A DNA stretch of 51,422 bases from Candidatus Doudnabacteria bacterium RIFCSPHIGHO2_01_48_18 (GTDB lineage: Bacteria > Patescibacteriota > Doudnabacteria > UBA920 > 2-01-FULL-46-14), in the NCBI GenBank assembly GCA_001777515.1, contig MFEF01000003.1:1-51422 (forward strand). Direction: 5' to 3'. The position numbers were made by a program, and so were the translations under genes. The notes beneath the pieces are model-generated. The model did no database searches. It was given only the letters and a program-made list of their open reading frames with translations, and had not been told where the DNA came from. Shown here one piece after another: positions 1 through 51,422 of the stretch. Each line of letters begins with the position of its first letter. The stretch's first letter is position 1.

Positions 1-66
1 AATCCTCCTTCGACAAACTCTTAAATTAATCACCAGCCGCTCTGCCGACTTGTCGGCAAACCCAAA

Positions 67-92
67 ACCACCAGACCTTAGTCTGGTGGTCG
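67..92 (-). terminator. Hairpin downstream of the str-operon small ORF (possible terminator/processing stem)
   Basis: accaccagac-ctta-gtctggtggt inverted repeat, with no clear U-tract. A minus-strand SD (AAGGAGG) at positions 4-10 points to a further gene outside the window. Confidence 0.4.
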
Positions 93-101
93 GTTATTAT
101 T

Positions 102-443
102 CTAATCTAGTATTTCGTTGTTTGGCTCTATCGGTTCGACGCGGATATCGGGGTTCCCCGCAAACGTACTCGTTTGTGGGGTGATCATGAAATCTTCTTT
201 CATTACCTGCTCTCTTAGATCTTCTACCTGGGCGCGGGTTATTTGCTCATTGACTGCTTCCACTCGTTTCAGATCCACAGCCATCTTGCCGGCCAGTTTT
301 TCCACCATCAAGTCCTCGAAATCACCGTAGCCCATGAGCACGGCGGCTGGTTTGCCATCTTCAAAGAAAATGTATTTGCCGCCGGTGAGCTTGGCGATCT
401 GTATCAAATTTTTCAGCTGCCCGTCATTCATGAATTTATCCAC
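102..443 (-). CDS. Hypothetical protein, weakly Phd/YefM-like N-terminus
   Basis: 113-aa ORF overlapping the fusA stop. [16 protein letters not shown] resembles the Phd/YefM motif. Confidence 0.6.
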
Positions 444-2562
444 CGACCTGGCCGACGCGAATCTTCGCGCCTTCGCCGATTATTTTTTCCGCGACATTCT
501 TTGGCACCTCAGAGTAATGAGAAAATTCCATGGTGTATGAAGCTTGCCCCTGAGACATGGATCTGATTGTTGTAGCGTAACCAAACATGCTGCCGAGCGG
601 AACTGTCGCGGTGATGACTTTGTTTTTGCCGCGGTCGCCCATTTCCTTGATCTCGCCGCGCTTGGCGGAGATATCGCCCATCACATCGCCCATGAACTCC
701 TCGGGGGTAATAACCTCAACCCTCATGATCGGCTCGAGAATTACCGGCTCGGCTCTGCGCATGCCATCCTGGAATGCTTTGGACCCTGCGATCTTGAAAG
801 CGATTTCTGAAGAGTCAACCTCGTGGAAAGACCCATCATAGAGAGCGGCTTTGAAATCAACAACTGGGAAACCAGCGATAACGCCATTGTCCGCGGCTTC
901 CATCACGCCCTTGCCGACAGCCGGAATGTATTCTTTGGGGATGACACCGCCCACGATTTCATCCACGAACTCGCGGCCTTTGCCCGGCTCCTGCGGCTCG
1001 AGCCTCAACCAAACGTGTCCATATTGACCGCGACCCCCCGTCTGGCGGATGTATTTACCTTCCACCTCAACAGTTTTCTTGAAGGTTTCTTTGTATGCCA
1101 CCTGAGGCGCGCCAACGTTTGCTTCCACCTTGAACTCGCGCTTCATGCGGTCCACGATAATCTCCAAGTGGAGTTCGCCCATACCTTCGATGATGGTCTG
1201 GCCCGTCTCTTCGTTGGATTTAATATGAAAAGTCGGATCTTCTTCGCCAAGCTTCTGGAGCGCAATACCCATTTTTTCCTGGTCAGCCTTGGTCTTGGGC
1301 TCAATAGCCTGCGAGATAACCGGCTCTGGGAAGGTGATGGATTCGAGCACGATCGGCTTATCGTCGCTGCAAAGCGTGTCGCCGGTAAAGGTGGCTTTGG
1401 GTCCGACGAGCGCGGCAATGTCGCCAGCAAAAACTTCTTTGATTTCTTCGCGGCTGTTGGCATGCATGCGTACGATACGGCCCACGCGTTCCTTGTTTCC
1501 GGACCTCGCGTTGAGGACATACGAACCAGCAGCTAACGTTCCAGAATATACCCGGAAAAAAGCCAGCTTTCCGACGAACGGATCAGTGGCGATTTTGAAA
1601 GCCAGCGCGGAAAATGGCTCGCTGTCCTCGGGCTTTCGTTCGATTTCGTTTTGCGTGTTCGGATCGATACCCCTTACAGATCCCTTATCATTCGGGTTTG
1701 GCAGGAAATTGGTAACAGCATCGAGAATCGTTTGCACGATGATGCCGCGGCCATCCCCGCCGAGCACTGGGAAAAATTTGCCGCCTTGAGTGGCTTTTCT
1801 GATCGCTGACAAAAACTCGGTTTCTGTAACGTCGCCGCCGGCCAGGTATTTTTCCATCAGCGCATCGTCTGATTCGACAACTTTTTCAAGAAGACTATGT
1901 CGGTACTCTTCAGCCTTAGTTTTGAGATCAGCGGGGATATCTATCTGAGTCAGATCTTTGTCAGTGTAATCCTTGTATACATAACCTTTCATCTGCACCA
2001 GGTCAATGTAGCCGGAGACTTCTTTTTCAAAACCAATCGGAATCTGAATCGGAAACGCGTCTTCGGACAAACGCTTGTGAATCGAATCTAAACTCTTGTA
2101 AAAATCGCCGCCGGTCTGGTTGATCTTGTTGATAAAACACATGCGCGGCACATGGTATTTGTCAGCCTGGCGCCACACAGTTTCGGACTGCGGCTCCACG
2201 CCCATTTTGCCGTCAAAAACCACGACCGCTCCGTCCAGCACGCGCAAGGAGCGTTCTACCTCAACGGTAAAATCCACGTGCCCTGGGGTATCGATGATGT
2301 TGATCTTGTGCTTTACGTCACCCACGAGCTTGTTGTATTTTGGGGTCCAGTAGCACGTCACGGCGGCGGCCGTGATGGTGATGCCGCGCTCGCGCTCCTG
2401 TTCCATCCAGTCAGTCGTGGTTTCACCCTCGTGGACAGCGCCAATCGTGTGCTTGAGGCCGGTGTTATAGAGAATACCTTCGGTCACAGTCGTCTTACCC
2501 GCATCGATATGCGCAATAATTCCTATATTTCTAGTTTGCTCTATTGGAGTCTCTCGAGGCAT
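436..2562 (-). CDS. fusA: Elongation factor G
   Basis: [32 protein letters not shown] motifs; follows rpsL-rpsG. Confidence 0.99.
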
Positions 2563-2648
2563 CCCTCACCCTTTCTTTTCGTTATTCATAACCTTGGAAT
2601 TTTTTATCATAAATAATCTGGTCCCAAACCCCGTGAAAGGATGAGGGA

Positions 2649-3134
2649 TTATTTTCTCTGGAACCTTGCGAAATGAGCGAACGCACGGTTAGCTTCCGCC
2701 ATTTTGTGCGTGTCTTCGCGCTTCTTGATGGCGGCTCCTTCATTTTTGTAGGCCGACATAATTTCGTCGCCAAGCTTGATGTGCATGGGTTTGCCTTTTT
2801 GGCTGCGAGCGGCCGCGATCAGCCAGCGCATGCCAAGCGTGGTTTTGCGCGGTTCCACAACCTCGAGCGGCACCTGGTAGTTGGCACCGCCAATGCGTCG
2901 GCTTTTCACCTCAAGGATCGGGCTGACGTTTTTGAGAGCAGCATCAAAAATCTGGCGCGGTTCCGAGTTCATCTTTTCTTTGATGTAGTTAAAAGATTCA
3001 TAAACAATTTTCTGGGCCACGGTTTTCTTGCCGCGCTCCATGATGTTGTTGATAAACTTGGCAACCTTGACATTGTTATATTTCGGATCTGGATCGATCT
3101 TATTTTTTTTGTATGATCTAGCTTTCCTAGGCAT
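2649..3134 (-). CDS. rpsG: 30S ribosomal protein S7
   Basis: EVKSRRIGGANYQVP, HKMAEANRAFAH. Confidence 0.99.
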   Translation of the reverse strand: MPRKARSYKKNKIDPDPKYNNVKVAKFINNIMERGKKTVAQKIVYESFNYIKEKMNSEPRQIFDAALKNVSPILEVKSRRIGGANYQVPLEVVEPRKTTLGMRWLIAAARSQKGKPMHIKLGDEIMSAYKNEGAAIKKREDTHKMAEANRAFAHFARFQRK

Positions 3135-3137
3135 GTG

Positions 3138-3165
3138 TTACTTGTTACTCGTTATTAGTTACTTG
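3138..3165. repeat. Heptamer tandem repeat (TTAYTHG)x4
   Basis: ttacttg ttactcg ttattag ttacttg between rpsL and rpsG. 18 bp are identical to 22184-22201. Confidence 0.7.
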
Positions 3166-3173
3166 TTCGCGAG

Positions 3174-3590
3174 CTATTTGGGTCTCTTTGCTCCGTATTT
3201 ACTGCGACCGCGTCTGCGCGCCTCGACACCGGCAGCGTCAAGCTTTCCTCTCACAATGTGATAGCGCACGCCAGGCAAATCTTTGACCCTGCCGCCTCTG
3301 ATCATAACCACAGAGTGCTCCTGCAGATTATGACCAACGCCGGGAATATAAGCGGTGACTTCCATGCCGTTAGTGAGACGGACACGGGCGATCTTCCGCA
3401 AAGCAGAGTTCGGTTTCTTTGGCGTGGTCGTGGTGACCTTGAGACAGACGCCGCGCTTGAATGGACTGCCAAATTTGAGCGGCACGGGCTTGTTATGGAT
3501 CAAATTCAAAGCTCGCATCATGGCCGGTGATTTGGATTTGACCTTGAGCGGTTTGCGTTTTTTTCTGATTAACTGATTGATGGTTGGCAC
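3174..3590 (-). CDS. rpsL: 30S ribosomal protein S12
   Basis: [24 protein letters not shown]. Confidence 0.99.
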
Positions 3591-3769
3591 AATTTTCCTT
3601 TGTTAATTAGTCACTCGCAGGCGTAATAAAAACTGACGGACTGTCAGTTCTCGCCTATTTCGTTTACCTGGTACTCTCCCGAAACCGCGGGATTTACGTT
3701 CCCAAATAAATCGACTGAAAAAGTGATTTCTCCGCCTCAGGCGGAGAGGTTTCTTATTCAATTAACGGT

Positions 3770-3798
3770 ATTATACTAGCCAAATACTACCCTGTCAA
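3770..3798 (-). promoter_or_regulatory. Consensus sigma70 promoter of the str operon
   Basis: Minus strand TTGACA-17 nt-TATAAT, about 180 nt upstream of rpsL. Confidence 0.85.
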
Positions 3799-3887
3799 CA
3801 ACGAAGGTTTGCGCGGTCATCGCTTGATTTTTGAACTGCTTTGTGGGAATCTTGGGACAGTACAAACCACGCCTAAAGGAGGTTGTG

Positions 3888-5417
3888 ATGAAAAAACTAC
3901 GAGTAGTGATTCTCAAGCCGAGTAAATACGGGACAGACGGCTCTGTCCAGCGGTTTCGGCGTGGTTTTATGCCGAATACGACCGTTCCCTATATTCGCAG
4001 CATGACCCCGCAAATGATCGATGATGTTGTGGTTGAAACGCAGACAATCGACGAATATGTGCAAACAGATTTGCGCTACCTCGATCTTTTGAGATCAGAT
4101 GAACCGACCTTGCTGGCTCTTGTCGGCGTCCAGTCTCATCAATTTCACCGCGCACTTGATCTGGGGGCGTATGCTCTCAAACATAAAGTGCGGCATGTCG
4201 TGATCGGCGGGCCGCATCCCATGACCTGCGACACCAGCATGCTGCACAATCGCGGCGTATCATTCGCGCTCGCGGAAGCAGAAATGATCTGGCCGGCTAT
4301 CCTCCGAGACGCGATTCGCGGCCAGCTGCAGCCAGTCTATGGAAAAGGGCAGCGCTGGCAAAAGGAATTATCACCGCTGATAATGCAGCCGCCCAGCAGC
4401 CAGGACATGAAGCGCTATGTTGTGCCTCTTCTTGGCATATACCCCGCGCGCGGTTGCCCTTATACCTGCAACTTTTGCTCGGTGATCAAAATCGCCGGGC
4501 GGCAGGTCAGAAGCGTGGACGTTGACACGATAATGGCCACTCTCTGGGCAGCAAAAAAGGCGGGAATCCAATTCGTCTTGTTTACTTCGGACAATTTCAA
4601 CAAATATGCTGATGCCCCTGCCCTTCTCAATCAAATGATCAGGGAAAAAATCGATCTGCCGTTTATGTGCCAGTGCGACACGCAGGTGTCAAAGCAGGAA
4701 GATTTCATCGAGCTGTTGGGACGCGCTGGGTGTTTTCAGATGTTTGTTGGCGTGGAATCCCTCAACCGGCAAACTCTGCTGAAGGCGCACAAAACCCAGA
4801 ATCACCCTCAGCGCTACGCCGACATTGTCCGCCTTGTGCACAAATACGGGTTCAATGGACATTTCTCCAACATCATTGGCTTTCCTGACGACACTGAACA
4901 AAGCTGCCACGAGCACATGGCGATCATCAAAGAGTTAAGTCCCGGTGCCGTATCTTGTTACATTCTCTGCCCATTGCCAGGGACGGAGCAATACGATGAT
5001 TTTCGCGCCGAAGATTTAGTCTATGAAAAAAATCTGGATCGGTTCGATGCCACTTGCCCTACCTGGAGCCATCCAAACCTTTCGCCTGAACAACTCACCA
5101 ATCTGATGTTCGAGTTCTATCGGACATTCTACTCCGATGAGCGTCTGATCAGAAGCTTCACCACTAGAAACCGCCGGATGAGCTGGCAGTCAGATTTGAT
5201 TGCCCGAATTTTTCCAGTATTCAACCGTTATTCGGTCTGGAGAGGCCTGCACCCTATGGCCGGTGGATTCTGGGATATCAAACGGGATCATGTTTCTGAA
5301 TACCTGGATGTGCGCCGGCAGTATTACGGTTACGAGCATGTCCCCTTGCCAGCCAGCCTGCGTCTGTCAGAAATTGATGAAAAAATGAACGGCAACGTAA
5401 AACTCGTGCTCGCCTAA
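3888..5417 (+). CDS. B12-binding radical SAM protein
   Basis: RGCPYTCNFC (CxxxCxxC), VVIGGPH cobalamin-domain motif, GVES. AAGGAGG SD before ATG 3888. Confidence 0.9.
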   Translation: MKKLRVVILKPSKYGTDGSVQRFRRGFMPNTTVPYIRSMTPQMIDDVVVETQTIDEYVQTDLRYLDLLRSDEPTLLALVGVQSHQFHRALDLGAYALKHKVRHVVIGGPHPMTCDTSMLHNRGVSFALAEAEMIWPAILRDAIRGQLQPVYGKGQRWQKELSPLIMQPPSSQDMKRYVVPLLGIYPARGCPYTCNFCSVIKIAGRQVRSVDVDTIMATLWAAKKAGIQFVLFTSDNFNKYADAPALLNQMIREKIDLPFMCQCDTQVSKQEDFIELLGRAGCFQMFVGVESLNRQTLLKAHKTQNHPQRYADIVRLVHKYGFNGHFSNIIGFPDDTEQSCHEHMAIIKELSPGAVSCYILCPLPGTEQYDDFRAEDLVYEKNLDRFDATCPTWSHPNLSPEQLTNLMFEFYRTFYSDERLIRSFTTRNRRMSWQSDLIARIFPVFNRYSVWRGLHPMAGGFWDIKRDHVSEYLDVRRQYYGYEHVPLPASLRLSEIDEKMNGNVKLVLA

Positions 5418-5438
5418 TAGGGCGAGCACTACAAATCA

Positions 5439-5473
5439 AAAAGGCCTCTAAGCTTCACGCTTGCCGGCCTTTT
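5439..5473. terminator. Bidirectional terminator-like hairpin
   Basis: aaaaggcc...ggcctttt between convergent genes. Confidence 0.55.
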
Positions 5474-5477
5474 ATTT

Positions 5478-6134
5478 TTATCCAATCGGAAAACCCAAAA
5501 TCAGCGCTGATATAAAACGAAAAATCGGAAATACAACAATCGGCAACATTCCTGAAAGCAAAAGCAAGATGAGAATAAAAAAACCAAATCGTTCAAATTC
5601 AAGCAACCGGTTTGCTTGCTCTTCCGGAAACAGGCTGGCGAATATTTTAAAGCCATCGAGCGGCGGTACCGGCAGCAGGTTGAAAATCGCAAGGCTCAGG
5701 TTCACTGCCGTCGCAAGCAGCAAGAACTCAAAACTACCAGTACCAGGCGCCACCTGTCCCAGCCTGATCGGCAGCGCGAAACAAATCGCCAAAAGCAGAT
5801 TGGAACCAGGCCCTGCAAGCGAAACAAGCGCCATATCTCGCTTTGGTTTTTTCAGATTGAAATAATTGACTGGCACAGGCTTGGCCATGCCAAGCATCAT
5901 CCGCGGCGGCAGAAATGTTCCGGTTTGCAAAAAATACAAAATAGATGGCGCAAAAAACATCAACGGCAAAATAATCGAGCCAAAAGGATCAATGTGGGGT
6001 ATAGGATTAAGGGTCAGGCGCCCCGCGATTTTAGCGGTGTCATCCCCCAGCCGGTAAGCCATAACGCCGTGGCAAACCTCGTGGATAACCGCGGAAAACA
6101 GCAGAATGATTAATATGATAATGATTTCCATCAT
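5478..6134 (-). CDS. Site-2 protease (M50 family)
   Basis: HEVCH, AGPGSN, FNLLPVPPLDG, hydrophobic segments. Confidence 0.95.
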   Translation of the reverse strand: MMEIIIILIILLFSAVIHEVCHGVMAYRLGDDTAKIAGRLTLNPIPHIDPFGSIILPLMFFAPSILYFLQTGTFLPPRMMLGMAKPVPVNYFNLKKPKRDMALVSLAGPGSNLLLAICFALPIRLGQVAPGTGSFEFLLLATAVNLSLAIFNLLPVPPLDGFKIFASLFPEEQANRLLEFERFGFFILILLLLSGMLPIVVFPIFRFISALILGFPIG

Positions 6135-6211
6135 GGGTCTTTGGGGCGGTCTTTACAGCCGAATGATTTTAGCTTATACTTAGCAAAGTAATTTATTTAT
6201 AGATATTTCCA

Positions 6212-6418
6212 ATGGTCAGTCCTAACAAATCCTGCAAAATCTGCGGCAAAGGTTATAAAAGAATTTTTAGCCGATCCCACTCGATGCAGAGAACAATCAA
6301 ACGGCAACAGGTCAATCTCCAGTGGCTCACGATTGGTCCTGCAAAACGCATCAAGGCTTGCACTAAATGTATCAAATCTTTCACCGCAGGCAAAATTAAA
6401 CAGCTGCAGCCAGCCTAA
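6212..6418 (+). CDS. rpmB: 50S ribosomal protein L28
   Basis: CKICGK...SHSMQRTIKRQQVNLQ...CTKCIKS. Confidence 0.9.
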   Translation: MVSPNKSCKICGKGYKRIFSRSHSMQRTIKRQQVNLQWLTIGPAKRIKACTKCIKSFTAGKIKQLQPA

Positions 6419-6448
6419 TATCCCGATTCTTGATCGGGATATTTTAAC

Positions 6449-7642
6449 ATGTTCGAACGGTTTACGAGACCAAAAAAAGCCTCACCTGTCGGCACTTACC
6501 GCGTCGATGTCATTTCTATTCCGGAAGAGCTTGATTTCCAGGAGCAGATGCCAATTGAGATTAGGTATATCCTGAAAAAAACTCCGGAATACAAAAACCG
6601 GATCAAAAAAATTCTGGGCGAAGGCAAGGCGATCGGGGTCAGGACTGTGCTGCGTACGCCGGAAAACATCTTGCAGGCCGTGCATACCATCAGCGTGCAC
6701 AGCCAGGCCAACTATATCATCACCTGGCTGCCGGAGCTGCTGCGCAACAAGCATCGGCCAAAATTTACGCAGACAGAGGTCATGAAAACTCGCGAGCGCG
6801 GCGAAAATCTCGAGGAAGCCGTGGAAGTAATTTTACGCGATCGTTTGCGCTTCAAAAAATTGGTTTTGATTGACGAAGAAAATATTGGCGTACAGCCCGA
6901 GGAGCAGCGGCTAATGACTGGGCTCAATGAAGTTATCTACCCGCTGGCAATAGACTATTCTGTGTTCCGGGTTGTGGCTGACAATGCCAGAGAACGCACC
7001 AGAATCGCGCAGGGCATCATCAAGGCGCTTTTAATCATCGGTCCGATCGCTCATTTTTTAGAAAAATTCCTGCCGGGCGCCGGTAAAGTTTTTACCGCTT
7101 CCGCAGACGATATTCTGGCGGAATCCGCGGAATTGTCAGCTCTGCGAGGAAGCGGATTTACCTGGCGGGAACTGGCTAAGCGAGCGCGAATTCTCGTGCC
7201 GGTTTTCGCGCTGGCGACCTGGGGCGCATTTTCCGTAGAGGGTTTGCTGCATGAAAATAAAATCATCATGGCCGGCGTGGTGTTTGGTCTGTCCGCGGTC
7301 GCGCTGTCTCTGACAACCGCGGTCCAGTCGTTTTTCATGTACCTTTCAAGCATTAAAAAAGTCGCGAGGGAAGGAAAAATCACTTCTTACGCTAACAGTT
7401 CTCTCGTGAGACTTGCGCTGCGGCAGGATTTTACTAACCCGGCTCGCCTCGGACTGCTCTTGGGCGCGGGCCTGGCGCCAATCATGGGTATCCTAGGCGC
7501 GGTCTCTGGCCTCATGCATAATGGCTGGGTTTTGGCTGCAATCGGTTCCACAGAATCGATCGTCGCGGGCATGACTGTTCTGTTTGCCGATTATCTCAAC
7601 GAGAAACGTTTTCACCGCCGTCTGACAAAACTCATCAGGTAA
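6449..7642 (+). CDS. Hypothetical membrane protein
   Basis: 397-aa ORF with soluble N-terminus and several C-terminal hydrophobic helices. Confidence 0.8.
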   Translation: MFERFTRPKKASPVGTYRVDVISIPEELDFQEQMPIEIRYILKKTPEYKNRIKKILGEGKAIGVRTVLRTPENILQAVHTISVHSQANYIITWLPELLRNKHRPKFTQTEVMKTRERGENLEEAVEVILRDRLRFKKLVLIDEENIGVQPEEQRLMTGLNEVIYPLAIDYSVFRVVADNARERTRIAQGIIKALLIIGPIAHFLEKFLPGAGKVFTASADDILAESAELSALRGSGFTWRELAKRARILVPVFALATWGAFSVEGLLHENKIIMAGVVFGLSAVALSLTTAVQSFFMYLSSIKKVAREGKITSYANSSLVRLALRQDFTNPARLGLLLGAGLAPIMGILGAVSGLMHNGWVLAAIGSTESIVAGMTVLFADYLNEKRFHRRLTKLIR

Positions 7643-7720
7643 ACCCCCGCACCAAAAAATCTGAATTAAACTCCAGCGTAGCAGAAGAAAATTTCTTAGA
7701 TTTTATGGTGTGGGGGTAAA
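7639..7720. mobile_element. GTAAA-flanked palindromic mini-element (variant)
   Basis: gtaaa-cccccgcacc...ggtgtgggg-gtaaa with inner aaaatct/agatttt arms. Confidence 0.6.
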
Positions 7721-8038
7721 TTCCAAAAACATTGACAGGTGATCAGAAGCCGCTACGTTCGGCACTGCAAAGCTTTTGACCTCAATGCCAGGTGAAACAA
7801 AAACATAATCTGCATGTTGAGCGATAAAATAGCTTGTAAACGCCGGCAGTGCGAATGCTAACTCTGCCAGCAAATTCGCTCGGCAGATTTTCTTTTCACC
7901 GTATGACTTCCGATCAGTTATGGTATCGAAAACTTCTTGAAAACAAAAAATATCAGTACTGGGCGCATATTGCCTGACAAAAGCCATCAACGGGTCAAAC
8001 TGCATGCCGCCCCAAACATTCAGGGAAACCAATTTCAT
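7703..8038 (-). pseudogene. Endonuclease/exonuclease/phosphatase family, internally deleted
   Basis: N-terminal SLNVWGG and DIFCFQEV are joined directly to C-terminal DYVFVS...SDH in 111 aa. The central GDFN region is missing. Confidence 0.75.
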
Positions 8039-8119
8039 TTTCTGATCATTTAAACGTGCTGTAGTAAGATTCGACTGTAGAATAGCAGGTGGCCTTCAGA
8101 TTCTCCTCAAGCATTTTAT

Positions 8120-9292
8120 TTATGAACAATGTTTAGTGATTATTTTGATCAAAATATCCGCGCCTGCTTTCACCATATCTTTGCCCATGATGAGCGGCGG
8201 GCTGAAAAACAATGTTTCCGCTGATGCCGAATCTATCACAAGCCCGCTATCTAGGACGTCTGCAAGGATTTTTTGCAACAGGCTTTTATCAGACAGTTCA
8301 ATAGCCATTAGCATGCCAATCCCTCGCACCTCTTTTACTTTGGAGAGATTTTCCAGCGGCTTTAGCAGTGCCAATAAAGATCTTCCCATCTTATCAGCGT
8401 TTTCCCACAATTTGTGTTCCAAAACCAGCTCAACATTCGCCTTAGCAAGGAGCATGTCATTTGGCAGCCAGCCAAAGGTCGAGTAGTAAGGAAAATATCC
8501 TTTGAGTTTAAAAATTTTATTTGCCATTTCTTCCGTGACAAGCACCGCCCCGATTGTCGCGTAACCCCCGGAAAAGCCCTTAGCCAGACACATAATGTCC
8601 GGCTCGAGATTCCAATGTTCGGAGGCAAACAGTCTACCGGTTCGGCCAAATCCTGTAGCAACCTCATCCATAATAAAAACTATCCCGTTAGTTTTGCAAA
8701 TCTTTGCGAGGCGCGGATAAAAATCCGCGGGTGGAATCTTTACTCCGGCATTGGTAAAAATCGGCTCACTCAAAAACGCAGCCACGTTGCCGCCCTCCGC
8801 GATTTGTTCAAACCTAGCAATAACCTCGTCAGCGGTTTTTTCATGAGGCATGGCAATCTTTTCCATTTCCCCTACCCCCGGCGAGATATCCGGGGTCAAA
8901 GCTACGCCCACGGATGCGGCGCCATAGGTGTGCCCATGGTAGACGCCGTCAATGGAAACGATTTTTTTCTTGCCGGTTGCGGCCCGGGCGATCTTCATAG
9001 CCAGCTCGACGGCCTCGGAACCGCTGGTACAGCGGAATGAAACCTGCAATTTCCCGGGAGCGATATCAGCTAAAAACCTGGCAAAATTTTCCCACTCCGG
9101 CCACGAGTAAGACGGTGGAATATAAACTCCAGAATTTTTTAGCGCCATCATTTTTGGGTGCCTCCAACCTACGGTGGAAACACACCAACCGCCCAAAAAA
9201 TCTAAATATCTTTTACCGTTCTTATCAATCAAAAAACAGCCGTCACCATCAACGAAATCAGTCGTATCGCCATAATCAGCTAAGTATTTCAT
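8120..9292 (-). CDS. Class III PLP-dependent aminotransferase (ArgD/RocD-like)
   Basis: SGSEAVE, YHGHT, DEVATGFGRTG, PDIMCLAKGFSGG. Confidence 0.93.
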   Translation of the reverse strand: MKYLADYGDTTDFVDGDGCFLIDKNGKRYLDFLGGWCVSTVGWRHPKMMALKNSGVYIPPSYSWPEWENFARFLADIAPGKLQVSFRCTSGSEAVELAMKIARAATGKKKIVSIDGVYHGHTYGAASVGVALTPDISPGVGEMEKIAMPHEKTADEVIARFEQIAEGGNVAAFLSEPIFTNAGVKIPPADFYPRLAKICKTNGIVFIMDEVATGFGRTGRLFASEHWNLEPDIMCLAKGFSGGYATIGAVLVTEEMANKIFKLKGYFPYYSTFGWLPNDMLLAKANVELVLEHKLWENADKMGRSLLALLKPLENLSKVKEVRGIGMLMAIELSDKSLLQKILADVLDSGLVIDSASAETLFFSPPLIMGKDMVKAGADILIKIITKHCS

Positions 9293-9305
9293 AAGTAGTC
9301 CTTTA

Positions 9306-9376
9306 TCGGGCTGCCGAGAATCGAACTCGGACTACATGCACCCCATGCATGCGTACTACCACTATACGACAGCCCG
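9306..9376 (-). tRNA. tRNA-Pro(GGG)
   Basis: CGGGCTG acceptor stem, CATGC-AT GGG GT-GCATG anticodon arm, GTTCGATTC T-loop. CCA is not encoded. Confidence 0.93.
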
Positions 9377-9425
9377 ATCACATGTGAATTGGAAAGTCAT
9401 CTAATTTTATCATCTGTTGGTAAAT

Positions 9426-9464
9426 AAAAAAAGCGAGCGATTGACGGTTGGGTCAATCGCTCGC
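9426..9464 (-). terminator. Rho-independent terminator
   Basis: 13-bp perfect stem gcgagcgattgac/gtcaatcgctcgc followed by a U-tract on the minus strand. Confidence 0.8.
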
Positions 9465-9474
9465 ACACAAAACC

Positions 9475-9723
9475 TCAGGTTTCGGCGGCGAGATTTTTCA
9501 GCGGAACAACCGGCGTTCCCATTTCGAGAATCGTTTCGATCTCACGCAGCTTTAAATCCATGTCATGGTAATTCTTATGCATCAGTACGGTGCCTGTCTC
9601 GTGATCGAGTCGGGCGCCAAGATTCTGCATATTTTCCAGCAACCTGCCACGCAAGCTCTGAAGATCTGTTGTCTCCATTTTGTGAAGGGGGACCCTAGGA
9701 ACTCTTCTATATTTTTTTTGCAT
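9475..9723 (-). CDS. Hypothetical protein
   Basis: 82-aa ORF with AAGGGG SD and a terminator directly downstream. Confidence 0.55.
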   Translation of the reverse strand: MQKKYRRVPRVPLHKMETTDLQSLRGRLLENMQNLGARLDHETGTVLMHKNYHDMDLKLREIETILEMGTPVVPLKNLAAET

Positions 9724-9736
9724 CGGCTATTCCCCT

Positions 9737-9916
9737 TTAGCGGGCGAAATAACTTCGATCTGCCTGCGCTTCTTTCTGATCGAGAATTCGTTCTTCCCGA
9801 CGTTTGAGAACATGCCGGCGATGATCCGAAAGCGCTTCTGCGGCACGCCTGCTGACACGTCGTAATTCCGCGTTCAGCTTTCGCTGTGACCTGTTCATGT
9901 ACTTCTTTTGGCTCAT
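9737..9916 (-). CDS. Small basic hypothetical protein
   Basis: ATG at 9916 with GAAGGA SD; Arg/Lys rich. Confidence 0.45.
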   Translation of the reverse strand: MSQKKYMNRSQRKLNAELRRVSRRAAEALSDHRRHVLKRREERILDQKEAQADRSYFAR

Positions 9917-10024
9917 TCTAAACCGTCCTTCAGAAAGTTGTCCAAAATTAGTGCGATATCTATCGCACCGCCTTGTTTCAAAATCCTCCTCAAGATTGAA
10001 AATTGTACTCCTTGTTAACCTAAG

Positions 10025-10093
10025 TGGGGACGATGGGTTCGAACCCATGTGCCTTCTCTGCAAGAGCAGTGACCGTCTTCTGTCCACGTCCCC
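10025..10093 (-). tRNA. Atypical tRNA-like element (UGC anticodon, Ala-like/pseudo)
   Basis: GGGGACG/CGTCCCC-A acceptor, GAC/GTC D-stem, CTC-TTGCA-GAG, ATGGG-TTCGAA-CCCAT T-arm. Several features are non-canonical. Confidence 0.55.
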
Positions 10094-10347
10094 TTATAAA
10101 ACCAAAATCCGCTTTTGCGGCGGACTTGGGTCTTTTTGCTGCGGATCAGTATTGATTTCCTCTATGACACAAGTCGCCGTCTGGGATAAATAGCAAACTT
10201 AATGAGACCGGAGTGAATCGGTTTCATTGTTGCCGCGTATTTTCGCCAGACATTGCTCATATAATAGCGCAGAAATTAATACTTAATGGCAATGGTATCA
10301 GCAGTAACAACAGTAGTCAAGCAGCCATCCACAGCTTTTCCACACTT

Positions 10348-11355
10348 TTATCCCAACTTATTCACAATATTATTAAGTTCTTCGTCAGAGAAAAATTCGA
10401 TAGTAATCCGGCCAGCGCCTTTCGCGCCTTTGCTGACCTCGACCCTGGTGCCAAGCTTGCCGCGGAGCACGTTTTCCAGCGAAGTCAGAAACGGATCGGG
10501 CGTGAACATCTCGCGAACTTTGATCTTGCGGCGGGCGATTTCACGCACCTTAGCCTCGATGTCTCTCACCTTCATGCCTTCCCGAACAATGACCTTGTAC
10601 ATCTCTAGCATCTCTTCCTTGTCACGCAAAGTCAAAAGCGGCCGGGCTTGTCCTTCCGCGATTTTTTCTTCGATCAACGCACGCTGCACCTCAACTGGGA
10701 GATTTAAAAGCCGCAGCAGGTTTGACACTGTGGAATGGTTTTTACCGACCTTGGCCGCGATATCGATAATCTTGAGGCCGAATTCCTCCTGCAAACGCTG
10801 GTAAGCCCTGGCCTCTTCGATCGGATTGAGGTTGGCGCGCTGCACGTTCTCGATCAACGCGATCTCCAGCTTTTGCTCACCCCCGAGCTTTGGGGACAGC
10901 AAAACCGGAATCTTGGTCAGACCAGCGAGTTTTGATGCGCGAAAACGGCGCTCCCCTACAAGTATTTCGTATTTGCCATCCGTGCGCTCCGTCACCACAA
11001 GCGGCTGAATCACGCCGTGGACCTTGATAGACTCCGCGAGTTCTTGCAGTTTCTGCTCGTCGAAAATCCGCCGCGGCTGAAATTCATTTGGCACAATGTC
11101 GTCCACAGAAATCTCCCGCATCTGCTTGCCGTCAAGCGGGGAACGAAACTTGGCCTGCGGGTCTGATTCTACTGTCGGATGCCTTATGAGTCCTGACTTG
11201 TCAACTTTCAGGCCCTCTTCCTGGATCCGCTCCAGGTCAGCGGCAACCTCCTGGGTCATGTCCTGATCAAGCGCGCCAAATTTGTCGAACTCACCTTTCA
11301 GGTCAGAGCCGGACAGGTCTTCAAAATTTCCTAGTTTAAAAACATCATCACCCAT
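10348..11355 (-). CDS. parB: ParB/Spo0J partition protein
   Basis: PNEFQPRRIF, GVIQPLVV, GERRFRAS, ALIENVQRANLNPIEEA, HTH. Confidence 0.96.
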   Translation of the reverse strand: MGDDVFKLGNFEDLSGSDLKGEFDKFGALDQDMTQEVAADLERIQEEGLKVDKSGLIRHPTVESDPQAKFRSPLDGKQMREISVDDIVPNEFQPRRIFDEQKLQELAESIKVHGVIQPLVVTERTDGKYEILVGERRFRASKLAGLTKIPVLLSPKLGGEQKLEIALIENVQRANLNPIEEARAYQRLQEEFGLKIIDIAAKVGKNHSTVSNLLRLLNLPVEVQRALIEEKIAEGQARPLLTLRDKEEMLEMYKVIVREGMKVRDIEAKVREIARRKIKVREMFTPDPFLTSLENVLRGKLGTRVEVSKGAKGAGRITIEFFSDEELNNIVNKLG

Positions 11356-11524
11356 GAAGGAAATTTATCAAAATTAACGTAAAAGGGCAAAATTTCCAAT
11401 TTCAACCGCTCAGTCACGCTAAGCTGTCGCAACAAAAAAGGGAATAGACGTTCGTCCTTGCGGATTACTTATCTATTCCCTTTTCCCTCCAAATGAATTT
11501 CCTCCTAGTTTAAAGCATCCTGGT

Positions 11525-12571
11525 TTAAAGCGGGAGTCGAAAATCCATAACTCCCATATCGTACCGGATGTAAGCTTCAGGGTCATTCCCTGTCCAGAGC
11601 TCGAAAATTTCCAGATACAGCTCAGTTGTACGGCCAATGATTTCCGGCGGAATCCTGACCGCGTGCCCCGCTGCCCTTTGTTCGTCGATTTTGGGTTTGA
11701 GTTTCGGAAACGGCCCATACTCGGTCACGACGGTTTTCAAAAAATCTCTCACGAACTGCTTGTCAAAACTCGGCTGCGGCTTCTCTGCAGCCAAGTACTC
11801 GTCATAAGTCGCTGCCGGCCAGAAACGTGACGAATCGGGAGTGCCCCGCTCGTCAGCATAGCGCATCTTACGATTCCGATCGAGCCCGAATTCCGCCTTG
11901 GTATCCACGAAAATTATTCCTCGTGGCAGGCCATGGGCTGCGCAGCGGTTATAAAGCTCGAGTGTTAACTGCTTGATGCCGAACTGCCGCTCTGCATCTT
12001 CTGCGTCCATGTGTTCGTCGTGATCATCTTCAGATTTGGTGCTTGGGGTAAACGCCGGTTCAGGAAGCTTGGAGCCGTCAATCAAACCGGGCGGCAGCTT
12101 TATGCCGCAGACTTCGCCAGTTTTCTGGTACGGTTCTACGGCCGAACCCGTGAGATAGCCGCGGGCAATCCCCTCTACCTTGAGCATCTTCAAGTTCATG
12201 ACAATCGAGGCCCGGGCTTGCAGCTCGGTATTACCGCGAAAATGCGGCGGTAGATATCTGTCGATTTCAGGTCCAACTGCGATCAGGTCATGATCATGAT
12301 CTGCCATGATCGTAGTAACGGCAAAATGGTTCATCGCATTTAGCACATAGCCTTTGCAGGGAAACAGCGATGACGTAACTATGTCGAACGCACTCAAGCG
12401 GTCTGTTACAACCACCATACGCATGTTTGACTGGTTAGGAAGCAAATAACTGTCGCGTGCTTTGCCTTGCGGCAATCTCTGCAATCCTCCTGCAACCAGG
12501 TGAGTGCTGAGTGTGGTTTCGGCCACGCCAGCAGGAATCTTAGGAACTTTGTCTTCAATCATTGCCATCAT
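11525..12571 (-). CDS. purC: SAICAR synthetase
   Basis: GKARDSY, TDRLSAFD, RGYLTGS, FTPSTK, DTKAEFG, TPDSSRFW, SFDKQFVRD. Confidence 0.93.
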   Translation of the reverse strand: MMAMIEDKVPKIPAGVAETTLSTHLVAGGLQRLPQGKARDSYLLPNQSNMRMVVVTDRLSAFDIVTSSLFPCKGYVLNAMNHFAVTTIMADHDHDLIAVGPEIDRYLPPHFRGNTELQARASIVMNLKMLKVEGIARGYLTGSAVEPYQKTGEVCGIKLPPGLIDGSKLPEPAFTPSTKSEDDHDEHMDAEDAERQFGIKQLTLELYNRCAAHGLPRGIIFVDTKAEFGLDRNRKMRYADERGTPDSSRFWPAATYDEYLAAEKPQPSFDKQFVRDFLKTVVTEYGPFPKLKPKIDEQRAAGHAVRIPPEIIGRTTELYLEIFELWTGNDPEAYIRYDMGVMDFRLPL

Positions 12572-12577
12572 TGCCTC

Positions 12578-13147
12578 CTAGTCTTCTGGAATCGGCGCGG
12601 CAGCGGCCAATGCCCGGGGTTGTTGCTCATCCAGCGTGCCGCGAACATCGAACTGCGGCTGCTGCTTTGTCTTGAGAAATTCGTCTCTGAAATGCCCGAG
12701 CCTCACCAGTATCGAGCGATCTGACCTGGAGAGACTCTGACAGGCCAAAACGGCGGCATTCAAAAAGCCACGTTTTCCGTGACCAGGACACGACACAGCC
12801 ACGAAATCCGGTGTCGATAGCAGAGACGGAATATGCTCAGCCGTTTCAGGCACGCACATCACGACCGTTCCCTCCATGAAAGGCGTCGCGTAGGCAAAAT
12901 ACGACGCCGCGGCGCGGCCGATCATGGGGAAAAGCCCGGCGCAGGTTATGACGATCTCGACCTCGAGATTTCGGAGTTTTTCACAAAATTCCGCATTCTC
13001 GATCGGATTTTTTTCAGCCGATCCACGTATGAGGATCCATCGATGCTTGCCGAGCACCTTGTCGAGCATGTCGTAGACGAACTCAGCATTCATCCACTTC
13101 TCATCGTCCTTGCTAGCGACCATTAGAGCCACTAAAATTTGACTCAT
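12578..13147 (-). CDS. Highly divergent PurE/AIR carboxylase-family protein
   Basis: MVASKDD, GSAEKNP (cf. SAHRTP), ITCAGL, SLLSTP, NAAVLACQ; adjacent to purC. Confidence 0.65.
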   Translation of the reverse strand: MSQILVALMVASKDDEKWMNAEFVYDMLDKVLGKHRWILIRGSAEKNPIENAEFCEKLRNLEVEIVITCAGLFPMIGRAAASYFAYATPFMEGTVVMCVPETAEHIPSLLSTPDFVAVSCPGHGKRGFLNAAVLACQSLSRSDRSILVRLGHFRDEFLKTKQQPQFDVRGTLDEQQPRALAAAAPIPED

Positions 13148-13258
13148 CCTTTCTCTCCTTTCATCCAGTCGGTTGACTATAGTTTGGGTTTACTGTCCAT
13201 CGCTGTTTGCCAATTGATAAACGATACGCCTGATTTCAGTATAACCGCGATCTCCACA

Positions 13259-13315
13259 TTTCTGAGTCTCATCCCAAATTTTTCCCATTCTCTCTCTGGT
13301 ATACCGTGGAATCAT
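13259..13315 (-). pseudogene. N-terminal remnant of adenylosuccinate lyase (purB-like)
   Basis: MIPRYTRERMGKIWDE matches the typical PurB N-terminus. It has an SD upstream and sits before purE/purC. Confidence 0.55.
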
Positions 13316-13656
13316 TTCTTTCCCCCTTCTTTCCGTATCTAGAATTGCCGTGAAAACAACGCAAACCCACCATGAGTTTGATTGATTATGATAGCAAAAA
13401 GACGGCCGCTGGGAAAATCCCGGCGGCCGTGTCCTAAATTCGCAAAAAGGATCTGCGTAAAACTCGTCTCTGTCCTCTTCTGGCAGAGTCATCAGAATAA
13501 ACAAATCAATAGGTAATTTTTTACGCCCCATGTGTCCTCCTAGTTTTTCATCCCGACTAGAATATGCACCCCCCTGTCGCTGCCAATAACATACCACACT
13601 TGACCCGGACCGCAAATTTTGATAAACCAAAGGAATGAAAGTTAGAGGAGGCTGCT

Positions 13657-14028
13657 ATGGTCAGAGATATTTTGGTGATTGCAGGATTTCCTGCGCTCGT
13701 TTACAAAGGCGTAGAAACCGGATCGAACTTTCCACGGCTCGAAAATTCCGAACAGTTTTTTTGGACGGTGATTCTGGCCTTCTGTGCTGGACTGTGGCTT
13801 GCGATGCTTTCTCCATCGATGGCCTATAAAGCGACGCGGTTCTTCGAAAAAGGATGTTACTTTCCTGTGCTGTTCATCGCCACACTGCTCGTCCCCAAGC
13901 TGGGTATCGTGGCAGGCGGGGCGATGTCATTGGCTGGCTGGCTGTTCTTCTTCATTGCCGCGAAAGGGCTGATGACATTCCTGGATGGAATGGAATACGC
14001 CAAAAATAACCCGGGGTCGAGGCGCTAG
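13657..14028 (+). CDS. Hypothetical membrane protein
   Basis: 123 aa, hydrophobic, GGAGG SD, hairpin downstream (14047-14077). Confidence 0.65.
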   Translation: MVRDILVIAGFPALVYKGVETGSNFPRLENSEQFFWTVILAFCAGLWLAMLSPSMAYKATRFFEKGCYFPVLFIATLLVPKLGIVAGGAMSLAGWLFFFIAAKGLMTFLDGMEYAKNNPGSRR

Positions 14029-14101
14029 ACATGCGCCATAATATCAGAGTCTCGCTGGCTTCACGCTCGCGAGACTCGTCCTTTTTATATATACTTGGTT
14101 T

Positions 14102-14803
14102 ATGCGTTCCGCCTCGAAATCACAACTAAATAAAAGGCAGCGCTATTTACAAGTTGCTCTAAATAGTACTCTTGATGATGCTCAAAACATTATTGAGCAG
14201 CTGCCATTGTCGGACCGCATTATTGTCGAGGCTGGCACGCCCCTCATCAAGCGTTATGGCGCGGAGGCTATTCGAAAAATCAGCTATTGGTACACCGGGC
14301 GTCTTGCACAGGCAGGCGAAAAGATTTTCCCGTATATTGTGGCAGACCTCAAGACGATGGACCGCGGGAGTACCGAGGTCGAGATAGCCGCGCAGGGTGG
14401 CGCTTCAGCTGCCATAGCCCTTGGCAGCGCCCCGATTGAAACGATAAATTCGTTCATTGAGAACTGTGAAAAGCTTGGCGTTGACGCGATGATTGACATG
14501 ATGAACGTGGAATACCCGATTAATGTTTTGGGCAAGCTCAAAAAACTGCCGCCTGTGGTGATCCTGCATCGCGGCGCAGACGAGGAAGAGTTCAACAAAG
14601 AAAAACAAATCCCCTTGCACGAGATTCGTCGTATCAAGGGGGCTTATGACATCATGATTTCTATTGCCGGCGGCGACACGATCCGTGAGGTACAACGGTC
14701 AATCTTCAACGACGCAGACATTGTCGTTGTTTGGAAAACAGTGTTTCAGAGCACTGATGAAACCGTCGGCCTGATCGAAGATTTTCTCAAGCAAATCAAA
14801 TAG
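14102..14803 (+). CDS. 3-hexulose-6-phosphate synthase / OMP-decarboxylase-HUMPS family protein
   Basis: LQVAL, EAGTPLIKRYG, VADLKTMD, LHRGAD, IAGG motifs. Confidence 0.85.
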   Translation: MRSASKSQLNKRQRYLQVALNSTLDDAQNIIEQLPLSDRIIVEAGTPLIKRYGAEAIRKISYWYTGRLAQAGEKIFPYIVADLKTMDRGSTEVEIAAQGGASAAIALGSAPIETINSFIENCEKLGVDAMIDMMNVEYPINVLGKLKKLPPVVILHRGADEEEFNKEKQIPLHEIRRIKGAYDIMISIAGGDTIREVQRSIFNDADIVVVWKTVFQSTDETVGLIEDFLKQIK

Positions 14804-14804
14804 C

Positions 14805-15704
14805 TTATTTCTTGCCTTTCATGTATTCGGTCAAAGATTTGACCCCTTCCATGAACTCGATCGGCAGAGCAAAGATCACAGTTTTTGACGGATCAGGGTT
14901 GATCCGCTCGATCGTTTGCAGGGTGCGCATAGAAAGGCCGCCAGGAACTTGGCTAAGTCTTTCTGCAGCCTGCGCCAGTCTCTCTGCGGCAGCGAATTCA
15001 CCTTCCGCGCGGATAATAGTAGCGCGGCGTTCTCGCTCTGATTCGGCCTGCTTGGCCATAATGCGCTTCATGTCCGCTGGCAGCTCGATATCCTGAATCT
15101 TTATGTCAGTAATGTTTATTCCCCAGACCTTTGTGGCTTCGTCCACGATTTTTTTGATTGCTTCGGAAATATGCTCTCTTTCTGACAACAGCGGATCAAG
15201 CTCAATACCGCCGATCACGTCTCTGAGCGCAGCCTGCGCGTACTGCGAAACCGCGAGTGTATAATCTTTGATGTTGAGAATCGCATGCTCCGCCGATTCC
15301 ACCTGAAAATACACCACGGCGTTGATACCAACCGGCACGTTATCTTTGGTGATGACCTCTTGCTGCGGAATATCGACTGTGGTAATACGCAGATCAACCT
15401 TTTGCATTTGCTGGATACCCATAAAAATCCAAGTTAGACCGGGACTGCGGGTGCTGGTGTATTTACCAAGGGTCAATACGACGCCGCGCTCGTACTGATC
15501 GACGATACGCAGTCCCCCTAGCCCCAAAACTAAAATCAAAAGAATGACTATCGCCCCAAAGCTCAACCCCCCAGGCAACAGTCCTGTTTGTGAAATTATA
15601 GTGCCGGCAACGAACAAAAAAATGAGCGTACTAACCAGCGAGGCGACAGGATTTTTTTGATTTCCCATATTGTTAAAATTAAAATTTGATTGATCAAACC
15701 TCAT
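14805..15704 (-). CDS. SPFH/slipin (stomatin-like) membrane protein
   Basis: QYERGVVLTLG, IPQQEVITKDNV, AKQAESERERRA. Confidence 0.93.
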   Translation of the reverse strand: MRFDQSNFNFNNMGNQKNPVASLVSTLIFLFVAGTIISQTGLLPGGLSFGAIVILLILVLGLGGLRIVDQYERGVVLTLGKYTSTRSPGLTWIFMGIQQMQKVDLRITTVDIPQQEVITKDNVPVGINAVVYFQVESAEHAILNIKDYTLAVSQYAQAALRDVIGGIELDPLLSEREHISEAIKKIVDEATKVWGINITDIKIQDIELPADMKRIMAKQAESERERRATIIRAEGEFAAAERLAQAAERLSQVPGGLSMRTLQTIERINPDPSKTVIFALPIEFMEGVKSLTEYMKGKK

Positions 15705-15821
15705 GGATGCAGTATAGCACAAAAACAGCCGTAAAGCTGTTTTTTGGTGCAGTATTCTTAAAATGGTTCAAACGCATTTCAAGTTTTTCTTTGACGGCAA
15801 ATTCTTTGAAAATTATATCAG

Positions 15822-16406
15822 CTACCATCCGCCACAAGTGCCAACCCCCACACAATATCCACGGCTCGAATCTTGACACCCATTATTATTGTTATAATAA
15901 CTTCCGTCTAGATCAGACTGAAGAACTTGGTGATCGGTTTCCAAAAAGATAGCCAAACGATAACTTTGCCCATTGCTGCAGCCGGTAGGATAGCCTGGAT
16001 AGTAAGATACATCACTTGCAAATGGGTCAGAGGTTTTACGAAGCGGATCCTGCGGCACCTTTGAAATAACGGGAGTATAGTTAGAAACGGTAAAGCCGCA
16101 TTGTGTACCCGTTTCTAAACATTGGGAAAAATATGCCCAATGTCCGGACCACATAATATGCCCTGGACTTTGCGGATAGCGACCTTGCGAATCATAAAAA
16201 AGTTCCAGCGCAAGTTGTATTTGTTTGAAATCAGCGATTCGCTTGGCATCCCGTGCTTTGGCCCGCGCCGAGTTCAAACTCACCAAAACCACGCTGGCCA
16301 AAAGGCCAATGATAGAAATAACCACGAGGAGTTCGATCAATGTGAAGCCGCTGTATTTCCTCCTCCTTGTGGGGAGGATTAAGGGAGATGTTAAATTGTT
16401 CATCAA
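15822..16406 (-). CDS. Type IV pilin / GspG-like prepilin (pilin 1)
   Basis: GFTLIELLVVISIIGLLAS...ARAKARDAKRIAD, PQDP. Confidence 0.93.
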   Translation of the reverse strand: MMNNLTSPLILPTRRRKYSGFTLIELLVVISIIGLLASVVLVSLNSARAKARDAKRIADFKQIQLALELFYDSQGRYPQSPGHIMWSGHWAYFSQCLETGTQCGFTVSNYTPVISKVPQDPLRKTSDPFASDVSYYPGYPTGCSNGQSYRLAIFLETDHQVLQSDLDGSYYNNNNGCQDSSRGYCVGVGTCGGW

Positions 16407-16470
16407 TCTTTTCTAATTACGGCTACGGCACCCTTATTGCTAGAACTAGTTCGAAAAATAATTCCTTAAT

Positions 16471-16625
16471 ACTTTGAATTACGAAGCTCCCTCCACGTTT
16501 ATCCTAGCATGCTGTCTGAATTTTGGATAGCATTAGGTCATGCCTTTATTACTGCCGTCAAATCTTGACGGCATGAGTAAGTGTACGAAATTCCCAAGGA
16601 ATTGACTGGTTTCGTAATTCAAAGT
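16471..16625. repeat. 15-bp perfect inverted repeat between divergent pilins
   Basis: actttgaattacgaa (16471-16485) / ttcgtaattcaaagt (16611-16625). Confidence 0.85.
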
Positions 16626-16631
16626 TATACT
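16602..16631 (+). promoter_or_regulatory. Sigma70-like promoter for pilin 2
   Basis: TTGACT-18 nt-TATACT, 14 nt before ATG. Confidence 0.6.
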
Positions 16632-16645
16632 GTAAAAATGGAAAT

Positions 16646-17221
16646 ATGAAACAAAAAGGCTTCACAATTATAGAACTTTTGGTTGTCATAAGCGTGATTA
16701 GTCTGGTTGCTTCAGTAATTATGACAACTCTATCTACGGCGCGTGCAAAGGGCCGCGACGCAAGACGAATAGCCGATCTGCGGCAAATTGTAAATGCACT
16801 GAATTTATACTATCAAAATAACGGAGTTTATCCTCCCGTGACTGCGCCAATTGGACCAGGGGGCTGGGAAACTTCGCTTGGCAATTTCTTGCCAAGTCTC
16901 GTGGCTGGCCAATTTATTTCATCAAAACCCGCGGATCCGATTAACCAGGTAATTGCTGGTTTTAATTTGTTTGTGCAGCAGGGTAATTATTACTACGCCT
17001 ATTACAATTATCCTGCTACATCAGCGCCAAACTATGGGTGTTCTTTTAACAAACCATTTTCAGTTATTGCAATCAAAGAATTTGAAGGTGGGCCGAAACC
17101 CGAATATTCTAAAGCGCAATGCGGCACGATTCCTGTTGGGGGATGCCCAATGGGAGGAATCGCGACTGTATGCCGTGATTGGTCCACTGAATTTAACTAT
17201 TCAGTAATGCTTGTTCCGTAA
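16646..17221 (+). CDS. Type IV pilin / GspG-like prepilin (pilin 2)
   Basis: GFTIIELLVVISVISLVAS...RDARRIADL, PADP. Confidence 0.93.
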   Translation: MKQKGFTIIELLVVISVISLVASVIMTTLSTARAKGRDARRIADLRQIVNALNLYYQNNGVYPPVTAPIGPGGWETSLGNFLPSLVAGQFISSKPADPINQVIAGFNLFVQQGNYYYAYYNYPATSAPNYGCSFNKPFSVIAIKEFEGGPKPEYSKAQCGTIPVGGCPMGGIATVCRDWSTEFNYSVMLVP

Positions 17222-17249
17222 AAAACCCACACCGAGCATATAAAGAGAC

Positions 17250-17327
17250 CATTCTCATACCTGCTCCAGTCGCAGGAGGAACACCGTACTTGTCAAAATA
17301 AAGCATGACCGCCTTCGTAATTGTAGT
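17250..17327 (-). pseudogene. Probable pilin fragment
   Basis: Translates as TITKAVMLYFDKYGVPPATG, aligning to QIQLALELFYDSQGRYP of the neighbouring pilins. Confidence 0.45.
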
Positions 17328-17331
17328 TTTA

Positions 17332-17880
17332 TTATTGCGCTCCGCCTGCGGAGATACAAAAATTATGAGTGGGGTAGCGAGCGTTACAGCCGGGGTCTGC
17401 CAGCGGAGTGGCAGTTTCCAGAAGCGCAGAAAGCACATAAGCGCAAGCTGCCGCGCCGCACGTGATACCAAATTCCGTCTCGCTTTGCACGGGCTCGTAG
17501 AGATACATATATGGCCTGATGTTTCGAGGATCCCAGGGGGCGGCGGCAAGGAACTGCGGTGAAACGAGTTTGAACCCGCCTGCTGCCCAAAAATCGCCTG
17601 GTCCAGGTGTTGTGTCGCTTCCAGGCGAGCATCCTGGCAGCACATCTGCGCTTGCACCGGCTGAGGTATCGCAAGAGACTGCGTCAGGAGGGTAAGCGCT
17701 ATTTTGATCGAAATAAAACTCCAGCGCTGTGGAGAGTTGCCGCAAATCCCCAATGCGTTTCGCGTCCCTGGCTTTGGCTCTTGCGGAATTCAGACTTATC
17801 AAAATGACGCTGGCCAAAAGGCCAATGATAGAAATAACTACCAGAAGCTCAATAAGAGTGAAGCCCTTTTTATTTTTCAC
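17332..17880 (-). CDS. Type IV pilin / GspG-like prepilin (pilin 3)
   Basis: KKGFTLIELLVVISIIGLLAS...RDAKRIGDL, PWDP. Confidence 0.93.
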   Translation of the reverse strand: MKNKKGFTLIELLVVISIIGLLASVILISLNSARAKARDAKRIGDLRQLSTALEFYFDQNSAYPPDAVSCDTSAGASADVLPGCSPGSDTTPGPGDFWAAGGFKLVSPQFLAAAPWDPRNIRPYMYLYEPVQSETEFGITCGAAACAYVLSALLETATPLADPGCNARYPTHNFCISAGGAQ

Positions 17881-18067
17881 TAAATTTGCAGTAAAATCTT
17901 GCTTGATTTGTAATTTTTTGGTTTAAAGGGCATCAGCCTAACTATTTTTCCCTTTGCAATCCCGCACCAGCCAACTTTTGTTTCAAATTTGCGGTGAATG
18001 CCTGCTGATCATACCCCAAGACGTGCGAAGCGAGGCTGCTTCCTCTTGTTGCTTGCTATTTCCGAAA

Positions 18068-18151
18068 TGCCGCGGGAGGGAGTCGAACCCTCATGATCTT
18101 GCGACCGCGGGATTTTGAGTCCCGTGCGTCTGCCAGTTCCGCCACCGCGGC
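18068..18151 (-). tRNA. tRNA-Leu(CAA)
   Basis: GCCGCGG acceptor, CGGGA-CT CAA AA-TCCCG anticodon arm, long variable arm, GGTTCGACTCC. Confidence 0.95.
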
Positions 18152-18185
18152 GTAAGAAAAATTATACTTTATTTTCAGCTACTTT

Positions 18186-18809
18186 TCAATAACGAAAGTA
18201 ACGACTGAACAACTTTGAAATAATGTAAGCCGACCCAACGCCAACCGCGGCGCCGGCTAACACATCCGTGGGATAATGCGCGCCAAGGTAGACACGCGCG
18301 ATACTCAAAAAAGCAGCGCCGGCAAAAATAATAATTCCGTATTTTTTATCATAGAAATAAATCCAGCACCTTCCTGTCGGGGTATTGCACCCCGCAGGAA
18401 GGCTATATTGAGCCATTCATCCCCGCAGCAAGCTGCGGGGTATTCTGGAAGGTGCTGGATAAAAAGCGACGGCAACCGCAAAATAAAACGCCGTATGGCC
18501 TGACGGAAACGCTGGGGCTGACACGTTTACTAGTGCTTTTATTTCTTCCATGACCGAGCCTGGACGCGCACGCTTGTAAAACCACCTGATTCCTTCTACT
18601 AAGACAAACCTTGATAGGACTGCTGACAAAAATGCAGACCAAAACAAACGGCGTTTGCGAACCAGCATCACAACCAGAAGCCCTATTGCAGCGTAAACTC
18701 CGTAGTAGTCAGCATGGATAAAAATCTGATCCAAAAAATCCCAGCGCTTCGCAAAACCATTTACCAGGCCAAGGACATGATTATCAAAGCTGGCAAGATA
18801 CTCTTTCAT
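18186..18809 (-). pseudogene. PAP2-family phosphatase (BcrC-like) split by a 102-bp insertion
   Basis: RARP and FPSGH in the 5' part, ARVYLGAHYPTDVLAG in the 3' part. Both halves are in the same frame, separated by one TGA inside the insertion. Confidence 0.85.
18357..18463. mobile_element. MITE-like palindromic element, copy 1 (97-bp core + ATAAA direct repeats)
   Basis: Identical to 28039-28145. Terminal inverted repeat ccagcaccttcc/ggaaggtgctgg and two internal hairpins. Confidence 0.9.
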
Positions 18810-19582
18810 CCCCGCAAAAAAAATACTATTAATACAACCATGGCCAATATTATCCTATACCACGTAAAAACCGCGAACGATCGCTGAGAAATAAAGCGAA
18901 GCAGCAGCTTGATGGCAATCATGCCGAACACAGCTGAGCTTATAAATCCGGCGGCGAACGGCGCTGTTATTCTCTCAATATCTTGAAACACAACGAGACC
19001 CGCACCGAAAATGACCGGGCCAGATAGCAGAAAAGAAAATTTGGCCGCTTTTTCGCGTTTCAGGTGACTCACAAGCCCTGCGGTAATTGTCGCTCCTGAC
19101 CTCGAAACGCCGGGGATTAGAGCAATGGCCTGAGCAAACCCGATAAAGAGCGTGTTCTTCCAGTTTAGATCATGAATGTGAGCGTCTTTGCGACCCGATC
19201 TATCGGCGATAAAAAGCAGAACGCCAAAAACGGCGAGAGTTGCCACTGTCACGAGCGGATGCCGCAGCTTGTATTCGATCACGTCTGCAAAAAAGTACCC
19301 CAGCACGGCAGCAGGAACAGTGCCGAGCGCCAAAAACATCGCGAGTTTGCGGTCGCGATGCCCGGGAACAAAAATCGCTTTGGCGTACCTGAGGTAATCT
19401 TTGCCGAAAAAAATCAAAACCGCGAGGAGCGAGCCCCAATGTAAAGCAATATCAAACCCAATACCCTGATAATCCCAGCCAAAAAAATATGGAACGAGAA
19501 AAAGATGCGCTGACGAAGAAATCGGCAGAAACTCGGTCAGCCCTTGGATGATCCCGAGGACAATTGCTTGAAATATTTCCAT
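18806..19582 (-). CDS. uppP: Undecaprenyl-diphosphate phosphatase
   Basis: QGLTEFLPISSSAH, PGVSRSGATI. Confidence 0.97.
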   Translation of the reverse strand: MEIFQAIVLGIIQGLTEFLPISSSAHLFLVPYFFGWDYQGIGFDIALHWGSLLAVLIFFGKDYLRYAKAIFVPGHRDRKLAMFLALGTVPAAVLGYFFADVIEYKLRHPLVTVATLAVFGVLLFIADRSGRKDAHIHDLNWKNTLFIGFAQAIALIPGVSRSGATITAGLVSHLKREKAAKFSFLLSGPVIFGAGLVVFQDIERITAPFAAGFISSAVFGMIAIKLLLRFISQRSFAVFTWYRIILAMVVLIVFFLRG

Positions 19583-20907
19583 TAATCTATTCCTGGCACG
19601 GGAAAACGAACAGCAAGTTCCTCAACCTGCGCTTTGATTTCCTTGATGATTGCCGTGTGAGTCATTTGTCTGGTAAATTCTTTTAGCGCGGCGGCTCGTT
19701 TCTCTTTTTCTTGGGGAAGCTCTATTGGCCCAAATTCTTTGGCAATCCGTGCGATCATTTTTCCGATTTCCTGCATTTCTTTTTCCTTCATACCGCGTGA
19801 GGTCAGAGCGGGTGTTCCTAGACGGATGCCGGATGGATAGTACGGCGGCATGGGATCGTTTGGCACAGTGGTTTTGTTAGTGCTGATCCCGACCTCTTCG
19901 AGCGCTTTGTCCACAAAAACGCCGCTGCCGGCTGTAAACGGCCGCAGATCAATGAGCATGAGATGATTGTCTGTCCCGCCGGAAACCAGCTTGAGGCCTT
20001 CAGCGGTCAGAGTTTCGGCTAGGGCTTGGGCATTTTTTACAATTTGCCGGACATAGTCTCGGAACTCGCTCTTCCCGGCCTCAGCCAAAGCGACAGCGAC
20101 CGCGGCAATCGTGTTTTCGTGCGGTCCGCCTTGCATCCCTGGAAAAACAGCTTTGTCGATTTGCTCTTTGTACTTTTCCCGGCAAAAAATCATGGCTGCC
20201 CGCGGGCCCCGTAGAGTTTTATGTGTGGTAGTCGTGACAATATCTATGGCTGGAAATGGCGACTGATGCGCGCCGCCAACGATCAAACCGGAAATGTGAG
20301 ACACGTCAGCCATAGAGATCGCGCCCGCGTGGCTGGCGATGGTGGCGATGCGCTCAAAATCAATGGTCCGAGGATAGGCCGTGTATCCAGTGAGAATAAT
20401 TTTCGGCTTATGTTCAATCACCAATTTTTCGATAACGTCATAATCAAGCATCTCGGTTTTTGGATCAAGCGGATAATAAACAAAGTTATAATTCTTTCCC
20501 GAAAAATTCACTGGCGAGCCATGTGTCAGGTGTCCGCCGTGATCAAGTTTGAGGGACATTATCGTATCTCCGCGCTCCAAAAGCGCGAAATAGACAGCAA
20601 GGTTCGCTGGACTACCGGAAAGGGGCTGCACGTTCACGTGATAACCGTCCGCGCCAAAAACAGCTTTTGCTCGTTTCTGCGCCAAACGCTCCACCTCATC
20701 AATGTGAACATTGCCGCCATAGTAACGTTTGCCAGGATATCCTTCCGCGTATTTATCGGTCAAAATGCTGCCAAGCGCCTCGAGCACCGCGGAAGACGCG
20801 TAGTTTTCCGATGGTATCATCTCTAGGCCCAATCTTTGCCTTTGCGATTCCTTTTGTATAATCTCGTATATTTCTGGATCCTGCTTTTTTAGTTCTTCGT
20901 ATGTCAT
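19582..20907 (-). CDS. glyA: Serine hydroxymethyltransferase
   Basis: SENY, KYAEGYPGKRYYGG, TTTTHKTLRGPR. Confidence 0.98.
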   Translation of the reverse strand: MTYEELKKQDPEIYEIIQKESQRQRLGLEMIPSENYASSAVLEALGSILTDKYAEGYPGKRYYGGNVHIDEVERLAQKRAKAVFGADGYHVNVQPLSGSPANLAVYFALLERGDTIMSLKLDHGGHLTHGSPVNFSGKNYNFVYYPLDPKTEMLDYDVIEKLVIEHKPKIILTGYTAYPRTIDFERIATIASHAGAISMADVSHISGLIVGGAHQSPFPAIDIVTTTTHKTLRGPRAAMIFCREKYKEQIDKAVFPGMQGGPHENTIAAVAVALAEAGKSEFRDYVRQIVKNAQALAETLTAEGLKLVSGGTDNHLMLIDLRPFTAGSGVFVDKALEEVGISTNKTTVPNDPMPPYYPSGIRLGTPALTSRGMKEKEMQEIGKMIARIAKEFGPIELPQEKEKRAAALKEFTRQMTHTAIIKEIKAQVEELAVRFPVPGID

Positions 20908-21014
20908 GTGGTTCAAATTAATAATACTGCCGAACTGTTTACATGAGTCGCGGCAATATTTTCAGATTCAAAATTTTTATCTTATCCCTGCTCATCTCAA
21001 CATTTCTAACAGGT

Positions 21015-22181
21015 TCATCTTAATAATCCGTAAAAAGTAGTTAATATCCCGGCAAAGGCAAAAATCAGAAACAGTCCGGTTATTTCATTTGCCACCAAAC
21101 TCAGAATAATAATCCCAACTGAGGCGGTGATGATCTTACCAATCGACAAGCTGAACTCGTAAAAAACGCTGTACGCGATCGCGTAGTCAGGATCTTTTTC
21201 CGCGGCCCGCTCAAAGGTTAGCGAATTCATTGGCACATTAAGCACATCTTTTGCTCCTTTGGTTAAAACTTCGAAAGCTAGCACCGCTGGCACTGTAGTG
21301 CCTAAGAAACGGAAGATCCAGGTTATGCCGTAAAAAATGGAGCTCGTCAATATGAGCCGCCGTTTGTTGGTCTTATCCGCCAGCTGGCCCACGTATAACA
21401 TTAACATAGTCCCAAGGCCCCCAGCAATCATGGAAATTGCTCCGATATCGCGGTAATTGGGAATGACAATAAACATAAAAATCGGCCATAAACTCATAAC
21501 CATAAGGTCCTCCGCATAACCCCAGTAACCAAAAAAATTCGTCTCTCTTTCCTTGATCACCTTCCAAAGTGTTTTTATTTTGAAATCGTGCTTCGAATAA
21601 ATCTCGGGGCTGCGAAAAAGCGGATAAGCAGAAGCCAGCATCAACACCGCGCTAACACAAAACAACCACAGAAAGCCAAATGTGTGCGCAATGAAGCCGC
21701 CGAGAAATGGACCGACAATAAATACCACTTGAACAAGCGAGAATAGCATGCCTACCTCGCGGCCGCGCTGCCGGTTTTTCGAGTTAAGCGCAACGTCAGC
21801 GTCGTAAGCCGGCCAGAAAAAAGATTTTTGCAGCGCCAGGAGCAGCGGTACCATGTACCATAAATGCGGAAAATCTTTCAAGGAAAAAAGCCCGAACCAA
21901 TATACCACATAAAAAAAATTCGCGACAAAAATCGAACGTTTGTAGCCAAAACGGCTGGCAAATTCGGCGCCAAATGAAACCAGGATTGCGTACCAGACAT
22001 AAACCTGCACGAAAAACCAGAGAATGTCCATGATGGAATAGCCGATGCTGTAGAGATAGATTGGCTCAAAAATAAAAACCATGGACAATGCCAGGCTGTG
22101 AATGGCTGTGTACCAATAAACCTCTTCCACCTCTCTTGTTGGTCGAGAAGTAAAATAGTGAAAATATTTAAGCGGATGCAC
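21015..22181 (-). CDS. MFS transporter
   Basis: About 12 hydrophobic helices; ASRFGYKR and GQLADKTNKR motif-A-like loops. Confidence 0.85.
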   Translation of the reverse strand: MHPLKYFHYFTSRPTREVEEVYWYTAIHSLALSMVFIFEPIYLYSIGYSIMDILWFFVQVYVWYAILVSFGAEFASRFGYKRSIFVANFFYVVYWFGLFSLKDFPHLWYMVPLLLALQKSFFWPAYDADVALNSKNRQRGREVGMLFSLVQVVFIVGPFLGGFIAHTFGFLWLFCVSAVLMLASAYPLFRSPEIYSKHDFKIKTLWKVIKERETNFFGYWGYAEDLMVMSLWPIFMFIVIPNYRDIGAISMIAGGLGTMLMLYVGQLADKTNKRRLILTSSIFYGITWIFRFLGTTVPAVLAFEVLTKGAKDVLNVPMNSLTFERAAEKDPDYAIAYSVFYEFSLSIGKIITASVGIIILSLVANEITGLFLIFAFAGILTTFYGLLR

Positions 22182-22194
22182 TGGTTACTCGTTA

Positions 22195-22866
22195 TTAGTT
22201 ATTTGTTTTCAGTACTTTCAGTATTTGTTTCTTGCTTATTGGCCCCCGCCTGATTATTTCGATTTTGCCGCTTTTTAATCTTACCATAGTTGACGGTTGA
22301 ATTTTTTTAAGTTTTCCACTATCGAGTACCAAATCAGGTTTGAGCTTTTCGCTCCTAAACTGCCATTCTATCTGCGAAATGGAATACGCGGTTGGCGAGG
22401 TCGAGATATTCGCGCTTGTGGCAGTAATCGGCCGGCCAAGTTTTCTCACGAGTGCTAGCGCGATTTTGTTGTCTGGCATGCGGATGCCGATTGTTCCAGT
22501 CCCGGCAGACAATATACCAAAAGCGATACCTCGCCCCTTGCGGGAGAGGGATGCCCGCCTCGACTCGCCGTCTTCGGCGAGGCGGGGGGTGAGGGGTAAA
22601 ATCAAAGTTAACGGCCCAGGCAAAAATTTTTTAAATAATTTCTCTGCGACTGGAGTAAATTTGGCGTATCTTTTTGCCATCGCAAGATCTGCTATGATAA
22701 TATGAACGGGTTTTGCCGGCCGGCGCTGCTTGATCTGAAACAGCCGCTTCACAGCTTTCGGATTGGTGGCATCCACAGCGAGCCCATAAGCCGTGTCTGT
22801 CGGAAACACCACCGCCTTGCCAGCGCGCAAATATTCAACTGCTTTTTTTAAAATTTCATTACGCAT
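22195..22866 (-). CDS. tsaC: L-threonylcarbamoyladenylate synthase (TsaC/YrdC/Sua5)
   Basis: VFPTDTAYGL, PGPLTLIL, GIRMP, TATSANIS. Likely start is MRNEIL at 22866. Confidence 0.93.
   Translation of the reverse strand: MRNEILKKAVEYLRAGKAVVFPTDTAYGLAVDATNPKAVKRLFQIKQRRPAKPVHIIIADLAMAKRYAKFTPVAEKLFKKFLPGPLTLILPLTPRLAEDGESRRASLSRKGRGIAFGILSAGTGTIGIRMPDNKIALALVRKLGRPITATSANISTSPTAYSISQIEWQFRSEKLKPDLVLDSGKLKKIQPSTMVRLKSGKIEIIRRGPISKKQILKVLKTNN
22528..22596. repeat. Nested REP-like palindrome inserted in frame in tsaC
   Basis: Minus strand cccctcacccc...ccctctcccgcaaggggcgagg, with an inner cccgcctcg...cgaggcggg hairpin. Confidence 0.7.
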
Positions 22867-22893
22867 TTTGACGCAATTGCTTGGTTTTACGTA
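22858..22893 (-). repeat. Dispersed copy of the AAAACCAAGCAATTGC motif
   Basis: 33/36 identical to 28005-28040 in inverted orientation. Confidence 0.85.
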
Positions 22894-23576
22894 GCGAGTC
22901 GCAAATCTTCGGGCGTGGAAATTTTCTTCCAAAACGTCGCCTCAACAACTGAAAATTTATGTCCATCTTTAACCATTTGCAATAAGGTCTGGGGTAATCC
23001 ATATTCTGAAGTATGATTTTCCGCTAACACTGGAGGGTACTTAAAAAAATCCTTATTTAAGATGTACGCTCCGGCATTAACTAAATCGCCTTTCTTTCCC
23101 GGCTGTCGTTCCACAATATTTGCTAATTTTCCACCTTCCACTTTAACAATAGCGTTTTCATAACTTGGATCATCCTTAACGAGTCTCGAAACTAGAATTC
23201 CTAGAGGCTCGCGAGCAAGCTTTTCTAAATCGTCTTGAGAATACAGATCGTCTCCCATGATAACCAAAAATTTGTCTTTTAACTTATCTTTACAAGCAAA
23301 CAAAGCATCGGCAGTCCCGTTAAGGTGAGGCTGATTGACGTATTCGAGATCTAAAAACGTTGCAACATTCTTTATTTCTCTTAAATAAGCCTGAATTTGG
23401 GAACCCTGGTATCCACCGACCACAAATGCTTTATTAATTTGCTGAGGCAGCGATCTCAAACTTCTGATGAGTAAAGTTTGATCATCATTCTCCAACTTCA
23501 AAAGCGGCTTGGGGGTATCCTTTGTTAGATCTCCCATCCTTGTCCCCCGCCCCGCTGCCAAAATAACTGCCTGCAT
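22887..23576 (-). CDS. Sugar-phosphate nucleotidyltransferase family protein
   Basis: AVILAAGRGTRM...PKPLL, GTADAL, MGDD. Confidence 0.9.
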   Translation of the reverse strand: MQAVILAAGRGTRMGDLTKDTPKPLLKLENDDQTLLIRSLRSLPQQINKAFVVGGYQGSQIQAYLREIKNVATFLDLEYVNQPHLNGTADALFACKDKLKDKFLVIMGDDLYSQDDLEKLAREPLGILVSRLVKDDPSYENAIVKVEGGKLANIVERQPGKKGDLVNAGAYILNKDFFKYPPVLAENHTSEYGLPQTLLQMVKDGHKFSVVEATFWKKISTPEDLRLAT

Positions 23577-26410
23577 TATAGCACCACGAAATTAATGATC
23601 TTTCCTGGAACATAGATAAATTTGGCCACGGTTTTTCCGACGAGCTGCTTTTGAACCTGGGGACTCGATTCGGCGGTTTTCCTGGCATCCGCTTCGCTGG
23701 CGCTGACAGCAACGCGAATAGTATCCCTGACCCGGCCGTTGACCTGCACGGCCATGGTTATGAACTCGTCTTTGACGAAATTAGCATCAAGCTCCGGCCA
23801 CGGTGCAAGGTGAACCGATTGTTTATTGCCCAATGAGCGCCAAAGTTCTTCAGCGAGATGCGGCGCAAACGGGGCGAGCAGCCGCAAAAATATTTGCAGG
23901 TGCTGTTTGGTAGGGATTGTCTTTTCAAATTCATTCATGAGAATCATCAAGGCAGAAACAGCAGTGTTGAACCGGTAGTCTTCGATATCTTCAGTGGCTT
24001 TCTTGATGGTTTTGTGAACTGCCGTGTCCAGGTCCGCGGCTTCTTTCAATTCTGACTGGGCGATTCGCCAAACCTTTTCCAAAAACCTTCTCACGCCGAT
24101 TATCCCCCGGCTGTTCCAGCTCACCGTCTGCTCGTGCGGCCCGAGGAACAGCTCGTATATGCGCATTGTGTCCGCGCCGTAGAGTTCTATGATTTCGTCA
24201 GGATTGACCACGTTGCCCCGCGATTTTGACATTTTCTCGCCGTCCTCAGCAAGAATAATGCCGTGCGGCACGCGCTTGGTGTAGGGTTCGGCAACCGGCA
24301 CAATCCCCTGGTCATGCAAAAACAAATTCCAAAAACGAGAATACAGTAAATGCAAAGTGGTGTGCTCCATGCCGCCAAAATACACATCAACCGGCAGCCA
24401 GCGCTGCATCAGATCTTTTGTGGCCAATTCTTTCTTGTTCTCAGGGTCAGTGTAGCGCAAATAGTACCATGAACTTCCCGCCCACTGCGGCATAGTATTG
24501 GTTTCGCGCTTGGCTTTCCCGCCACACTGCGGACATTTTACATTCACCCATTTGTCGATCACGGCAAGAGGCGATTCCCCTGTTCCGGTCGGCTCGTATT
24601 TTTTCACGTTGGGCAGTTTCACCGGCAAATCTTTTTCCGGAACCGGCACAGTACCGCATGCAGTGCAATGAATAATCGGAATCGGCTCACCCCAATATCG
24701 CTGCCTCGAGAACACCCAGTCGCGTAGTTTGTATTGAATCTTTTTCTTGCCGAATTTTTTTATGGCTTCGTCAATTGGTATCAAAGGCTTGTCAGCGATC
24801 GCCAGCTTGTATTTTTCCGCAAATTGGCGATCCCGCTCGTCGTGCGCGGGCACAGCCATTATTGCGCCGGTGCCGTAACCCATCAAAACATAATCCGCGA
24901 TCCAAAGCGGAATTTTTTCTCCGGTCGCCGGATTGATCGCTTTGATGCCTTTCAGCTCCACGCCGGTTTTTTCTTTCTCCAGAGCTGACCGCTGAATATC
25001 GGTTTTTTTCCTGGCCTCTTCCATGTATTTCAAAACCTCTGACGCATTCGAAACACGCGGTGCCAGTACCTTCGCTAGCTGATGTTCTGGCGCCAGAACC
25101 ATATAGGTCGCGTCATAAATCGTATCAGGACGAGTTGTAAAGATTTTTATTGCCCCCAAAGCAACAGACAAAACCTCTGGTTCAATCTTGGCGCGGAAAT
25201 GCGAATCTTCAGCGCGGACTTTGAATATGCCGAACCCGGTTTTTTCCGCAAACTGTTCACCATCTGAAATAGGAACAACATGATCGCCGGTATCATACAA
25301 AAATGTAAAACCAAGGGAATTATTTTTTATGATTCGAAAATCAAATCCTCGTTGCACAGCAGCAGTAACTGTTGGCCGCTCTTTTCCATCCAAATATTTG
25401 CCGCTAAATGGAGTCCCGATCAAAATAGCGCGGTTAATTTTTATTCCTTGTTCTAGGAGCCGCATTGCTACAACGCCGCCAAACGAATGCCCGATCACCA
25501 CTGTTTGCTCATCGAATTTACATTGCTTTTTAACAAATTCGGCTTGCACCAGATCATCTGGTTCCTCTGGATTTGGCATATCAGGAACCTGCACCTCAAA
25601 TCCTTTGTTCTCCAGTTCATGTTTCAGCCACGGATAAAACACATCCGTTGACGCTCCTCCCTTCGCATGCAAAATCACAAACCGCTTCACCGCAGGCTGA
25701 TCTAAAAAAAAATCAATTTCCGCGCCCTCGCTTTTCCCGATCCAGTTTTCCTGCTGCAGCTTGACTTGATCAGGCCACTCGGGTAGATTTTTCAGCCCCT
25801 CAAGCAACTTTTCAGCGTAAGCCGTGATTTTCAAATACCATTGCCGCAGTTCTTTTTTCTCCACAGTCGCGCCGCACCGTTCGCATTTTCCATCAATCAC
25901 CTCTTCGTTCGCGAGACCAGTCTTGTCCTGCGGACACCAGTTGATCAGGCCGGTCGCCTCGTAGGCAAGGCCAGCTTTGTAGAATTGCAAAAAAATCCAC
26001 TGTGTCCATTTGTAATAATCAGGATCTGTGGTGTTTATCTCCCGTGACCAATCAAATGATGTTCCCCAGCTTTGCACCTGCCGCTTGGCGTTTTTAATGT
26101 TTTGCTTTGTGGTTATGCTGGGGTGAACTCCCTTCTTGATAGCAAAATTTTCTGCTGGCAGACCAAAAGCGTCCCAGCCCATCGGGTACATTACCTCTGC
26201 CCCGTGCATCCGCTGGTAACGCGAATACACATCCCCTGCGACATACGGCCGCAAATGCCCCATGTGCAGTCCCTCGCCCGAGGGATACGGAAACTCAATC
26301 AAAATATATTTCTTAGGCTTTTTTGATTTATCCTTGGCATTATAAATTTTCTTCCGATTCCAGAATTTCTGCCATTTCTGTTCTAGTTTTTTCGGCTCGT
26401 AAGATTTCAT
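23576..26410 (-). CDS. leuS: Leucine--tRNA ligase with inserted alpha/beta-hydrolase domain
   Basis: FPYPSGEGLHMGH, GWDAFGLPAEN, FTTRPDT, SRQRYWGEPIP, KMSKS. The insert carries GHSFGG. Confidence 0.97.
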   Translation of the reverse strand: MKSYEPKKLEQKWQKFWNRKKIYNAKDKSKKPKKYILIEFPYPSGEGLHMGHLRPYVAGDVYSRYQRMHGAEVMYPMGWDAFGLPAENFAIKKGVHPSITTKQNIKNAKRQVQSWGTSFDWSREINTTDPDYYKWTQWIFLQFYKAGLAYEATGLINWCPQDKTGLANEEVIDGKCERCGATVEKKELRQWYLKITAYAEKLLEGLKNLPEWPDQVKLQQENWIGKSEGAEIDFFLDQPAVKRFVILHAKGGASTDVFYPWLKHELENKGFEVQVPDMPNPEEPDDLVQAEFVKKQCKFDEQTVVIGHSFGGVVAMRLLEQGIKINRAILIGTPFSGKYLDGKERPTVTAAVQRGFDFRIIKNNSLGFTFLYDTGDHVVPISDGEQFAEKTGFGIFKVRAEDSHFRAKIEPEVLSVALGAIKIFTTRPDTIYDATYMVLAPEHQLAKVLAPRVSNASEVLKYMEEARKKTDIQRSALEKEKTGVELKGIKAINPATGEKIPLWIADYVLMGYGTGAIMAVPAHDERDRQFAEKYKLAIADKPLIPIDEAIKKFGKKKIQYKLRDWVFSRQRYWGEPIPIIHCTACGTVPVPEKDLPVKLPNVKKYEPTGTGESPLAVIDKWVNVKCPQCGGKAKRETNTMPQWAGSSWYYLRYTDPENKKELATKDLMQRWLPVDVYFGGMEHTTLHLLYSRFWNLFLHDQGIVPVAEPYTKRVPHGIILAEDGEKMSKSRGNVVNPDEIIELYGADTMRIYELFLGPHEQTVSWNSRGIIGVRRFLEKVWRIAQSELKEAADLDTAVHKTIKKATEDIEDYRFNTAVSALMILMNEFEKTIPTKQHLQIFLRLLAPFAPHLAEELWRSLGNKQSVHLAPWPELDANFVKDEFITMAVQVNGRVRDTIRVAVSASEADARKTAESSPQVQKQLVGKTVAKFIYVPGKIINFVVL

Positions 26411-27183
26411 TTTATTGCTTTCAAAACTTGTCTGTGGAGAACGGGATTGCCTGCCAGCAGCTCATCACTGCTCCATTTGTAGGGCTTGCCCTGCAAATCC
26501 GTAATCTTTGCGCCAGCTTCTTTCATTATCAGCGCGCCGCCAGAAATATCCCAAGGATTCAAACCTTTCGCAAAAATCACGTCATTGCGGCCGCACGCTA
26601 CATATGCTGCACCTAGCGCGACCGAAGACGCGGTGTCATTCCACATTTGCTCCTCAAAAATTACGCGTTCATAAATGAGCCTGCGATAGTGATTTCCTTC
26701 CCTCTTTTCCAGGAGACTGGCTACATAGCAAGCAAAATTTCCGTATTGCAATTTGTCTTTTTTGCTTACCCGAATCTTACGGTTATTGAGAATCGCTCCT
26801 TTTCCCGCCTCTGCATAAAAAAGCTCGTCATGAATCGGATCATAAACCACACCGTGTTTGAGTCTGCCGTCGCTGACAAAAGAAAAAGTGGTGCTAAATT
26901 GCGGAACGCCTTTGACGAACGCGTGTGTGCCGTCGAGCGGATCAATGATCCAAAAATTTTTTCCTTTTTTCAGATGACCGCTCTCTTCGCCGAGAATCCC
27001 GTGGCTCGGAAATTTTCGACGAATTTCATCAATGATAAATTTTTCTGCCGCAAAATCGTATTCAGTGACCATGTCCTGAAAGCCGTCTGGCGATGGCTTT
27101 TTCTGGACGTTCTTTTTTTTGTAGAACCCCTCTCGCAGTATCGCCCCCGCACCACGGGCTAAATTGATTATGAACGCTTTCAT
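26407..27183 (-). CDS. Inositol monophosphatase family protein (SuhB-like)
   Basis: GEE, WIIDPLDGT, WDISGG. Confidence 0.93.
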   Translation of the reverse strand: MKAFIINLARGAGAILREGFYKKKNVQKKPSPDGFQDMVTEYDFAAEKFIIDEIRRKFPSHGILGEESGHLKKGKNFWIIDPLDGTHAFVKGVPQFSTTFSFVSDGRLKHGVVYDPIHDELFYAEAGKGAILNNRKIRVSKKDKLQYGNFACYVASLLEKREGNHYRRLIYERVIFEEQMWNDTASSVALGAAYVACGRNDVIFAKGLNPWDISGGALIMKEAGAKITDLQGKPYKWSSDELLAGNPVLHRQVLKAIK

Positions 27184-27936
27184 CTATTTCAGCAATTTAA
27201 GAATCTTTGGATGCAGTTTCGGATTTGCCGCGATTATTTCCTTGGAATCCCAGCGGTAAGGCTTGCCTTTCAGATCCGTGGTCTTTGCCCCTGCTTCTTT
27301 GAGAATCAATCCAGCTGCGGAATAATCCCATGGATAGGCGCCAATCTGAATCGCAAAATCAAATCTGCCAGCAGCCGTATTTGCTAAATCTAGTGCTGAC
27401 GCCCCTTTGTGTATGCTCCACGCGTTAGTTTTCAAATGAAATCTGTGCACTTTTTTTTTCATGGCGACAGAAACCGATGAATTGAAATCAGACACATCCA
27501 GAGCATGCTCCGGTGAACTAATCGGCGAAACTGTTATTTTTTTTCCATTCAAAAAAGCGCCTTTGTTTTTTGCTGCAAAAAACAATTCGTCCTGCATCGG
27601 ATCGTAAACAGCTGCTGCTGACAAAACACCGCTCTTCGCATACGCAATCGAAATACAAAAATAAGCAATTCCGCGAGAAAAATTACGAGTCCCGTCAATC
27701 GGATCGATTATCCATAAATGCTTCTGGTTTTTAATATCTGTTCCTTCTTCCGATAAAATGCCGTGTGAAGGAAATTTCTTCCTTACCCTGTCCTGGATAA
27801 ATTTATCTACAGCGAGATCATACTGCGTCACCGGGTCCCAATGTCCCTGTTTTTGCTTGATTTGGATTTCTTGCTTGAACCCTTGCCGGAGTATTTGTCC
27901 CGCTCCCTTGGCCAAGTTTTTAATAAACTGTTCCAT
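27184..27936 (-). CDS. Inositol monophosphatase family protein (SuhB-like), tandem paralog
   Basis: SEE, WIIDPIDGTRNF, WDYSAA. Confidence 0.93.
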   Translation of the reverse strand: MEQFIKNLAKGAGQILRQGFKQEIQIKQKQGHWDPVTQYDLAVDKFIQDRVRKKFPSHGILSEEGTDIKNQKHLWIIDPIDGTRNFSRGIAYFCISIAYAKSGVLSAAAVYDPMQDELFFAAKNKGAFLNGKKITVSPISSPEHALDVSDFNSSVSVAMKKKVHRFHLKTNAWSIHKGASALDLANTAAGRFDFAIQIGAYPWDYSAAGLILKEAGAKTTDLKGKPYRWDSKEIIAANPKLHPKILKLLK

Positions 27937-28004
27937 ATTTGGATTTTACCACAGTACCTAAAAAAATAAAACCTTGCCTAAACAGCACTAAAATCAATTT
28001 CTAT

Positions 28005-28040
28005 TACGTAAAACCAAGCAATTGCTTGGAAATGCGTAAT
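28005..28040 (+). repeat. AAAACCAAGCAATTGCTTGG motif copy downstream of the PaaX-like gene
   Basis: tacgtaaaaccaagcaattgcttggaaatgcgtaat shares 20 bp with the palindrome at 28844-28883. Confidence 0.85.
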
Positions 28041-28145
28041 AAATCCAGCACCTTCCTGTCGGGGTATTGCACCCCGCAGGAAGGCTATATTGAGCCATTC
28101 ATCCCCGCAGCAAGCTGCGGGGTATTCTGGAAGGTGCTGGATAAA
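28039..28145. mobile_element. MITE-like palindromic element, copy 2
   Basis: Identical to 18357-18463 including the ATAAA flanks. Confidence 0.9.
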
Positions 28146-28160
28146 TAATTTGTGGTGAAA

Positions 28161-28826
28161 TTAAAGTACCCCCGTACGCTGAAAAAACTTTTTCAGTTTT
28201 TTTTCATCGTCGATGTCCAACCTGTTAATCTCCATAGCTGTGACATAGTGCGCTATCTGATAATGAGAAGCAACATACTGTATCTCCTCTCTTGGATCAT
28301 AAGGATAAAGCCACAAAGTCCTTTGTAATGGAAAAAAAATCATTTCTTTCAGCTTATTGCGAAGCAAATCTGCTCCCCTTTTGTGTTTTTTTGTCGGTAT
28401 GTCGGCAGCAATCAGCCACCATTTGCCGTTCCAATGTTTTTGCTTTGGAACTGTCAGATTATTAAAATTGATGTTTTGAATTTTTTTCCTGCCAAGTTTA
28501 GTTAAAAACACTATAAAATCGTCTCCCGCCCATCTCAGGCGGATGAATTTTTTTGTCCTCAAATAATAAACCGTTCGAATAGCTTTTGCTTCACTGTCCT
28601 TTCGCAGCAATTTTCTGCCGTTTTTATCGTAAAATAACCGCTCAATACCTTTCATCAATTCAACTCCGAGGTTCCCCATACTAATAGCTATAGGAGACGC
28701 GGCTAAAATCAGAGCAAATTCCGTTGCATTTTTTAATTTCATGATTTGTTCGGTATTCAATAGTTTTCTCTTTTCCTTCGGCAAAAGATTCCGGATTGTA
28801 TTTGCGATGTCTTTGTGGTAAGCCAT
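28161..28826 (-). CDS. PaaX-like protein (putative wHTH + Cas2-like central domain)
   Basis: WNGKWWLIAADIP...LRNKLKEMIFFPLQRTLWLYPYD matches the PaaX/Cas2-like pattern. LTKLG wing motif. AGGAG SD before ATG 28826. Confidence 0.8.
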   Translation of the reverse strand: MAYHKDIANTIRNLLPKEKRKLLNTEQIMKLKNATEFALILAASPIAISMGNLGVELMKGIERLFYDKNGRKLLRKDSEAKAIRTVYYLRTKKFIRLRWAGDDFIVFLTKLGRKKIQNINFNNLTVPKQKHWNGKWWLIAADIPTKKHKRGADLLRNKLKEMIFFPLQRTLWLYPYDPREEIQYVASHYQIAHYVTAMEINRLDIDDEKKLKKFFQRTGVL

Positions 28827-28843
28827 ACTCCTATATAATACAT

Positions 28844-28883
28844 CACTACACAAAACCAAGCAATTGCTTGGTTTTGTGTAGTG
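28844..28883. promoter_or_regulatory. Perfect 40-bp palindrome upstream of the PaaX-like gene
   Basis: cactacacaaaaccaagcaa|ttgcttggttttgtgtagtg with no spacer. Confidence 0.9.
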
Positions 28884-28939
28884 TGAAATCAAAAATTAGA
28901 AAAAAGGAAACCGCGAAAAAAATCGGCCGGATGGGACCG

Positions 28940-29785
28940 CTAAATTCTAAATAGCCGTCGGGCGTTGGCAGTAGTAACCTCTTCAACTTTGGAAATATCA
29001 ATCCCCTTCATCTGCGCGAGCTTTTCAGCCACAAATCTGACATATGACGGCTCGTTCCGTTTGCCGCGGTGCGGCAAGGGAGTCAGAAAAGGCGCGTCAG
29101 TCTCAAAAATCGTAGATTCCAGCGGCAGATTCTTGACCACCTTGTCGCTGCGGCCTGTTTTGTCAAAAGTAATTATGCCATTGAGAGCAACAAGCCCGCC
29201 GCGCTTCACAAATTCCATGGCCGTAGGAGCGTCTCCGGTAAAACAATGAATTTCAAAATTTGGCGACCGGTAATTTTCGTCGAGTATCTTGAGGACATCT
29301 TGGTACGCATCCATAGACCCTTCAGCCGGGCGGCAGTGGATCATGAGCGGTTTGTCAATTTCTTTGGCAAGCTCAATGTGTTTGATCATCACGTCCTTTT
29401 GCTTTTGTTTGATTGCGTCGTGGTCATGCTCTTTGGGTAAACGGTAATAATCGAGGCCAAACTCGCCTATCGCAACGACCTTAGTGGATCTGGCAACCAG
29501 ATCGCGAAACGAGCCAACCTCAAATTCCTCGCCGTCTGTATGAAAACTCGCCTCTTCCTCATCTAGGTCCACTCGGTGCTCGAACAAATGAATCGGATGA
29601 AGCGCGACCGCAGCGTAAACACCGTCTGAATAATTTTCCGCAAGCTCAACCGCCGAACGCGAGGTCTCAAATTTGGTCCCGGCATTGACTATCCAAACAC
29701 CGCTGTCTAGCGCGCGTTTAACAACATCGTCAGCATCATCCTTGAACGCTTTAAAATTCACATGAGTATGAGTATCGATGAGCAT
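28940..29785 (-). CDS. tatD: TatD family hydrolase
   Basis: IDTHTH, AIGEFGLDYY, IHCR, HCFTG, ETDAPFLTP, RGKRNEP. Confidence 0.96.
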   Translation of the reverse strand: MLIDTHTHVNFKAFKDDADDVVKRALDSGVWIVNAGTKFETSRSAVELAENYSDGVYAAVALHPIHLFEHRVDLDEEEASFHTDGEEFEVGSFRDLVARSTKVVAIGEFGLDYYRLPKEHDHDAIKQKQKDVMIKHIELAKEIDKPLMIHCRPAEGSMDAYQDVLKILDENYRSPNFEIHCFTGDAPTAMEFVKRGGLVALNGIITFDKTGRSDKVVKNLPLESTIFETDAPFLTPLPHRGKRNEPSYVRFVAEKLAQMKGIDISKVEEVTTANARRLFRI

Positions 29786-29795
29786 TATCGGCTTG

Positions 29796-31220
29796 TCATT
29801 TCTGGCGGGGAAACAGAGGTTCGGCCTTGGCAATACTATCTGCGGCCAATGCCTTTCTAATCTTCTCCGTAGTCTCTGGCATGATTGGAGCTAATTTTTC
29901 CGCAATTTCACCTAGCAACGCAACCAGGCTGCAGATGACTTCCCCAAACAATTTCGGATTCTTCTCAGCCTGCTCCCACAGCTTTGTCTCGTCAATATAT
30001 CTGTTGGCCCATGAGATTTCTTCCCAGATACGCGCTAAAGCTTCATGGAACCTCATCTCCGCCATCATCAAAGCAGTATCTTTCAATTCGCGCGGGGTTG
30101 GCACAATCTCTGGCACTACTCCATCGAGTTTGGTGGCAATCAATGTAGTTACTCGGCTAAAAAGATTGCCGAGGCCATTGGCAAGATCTCCCTGGTAGCG
30201 CGCTTCCAGCTTTTCGATAGAAAAATCTCCGTCTTGTCCAAACGGAATCTCGCGCAGCAGAAAATATCGCACTGTGTCGGGACCGTATTTTTGAGCTAGC
30301 TCCACCGGATCAATCACGTTCCCGAGGGTCTTGCTGATCTTTTGCCCATTGATCGTGAAAAAACCGTGGGCATAAACCTTTTTCGGCCACGGAATTTTTG
30401 CCGCCTCAAGGAGCGCCGGCCAAATGATGCAGTGAAACCGCGTGATGTCCTTGCCGACAATGTGAAGATCCGCGGGCCAAAATTGTTTGTATTTCTCGCC
30501 TTTTGGAAAATCAGTGGCTGAAATATAGTTGAACAGCGCGTCCACCCAAACGTAAACAGTCTGGCCTTCATCCCATGGGATTTTTATCCCCCATTTAACA
30601 TTGGGTCGCGAAATCGCCACATCTTCGAGTCCTTGATCAATAAATGCCAGAATCTCATTGCGTCGTGATTCTGGGGCGACAACAAATTCATTACTCAAGA
30701 TTCTCTGCTTCAGAATCTCTCCATAATCAGACAATTTGAAAAACCAATTTTTTTCCTTCAGCTTCTCCGGCGCTTTTTTATGGTCCGGACAAAGCCCGTT
30801 TTCATCCAGATCGCTTTTATTAAGAAAAGCCTCATGGCCGACGCAGTATAATCCTTCATATTCGTCCTCATAGATTTTCCCCGATTTTTTGAGAAGCTCC
30901 AAAAACAAGACAACTGCTTTTTTGTGCCTGTCTTCAGTCGTACGAATAAAATCATCAGGAGCGATATCAAGCATGTCCCAGGTTAAAGAAAACTTCGCTG
31001 CCATTTCATCGGTAAACTCTTCGGGAGTTTTACCGGCGGCGGCGGCGGCCTGCTCTATTTTCGATCCGTGCTCATCGGTACCAGTCAGAAAAAAAGTCTG
31101 TGTGCCAGCTAAGCGGTAGAACCTGGCAAGCGCGTCAGCCGCAATCGTCGTGTATGCCGTGCCAATATGCGGCTGGGCATTAACATAGTATATTGGCGTT
31201 GTTAGATAAAATTTTTCCAC
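29796..31220 (-). CDS. metG: Methionine--tRNA ligase
   Basis: TTPIYYVN..PHIGTAY, GTDEHG, GKDITRFH, KISKT. Confidence 0.97.
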   Translation of the reverse strand: MEKFYLTTPIYYVNAQPHIGTAYTTIAADALARFYRLAGTQTFFLTGTDEHGSKIEQAAAAAGKTPEEFTDEMAAKFSLTWDMLDIAPDDFIRTTEDRHKKAVVLFLELLKKSGKIYEDEYEGLYCVGHEAFLNKSDLDENGLCPDHKKAPEKLKEKNWFFKLSDYGEILKQRILSNEFVVAPESRRNEILAFIDQGLEDVAISRPNVKWGIKIPWDEGQTVYVWVDALFNYISATDFPKGEKYKQFWPADLHIVGKDITRFHCIIWPALLEAAKIPWPKKVYAHGFFTINGQKISKTLGNVIDPVELAQKYGPDTVRYFLLREIPFGQDGDFSIEKLEARYQGDLANGLGNLFSRVTTLIATKLDGVVPEIVPTPRELKDTALMMAEMRFHEALARIWEEISWANRYIDETKLWEQAEKNPKLFGEVICSLVALLGEIAEKLAPIMPETTEKIRKALAADSIAKAEPLFPRQK

Positions 31221-31221
31221 G

Positions 31222-32241
31222 TTACAACCTCTGCTCCCGGAAATCGCTGACAAACACACTGACCGCGCCAACAATAGGCACCGCCATCAAGAGCCCGATA
31301 ATACCAGCGACCTTGAAACCGATCAAGACCGCCAAAAGGATCACCAGAGGATTTGCGCCGACTGTTTTACCCATGACCTTTGGCACCAGGATATAGTTTT
31401 CTGTCTGCTGAATGAGAATGTATAAAATGATCACGAAGACTGCCAGAGTTGGCGATTGCGCGAACGCCACAAACACTGCCGGTATCCCGGAAAGAATGGG
31501 TCCCAAATAAGGAACAATCTCGAGAAGGCCGGCAAGGAGCGCCAGCGCGAGCGCGTATTTAACCCCGAGCGCGGTGAGTCCCAAAAAAGTAAAAGCGAAA
31601 ATAAACCCGGAAAGCACAAGCTGTCCCAGAAGCCAGTAACCAATCTTTTTCTGTACCTTGTCTGTTAGGCCCATTATATAGGCCTGATGTTTGAAAGGCA
31701 CGAGCGACCGTATGAAATTTTTCATGCCATTCTCAGAAGAGATAAGATAGAAAGTAAACACCAGGATGCCGACCAGCTGAACAAAGCTATTAACCACGCC
31801 CAGGGTTTTTTGAAATACGTCTTCAGTGAGCTGCGAGAAACTCTGGCCGAGCGCGGAAAGTCCCCTAGCTAACCCCAGCTGATTTAACGCCTGCGAAAGC
31901 GTGCTGGCTCTAGTTGAAAGGTCATGGCGGAAATCCTCAATACGGCTGGAAAGCATATTGAACTCTTCGACCATGGGTGGGATTAGGAAATAAACCACTA
32001 ACCCTAAAAGGCCAAGGAAAAATAAATAAACCATAATCACAGACATTCCCCGGGGAAATCTGGCCTTGCGGTATAGCCAATCCACGAGCGGATCCATTGC
32101 TGATGCTAAAATCATCGCCACCACCAGCATGAGAATTATGTCGCGGATGATGTACATCAAAACCAACACCAAAGCCACTATCGCGACTTTTATGAGCGCT
32201 GTGGTAGAGATGTGGATGTTGACGTTCTGCGGTTCATTCAT
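31222..32241 (-). CDS. AI-2E family transporter
   Basis: VPYLGP, QQTENYILVPKVMG, GLLMAVP. Confidence 0.92.
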   Translation of the reverse strand: MNEPQNVNIHISTTALIKVAIVALVLVLMYIIRDIILMLVVAMILASAMDPLVDWLYRKARFPRGMSVIMVYLFFLGLLGLVVYFLIPPMVEEFNMLSSRIEDFRHDLSTRASTLSQALNQLGLARGLSALGQSFSQLTEDVFQKTLGVVNSFVQLVGILVFTFYLISSENGMKNFIRSLVPFKHQAYIMGLTDKVQKKIGYWLLGQLVLSGFIFAFTFLGLTALGVKYALALALLAGLLEIVPYLGPILSGIPAVFVAFAQSPTLAVFVIILYILIQQTENYILVPKVMGKTVGANPLVILLAVLIGFKVAGIIGLLMAVPIVGAVSVFVSDFREQRL

Positions 32242-32274
32242 ACTGCCCTAATTCTAGCGGAAAAACGGCAATAA

Positions 32275-33537
32275 TCAAAGCTTGAGCAGTTTTTGGATTT
32301 CCGCCGGTTTGCCGGCGCCAACAACCGCGAGATTAAGTTTTTTGGCATCAAATGTTTCTTTCGCGACCCGCTGCACGTCTCTGGCTGTCACGCTATCTAT
32401 GGCCTTGAAGGCCTCCTCCGGCTCTAAAACTTTTTTACGAAACGCGATTTGCTCCAAATACCAGCCAAGCAGATTTTCACTGTCCTCCAGCGACAGCGTC
32501 AGTGTTCCTTTGATGTATTCTCTGGCTTTTTTCATCTCACGGTCAGGAACGATTTCCTGCTTGATCTTTTTGAGCTCTTCAAGCGTGACCTTGATGGATT
32601 CACTGAGCGACCCCTGGCGCACGCCGGCCTGCACCACAAATAGTCCGGTATCCTGATAATTGGAGCTTGAAGCTTTTACGTAATAAGCAAGACCTCTGCG
32701 CTCTCTGATTTCCGTAAACAGCCGCGAACTCATACCTCCGCCTAGGATTGTGGCGAGGACCAGCTGCGGAATATAGTTGGGATGGTTGTATTCATAAGAC
32801 TTGAAACCGAGCGCTAAATGCATCTGCTCGGTTTTTTTCGGAGCGATGCGCAGCGCCGGGCCAGCCTTCTTCTCCACGGCCATTATCCATTTTGGGACCT
32901 TTTTGTTGCTCAGCTTGCTCCAATGCAGATACACGAGCTTGTCAAAAATCTCTTCATCAAAAGCGCCGGCTACGGCCATAATCATATTTTCGGGCTGATA
33001 ATATGCCTTTACGTAATCGAAAATATCCCGGCGACTGATTTTGGAAACGATCGGTTTGGTGCCGGCAATGTTCCGGCCCAGCGGCTGGTCTGGCCACATT
33101 ATCTCTTCCAAAACGTCTTCCACATGGCGCATTGGTGTGTCCTCGTACATGTTAATCTCTTCAGCGATCACGCCTTTTTCGCGCTCGATTTCAGCCGCAT
33201 CAAAAACCGGATGCTGCAGCATATCTGTCAGGACCTCGAAAATAAACGGCAAATGCTTTTTTGCTGCTTTGATGTAATACTGCGTATGTTCTTTGCCGGT
33301 GTTGGCATTGTACTCCGCGCCGATCGCGTCAAGAGCGTGCGACAGTTCTTGCGCGGTCGGATATTTTTCTGACCCTTTGAAAAAGAGGTGTTCTAAAAAA
33401 TGAGATATACCGTTCACGCGCTTTTCTTCCTGCCGTGAACCGACCTTCACAAACATGTCCACGAGCACAGATTGCGCGCCTTTAATGGGAACTTTGAGAA
33501 CTGTGAGACCGTTCTTTAATATTTGCTTTTTAAACAT
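32275..33537 (-). CDS. M16 (pitrilysin) family peptidase
   Basis: HFLEH, LGGGMSSRLFTEIRERRGLAY. Confidence 0.95.
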   Translation of the reverse strand: MFKKQILKNGLTVLKVPIKGAQSVLVDMFVKVGSRQEEKRVNGISHFLEHLFFKGSEKYPTAQELSHALDAIGAEYNANTGKEHTQYYIKAAKKHLPFIFEVLTDMLQHPVFDAAEIEREKGVIAEEINMYEDTPMRHVEDVLEEIMWPDQPLGRNIAGTKPIVSKISRRDIFDYVKAYYQPENMIMAVAGAFDEEIFDKLVYLHWSKLSNKKVPKWIMAVEKKAGPALRIAPKKTEQMHLALGFKSYEYNHPNYIPQLVLATILGGGMSSRLFTEIRERRGLAYYVKASSSNYQDTGLFVVQAGVRQGSLSESIKVTLEELKKIKQEIVPDREMKKAREYIKGTLTLSLEDSENLLGWYLEQIAFRKKVLEPEEAFKAIDSVTARDVQRVAKETFDAKKLNLAVVGAGKPAEIQKLLKL

Positions 33538-33538
33538 C

Positions 33539-33632
33539 AATTCAAAATTAAAAAATCAAAATGTAAAATGACAGTGTAAAATTTTAAAATTCTTAATTGT
33601 CATTTTGATCTTTACATTTTGCATTTTACATT
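33539..33632. repeat. AT-rich heptamer-based inverted repeat element
   Basis: aaaatca/aaaatgt/aaaatgaca arm facing tgtcattttg...tttacattttgcattttaca. Confidence 0.65.
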
Positions 33633-34698
33633 AGCTAATTATCATCGACTTTATATCTTTAGGCGACTTTGATAATACCTCGTTGTCCTTATTCTTTATC
33701 AATACCATATCCTCTATCCTTACCCCGCCCCAGCCTTCAATATATATCCCCGGCTCAACCGTGACAATCATGTCGCTGAGCAAAATGTCGTCTGATTTTG
33801 GTGAAAAATTCGGCAATTCGTGTATTTCCAAGCCAACACCATGCCCGGTGTTGTGGGTAAACCCAGCACCACGAAGCTGGTGCTGGGTAAATTTGTTACG
33901 CCAATCACTCACCTCATCAATATATTGTCGTGCCGTTTTGTCCACCACCGAAGCTTTGTTCCCTAATCTCGCTTTTTCAATTCCCCGCTTCTGCGCCACC
34001 AGCACTGTGTTATAAATCTGCGCTTGTTTTTTGCTAGGTGAACCGATAAACAGGGTTCTAGTGAAATCCGAATGATATCCTTTTACCAGAACTCCGAAAT
34101 CAAGAAGTAAAAAATTGTTGCGCTTGATTTTTTGTTTTCCTGAAAGGTGATGGGGCGCAGCTGCGTTTGCCCCAAAGGCCACGATCGATTCAAAAGCCAT
34201 GCCGTCAGCGCCGTGCTGGATAGCGGTTCTCTCCAGCTGCTGCGAAATCTCGATTTCTGTCATTCCCACCCGTGCATATTTTTTTATTTGCGCAAAACAC
34301 GCGTCAACTATCCGCTGGGCTTTCTTTATGCACTGAATCTCTTTTGCTGATTTAACAGCGCGCAAATCCTCAACCACGTTTGTGGCAACTATCCATTTGG
34401 CTTTGTGGTTTTTTTTCAAACTTGCCAATTCCCGAACAGTGATCCGGTCCTCGATCCCAATGCGGCCAGCGAGTTTGAGCTCTTCAATTTTTTTCACTTT
34501 CAAATCTGACTCGCGTTTGGCCCGGATAGTATACCGGTCGTCAACATACAATTCCGCACTCTTTCTGGTGACAAACACCACGCCCATAGAACCGGTAAAA
34601 CCAGACACATATTGCCGGTTAAGCTTAGTCAATACCAAAAACGCGTCGAGCGCGTTTTGTCTGAGGTAATCCTGCAAATTTTTGATACGATTATCCAT
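33631..34698 (-). CDS. Xaa-Pro aminopeptidase (M24)
   Basis: LLDFG, SDFTRT, HNTGHGVGLEIHE, TVEPGIY, GVRIED. Confidence 0.95.
   Translation of the reverse strand: MDNRIKNLQDYLRQNALDAFLVLTKLNRQYVSGFTGSMGVVFVTRKSAELYVDDRYTIRAKRESDLKVKKIEELKLAGRIGIEDRITVRELASLKKNHKAKWIVATNVVEDLRAVKSAKEIQCIKKAQRIVDACFAQIKKYARVGMTEIEISQQLERTAIQHGADGMAFESIVAFGANAAAPHHLSGKQKIKRNNFLLLDFGVLVKGYHSDFTRTLFIGSPSKKQAQIYNTVLVAQKRGIEKARLGNKASVVDKTARQYIDEVSDWRNKFTQHQLRGAGFTHNTGHGVGLEIHELPNFSPKSDDILLSDMIVTVEPGIYIEGWGGVRIEDMVLIKNKDNEVLSKSPKDIKSMIIS
33857..33891. mobile_element. Minimal GTAAA-flanked palindromic element inserted in frame (+10 aa)
   Basis: gtaaa-cccagcacca-cgaagc-tggtgctgg-gtaaa. Removing it restores KFTHNTGHG. 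Confidence 0.75.
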
Positions 34699-34704
34699 AG
34701 ATGC

Positions 34705-34764
34705 GTCATTCCCGCGAAAGCGGGAATCCAGTTTTTCTGGATCCCCGATCCAGTCGGGGATGAC
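34705..34764. repeat. REP-like element (GTCATTCCCGCGAAAGCGGGAATCCAG type)
   Basis: gtcattcccgc-gaaa-gcgggaatccag...ctggatccccga-tccag-tcggggatgac. Confidence 0.8.
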
Positions 34765-34766
34765 AA

Positions 34767-36104
34767 TTAGAGACTGGAAAAATTTTCTCTAAAATAGTTT
34801 ATTAGTTCGGCTATAGCGACTCGTTCTTGAGCCATTGTATCCCTGTCTCTAATCGTCACTTTTTTATCTTCCAAGGAGTCAAAATCTATTGTTACGCAAT
34901 AAGGCGTGCCAATCTCGTCTTGCCTGCGATAGCGCTTGCCGATCGAAGCAGTTTCATCATACTGTACCATCCACCGCTTTCTCAAATCGCCATAAATCTC
35001 TTGCGCTAGGCTGATCAGTTCTTCTTTTTTGGAGAGCGGCAGAACCGCGATTTTTATCGGCGCAAGCGCTTTGGGCAGGCGCAAGGTGATTTCAGTTTCA
35101 TGCACGGCCGTCTCCTTGCCGGACCTGGCTTCGGTTTCAGTATAGGCGTCAGCTAGTACAGCGAGCATGATACGATCAAGACCGAATGTCGGTTCCACTA
35201 CATAGGGGATGAATTCCTCACCGGTTTTTTCGTCTTTATATTTCAAATCGGCTCCGGATAATTCAATGTGATTTTTTAGATCATAGTCAGTGCGGTTGGC
35301 AATCCCCGCTATCTCGTCCCAGCCGAATGGAAAATTATAATATGTATCCACTGTCCGCTTGGAATAATGCGCCAGTTCTTCTGTGGGAAGCTCAACAGTT
35401 TTGAAATTTTCCTTCTTCAGTCCCAATTCCACAAAAAATTCTTGTTGGTAAGCAAGCCAGCCCTCAAACGCCTCATCGTCTTCTCCGGGTTTAACGAAAT
35501 ATTCTAGCTCTCCGATCGTGAATTCTTTCATACGAAAAATTGAGTTGCCAGTCGTAATTTCATTACGAAATGAGCGGCCGATTTGGGCGATTCCAAAAGG
35601 TAATCTCCGCCGCATACTCTCGGTTACGAGCTTAAAATCAGTAAACATCGCTTGCGCCGTTTCGCCGCGCAAATAAACCGTGGACTTGCTGTCCTCAGTG
35701 GTGCCAATAAATGTTTTAAATAATAAATTAAAATTCTTCGGTTCTGTCCATTCCGCCTTTTTACCCTTATGGGTTTCTTGGTGTGCGGCGATCTCTTTTG
35801 ATTTATCCACACGCAGCCTCATGTGGCATACTTTGCACTCAACCAAAGGATCTGTGAAGTTTTTTATGTGGCCTGAAGCTTCCCAAACCTTGGGATTCAT
35901 GATAATCGGACCTCTCATACCCACCATATCCGATCTTTTTTGAACGATTTTTTTCCACCACAAATCGCTGATGTTTCTAAACAATTCCACGCCCAGAGGT
36001 CCATAGTCGTAGCTATTTGCCAGCCCGCCATAAATCTCGCTGCCGGGAAAAATAAAACCCCGCCGCTTGCATAAATTAACGATTTTTTCCAGTGTAACTG
36101 ACAT
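34767..36104 (-). CDS. glyQS: Glycine--tRNA ligase (alpha2 type)
   Basis: KRRGFIFPGSEIYGG, YLRGETAQ, SFRNEIT, SIGKRYRRQDEIGTP. Confidence 0.97.
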   Translation of the reverse strand: MSVTLEKIVNLCKRRGFIFPGSEIYGGLANSYDYGPLGVELFRNISDLWWKKIVQKRSDMVGMRGPIIMNPKVWEASGHIKNFTDPLVECKVCHMRLRVDKSKEIAAHQETHKGKKAEWTEPKNFNLLFKTFIGTTEDSKSTVYLRGETAQAMFTDFKLVTESMRRRLPFGIAQIGRSFRNEITTGNSIFRMKEFTIGELEYFVKPGEDDEAFEGWLAYQQEFFVELGLKKENFKTVELPTEELAHYSKRTVDTYYNFPFGWDEIAGIANRTDYDLKNHIELSGADLKYKDEKTGEEFIPYVVEPTFGLDRIMLAVLADAYTETEARSGKETAVHETEITLRLPKALAPIKIAVLPLSKKEELISLAQEIYGDLRKRWMVQYDETASIGKRYRRQDEIGTPYCVTIDFDSLEDKKVTIRDRDTMAQERVAIAELINYFRENFSSL

Positions 36105-36125
36105 ATTGTGCATAATAACAAAAAA

Positions 36126-36395
36126 TTAGCCTTCTTTCCATAAACTATGCCAATTTCCAATCTCTTGCCCTAACTCATATGCATTGCCATGGCTAGTAAA
36201 CCCCAGAAACGAATCGGCAATGAATGTCCAGTCAAAAAAAGGATAAAGTTGCCGGTAAATTGCATGATGCAATACCCTGTCTCGAACACTGGCTTTGTGA
36301 ATGTTGCGCGGCTTGGGATCAGAGATATTAAATGCCTTGTAACCGCCATGCTGATAAATGAACCCTCCCCCCAACGGAAATTTATCCACAGCCAA
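36126..36395 (-). pseudogene. DGR reverse transcriptase remnant
   Basis: ISDPKPRNIHKASVRDRVLHHAI (RT fingers) fused to a C-terminal SFLG..SHGNAY motif. No YxDD catalytic region. Confidence 0.85.
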
Positions 36396-36759
36396 TCTCC
36401 CTATTTTACAAAAAGCCAGCGATGCTTACAAACTGTGGCACAATATGCTGGTACATCTCCCTAGACTGACCAAATACTCTCTGGGAGAAAAAATCAATCT
36501 GCTCTTTACTGATGTGATAGAGCTTATTCTCACCGCCGATTTTGCCAGGGAAAGCAAAATGGCAATCATTCAAAAAGCCAGCATCAAACTCGACACTCTG
36601 AAATTCTTTCTGCAACTGGCTTGGGAACTAAAAGCCATGGATAATAAAAGATACATTGCGATTTCTTCGCCGCTAGTGGAGGTTGGAAAGATGCTAGGCG
36701 GATGGCAGAAACAACAATTCATAAAAGAAGCTCCCACCGAAGTAGGAGCAAGAAGATAA
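36358..36759 (+). CDS. avd: DGR accessory variability determinant (Avd, four-helix bundle)
   Basis: LPR..KYSLGEKI, LDTLKFFLQL, EVGKMLGGW. Lies between the TR and the RT remnant. Confidence 0.85.
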   Translation: MNPPPNGNLSTANLPILQKASDAYKLWHNMLVHLPRLTKYSLGEKINLLFTDVIELILTADFARESKMAIIQKASIKLDTLKFFLQLAWELKAMDNKRYIAISSPLVEVGKMLGGWQKQQFIKEAPTEVGARR

Positions 36760-37382
36760 TAGCGGCGACGCAGGAACCGATCGTTGCGGTTGAAGTTGTT
36801 GTCAAGCCAGTTGAAGTTCAGCTTCCAGCGCTTGCCATTCCAGTTGAAGTAAGCCACGTTGCCGCTGCCATCGTCGCCATCGTCGTCCTGCAACTCGGTA
36901 AGCGGCATGATGAAGTAGTGCACACCGCGGGACTCGACAGGGAAAATCTCTTTTCCCTCGTCCTGGGCTTTGAGCAAGTCTGCGGCCAAACCGACACTGC
37001 CGATTGCATTGACTTCTTTCGCGCGCTTCATCATGGTCTCGCCGCTAACGTATTCCTCGTCATCGCGAACGGGACATGAGCTGTAATCGAGCTTGGCGAG
37101 GTCAACGTCGCCTTCGAGACGGTCACCGCCCTTTTTGACTTTCCACCCTTGCGGAATGAGTCCGGTGTCCTTTGCCGCAATCGGCGTAACTATACCGCTT
37201 GCTTTTTTGGAAAACTCAATCATAAAAGCGGCGATCTTGTCTTCGAGTTCCGTGCCTGGATACTCCAGGGCTTTCTGAAAAACTGCATCGGGAATCCCAG
37301 ACTTCTGCGCCGCAATCATCAATCGATCATGCAGCTTGTCAATTTTCTGAGCAGATGCGGTCAATGGTGTTTCCATCGGCAC
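36570..37382 (-). CDS. DGR target (CLec-like variable) protein fused to TR
   Basis: AAGGAGG SD. The C-terminal GNVAYFNWNGKRWKLNFNWLDNNFNRNDRFLRRR segment is VR/TR-like, and the frame then runs on antisense to avd. Confidence 0.75.
   Translation of the reverse strand: MPMETPLTASAQKIDKLHDRLMIAAQKSGIPDAVFQKALEYPGTELEDKIAAFMIEFSKKASGIVTPIAAKDTGLIPQGWKVKKGGDRLEGDVDLAKLDYSSCPVRDDEEYVSGETMMKRAKEVNAIGSVGLAADLLKAQDEGKEIFPVESRGVHYFIMPLTELQDDDGDDGSGNVAYFNWNGKRWKLNFNWLDNNFNRNDRFLRRRYYLLAPTSVGASFMNCCFCHPPSIFPTSTSGEEIAMYLLLSMAFSSQASCRKNFRVSSLMLAF
36730..36866 (-). ncRNA. DGR template repeat (TR) with 3' UUCG hairpin
   Basis: 8 AAC + 1 AAT codons within about 27 codons, followed by gctcctac-ttcg-gtgggagc. 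Confidence 0.75.
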
Positions 37383-37482
37383 ATCCTCCTTATTGAAATA
37401 CTCAATCTCGGAATTGAGACGAGCAGTTTAACTATCAACCAAAACGCTTTGATAATCAAACTGCTAGACTCAATAACTGGCA

Positions 37483-37524
37483 ATGTTAGCATATTTTGAC
37501 GATTTTGTCAAGAGTGTGTACAGT
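37483..37524. promoter_or_regulatory. Overlapping divergent sigma70 promoters (DGR target / MNT-HEPN)
   Basis: Minus strand TTGACA-17-TAACAT; plus strand TTGACG-17-TACAGT. The two -35 boxes form the palindrome ttgac-gatttt-gtcaa. Confidence 0.6.
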
Positions 37525-37530
37525 TACCTC

Positions 37531-37821
37531 ATGACTATTGAAGAATTAAAAAAGGCGGTGAGTCCGGTATTGCGCAGGAATTCCGTTGAATATGCGGGCG
37601 TTTTTGGCAGTGTAGCAAGAGGCGAAGCACGGCCCGAGAGTGATGTAGATATTCTCGTAAAATTTACGGGTCCAGCGACCTTTGCCGGTTATCTCCAGCT
37701 GGATGAAGATTTGCGCAAAACTCTGGGGCGGGAGGTTGATCTGGTTACCGAGGGAGGTGTAAATAAATTTTTACGTCCACAAATTGAGCGAGACCTGAAA
37801 ATAATTTATGGACAAAGATAA
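37531..37821 (+). CDS. Minimal nucleotidyltransferase (MNT) antitoxin
   Basis: FGSVARGEARPESDVDILV, LGREVDLVT. Confidence 0.92.
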   Translation: MTIEELKKAVSPVLRRNSVEYAGVFGSVARGEARPESDVDILVKFTGPATFAGYLQLDEDLRKTLGREVDLVTEGGVNKFLRPQIERDLKIIYGQR

Positions 37822-38125
37822 AATATATCTTGAGGAGATAAAGGAATTTTGTGGGAAGATTATTGCGTTCACAAAAAATTCCAGCTTTGATGATTTTGCG
37901 GCTGACGAGAAGCTGCAGCTGTCAGTTATAAAATTAATTGAAAATGTAGGCGAAGCTTCAAAACGGTTGGCAGATGATGCGCGGAGTCAGTATCCCAAGG
38001 TAGACTGGAAAAAAGCCATGGCAATGCGCGATCGCTTGGTGCACGATTATATGGACACTGATTTGGCGATTGTTTTTGATGTGGCCAAAAACGAAATACC
38101 GAAGCTATTGAAAGCACTGGGATAG
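37808..38125 (+). CDS. HEPN/DUF86 toxin (HepT-like RNase)
   Basis: GEASK, W..AMAMRDRLVHDY (RxxxxH-x-Y). Overlaps MNT. Confidence 0.92.
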   Translation: MDKDKIYLEEIKEFCGKIIAFTKNSSFDDFAADEKLQLSVIKLIENVGEASKRLADDARSQYPKVDWKKAMAMRDRLVHDYMDTDLAIVFDVAKNEIPKLLKALG

Positions 38126-38127
38126 GA

Positions 38128-39309
38128 ATGGATTTCTTCCAAATCCTCAAAAACGACATCAACTCAAAGGCCCGGCTTGGGATAATCAATACTGCTCACG
38201 GCCCGGTAAAAACTCCGGCATTTTTGCCGATTGGCACGAGGGGCAGCGTCAAAGCCGTAACCTCGGAGGAGCTGCGGTTTTGGGGCGCGGAAATGATTTT
38301 GGCTAACACCTATCATCTGTGGATGCGGCCGGGAGACGCGCTGATTAACAAGGCCGGCGGCCTGCATAAATTCATGGGCTGGGACGGCCCGATTTTTACT
38401 GATTCCGGTGGGTACCAGGTGTATTCGCTTGGAGAAAAAATTACCGAAAGCACTAGCGAGCGCAAACCAACCCTCAAAAAGATTACTGAAAAAGGCGTGG
38501 AGTTTAGAAATGAGCTTGATGGTGCGCTTCATGTCCTCAGCCCTGAGGAATCGATTCAGATCCAATCCAACCTGGGATCTGATATCGCGGTCGTGCTTGA
38601 TGATGTACCAGGCCTGCCTGCTACCAAGACGCGACTCGAGAGCTCGCTCGAGCTGACGTTGAAATGGGCGGAAAGAGCAAAAAAACAGTTTGAAAAGATT
38701 ACGCCTGAAAGCGTCAATCCCGGTCAAAAACTTTTTGGCGTAGTACAGGGCGGCGACCGCGAATATCTGCGAAAAAAATCCGTCCGGGCCTTGCAAAAAA
38801 TCGGTTTTGATGGCTATGGTATCGGAGGGCTGGCGATTGGTGCGGTGGCAGACGACCCGGAGATCATGTACCGTGTGATCGATTTTACTGTTCCTTATCT
38901 GGAGGATGATAAACCTCGGCATTTGCTGGGCGTCGGCTACCCGGAACAAATCATCAAATCTATCGCCCTTGGCATGGATACGTTTGACTGCGTGATCCCG
39001 ACCCGGAATGCCAGGCACGGCGAGCTGTTTATCAATCAAAAAAACGGCAATGGTGCCGGTTACGCTGCTCTGAAAATTTTAAACAAACAATATGCCGAGG
39101 ATTTCACGCCGATTGACAACACCTGTTCCTGCTACGGCTGCCGCCATCATAACCGCGCTTATCTGCGTCATCTGTTTATGAGCGGCGAACCACTTGGCAT
39201 TCGCCTCGCGACTATGCACAACCTAAGATTTTATTTGGATTTTATGGAAAAGGTCCGAAGATCAATAGAGTTTGAAAGCTTTTCCGAGTTGCTCGCGCTT
39301 TATCAGTAA
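38128..39309 (+). CDS. tgt: tRNA-guanine transglycosylase
   Basis: LANTYHL, TDSGGYQV, FDCVIPTRNARHG, CSCYGC, HNL. Confidence 0.97.
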   Translation: MDFFQILKNDINSKARLGIINTAHGPVKTPAFLPIGTRGSVKAVTSEELRFWGAEMILANTYHLWMRPGDALINKAGGLHKFMGWDGPIFTDSGGYQVYSLGEKITESTSERKPTLKKITEKGVEFRNELDGALHVLSPEESIQIQSNLGSDIAVVLDDVPGLPATKTRLESSLELTLKWAERAKKQFEKITPESVNPGQKLFGVVQGGDREYLRKKSVRALQKIGFDGYGIGGLAIGAVADDPEIMYRVIDFTVPYLEDDKPRHLLGVGYPEQIIKSIALGMDTFDCVIPTRNARHGELFINQKNGNGAGYAALKILNKQYAEDFTPIDNTCSCYGCRHHNRAYLRHLFMSGEPLGIRLATMHNLRFYLDFMEKVRRSIEFESFSELLALYQ

Positions 39310-39337
39310 TTAACCCCCTCCAGCTTAACGGTTACAA

Positions 39338-39718
39338 CTAGGTTGGCAAATAAACGGAAATTTTCTCGAGTATTTCCTGGGGCTGATGATAAGTTTTGAC
39401 CAGATAATCCTCTGCGCCCAGCAGTAGTGCGAGTTTTTTGTCATCATCCACATGCTTGCTGCCAAGGTTTGTCAAAACTATGACGGGAATATTTTTTGTG
39501 TCTTGATCCTTTTTGAAAGCCTTGAGCAGCTCAAAACCATTCATGCTGGGCAGTAGAATATCCAGCAATATTAGATCGGGCTTTTTCTTGGCGAGCTCCT
39601 GGCCTTCTTTGCCGTCATGCGCGATTTCGACATCAAATTTCGCGGACAAAACCTCGTCATACAGTTCAGCTAAATCCTGATCGTCTTCTATTAGCAATAT
39701 TTTTTTTCTTTTTGTCAT
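39338..39718 (-). CDS. Single-domain response regulator
   Basis: LIEDD, PDLILLDILLP, LTN, DYLVK. Confidence 0.95.
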   Translation of the reverse strand: MTKRKKILLIEDDQDLAELYDEVLSAKFDVEIAHDGKEGQELAKKKPDLILLDILLPSMNGFELLKAFKKDQDTKNIPVIVLTNLGSKHVDDDKKLALLLGAEDYLVKTYHQPQEILEKISVYLPT

Positions 39719-39731
39719 TTCTTTGGGATCC

Positions 39732-40949
39732 TTAGATTAAAGGTAACTGTTTAGATTCTTCCAGCAATTGTAAGGTGAAACAAAATCGGCTGCCAATCCC
39801 CAACTCAGAATCTACCCAGATGCGGCCTTTTTGCATTTCCACCAACTGCTTGACAATATAAAGTCCCAGGCCAGTGCCTCCAGCTTTTATGGAGAGCGCA
39901 TTGGGAACGCGGAAAAATTTTTCAAAGATGCTTTGATGATAGTCTTTGGCAATGCCCACGCCATTGTCTTGCACGCAAATAGTTGCTATCGGGCCGCTTT
40001 CCGTTATTGATTTTTTACAGCTTATTTTTATTACAGCGCCTGATTCAGTGTATTTGAGAGCGTTTCCCACGAGATTCGAAATGATCTTTTTCGTGTGATC
40101 TGGGTTGCCGCTTAACAGATAATCCTCGTGCATTTCCACAAACAGAGTTTTGTTGTCGTTCTTTGCTTTGATCCGCCATTCGTTCACGACTTCGTCAATG
40201 ATGGGGCTGATTTCAAAGGGCAAAAATTCCATTTTCGGCCGGTGTTCTAGCTTAATAACACTCAGTAAATCCTCTACCACATCGTGTAATTTTTTCGCCG
40301 CTCTGACGAGTTTTTCGACATATGTCTGCTCTTTGCCCAAAACTCCGTGATGCTCTTTTTCAAGCAGCGTCAGATATCCCTGCAGTGCCGTTAGCGGCGT
40401 CCGCAGCTCGTGAGCAGCCGACGAAATGAAATCCTCTTTTGTTTTTTCCAGCTGTTTTCGCTCCGTAATATCCTCTACAGTGCCTTCATAACAAATAATA
40501 TCCCCGTCCTCGTCTTTTACAGCCCGCGCGTTTTCGCGAATGTAGATTATCGAGCCGTTTTTGCGCCGCCACGCAGCTTCTGAAGCTTTTACCTCGCCTT
40601 GCATCTCTACCAGCTCTTTGAAGCGTGAACGCGGGGATTGTGGATCAAACCCTTCGGCCTCAAGGTTTCTGGTGCGCAGCTCTTCCAAGGAATCGTAACC
40701 GAGCATTTTGATCAACTGCGGATTGCAAAGCAAAATGCGGCCATCAGGCGTCGTACGGTAAATACCCATCGGACTGTTCTCAAAAAAGTATTTATACCGT
40801 TCTTCACTCTGTCTTAAGGCGGACGCGATGGCTTTGGCATGGTCGTGCTCGCTTTCCATCTGTACAACCCGATTCTGCAGGGACTCAATTTTCTGCCTCG
40901 CAATTGCCAGTTCCTCGTCTAAATCATGTTTTAATGCGATTTTTTCCAT
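39732..40949 (-). CDS. PAS-domain sensor histidine kinase (soluble)
   Basis: PAS (EDITERK), HELRTPL, NALKY, DNGVGI, GTGLGL. Confidence 0.95.
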   Translation of the reverse strand: MEKIALKHDLDEELAIARQKIESLQNRVVQMESEHDHAKAIASALRQSEERYKYFFENSPMGIYRTTPDGRILLCNPQLIKMLGYDSLEELRTRNLEAEGFDPQSPRSRFKELVEMQGEVKASEAAWRRKNGSIIYIRENARAVKDEDGDIICYEGTVEDITERKQLEKTKEDFISSAAHELRTPLTALQGYLTLLEKEHHGVLGKEQTYVEKLVRAAKKLHDVVEDLLSVIKLEHRPKMEFLPFEISPIIDEVVNEWRIKAKNDNKTLFVEMHEDYLLSGNPDHTKKIISNLVGNALKYTESGAVIKISCKKSITESGPIATICVQDNGVGIAKDYHQSIFEKFFRVPNALSIKAGGTGLGLYIVKQLVEMQKGRIWVDSELGIGSRFCFTLQLLEESKQLPLI

Positions 40950-41134
40950 ATGGCAAGTTTTATTATCCCATTTCCGATTTCGCTTCGCAAATCGAGTAAA
41001 CAGAAAAAATTGTACAAAATGCACAAAAGACCATATTATAAACTTGTATTTTTTGGGTTAAATTAGGGATTTTTGAATAATTGGATATTCTGTACAATTT
41101 ATCTAGCATTACTTAACTACGAGGGAGTTATAAA

Positions 41135-42385
41135 GTGAACTTTATTGAACTGGCTTCATCCGCGATCATTGACAAGCTAAAAAGCGTATTGGATCAGGAT
41201 GTGGCAATAACAGATCTCACAGGCACTGTTGTTGCCGACAGTGAAATCAAAAATTTTGGGAAACACCTGCCTACTACAGCCCTGGTTTTGAAAAACAACA
41301 AAACTATGCCCCTGCCAAAAGGCGAACTGGAGGCTGAAGTCACAGCCTGGGCAACTCCTCTCATATATGACAACCAGGTCGTCGGCAGCCTCATCCTCAA
41401 AGACAATGGGCGGGTAACTGAAGAGCAGATCAACCTCGCCAAATCCCTTGCTGAGCTTCTTATCCACCAGGTCATGGTGCTGCGCATGCTTCCGACCACG
41501 TCGCAAGTGCTCGACAAATTTTTCTATGATTTGTTCGAGGGGCAGGAAAATGATAAAACCAAGCCCTTGGAACAGAGCCGTTTTCTTGACATTCACTACT
41601 ACAAGGTCGGCTTGGATCGAGATCGAATTGTGGTCCTAATAAACATTCCCGGATTTTGGCAAAAACTCTTGGGCCAAAATATCGTGCCGCAGGAAACAGA
41701 GCAAGCCAAGGTTGAACATTACAAGCAAACCATTCAGCAGATCTTCAAGCCGTATGGCGCGTCGCTCGAAGATATCTTAGTGACTTATTTCAGCGGTGAT
41801 AATTTCATCGTGCTCATCGCGGCTCCGCCCGAGAGTGGCCAAAAAACTCACGAGCAGGTCCTCAATAACGCTGATACCATTCCGGGACTGATAAAGAATT
41901 CACTCGGGGAAACAGCGCTTTTGGCTGTCCCCAATTTTCACGCGGGACTGGACGGGCTCCTCAAAGCCTACAATCAGGCGAAAATCACCTTGTCGCTTGG
42001 GAAAAAACTTTATCCCGTCAATCATGTTTTTTTCTATCGCGAGGTGATATTGGCGAAAATGATCAACCAGATTCCCGCGGCAGAGCAGCAATATTTTATT
42101 AACTATTACTTAAAGAGTCTGCTTAAAAAACCGCCCCTGCTAAAAACCCTGTCCGCCTATTTCTCGGCTGACCTCGATCTTAAAGCGACGGCGCAAAAGC
42201 TCAATATACACAAGAACACGTTGTATTACCGGTTTGACAAAATTGAGAAGCTAATCGGACTCGACCCGCGCTCATTTCATAATGCTATCAAGATTGTCCT
42301 AGCGCTTCTCATGTATCAAATCAGTGCTGACGTGGAGTCAAAAAACACAAATTCTCAGGTTCCGGTTAACCAATTGTTTGGATAA
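41135..42385 (+). CDS. CdaR/PucR-family transcriptional regulator
   Basis: N-terminal sugar-diacid-recognition-like domain (ITDLTGTVVA) and C-terminal TAQKLNIHKNTLYYR HTH. Confidence 0.88.
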   Translation: MNFIELASSAIIDKLKSVLDQDVAITDLTGTVVADSEIKNFGKHLPTTALVLKNNKTMPLPKGELEAEVTAWATPLIYDNQVVGSLILKDNGRVTEEQINLAKSLAELLIHQVMVLRMLPTTSQVLDKFFYDLFEGQENDKTKPLEQSRFLDIHYYKVGLDRDRIVVLINIPGFWQKLLGQNIVPQETEQAKVEHYKQTIQQIFKPYGASLEDILVTYFSGDNFIVLIAAPPESGQKTHEQVLNNADTIPGLIKNSLGETALLAVPNFHAGLDGLLKAYNQAKITLSLGKKLYPVNHVFFYREVILAKMINQIPAAEQQYFINYYLKSLLKKPPLLKTLSAYFSADLDLKATAQKLNIHKNTLYYRFDKIEKLIGLDPRSFHNAIKIVLALLMYQISADVESKNTNSQVPVNQLFG

Positions 42386-42623
42386 ACCGCACAATGACTC
42401 GAAAAGCACCAGCAGGCACTATGGATAAGCGCGATTGAAGCGCGTCATATTCCGATCCTGAATTATTACAGGCTTTAACAGAAATATATAGACTTGGGCC
42501 GCTTGAGGAAATGCCAATCAAAATGCGTTATCCTCCGGTCCCCACCAATATGCTTGGGTAATTCGGGCGGAAAATTAAAAAGCTATACAAACGAGGTTAG
42601 GCGTTTATATAGCTTCAGGGTAG

Positions 42624-42668
42624 AACCCCGTTGTCACTAAATAATTTTCGTGGCAGTGGGGTTTTTTT
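42624..42668. terminator. Terminator-like hairpin at the pnp 3' end
   Basis: aaccccgttgtcac...gtggcagtggggtttttt. Confidence 0.55.
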
Positions 42669-42679
42669 ATTGGCTGTTT

Positions 42680-44875
42680 TTACCGCTGTACGAAGCGGTC
42701 TAGATTTGGCTTGCCACCAGGCCGTCCGCCGCTGCGAGGCGGTCTTTGTCCGCGATCGCTGCCTTGGGAAGGATTGTATCCTGGCAGCAAAGCTTTGCGA
42801 GACAGGTTGATACGCCCCATTTCATCAACATTGATGACTTTGACTCGAACCGTGTCGCCAATATTTACCACATCGGTAACCTTTTCCACGCGGTGATTCT
42901 CCAACTCGGAAATATGGATCATGCCGTCCTGTCCTGGCAGAATCTGCACGAAAGCCCCAAAATCCAAAATTTTTACAACCTTGCCTTCAAACTCTTCGCC
43001 TACCGCGACCTCGCGCACTAGATTTTTGATCCAATCAACCGCTTTCTTTGAGCCCTCCTCATTGTTTGAGGTCACCATTACAAGACCGTCATCCTCAATG
43101 TCAATCTTCACGCCGGTCTCGGCAATGATTGTGTTTATGACTTTGCCGCCCGGACCAATAACTTCGCGGATTTTTTCCGGATTGATATAAAAAGAAGTTA
43201 TTCGTGGCGCGAAGGGAGACATTTCCTTGCGCGGCTCTGGGATGGCCGAGAGCATCTTCTCTAGGATAAACAGCCGGCCGGCTTTCGCTTGCTCGAGAGC
43301 GGCGCTCAGGATCTCGACAGTGAGGCCTTTGACCTTGATATCAAGCTGCAACGCGGTAATGCCATCTTTGGTGCCGGCAACCTTGAAATCCATGTGTCCG
43401 TTGCCATCCTCAATGCCTTGAATATCTGATAAAATCTTGAAATTGCCGGTTTTAGTATCAAGCACCAAACCCATCGCGATTCCTGACACAGGCGCTTTAA
43501 TCGGCACGCCTGCGTCCATGAGCGCTAATGTGCTGCCGCAGGTTGACCCCATCGAGGTCGAGCCATTACTCGATAGCACTTCAGACACGAGGCGAACCGT
43601 ATAAGGAAAATCTTCTTTTTTGGGGATCATTGGCTCGAGCGCGCGTTCAGCCAGCGCGCCATGGCCGATTTCGCGGCGGCCCGGAGATCTCAAAGGCTGA
43701 ACCTCGCCGACAGAATAGCCGGGGAAATTATAGTGATGCATATAGCGCTTGTGGCGCTCATCGATCGTATCCAGATCCTCGAGCAGCTGCACGTCATCGG
43801 GCCCGCCCAGCGTCGCTGTGGTCAGCACCTGGGTTTCGCCTCGTTTAAAAAGACCCGTCCCGTGAACGCGCGGCAGTACTGAAACCTCGCAGCTGATGGG
43901 CCTTATTTCATCCAGCACTCGGCCATCAACCCGTTTTGAATCCTTTAATATAGCGCCCTGTAGCAATTCTTTGACTTTTTTATCATAGATGTACCCAACT
44001 TCTTTTTTGAGTGCCGCGTCATCCCCAGCCAGCTCAGTCACTGCCTTGTCACGAAGATCATTCATCGCCTTTTCGCGATCCGTTTTTTCCGGCTTGAAGA
44101 GAGCCGCGGCGAGATCGTCCTTGTAGGCAGAAAATTTTTCCACTAGCTCAGCTTGCGGCGCGAAAGTTTTTATTTCTACCTTGGCATTACCAACATCACT
44201 GGCAAGTTTTTTTATAAGCCCGACAATATTTTTAATCTCGCCTTGCGCGAAAGCGATTGCTTCCAGTATTTCTGCTTCCGGCACTTCTTTTGCGCCTGCT
44301 TCAACCATGATGATATGATTCTCTGTGCCTGAAACTATCAGATCCAGCGTGCTGCCGTTTTCTTGCTCCGCATAGGAGGGATTGAGCACGAGTTTCCCAT
44401 CAATCTTCCCGACCCGCACGCCAGCGATCGGACTATCCCAGGGAATATCAGAAACCTCGATCGCGGCAGAGGCAGCGTTGAGCCCGAGCACGTCAGGATC
44501 GTTTATACCGTCAACAGAAAGAACCGTGACCACGACTTGAATATCGTTGCGTATATTATCGTTGAACATTGGACGAATACTGCGGTCAATCACGCGGCCG
44601 CGCAAAATCGCGTCATCAGAAGGACGGCCTTCGCGTTTGACCCAGCGCGAACCCTTGATCTTTCCCGCAGCATAGAGCTTTTCCTCATAATCAACCATGA
44701 GCGGCAGATAATCTATTCCATCCCGTTGGCGTCCAAGGACGATGGTCCCCATGACCATGGTGTCTCCCGCTCTTACTACCACGGAACCGTTTGCTTGCAT
44801 GGCAAATTTACCCGTTGACAGATTCCAGGTCTTTGTCCCAATTTGGGCCTCAGCTGAATATTCTTTTTTTGGCAT
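42680..44875 (-). CDS. pnp: Polyribonucleotide nucleotidyltransferase
   Basis: IDRSIRP, RREIGHGALAERA, DFKVAGT, KH and S1 domains. Confidence 0.98.
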   Translation of the reverse strand: MPKKEYSAEAQIGTKTWNLSTGKFAMQANGSVVVRAGDTMVMGTIVLGRQRDGIDYLPLMVDYEEKLYAAGKIKGSRWVKREGRPSDDAILRGRVIDRSIRPMFNDNIRNDIQVVVTVLSVDGINDPDVLGLNAASAAIEVSDIPWDSPIAGVRVGKIDGKLVLNPSYAEQENGSTLDLIVSGTENHIIMVEAGAKEVPEAEILEAIAFAQGEIKNIVGLIKKLASDVGNAKVEIKTFAPQAELVEKFSAYKDDLAAALFKPEKTDREKAMNDLRDKAVTELAGDDAALKKEVGYIYDKKVKELLQGAILKDSKRVDGRVLDEIRPISCEVSVLPRVHGTGLFKRGETQVLTTATLGGPDDVQLLEDLDTIDERHKRYMHHYNFPGYSVGEVQPLRSPGRREIGHGALAERALEPMIPKKEDFPYTVRLVSEVLSSNGSTSMGSTCGSTLALMDAGVPIKAPVSGIAMGLVLDTKTGNFKILSDIQGIEDGNGHMDFKVAGTKDGITALQLDIKVKGLTVEILSAALEQAKAGRLFILEKMLSAIPEPRKEMSPFAPRITSFYINPEKIREVIGPGGKVINTIIAETGVKIDIEDDGLVMVTSNNEEGSKKAVDWIKNLVREVAVGEEFEGKVVKILDFGAFVQILPGQDGMIHISELENHRVEKVTDVVNIGDTVRVKVINVDEMGRINLSRKALLPGYNPSQGSDRGQRPPRSGGRPGGKPNLDRFVQR

Positions 44876-44993
44876 TACATATTTGTTCCGGTTCTGGAAC
44901 AACGTTCCTGAGAGGTATCTGGAGCCTTGGAGCTGCAAATATTTCTCAACAAGCGTTCTTCCAACCGAGACCGTTAATTGTTAATTGTTCAGC

Positions 44994-45260
44994 TTATTTC
45001 TTCAGCTTAAGCTTTTCAACAATCTTCTCGTGGCGCTTCTCGTCCTCTTCCTTCAAATATCGAAGCAAACGGCGGCGGTTTCCTACCATTTTCAAAAGCC
45101 CGCGGCGGGAGTGGTTGTCCTTTTTATGCTTGGTCAAATGCTCGGCTACCTGCTCAATTTCCCGCGACAAAATCGCGATTTGCACCTCTGGACTGCCGGT
45201 ATCGCCCTTGTGCGTCTGAAATTTCTTGATGATATTCTCTTTTTCCTTAGTTGTAAGCAT
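44994..45260 (-). CDS. rpsO: 30S ribosomal protein S15
   Basis: [26 protein letters not shown]. Confidence 0.99.
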
Positions 45261-45366
45261 GCAAAAATACTACCATAGCCGTAAACATATGGCAAGCCCC
45301 TGTAGGGTTATAAATAAAATCGGCCGCAAGTAAGCCTTACGACCGATTGTTTTAGTGAAGGTTAAC

Positions 45367-46185
45367 TTAACTTGGCACTTTTCCCGAGTCGTTTAAATAT
45401 TTCAAGAACTGTGGACACTGGGGGTCGTCCTGGCAGCGTAGCAGGATATTGTCGATTTCGATAAAATCCGATTCCAGCGGCTGGCCGCTCGCCCGCAATT
45501 GCCTCACGGCCTTGATGTTGACCTCAAACCACGCTCTCGCCTCTTCCTGGGATATTTCTTCAGTCGTGCGCTTCTGGTTATAGAACTCTGCTGTATGCTC
45601 CAAATGCACTGCTTCGTGAACCAGCATCAGCGCGAAAGTATTTTTCACCTGTTGGTTAAACCCCGTCGCAACATTTTGCTGGACCCGCAAGATGATGAAC
45701 AGCCTCGATATCGAGAGATTAACAAAAGGCATAAACGGCGGCTGTGCATCATTGTTCCTTGAGGTGTAGCCTGACGTCATCATGGTTGCTTCCTTAGGTC
45801 TGCCGTCCGAAGTGGTGAAGAGTCCGGCATAAGGGTTGAACCCCAAGCGACCAGCCTGGGTTTCCGTATAAACCCAGCTGATCTTTTCTGCCATGAACGG
45901 CGTCATATAAGAATTCTTCGGGTTTGATGGATTTACGTCGGCCAGCAGGTCATTGACTAGCCTCACCGCCTCCGATTGAGGGATGGTGAGTCGAACATTG
46001 CCTTGTGCGTCTGTGATGACGATAACCATTTCGGCCTCCTGGTCAGGGGCAATAGACGGCGTAACTTGCGGCTCCACAGGCCTTTTTTTTGATGGCATTA
46101 TTGCGAACGTGAGAATAGCGCCCACAGCAATAAGGCATATGCATAAAATGCGCCGAGGTTTTGTTCGGGCGTTTTTCCTCTTCAC
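45367..46185 (-). CDS. Hypothetical membrane-anchored protein with HExxH motif
   Basis: N-terminal TM/signal, LVHEAVHLEH...EEARA. AGGAGG SD and a TTGACA-17-TACAAT promoter at 46215-46243. Confidence 0.7.
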   Translation of the reverse strand: MKRKNARTKPRRILCICLIAVGAILTFAIMPSKKRPVEPQVTPSIAPDQEAEMVIVITDAQGNVRLTIPQSEAVRLVNDLLADVNPSNPKNSYMTPFMAEKISWVYTETQAGRLGFNPYAGLFTTSDGRPKEATMMTSGYTSRNNDAQPPFMPFVNLSISRLFIILRVQQNVATGFNQQVKNTFALMLVHEAVHLEHTAEFYNQKRTTEEISQEEARAWFEVNIKAVRQLRASGQPLESDFIEIDNILLRCQDDPQCPQFLKYLNDSGKVPS

Positions 46186-46254
46186 TTTGGTTCCTCCTAT
46201 GTATTGGGAATGGAATTGTATAAAATTTTGCTTGCTTTGTCAATCATTTGCAAT

Positions 46255-46288
46255 AAAAAATCCGCGTTGCAAACAACGCGGATTTTTT
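46255..46288. terminator. Bidirectional rho-independent terminator
   Basis: aaaaaatccgcgttg-caaa-caacgcggatttttt. Confidence 0.85.
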
Positions 46289-46304
46289 CAACGACTTTTG
46301 CTTG

Positions 46305-49253
46305 CTATTTGACCTTGATGCCTATTACGGCAGTCCTCGAATTGCCGCTCATGTCAGTCGCAGTAACGGTAACGATATATGCCCCAGCTCTGCTCCAGGA
46401 GTGATTTAACTGATAAGGATAACCCGAGCCAAGATGCTGCACAGCCACTACGGATCCGTCGCCCCAATTTATGGTATAGACAACTGGCAATCCTTCTGGG
46501 TCAAGCGAATAGCCGCTTATTGTCTGACTGATTCCAGCTTGAAACGACTTTGGCATATTCACTGTTGGAGCAGTGGGAACAAGATTTGCAGTGACTGCAC
46601 CCTGCACAGCTGTAATGCTAAAGGAGGTGCTTCCCAAGAAACTGCCTTGTTGGCCGTTCTGCACTGTATAGACATAGGAAGTATAGCTGCCAACATCATT
46701 TGGACAAATTGAGGTATAAGTGCTCGGTACCGTAAAAACTCCATTGTTCTGAATATTGCCGTTCTTGTACTGTAGGAGCCAAATCTGTGACGACGAATAC
46801 CCATCAACCTGGAAGGTATAGGTGTCGCCGCAGCTCACTGTTGAAGTTTTAAATGGACCTTTATAAAATGCTGGACTGCCTGTTGGAGCCGGTGCAACGG
46901 CTGTTGAAGCAGGGTTGATTGTGAAGTAAGCCACACCCAGAAGGCCCCCTCTCTGACCGCTTACTACTGGATAAACGAAATTGGTATATGACCCTTCGTC
47001 CTTGTTGCAAATCGAGGTGTAGGTTGTTGGCACAGTATAGATAGCATCATAGTTCGGCGTAGATGAGCTGCCTTTGTACTGCGTGAGCCAGACCTGCGAG
47101 CCAGAGTAGCCGTCAACCTGGAAGGTATAGGTGTCGCCGCAGCTCACTGTTGAAGTTTTAAATGGACCTTTATAAAATGCTGGACTGCCTGTTGGAGCCG
47201 CAGTGGTGGCGGCCAGAATATTAAATGTGGTGTCTGACTCGTCAGTTATCGCTCCGCTCGTGGTATTCATAGTGATACGAATCTTGTATCCCGCCCCCTC
47301 ACCAGTGTACAGTGATCCACCATAGTAATATTGACCTGGAGTCCATCCTATGATTCCTGAAGGTGAATTCGCTACAAAGACGGTCTTATTTGCCTCAGCG
47401 TGCAGAGTTCCGCGGATCTGCCCGTATTGAACAAGCTGCAAAACATAGGTCGGATGACCTGAAATGTTGGACATGTCAAAGTTGACTGTGCAAGTCGTGC
47501 AGTTGGTATACCAGTTTTCCCCGCCATTCGGAGCAGTAATCCGGACTGAAGGCAGAACTGCCGGGGTATTCGTCAGATTAAACCGAAACGTTTTCGCCTG
47601 TTCCTTTATCGAACCATACCTTTGCACACACAAAGAATCGAGCCGCACTGACCCGCAATATAGCGTAACTTTTACTTCGTAAGTAATGCTTATGTCACTC
47701 GGGGCCTTGAGATTCACTGTCCAAAATCCGGTGGAAGCATCATAGCTGGCGTTCGCTGCTTCAAACGACGGATTCATCCCCACTGCAGAGTTGTACAAAT
47801 GGGCCTGGATATTAAAGCCCTCAGCGTATGAGGCAATGCTGCCGTCAGGCTCAACAGCCTTGACTTTGAAAGAAATCGGCGCCCCGGGAGCATATGAGCC
47901 TTGTTGGCCGTCCACGGAGGCAATGGAATACAGACCTGCAACCGGAGGCACTGTGGCGATAGGTGAAGCAATGGTAAATTCTGCGCTTTTCGCGTGCGCT
48001 CCCCCGCCAGCCGGAATCAAATTTATATAGTGTCTTCCAGGCTGAATAAACGAGAGGTCGCCGGGAAGTTTGTATTCATAATGCCCGCTGGTGTTTGTGG
48101 GGTATCCTTGAACCATCTGGCCGTAAAGCTGGGCAATGCTGCCGTGCCCCGTGACAGAAACGAGCTGAATCACATCCACGCCAGGCAAAGCCGGCGACCA
48201 GCGAATGTTTAGGGTGTCGCGTCCCAGAACAAGATTCTCGCCCCCGGCCGGGGAAAGCACTGAAACGGTTGATGTGGCTGCCGAGGTTGTTTCGATTGAA
48301 TTTACAGAAACATAGTAAACATTGGATGCAGAGTGGCCATAGCCATCGTTTACGTCAATCCGGACGGTATAAACTCCGGCTCTCGACCAGGTGTGACCGA
48401 CTGTGTAATCTGCTCCGGAAGCAAAGGTTTGTCTATCAGTCGAACCATCGCCCCAGGAGACGAGGTAATTGATGCTGTCCCCATCCGGATCAGCAGCTGA
48501 TATGCTAAAATTTTGAGGTATTCTTTCTCTAGTCGTTAGGTTTCCGGACAAAACCGGCAAGCTGGGACCACGTTCGCTGGTTCGGATGATCACCTCGCGG
48601 CGGCGAACTATAGCTTCCACCGGCAGCAAGCGATCAGCGTCATGGGCGAGAACGACCCGGGAAAAATCGTGGCCGTGGGAATAAAAATCCTCTACGGAAA
48701 TAAATGCGCGTCTCCCCGTTGCCGTCATTTCAAAAATAGTACCGTTGTCGTTGATGAGGGTTCCGGCCGGGTGGCGAAGCGAACTGCTGAATGGTCCAGC
48801 GCCGACAATTTCCTCACCTTCTGTCAGGTCGGCAAAGGTTTCCACGTTGGAAACCACAACATTGTCAAACGAATAGCCTAGGCCGAGAAATCCGCCAGCC
48901 GAGGTAAATCCGCGCTTTCTCCCCTCCGTTACCAGGTAAACGAGCTCATTGTCCGGACCCTTTACGAGCGTGCCGTCGCGGAAAATCATGATCGGCCCCT
49001 CGGTCAGAGCCAGGTCCTCGCTGCTGGGGACGCCGACCTGGTTAAAATTATACCCATGCGAGAAAAATACTGCCGGGGACCGAAATGCGCGCCGCTGGCC
49101 GCCGGTGATGAGAAAAACCGTGCCGTTAGCGTTGATGAGGGAGCCATCCGGGCTTTGCGCCGCGAACGCACTTTCCGCAACAAAAAAACCGGTCATCAAA
49201 ACGACTCCGGCCAGGATGAATGCAGAAAAACGCAGAAAATGCTTGTATTGCAT
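46305..49253 (-). CDS. Large secreted/surface protein with PKD/Ig-like domains
   Basis: Signal peptide, three N-terminal G(S/T)L(I/V)..G.V(F/Y)..RR.F repeats, two WGDG...H.W..AG.Y PKD domains, PxGGE repeats. Confidence 0.85.
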   Translation of the reverse strand: MQYKHFLRFSAFILAGVVLMTGFFVAESAFAAQSPDGSLINANGTVFLITGGQRRAFRSPAVFFSHGYNFNQVGVPSSEDLALTEGPIMIFRDGTLVKGPDNELVYLVTEGRKRGFTSAGGFLGLGYSFDNVVVSNVETFADLTEGEEIVGAGPFSSSLRHPAGTLINDNGTIFEMTATGRRAFISVEDFYSHGHDFSRVVLAHDADRLLPVEAIVRRREVIIRTSERGPSLPVLSGNLTTRERIPQNFSISAADPDGDSINYLVSWGDGSTDRQTFASGADYTVGHTWSRAGVYTVRIDVNDGYGHSASNVYYVSVNSIETTSAATSTVSVLSPAGGENLVLGRDTLNIRWSPALPGVDVIQLVSVTGHGSIAQLYGQMVQGYPTNTSGHYEYKLPGDLSFIQPGRHYINLIPAGGGAHAKSAEFTIASPIATVPPVAGLYSIASVDGQQGSYAPGAPISFKVKAVEPDGSIASYAEGFNIQAHLYNSAVGMNPSFEAANASYDASTGFWTVNLKAPSDISITYEVKVTLYCGSVRLDSLCVQRYGSIKEQAKTFRFNLTNTPAVLPSVRITAPNGGENWYTNCTTCTVNFDMSNISGHPTYVLQLVQYGQIRGTLHAEANKTVFVANSPSGIIGWTPGQYYYGGSLYTGEGAGYKIRITMNTTSGAITDESDTTFNILAATTAAPTGSPAFYKGPFKTSTVSCGDTYTFQVDGYSGSQVWLTQYKGSSSTPNYDAIYTVPTTYTSICNKDEGSYTNFVYPVVSGQRGGLLGVAYFTINPASTAVAPAPTGSPAFYKGPFKTSTVSCGDTYTFQVDGYSSSQIWLLQYKNGNIQNNGVFTVPSTYTSICPNDVGSYTSYVYTVQNGQQGSFLGSTSFSITAVQGAVTANLVPTAPTVNMPKSFQAGISQTISGYSLDPEGLPVVYTINWGDGSVVAVQHLGSGYPYQLNHSWSRAGAYIVTVTATDMSGNSRTAVIGIKVK
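46804..47200. repeat. 88-bp identical direct repeat inside the surface protein gene
   Basis: 46804-46891 = 47113-47200. Confidence 0.9.
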
Positions 49254-49373
49254 ATGTATTTAATTATTTATTTGTTTATCTCCTGTATTATAGCACAAAA
49301 AGGAGCCCTGCGCAACCGCGCGTGCGCAAATTCTGCTATAATATATTGTGCGACCTCTATTTAGAAACAAAAA

Positions 49374-50300
49374 ATGACACCACTCGAAAAATACAAAACC
49401 CAATTTCTTGAGCATCTCGAAGTGGAAAAAAACCGCTCGAGGCTCACTATCCGCAATTACGATTTGTACCTGAAGCGATTTTTAGAATTTGCCAAAGGCC
49501 GCCAGGCCAATTCCCCGGCCGCGGTCGATCTTGATCTCGTGCGCAGCTTCCGCCTCTTTCTCAACCGGCACACGGACCGTTTTGGGCGCGGCATGAAACT
49601 GCAAACGCAAACCTACCACGTCATTGCTCTGCGGTCGTTTTTAAAATACCTTTCAAAGATTGACATAAAAACCTTGGCAGCCGAAAAACTCGAGCTGCCC
49701 AAAACTCCGTCAAGGCAGGTGGCGTTCCTGGAAACCGATGACCTGGAAAAACTTTTCAAAGCGGTGGTGGCTGAAAAAAACGAACTGCGCAGATTGCGAG
49801 ACCGGGCCATACTCGAGCTTTTATTCTCCACTGGCCTGCGGGTCGCGGAAGCCGCAAATCTCAAACGCGGCCAGGTCAACCTTAAAAAAGATGAATTCTC
49901 TGTCAAAGGCAAGGGCGATAAAATCCGCGTCGTGTTCCTCTCGCCTTCGGCAAGACATGCCCTCAAATCCTACCTCGAGCGCCGTCGTGACAATTCCCCC
50001 GCCTTGTTTGCCCGTCACAACCAAGAAATAGAAATGCTCGACGAAATTCCACTCACCGCCCGCAGCATCCAGAGGCTGGTAAAAAAATATTCCCTGCTGG
50101 CTGGCATCTCGATCTCGATTACGCCACATACTCTGCGTCATACTATGGCTACCGATCTGCTGCAGGCTGGCGCGGACCTGCGCTCTGTTCAGGAAATTCT
50201 TGGCCATTCGTCAATAACTACAACGCAGATCTACACTCATCTGACAAACAAACGATTAAAAGAGATTCATCACAAGTATCACGGCAAATTTAGAAAATAA
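49374..50300 (+). CDS. Tyrosine recombinase XerC/XerD family
   Basis: RDRAILELLFSTGLRVAE, GKGDK, HTLRH, LGH, TTQIYTH. Confidence 0.95.
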   Translation: MTPLEKYKTQFLEHLEVEKNRSRLTIRNYDLYLKRFLEFAKGRQANSPAAVDLDLVRSFRLFLNRHTDRFGRGMKLQTQTYHVIALRSFLKYLSKIDIKTLAAEKLELPKTPSRQVAFLETDDLEKLFKAVVAEKNELRRLRDRAILELLFSTGLRVAEAANLKRGQVNLKKDEFSVKGKGDKIRVVFLSPSARHALKSYLERRRDNSPALFARHNQEIEMLDEIPLTARSIQRLVKKYSLLAGISISITPHTLRHTMATDLLQAGADLRSVQEILGHSSITTTQIYTHLTNKRLKEIHHKYHGKFRK

Positions 50301-50369
50301 TTGTGCTTTTACACATGACCTCCGTCATAAATGTTATACATAATGAACCTATCAATAAAATCGCGGTGA

Positions 50370-50405
50370 TTATCACTTGACGTTGGTGAGTGATAATAGT
50401 ATGAT
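50370..50405 (+). promoter_or_regulatory. CIRCE-like operator overlapping the clpB promoter
   Basis: TTATCACTT-N9-GAGTGATAA (consensus TTAGCACTC-N9-GAGTGCTAA) overlapping TTGACG-17-TATGAT. Confidence 0.75.
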
Positions 50406-50428
50406 ACAAATTACTTAAATTTACTCTC

Positions 50429-51422
50429 ATGATTCCCCTCGACAAATTTACGCAAAAAGCCCAGGAAGCCATTGCTACTAGCCAAACCATAGCTTCGGAA
50501 TACGACCAGCAGCAAGTTGATTCTCTTCACCTTCTTTTGTCCCTCATTCAGCAGGAAGGCGGAGTGGTTGGCTCGCTTCTGGAGAAACTCAAGATTGACA
50601 CCAAGCTTTTGGAGAACCAGATCCAAAAGCATCTTCGCATCGTCCCCCAGATCGCGGCTTTTCCCTCGGGCCTGGGTCAAATTTACGTTACCCGCAACCT
50701 CAATGAGGTGCTGTCGCAATCTATGAAAGAAGCCATCAAGCTAAAAGATGACTATGTTTCGACCGAACATTTGTTCTTGGCCATTCTGGAGCGCGGGGGA
50801 CAAGCCAAACGAATCCTCGAGCAGTTCAACCTCAGCGCTGACGATGTCCTCGACAGTCTCAAGGAAATCAGAGGATCCGAACGGGTGACGAATCCGGAAC
50901 CGGAGCAAACCTATCAATCTTTAGAAAAATATACCCTAAACCTCACTGAGCTAGCCCACAAAAACAAACTTGATCCGGTTATCGGCAGGGACGCAGAGAT
51001 CAGGCGAGTCATGCAAGTACTTTCGCGGCGCACAAAAAACAACCCGGTCCTGATCGGCGAACCGGGCGTTGGAAAAACCGCGGTGGTGGAGGGCTTGGCG
51101 CAAAGGATAATCTCCGGCGATGTACCGGAGAGCCTAAAAAATAAAATCCTTCTTTCACTGGATCTGGGCGCGCTTTTGGCTGGCGCCAAGTTTCGAGGCG
51201 AATTTGAGCAACGCTTGAAATCAGTTTTGCGGGAAATTGAACGATCTTCCGGAAAAATCATTCTTTTCATAGACGAGCTGCATACAGTGGTCGGCGCCGG
51301 CGCTGCGGAAGGCGGCCTTGATGCCTCGAACATGCTCAAACCCATGCTGGCGCGCGGCTTACTCCACGCGATCGGCGCCACTACCCTGAAGGAATATCAA
51401 AAATATATAGAAAAAGACGCCG
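50429..51422 (+). CDS. clpB: ATP-dependent chaperone ClpB (5' part, runs off the window)
   Basis: [61 protein letters not shown]. Absent from the ORF track because it has no stop in the window. Confidence 0.93.

Follow-up and report, generated by a model that had tools for sequence, protein, structure and literature searches.

The gene of a 221-residue PaaX-type protein in a genome of Candidatus Doudnabacteria is bracketed by two copies of one palindrome of about 40 bp, which overlaps promoter-like boxes upstream of the gene and recurs beyond its stop codon. The layout is repeated across the protein family, the palindromes co-vary with the proteins, the gene keeps its place between the same neighbors in other genera, and the modeled fold is closest to that of the E. 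coli repressor PaaX. The reading that we consider probable is a minimal PaaX-type autorepressor, which would act on a wide operator and on extra promoterless sites serving as roadblock, loop or boundary.

The locus and its palindromes

The window, that is, the whole stretch of DNA analyzed, comprises 51,422 nt of contig MFEF01000003.1 (positions 1 to 51,422, forward strand) from Candidatus Doudnabacteria bacterium RIFCSPHIGHO2_01_48_18 (GCA_001777515.1), a draft of 33 contigs and 919,187 bp with a completeness of 100% by marker genes. The PaaX-type gene is flanked in the window by tatD and suhB and has a GC content of 37.8%, compared with 41.0-48.6% in seven neighboring genes and 47.8% in the genome. 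An earlier, preliminary description of this DNA had noticed the AT-rich gene, a perfect 40-bp palindrome upstream of it, a degenerate copy about 120 bp past its stop and a third copy 5 kb away, as well as the lack of a paa pathway and of a CRISPR array in the window, and all of these observations hold. No CRISPR-like array was found within the window, and neither PaaA_PaaC (PF05138) nor the Cas1 families have a match in the whole assembly. In an Rfam search of the window the gathering score was reached by two tRNAs only, and at a permissive threshold over 27900-28960 the palindrome was matched by microRNA-like models at chance level only. The features of the locus are:

28161-28826, minus strand: 221-aa PaaX-type gene, with its ATG at 28826
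28844-28883: O1, perfect 40-bp palindrome with arms 28844-28863 and 28864-28883, 100% complementary and without spacer
28858-28863, minus strand: -35-like TTGCTT at the dyad center of O1, where it makes up the first 6 nt of the right arm
28835-28840, minus strand: -10-like TATTAT, beyond the edge of O1 by 3 nt and spaced 17 nt downstream of the -35-like box
28924-28939, minus strand: short terminator-like hairpin with a T-run behind it, lying between the tatD stop, which it directly follows, and O1 (consensus match only)
28045-28141: 97-nt MITE-like dispersed repeat, filling the 121-nt gap between the gene stop and O2
28005-28040: O2, cognate imperfect palindrome between the stop of the PaaX-type gene and the start of suhB
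22855-22893: O3, cognate copy at the junction of a sugar nucleotidyltransferase gene and tsaC

O1 reads CACTACAC-AAAA-CCAAGC-AATT-GCTTGG-TTTT-GTGTAGTG and ends 17 nt from the ATG, on the upstream side; as single-stranded DNA it has a folding energy of -20.4 kcal/mol (z -7.35). From its position we propose it as an operator overlapping the gene's own promoter. The -35-like box was missed by an automated promoter scan, whose list does not contain the O1 promoter, because only three of its six bases agree with the consensus; it is backed by the promoter geometry of the family, in which a TAnnnT box 21-25 nt from the dyad center is found in the forward direction for 21 of the 42 upstream palindromes and in the reverse direction for 9 of 42, and TGnTATAAT is present at several homologue loci. 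What counts against the promoter reading is that the AGGAG Shine-Dalgarno would fall outside an mRNA whose start is set by the -10-like box.

O2 reads ATTACGT-AAAA-CCAAGC-AATT-GCTTGG-AAAT-GCGTAAT, lies 121 nt past the stop codon, is 82% complementary to O1 over 34 nt and folds with -9 kcal/mol (z -4.87). O3, which is 90% complementary to O2 over 39 nt, includes both the TAA stop of the sugar nucleotidyltransferase gene and the ATG of tsaC; its outer arms are intact and its inner right one is degenerate. Folding gives no hairpin for O3 (z +0.63), and yet both of its outer arms are kept, which fits recognition as double-stranded DNA.

The 16-mer given in the preliminary description occurs four times at three places in the window (expectation 0.11; none of 100 shuffles reached four), the perfect palindrome being counted on both strands. 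The genome scan proposed there returned six sites of the O1 family in 919,187 bp, namely O1, O2, O3 and three more. In all five copies other than that at the promoter the A/T spacer is non-complementary, with AAAA opposite AAAT or AAAC. The genes beside these five sites encode NTP_transferase/TsaC, three Inositol_P proteins, a mannose-6-phosphate-isomerase-like cupin, RmlB/RmlD and a PMT_2 glycosyltransferase, and this company of sugar-nucleotide, inositol-phosphatase and glycosyltransferase genes, a theme noticed after the fact, suggests a small regulon. A genome of the same genus carries palindromes of its own arm type at the nucleotidyltransferase/tsaC and rmlB/rmlD junctions, so that two of the four dispersed O1-family sites are positionally conserved there and two are not.

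Four of the six paralogues in this genome are bracketed by a palindrome of their own type that recurs at gene junctions; the other paralogue families have 3-4 palindrome copies each. Among the eight dispersed copies of the four paralogue families, four lie between convergent 3' ends, three at within-operon junctions and one within an ORF or at its border, and none of the eight occupies a clear divergent promoter region.

A PaaX-type protein reduced to two domains

The Cas2-like ferredoxin domain of PaaX, recognized in the preliminary description from a sequence segment, is confirmed by a match to Pfam PaaX_M (PF20803) over residues 130-210 (E 2.4e-13, 50.4 bits, cut-off 24). This is the sole Pfam match of the protein: the N-terminal PaaX model gives none at E up to 1, and neither does PaaX_C, the C-terminal helical, phenylacetyl-CoA-binding domain, the protein stopping at residue 221, just past the ferredoxin fold. 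In the AlphaFold2 model (mean pLDDT 83.3) a winged helix is made up of two helices (50-64, 75-91) and a beta wing (95-108), the Cas2-like ferredoxin domain spans residues 136-217, and the chain ends ~10 residues beyond that fold by the model. Hydropathy places a hydrophobic helix near residues 37-55, and all 40 aligned members of the family have such an N-terminal helix.

The best Foldseek match in the PDB is E. coli PaaX (8a39, E 2.1e-5, 215 columns aligned), followed among the top matches by Rv0674 (3kfw) and a Jannaschia protein (3l09); MarR-type winged helices are also returned, and Cas2 chains match the C-domain (3exc, probability 1.00, TM 0.64; 6jhz, probability 0.99, TM 0.51). A profile search of PDB sequences gave nothing below E 0.6, and within the PDB comparisons the PaaX link is therefore one of fold. 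The protein thus resembles PaaX in its central PF20803 domain and, by the model, in the winged helix that precedes it, and differs in lacking both the PaaX_C effector domain and an association with paa catabolic genes. A homodimer prediction with two copies of residues 66-221 scored 0.28 against a mark of 0.42, which is evidence neither way.

A closer inspection of the 40-sequence alignment shows seven invariant polar residues in the Cas2-like domain (D142, D153, R156, Q168, T170, D204, D207), which might have a role beyond dimerization. D142 follows strand 136-141 and so stands at the end of beta-1 of the ferredoxin fold, a position that we take to be that of the metal-binding or catalytic Asp of Cas2. 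With Cas2 and VapD nucleases the protein shares the ferredoxin fold of the C-domain and this invariant Asp at the end of the first strand; it differs from them in the fusion of the domain to a winged helix, in the lack of Cas1 in the genome, of a CRISPR array in the window and of an evident toxin-antitoxin partner, and any nuclease activity is only putative.

Recurrence across the family

The family is large (3334 clusters at 50% identity, E up to 0.001) and its deposited members carry no annotation beyond hypothetical protein; 31 relatives, including the genome of the window, have 0-12 matches each. The preliminary description had asked whether paralogues and homologues carry palindromes of their own with nearby copies and whether the motif co-varies with the protein, and the answer is positive on the second count and, for many of the homologues, on the first. 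From a set of 78 homologous genes, two with less than 120 nt upstream were dropped. Of the remaining 76, 42 have a palindrome scoring at least 12 within 200 nt upstream, compared with 10 of 242 other ORFs of the same loci (Fisher p 4e-22), and 34 are without a long upstream palindrome by the criteria used. Forty of the 42 loci have at least 300 nt downstream, and at 30 of these a cognate second copy overlaps the stop codon or closely follows it (26 of 40 strictly after it), a median of 15 nt away, where a non-cognate control gives 19/1722. The palindromes, counted with a loop of up to 4 nt, measure 24-54 bp and mostly 32-48 bp, the one in the window having 40. Over 40 palindromes with such a loop, arm sequence and protein sequence co-vary (Mantel r 0.28, permutation p 0.0005).

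At 21 of 23 loci the upstream neighbor runs in the same direction as the gene. Downstream, a -10 box directed towards the next gene accompanies only 4 of 26 copies, and the next gene is convergent at 8 of 25 loci, so that the downstream copies are not ordinary operators. We also considered O2 as an operator of a suhB promoter and rejected this candidate: reading by eye, no -10-like box was seen at the family offset in either direction, and the family-wide count of downstream boxes is equally low.

Upstream and downstream cognate copies of the 30 loci were compared position by position. Changes are rare at positions 1-4 from the center (3 of 120 cells) and at 13-17 (10 of 145), and more frequent at 5-12 (42 of 240). 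Symmetric changes that keep the pairing number 33, against ~2 expected if the arms were independent, and these are not predicted by a homodimer that reads two independent half-sites.

To our knowledge, gene regulation in Patescibacteria (candidate phyla radiation, CPR) is almost uncharacterized. With up to 12 matches per genome of ~1 Mb, the PaaX-type family may be among the main specific DNA-binding protein families of CPR. Since the predicted binding site of each member is displayed twice beside its own gene, specificities could be read from the sequence, small regulons would be predictable, here around sugar-nucleotide and glycosylation genes, and the family may offer a natural library of putative orthogonal protein-operator pairs of ~40 bp.

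Proposed mechanism and its alternatives

The protein would join a winged helix to a Cas2-like domain, which in PaaX serves dimerization, and would do without the ligand-binding C-terminal domain; its N-terminal hydrophobic helix is a possible anchor. Most likely, a dimer would bind the palindrome of ~40 bp as double-stranded DNA and read the dyad center and the block 13-17 nt to either side. O1 would hold the gene's own promoter, with the TTG of the -35-like box at the dyad center, the right arm as spacer and the -10-like box just outside, and protein bound there would switch off its own transcription and block read-through from the co-directional upstream gene. O2 and the few junction copies, which carry no promoter boxes, may be auxiliary sites for the same protein, either as transcription roadblocks or boundaries or as loop partners of O1.

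PaaX, a repressor in E. coli and Pseudomonas that responds to phenylacetyl-CoA, also represses its own gene, and according to a review its E. coli site is TGATTC(N27)GAATCA, a 39-bp 6-N27-6 arrangement (PMC9493321). The palindrome studied here, as a candidate operator, compares with this wide inverted repeat in size (40 bp versus 39 bp), in the conserved block 13-17 nt from the center and in promoter geometry. It differs in that all 40 bp are palindromic, not two hexamers only, and in the second cognate site at the stop codon; the protein family, for its part, differs in the hydrophobic N-terminal helix and in its number of paralogues, up to a dozen in a genome and each paired with a palindrome of its own type.

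Extra cognate sites without a promoter, acting by looping or by blocking RNA polymerase, are familiar from lac O2, gal OE/OI and the CcpA/CodY roadblocks. The likeness to these lies in cognate promoterless sites downstream of the promoter or between genes, and the difference is that here, throughout a protein family, the auxiliary site accompanies the stop codon of the regulator itself, an arrangement of which we know no described case. A literature search, covering few subscription journals, found no paper linking PaaX_M/Cas2-like proteins of Patescibacteria with flanking palindromes or with the stop-codon layout. Simple autoregulation, which the preliminary description named as the conservative alternative, fits the upstream copy well but does not account for the stop-codon copy and its conservation. 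Neither the close 3' bracketing nor the many symmetric changes are covered by textbook autoregulation.

In a bolder and rather unlikely reading, the paralogues would be something other than ordinary promoter regulators, namely mutually orthogonal, sequence-programmed and possibly membrane-anchored boundary factors, each marking its own gene ends and a few junctions with a private 40-bp palindrome and acting either as a roadblock terminator that stops or insulates transcription or, through the conserved acidic Cas2-like pocket, as a cutter of polycistronic junction hairpins. If true, it would amount to a previously undescribed operon punctuation in the ultra-compact CPR genomes.

Less likely again, in our estimate, are mechanisms in which the palindromes work as hairpins, of RNA or of extruded DNA, at gene ends and operon junctions, being read by the winged helix and acted on by the Cas2/VapD-like domain as nuclease or RNA-binding domain, with transcript processing, 3'-end stabilization or termination, and autoregulation via the gene's own flanking hairpins, as the outcome. 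The 33 symmetric changes look compensatory and speak for pairing, but template-switch correction, a known mutational process of quasi-palindromes, can yield them too. The mismatches are divided in a similar way: G:T exceeds A:C overall (18 versus 7, p 0.04, with base composition and window edges uncontrolled) and among internal mismatches of the downstream copies on the sense strand (7 versus 1, p 0.07), whereas the upstream copies have four of each and 44 of the 69 mismatches are other than wobble pairs. O1 and many other copies are perfect, but the A/T spacer does not pair in any of the five non-promoter copies of this genome and O3 does not fold at all. The downstream copies, so close to the stop, would be in the 3' UTR, and the dispersed copies, at 3' ends and junctions, likewise fall in transcribed DNA; against this, the palindromes are AT-rich and mostly without a T-run, and the promoter geometry puts O1 outside its own mRNA. 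Finally, Cas2 and VapD proteins are reportedly nucleases, and the invariant Asp ends strand beta-1 as described above, while PaaX, the nearest characterized relative, is a repressor that binds double-stranded DNA.

Should the palindromes be independent of the protein, they would be generic boundary or terminator-like elements that it does not recognize, and the cognate likeness would reflect duplications that took in the flanks of the gene, as well as gene conversion between 40-bp repeats ~750 bp apart. We consider this improbable. Long palindromes are common in the genome (84, versus 1 in a shuffled genome) and many stand at gene ends, but the upstream enrichment is specific to the family and the -10 box keeps a fixed offset from the dyad center. 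Unrelated palindromes occupy the rmlB/rmlD junction in four other genera, but in the same-genus genome the arms of the junction sites have changed in step with the palindromes that flank the gene there. The symmetric changes fit templated correction, but the conserved center and the 13-17 block match the geometry of the PaaX operator, and the arms are preserved in dispersed cognate copies, even at distances of tens of kilobases or on different contigs.

The preliminary description had put forward a self-propagating REP/RAYT-like module as a candidate. On this reading the protein would be selfish, mobilizing its own gene together with the palindromes, and the dispersed copies would have arisen by such propagation; this is very improbable, and recent mobility of the module is close to refuted. 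In REP/RAYT systems (REPtrons) a gene is flanked by cognate palindromes, each protein type has its element type, and extragenic copies occur, including between convergent genes; REP elements run to dozens to hundreds of copies, and the RAYT is an HUH/Y1 transposase. The architectural part of the claim stood: cognate palindromes on both sides of the gene, of an own type for each paralogue, and extragenic junction copies are real (4 of 6 paralogues, 30 of 40 loci), the number of matches per genome is variable and the gene is AT-rich. Self-propagation found no support, and two findings, the synteny of the gene and the positional conservation of junction sites, go against it by the terms that the preliminary description had set. 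The gene is, judging from gene order, vertically inherited, because it lies between tatD and suhB/leuS in five further genera of the family, and a second paralogue sits in the corresponding contig neighborhood of the same-genus genome. Its orientation is fixed with respect to the upstream neighbor, that genome has palindromes in the same position as two of the four dispersed junction sites, and the O1 family has six copies, with 2-6 per palindrome family in general, the palindromes being longer than REP elements and often perfect. There is no HUH/Y1 domain in the protein (Pfam), no invariant His among the 40 aligned sequences and no Y1_Tnp (PF01797) above the cut-off in the genome, where the best match has 17 bits and three stops inside. 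No contig from four metagenome runs joins across the gene or the 97-nt repeat and none revealed an empty site, a weak point as assembled contigs cannot show absence. A layout that resembles REP/RAYT can thus arise without mobility.

The 97-nt repeat between the stop codon and O2 had escaped the preliminary description and is not part of the protein-palindrome module. The same-genus genome is without it at this site, and the cognate palindrome starts there 9 nt after the stop. In the Y1_Tnp and TnpB families searched, no autonomous partner appears in the 33-contig draft, a kind of assembly in which repeats are often unassembled: there is neither a Y1_Tnp match above the cut-off nor a TnpB-type match. 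Contigs from the four metagenome DNA runs break at the borders of the repeat and at the perfect palindrome, with a depth of 44-121 over the repeat and ~0-6 in the flanks. A 110-nt stretch holding the repeat folds as RNA with -61 kcal/mol. The genome contains 35 full-length copies, 28 of them identical, with 13-nt terminal inverted repeats and with ATAAA to the left and TAAA to the right of all 35.

The gene and its palindromes

The 221-aa protein encoded between tatD and suhB has a single Pfam domain, PaaX_M (E 2.4e-13), which is the Cas2-like central domain of PaaX, the phenylacetyl-CoA-responsive repressor of E. coli. The features concerned are the following:

28844-28883: O1, perfect 40-bp palindrome in the window sequence, arms of 20 nt, no spacer
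28161-28826, minus: PaaX_M gene, 221 aa, ATG at 28826
28005-28040: O2, degenerate cognate copy (arms like those upstream of the same gene), 121 nt past the stop codon of the gene
22855-22893: O3, third copy
28863-28858, minus: -35-like TTGCTT at the O1 dyad centre
28840-28835, minus: -10-like TATTAT, separated from TTGCTT by a 17-nt spacer
28045-28141: 97-nt MITE-like repeat between the stop of the gene and O2, found also at 18363-18459

On the minus strand O1 is followed by ATGTATTATATAGGAGT and then by the ATG. The preliminary description had reported the perfect palindrome with its degenerate and third copies, a gene that appears AT-richer than its neighbours, and the lack of a paa pathway and of a CRISPR array in the window, and every point checked was borne out. 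The 16-mer that it put forward occurs four times in the window (0.11 expected; a count of four was reached in none of 100 shuffles), the GC content of the gene is 37.8% against 47.8% for the genome, PaaA, PaaC and Cas1 have no match in the whole assembly, and no CRISPR-like array was found within the window. We also noticed that contigs from four independent metagenome runs start or end within O1, at 28854-28878. Such ends probably arise as an assembler artefact at palindromic words, which is worth recalling wherever palindromic sites coincide with contig ends.

A scan of the assembly (919,187 bp in 33 contigs, the window being part of contig C3) with a 16-nt core, allowing up to three mismatches, gave 14 matches, six of which also have their flanks in common. 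These six sites of the O1 family are the perfect promoter copy and five others that read TCATTACGY-AAAA-CCNNGC-AATT-GCTTGR-AAAY-GCGTAATGA, located as follows:

between the stop of the PaaX_M gene and suhB
over the boundary of a sugar nucleotidyltransferase gene and tsaC, taking in the stop of the former and the start of the latter
between rmlB and rmlD
between an inositol-monophosphatase-family gene and a mannose-6-phosphate-isomerase-like gene, which are convergent
between an amino-acid-kinase-family gene and a PMT_2 glycosyltransferase gene, also convergent

From the outside inwards, the half-site consists of 8-9 nt of outer arm, 4 nt of A/T spacer whose self-complementarity is not constant, 6 nt of inner arm and a 4-nt centre.

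Recurrence among paralogues and homologues

The genome has five further relatives of the protein, each with its own, distinct upstream palindrome. Four of the six paralogues have a cognate copy just past the stop codon, plus one to four copies elsewhere; the fifth has the upstream copy only, and only 196 nt separate the sixth from a contig end, its downstream side being outside the assembled sequence. The dispersed copies of the four families are eight in number, four being located between convergent 3' ends, three at junctions in co-directional gene strings, and one in or beside an ORF. One paralogue (C22:46226-46548) gives two overlapping matches in different frames and may be frameshifted; its upstream palindrome is 46 bp long and its 3' end is immediately followed by a copy of the 97-nt repeat.

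Matches to the protein were found in 23 of 31 genomes of the same order (own genome counted), with 0 to 12 per genome, and a profile search of 1.84 billion representatives gave 3334 clusters at E ≤0.001 and 1793 at E ≤1e-10. Family members, from Candidatus Doudnabacteria and other Patescibacteria, are annotated as hypothetical in the sources. The 79 loci taken from public genomes yielded 78 genes, and 76 of these had 120 nt or more of upstream sequence. Many homologues have palindromes of their own, a point on which the preliminary description had proposed a check: a score of at least 12 within 200 nt upstream was reached by 42 of the 76 and a score of at least 15 by 33, compared to 10 and 4, respectively, of 242 control ORFs from the same loci (Fisher p 4e-22). 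The upstream palindromes are gene-specific, yet have centre types in common (GCAATTGC, ACATATGT, ACAAATGT, CGATCG and CCATGG). Among the 40 loci with an upstream palindrome scoring at least 12 and 300 nt or more of downstream sequence, a downstream cognate copy (at least 70% identity over the full length, at most 300 nt past the stop) is present in 26, or in 30 counting copies that overlap the stop codon; the median gap from the stop is 15 nt. As a non-cognate control, 1722 pairings with palindromes of other loci gave 19 matches in the downstream region. At 21 of 23 loci the upstream neighbour has the same direction as the family gene; the downstream neighbour is co-directional at 17 and convergent at 8 of 25.

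A PaaX-like protein, its putative operator and rival readings

The AlphaFold2 model, built on a 40-sequence alignment (mean pLDDT 83.3), includes a winged helix (helices 50-64 and 75-91, wing 95-108) and a linker helix, and its N-terminal part is poorly defined. The first Foldseek match in PDB is E. coli PaaX (8a39, E 2.1e-5), next come Rv0674 and a Jannaschia PaaX-like protein, and the C-domain is matched by Cas2 chains. The C-terminal domain of PaaX is absent from the 221-aa protein. Residues invariant in the alignment include D142, D153, R156, Q168, T170, D204 and D207. All 40 aligned members have a hydrophobic helix at about residues 35-55 (28661-28724, minus), where AlphaFold2 confidence is low, with a Kyte-Doolittle maximum of at least 1.6 over a 19-residue window (median 2.38), and a Lys/Arg-rich stretch lies C-terminal to it. 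Judging from this hydropathy, the helix may be an N-out, C-in membrane anchor of a DNA-binding protein.

When the 42 upstream palindromes are aligned on the dyad centre, which is mostly TTGnnn or ATGnnn, 21 have the start of a TAnnnT hexamer at a distance of 21-25 nt from the centre in the gene-ward direction, compared to 9 in the opposite direction, and TGnTATAAT is read at several loci. With TTGCTT and TATTAT 17 nt apart in the window, the putative operator O1 would span -35 to -10. TTGCTT agrees with the consensus at just three of six positions, this promoter is not among the sites listed by a promoter scan, and a start site set by TATTAT would give a leader of only a few bases, one that excludes AGGAG. 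The downstream copies were rejected as promoters of the next gene, with a TAnnnT box towards that gene in only 4 of 26 and in the reverse direction in 10.

Both the fold and the geometry of the putative operator are PaaX-like. Upstream and downstream copies were compared position by position at 30 loci, and changed cells amount to 3 of 120 at positions 1-4 from the centre, 42 of 240 at positions 5-12 and 10 of 145 at positions 13-17. The E. coli PaaX site, according to a review, is TGATTC(N27)GAATCA, 39 bp, with hexamers 14-19 nt from the centre (PMC9493321). The likeness to this site, which belongs to one characterised relative, is in palindrome size and in the place of the conserved block. 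The covariation with the protein looked for in the preliminary description is present, arm similarity and protein identity increasing together (Mantel r 0.28, permutation p 0.0005), a correlation to which shared ancestry alone could contribute. We consider the protein to be probably a minimal, possibly membrane-anchored autorepressor of PaaX type with a 40-bp operator, extra sites lacking promoters and a small regulon. It would repress its own gene through O1 overlying the promoter, the further cognate sites would act as roadblock, boundary or loop sites, and the regulon would lie near sugar-nucleotide and glycosylation genes. Two features are odd under this autorepressor reading, namely that the second site keeps to the stop codon regardless of what is downstream, and that each palindrome retains its own symmetry. 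The literature searched holds no description of this domain make-up, of many private protein-palindrome pairs, or of a stop-codon bracket.

A hairpin-level mechanism employing the Cas2-like domain is unlikely, even though 33 symmetric, pairing-preserving changes separate upstream from downstream copies in 26 loci, where about two are expected for independent arms (one-sided changes number 44). Against a pure hairpin model, O3 does not fold (z +0.63), the spacer is non-complementary in the five non-promoter copies, wobble pairs are a minority of the mismatches, and the excess of G:T over A:C is weak (7:1 in downstream, 4:4 in upstream copies). The symmetric changes are mostly A:T to T:A swaps in the spacer. 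They can mean selection on a hairpin, as RNA or extruded DNA, and can also mean template-switch correction of quasi-palindromes, a mechanism able to yield symmetric changes.

It is quite improbable that the palindromes are independent of the protein, with their likeness maintained by gene conversion.

The self-propagating, REP/RAYT-like selfish module proposed earlier is hardly credible in view of synteny, conserved junction sites and the lack of an HUH/Y1 domain in the protein; synteny is among the observations that the preliminary description itself had named as refuting it. The best relatives in five further genera likewise follow tatD and precede suhB or leuS, and their identities to the protein (42-53%) fall within the range of the neighbour genes (suhB 44-59%, leuS 50-58%, tatD 59-72%). 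The palindromes of these relatives vary by genus, with upstream and downstream copies changing in concert. A same-genus genome has palindromes of about 38 bp with its own arm type (ATTCCCA or ATTACC) at the nucleotidyltransferase/tsaC and rmlB/rmlD junctions, and none was found at the other two junctions. Y1_Tnp has no match above cut-off in the genome of the window.

The 97-nt repeat and other observations

The 97-nt repeat, which lies inside the stretch bracketed by the palindromes, is a separate element. Its terminal inverted repeats are 13 nt long, and it contains two GC-rich hairpins (RNA fold of a 110-nt stretch containing it, -61 kcal/mol). Of the 35 full-length copies in the genome, all with ATAAA to the left and TAAA to the right, 28 are identical and 33 lie on contigs other than that of the window; 6 further copies are partial. 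On metagenome contigs, depth is 44-121-fold over the repeat compared to about 0-6 on either side of it. Three other genomes have diverged relatives in low copy number. No Y1- or TnpB-type transposase was found in the genome. The repeat looks like a recent burst, since the same-genus genome lacks it, having a 27-nt match only; its insertion accounts for the distance of O2 from the stop, 121 nt here versus 9 nt in that genome. By crude ORF calls, 16 of the 35 copies lie inside ORFs of at least 90 aa, some long; the repeat may be open in one frame, or may fuse or extend genes.

In the window, leuS (23576-26410, minus) encodes a 944-aa leucyl-tRNA synthetase with an alpha/beta-hydrolase-fold insert at residues 243-339 (PF00561, 27.3 bits, cut-off 25.8), with the catalytic core (12-225) before it and the editing-domain match (420-539) after it; the translated leuS of the same-genus genome has a similar insert.

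A second, unrelated family of perfect palindromes, 30-34 bp with centre GACTAGTC, is located at C8:3066-3097, C8:4858-4887 and C31:6966-6999, one of them 13 nt upstream of a 159-aa ORF, and a near-identical one is found at the rmlB/rmlD junction of another genus (locus L127, G008). Long palindromes in the genome number 84, compared to one in a shuffled control, and it may be a general feature of these genomes to have long private palindromes where genes adjoin. The rmlB/rmlD spacer (loci L126-L130, five genera) is short and has a palindrome in four of five relatives, of differing sequence types, which suggests a regulatory or boundary hotspot with its cognate factor exchanged over time.
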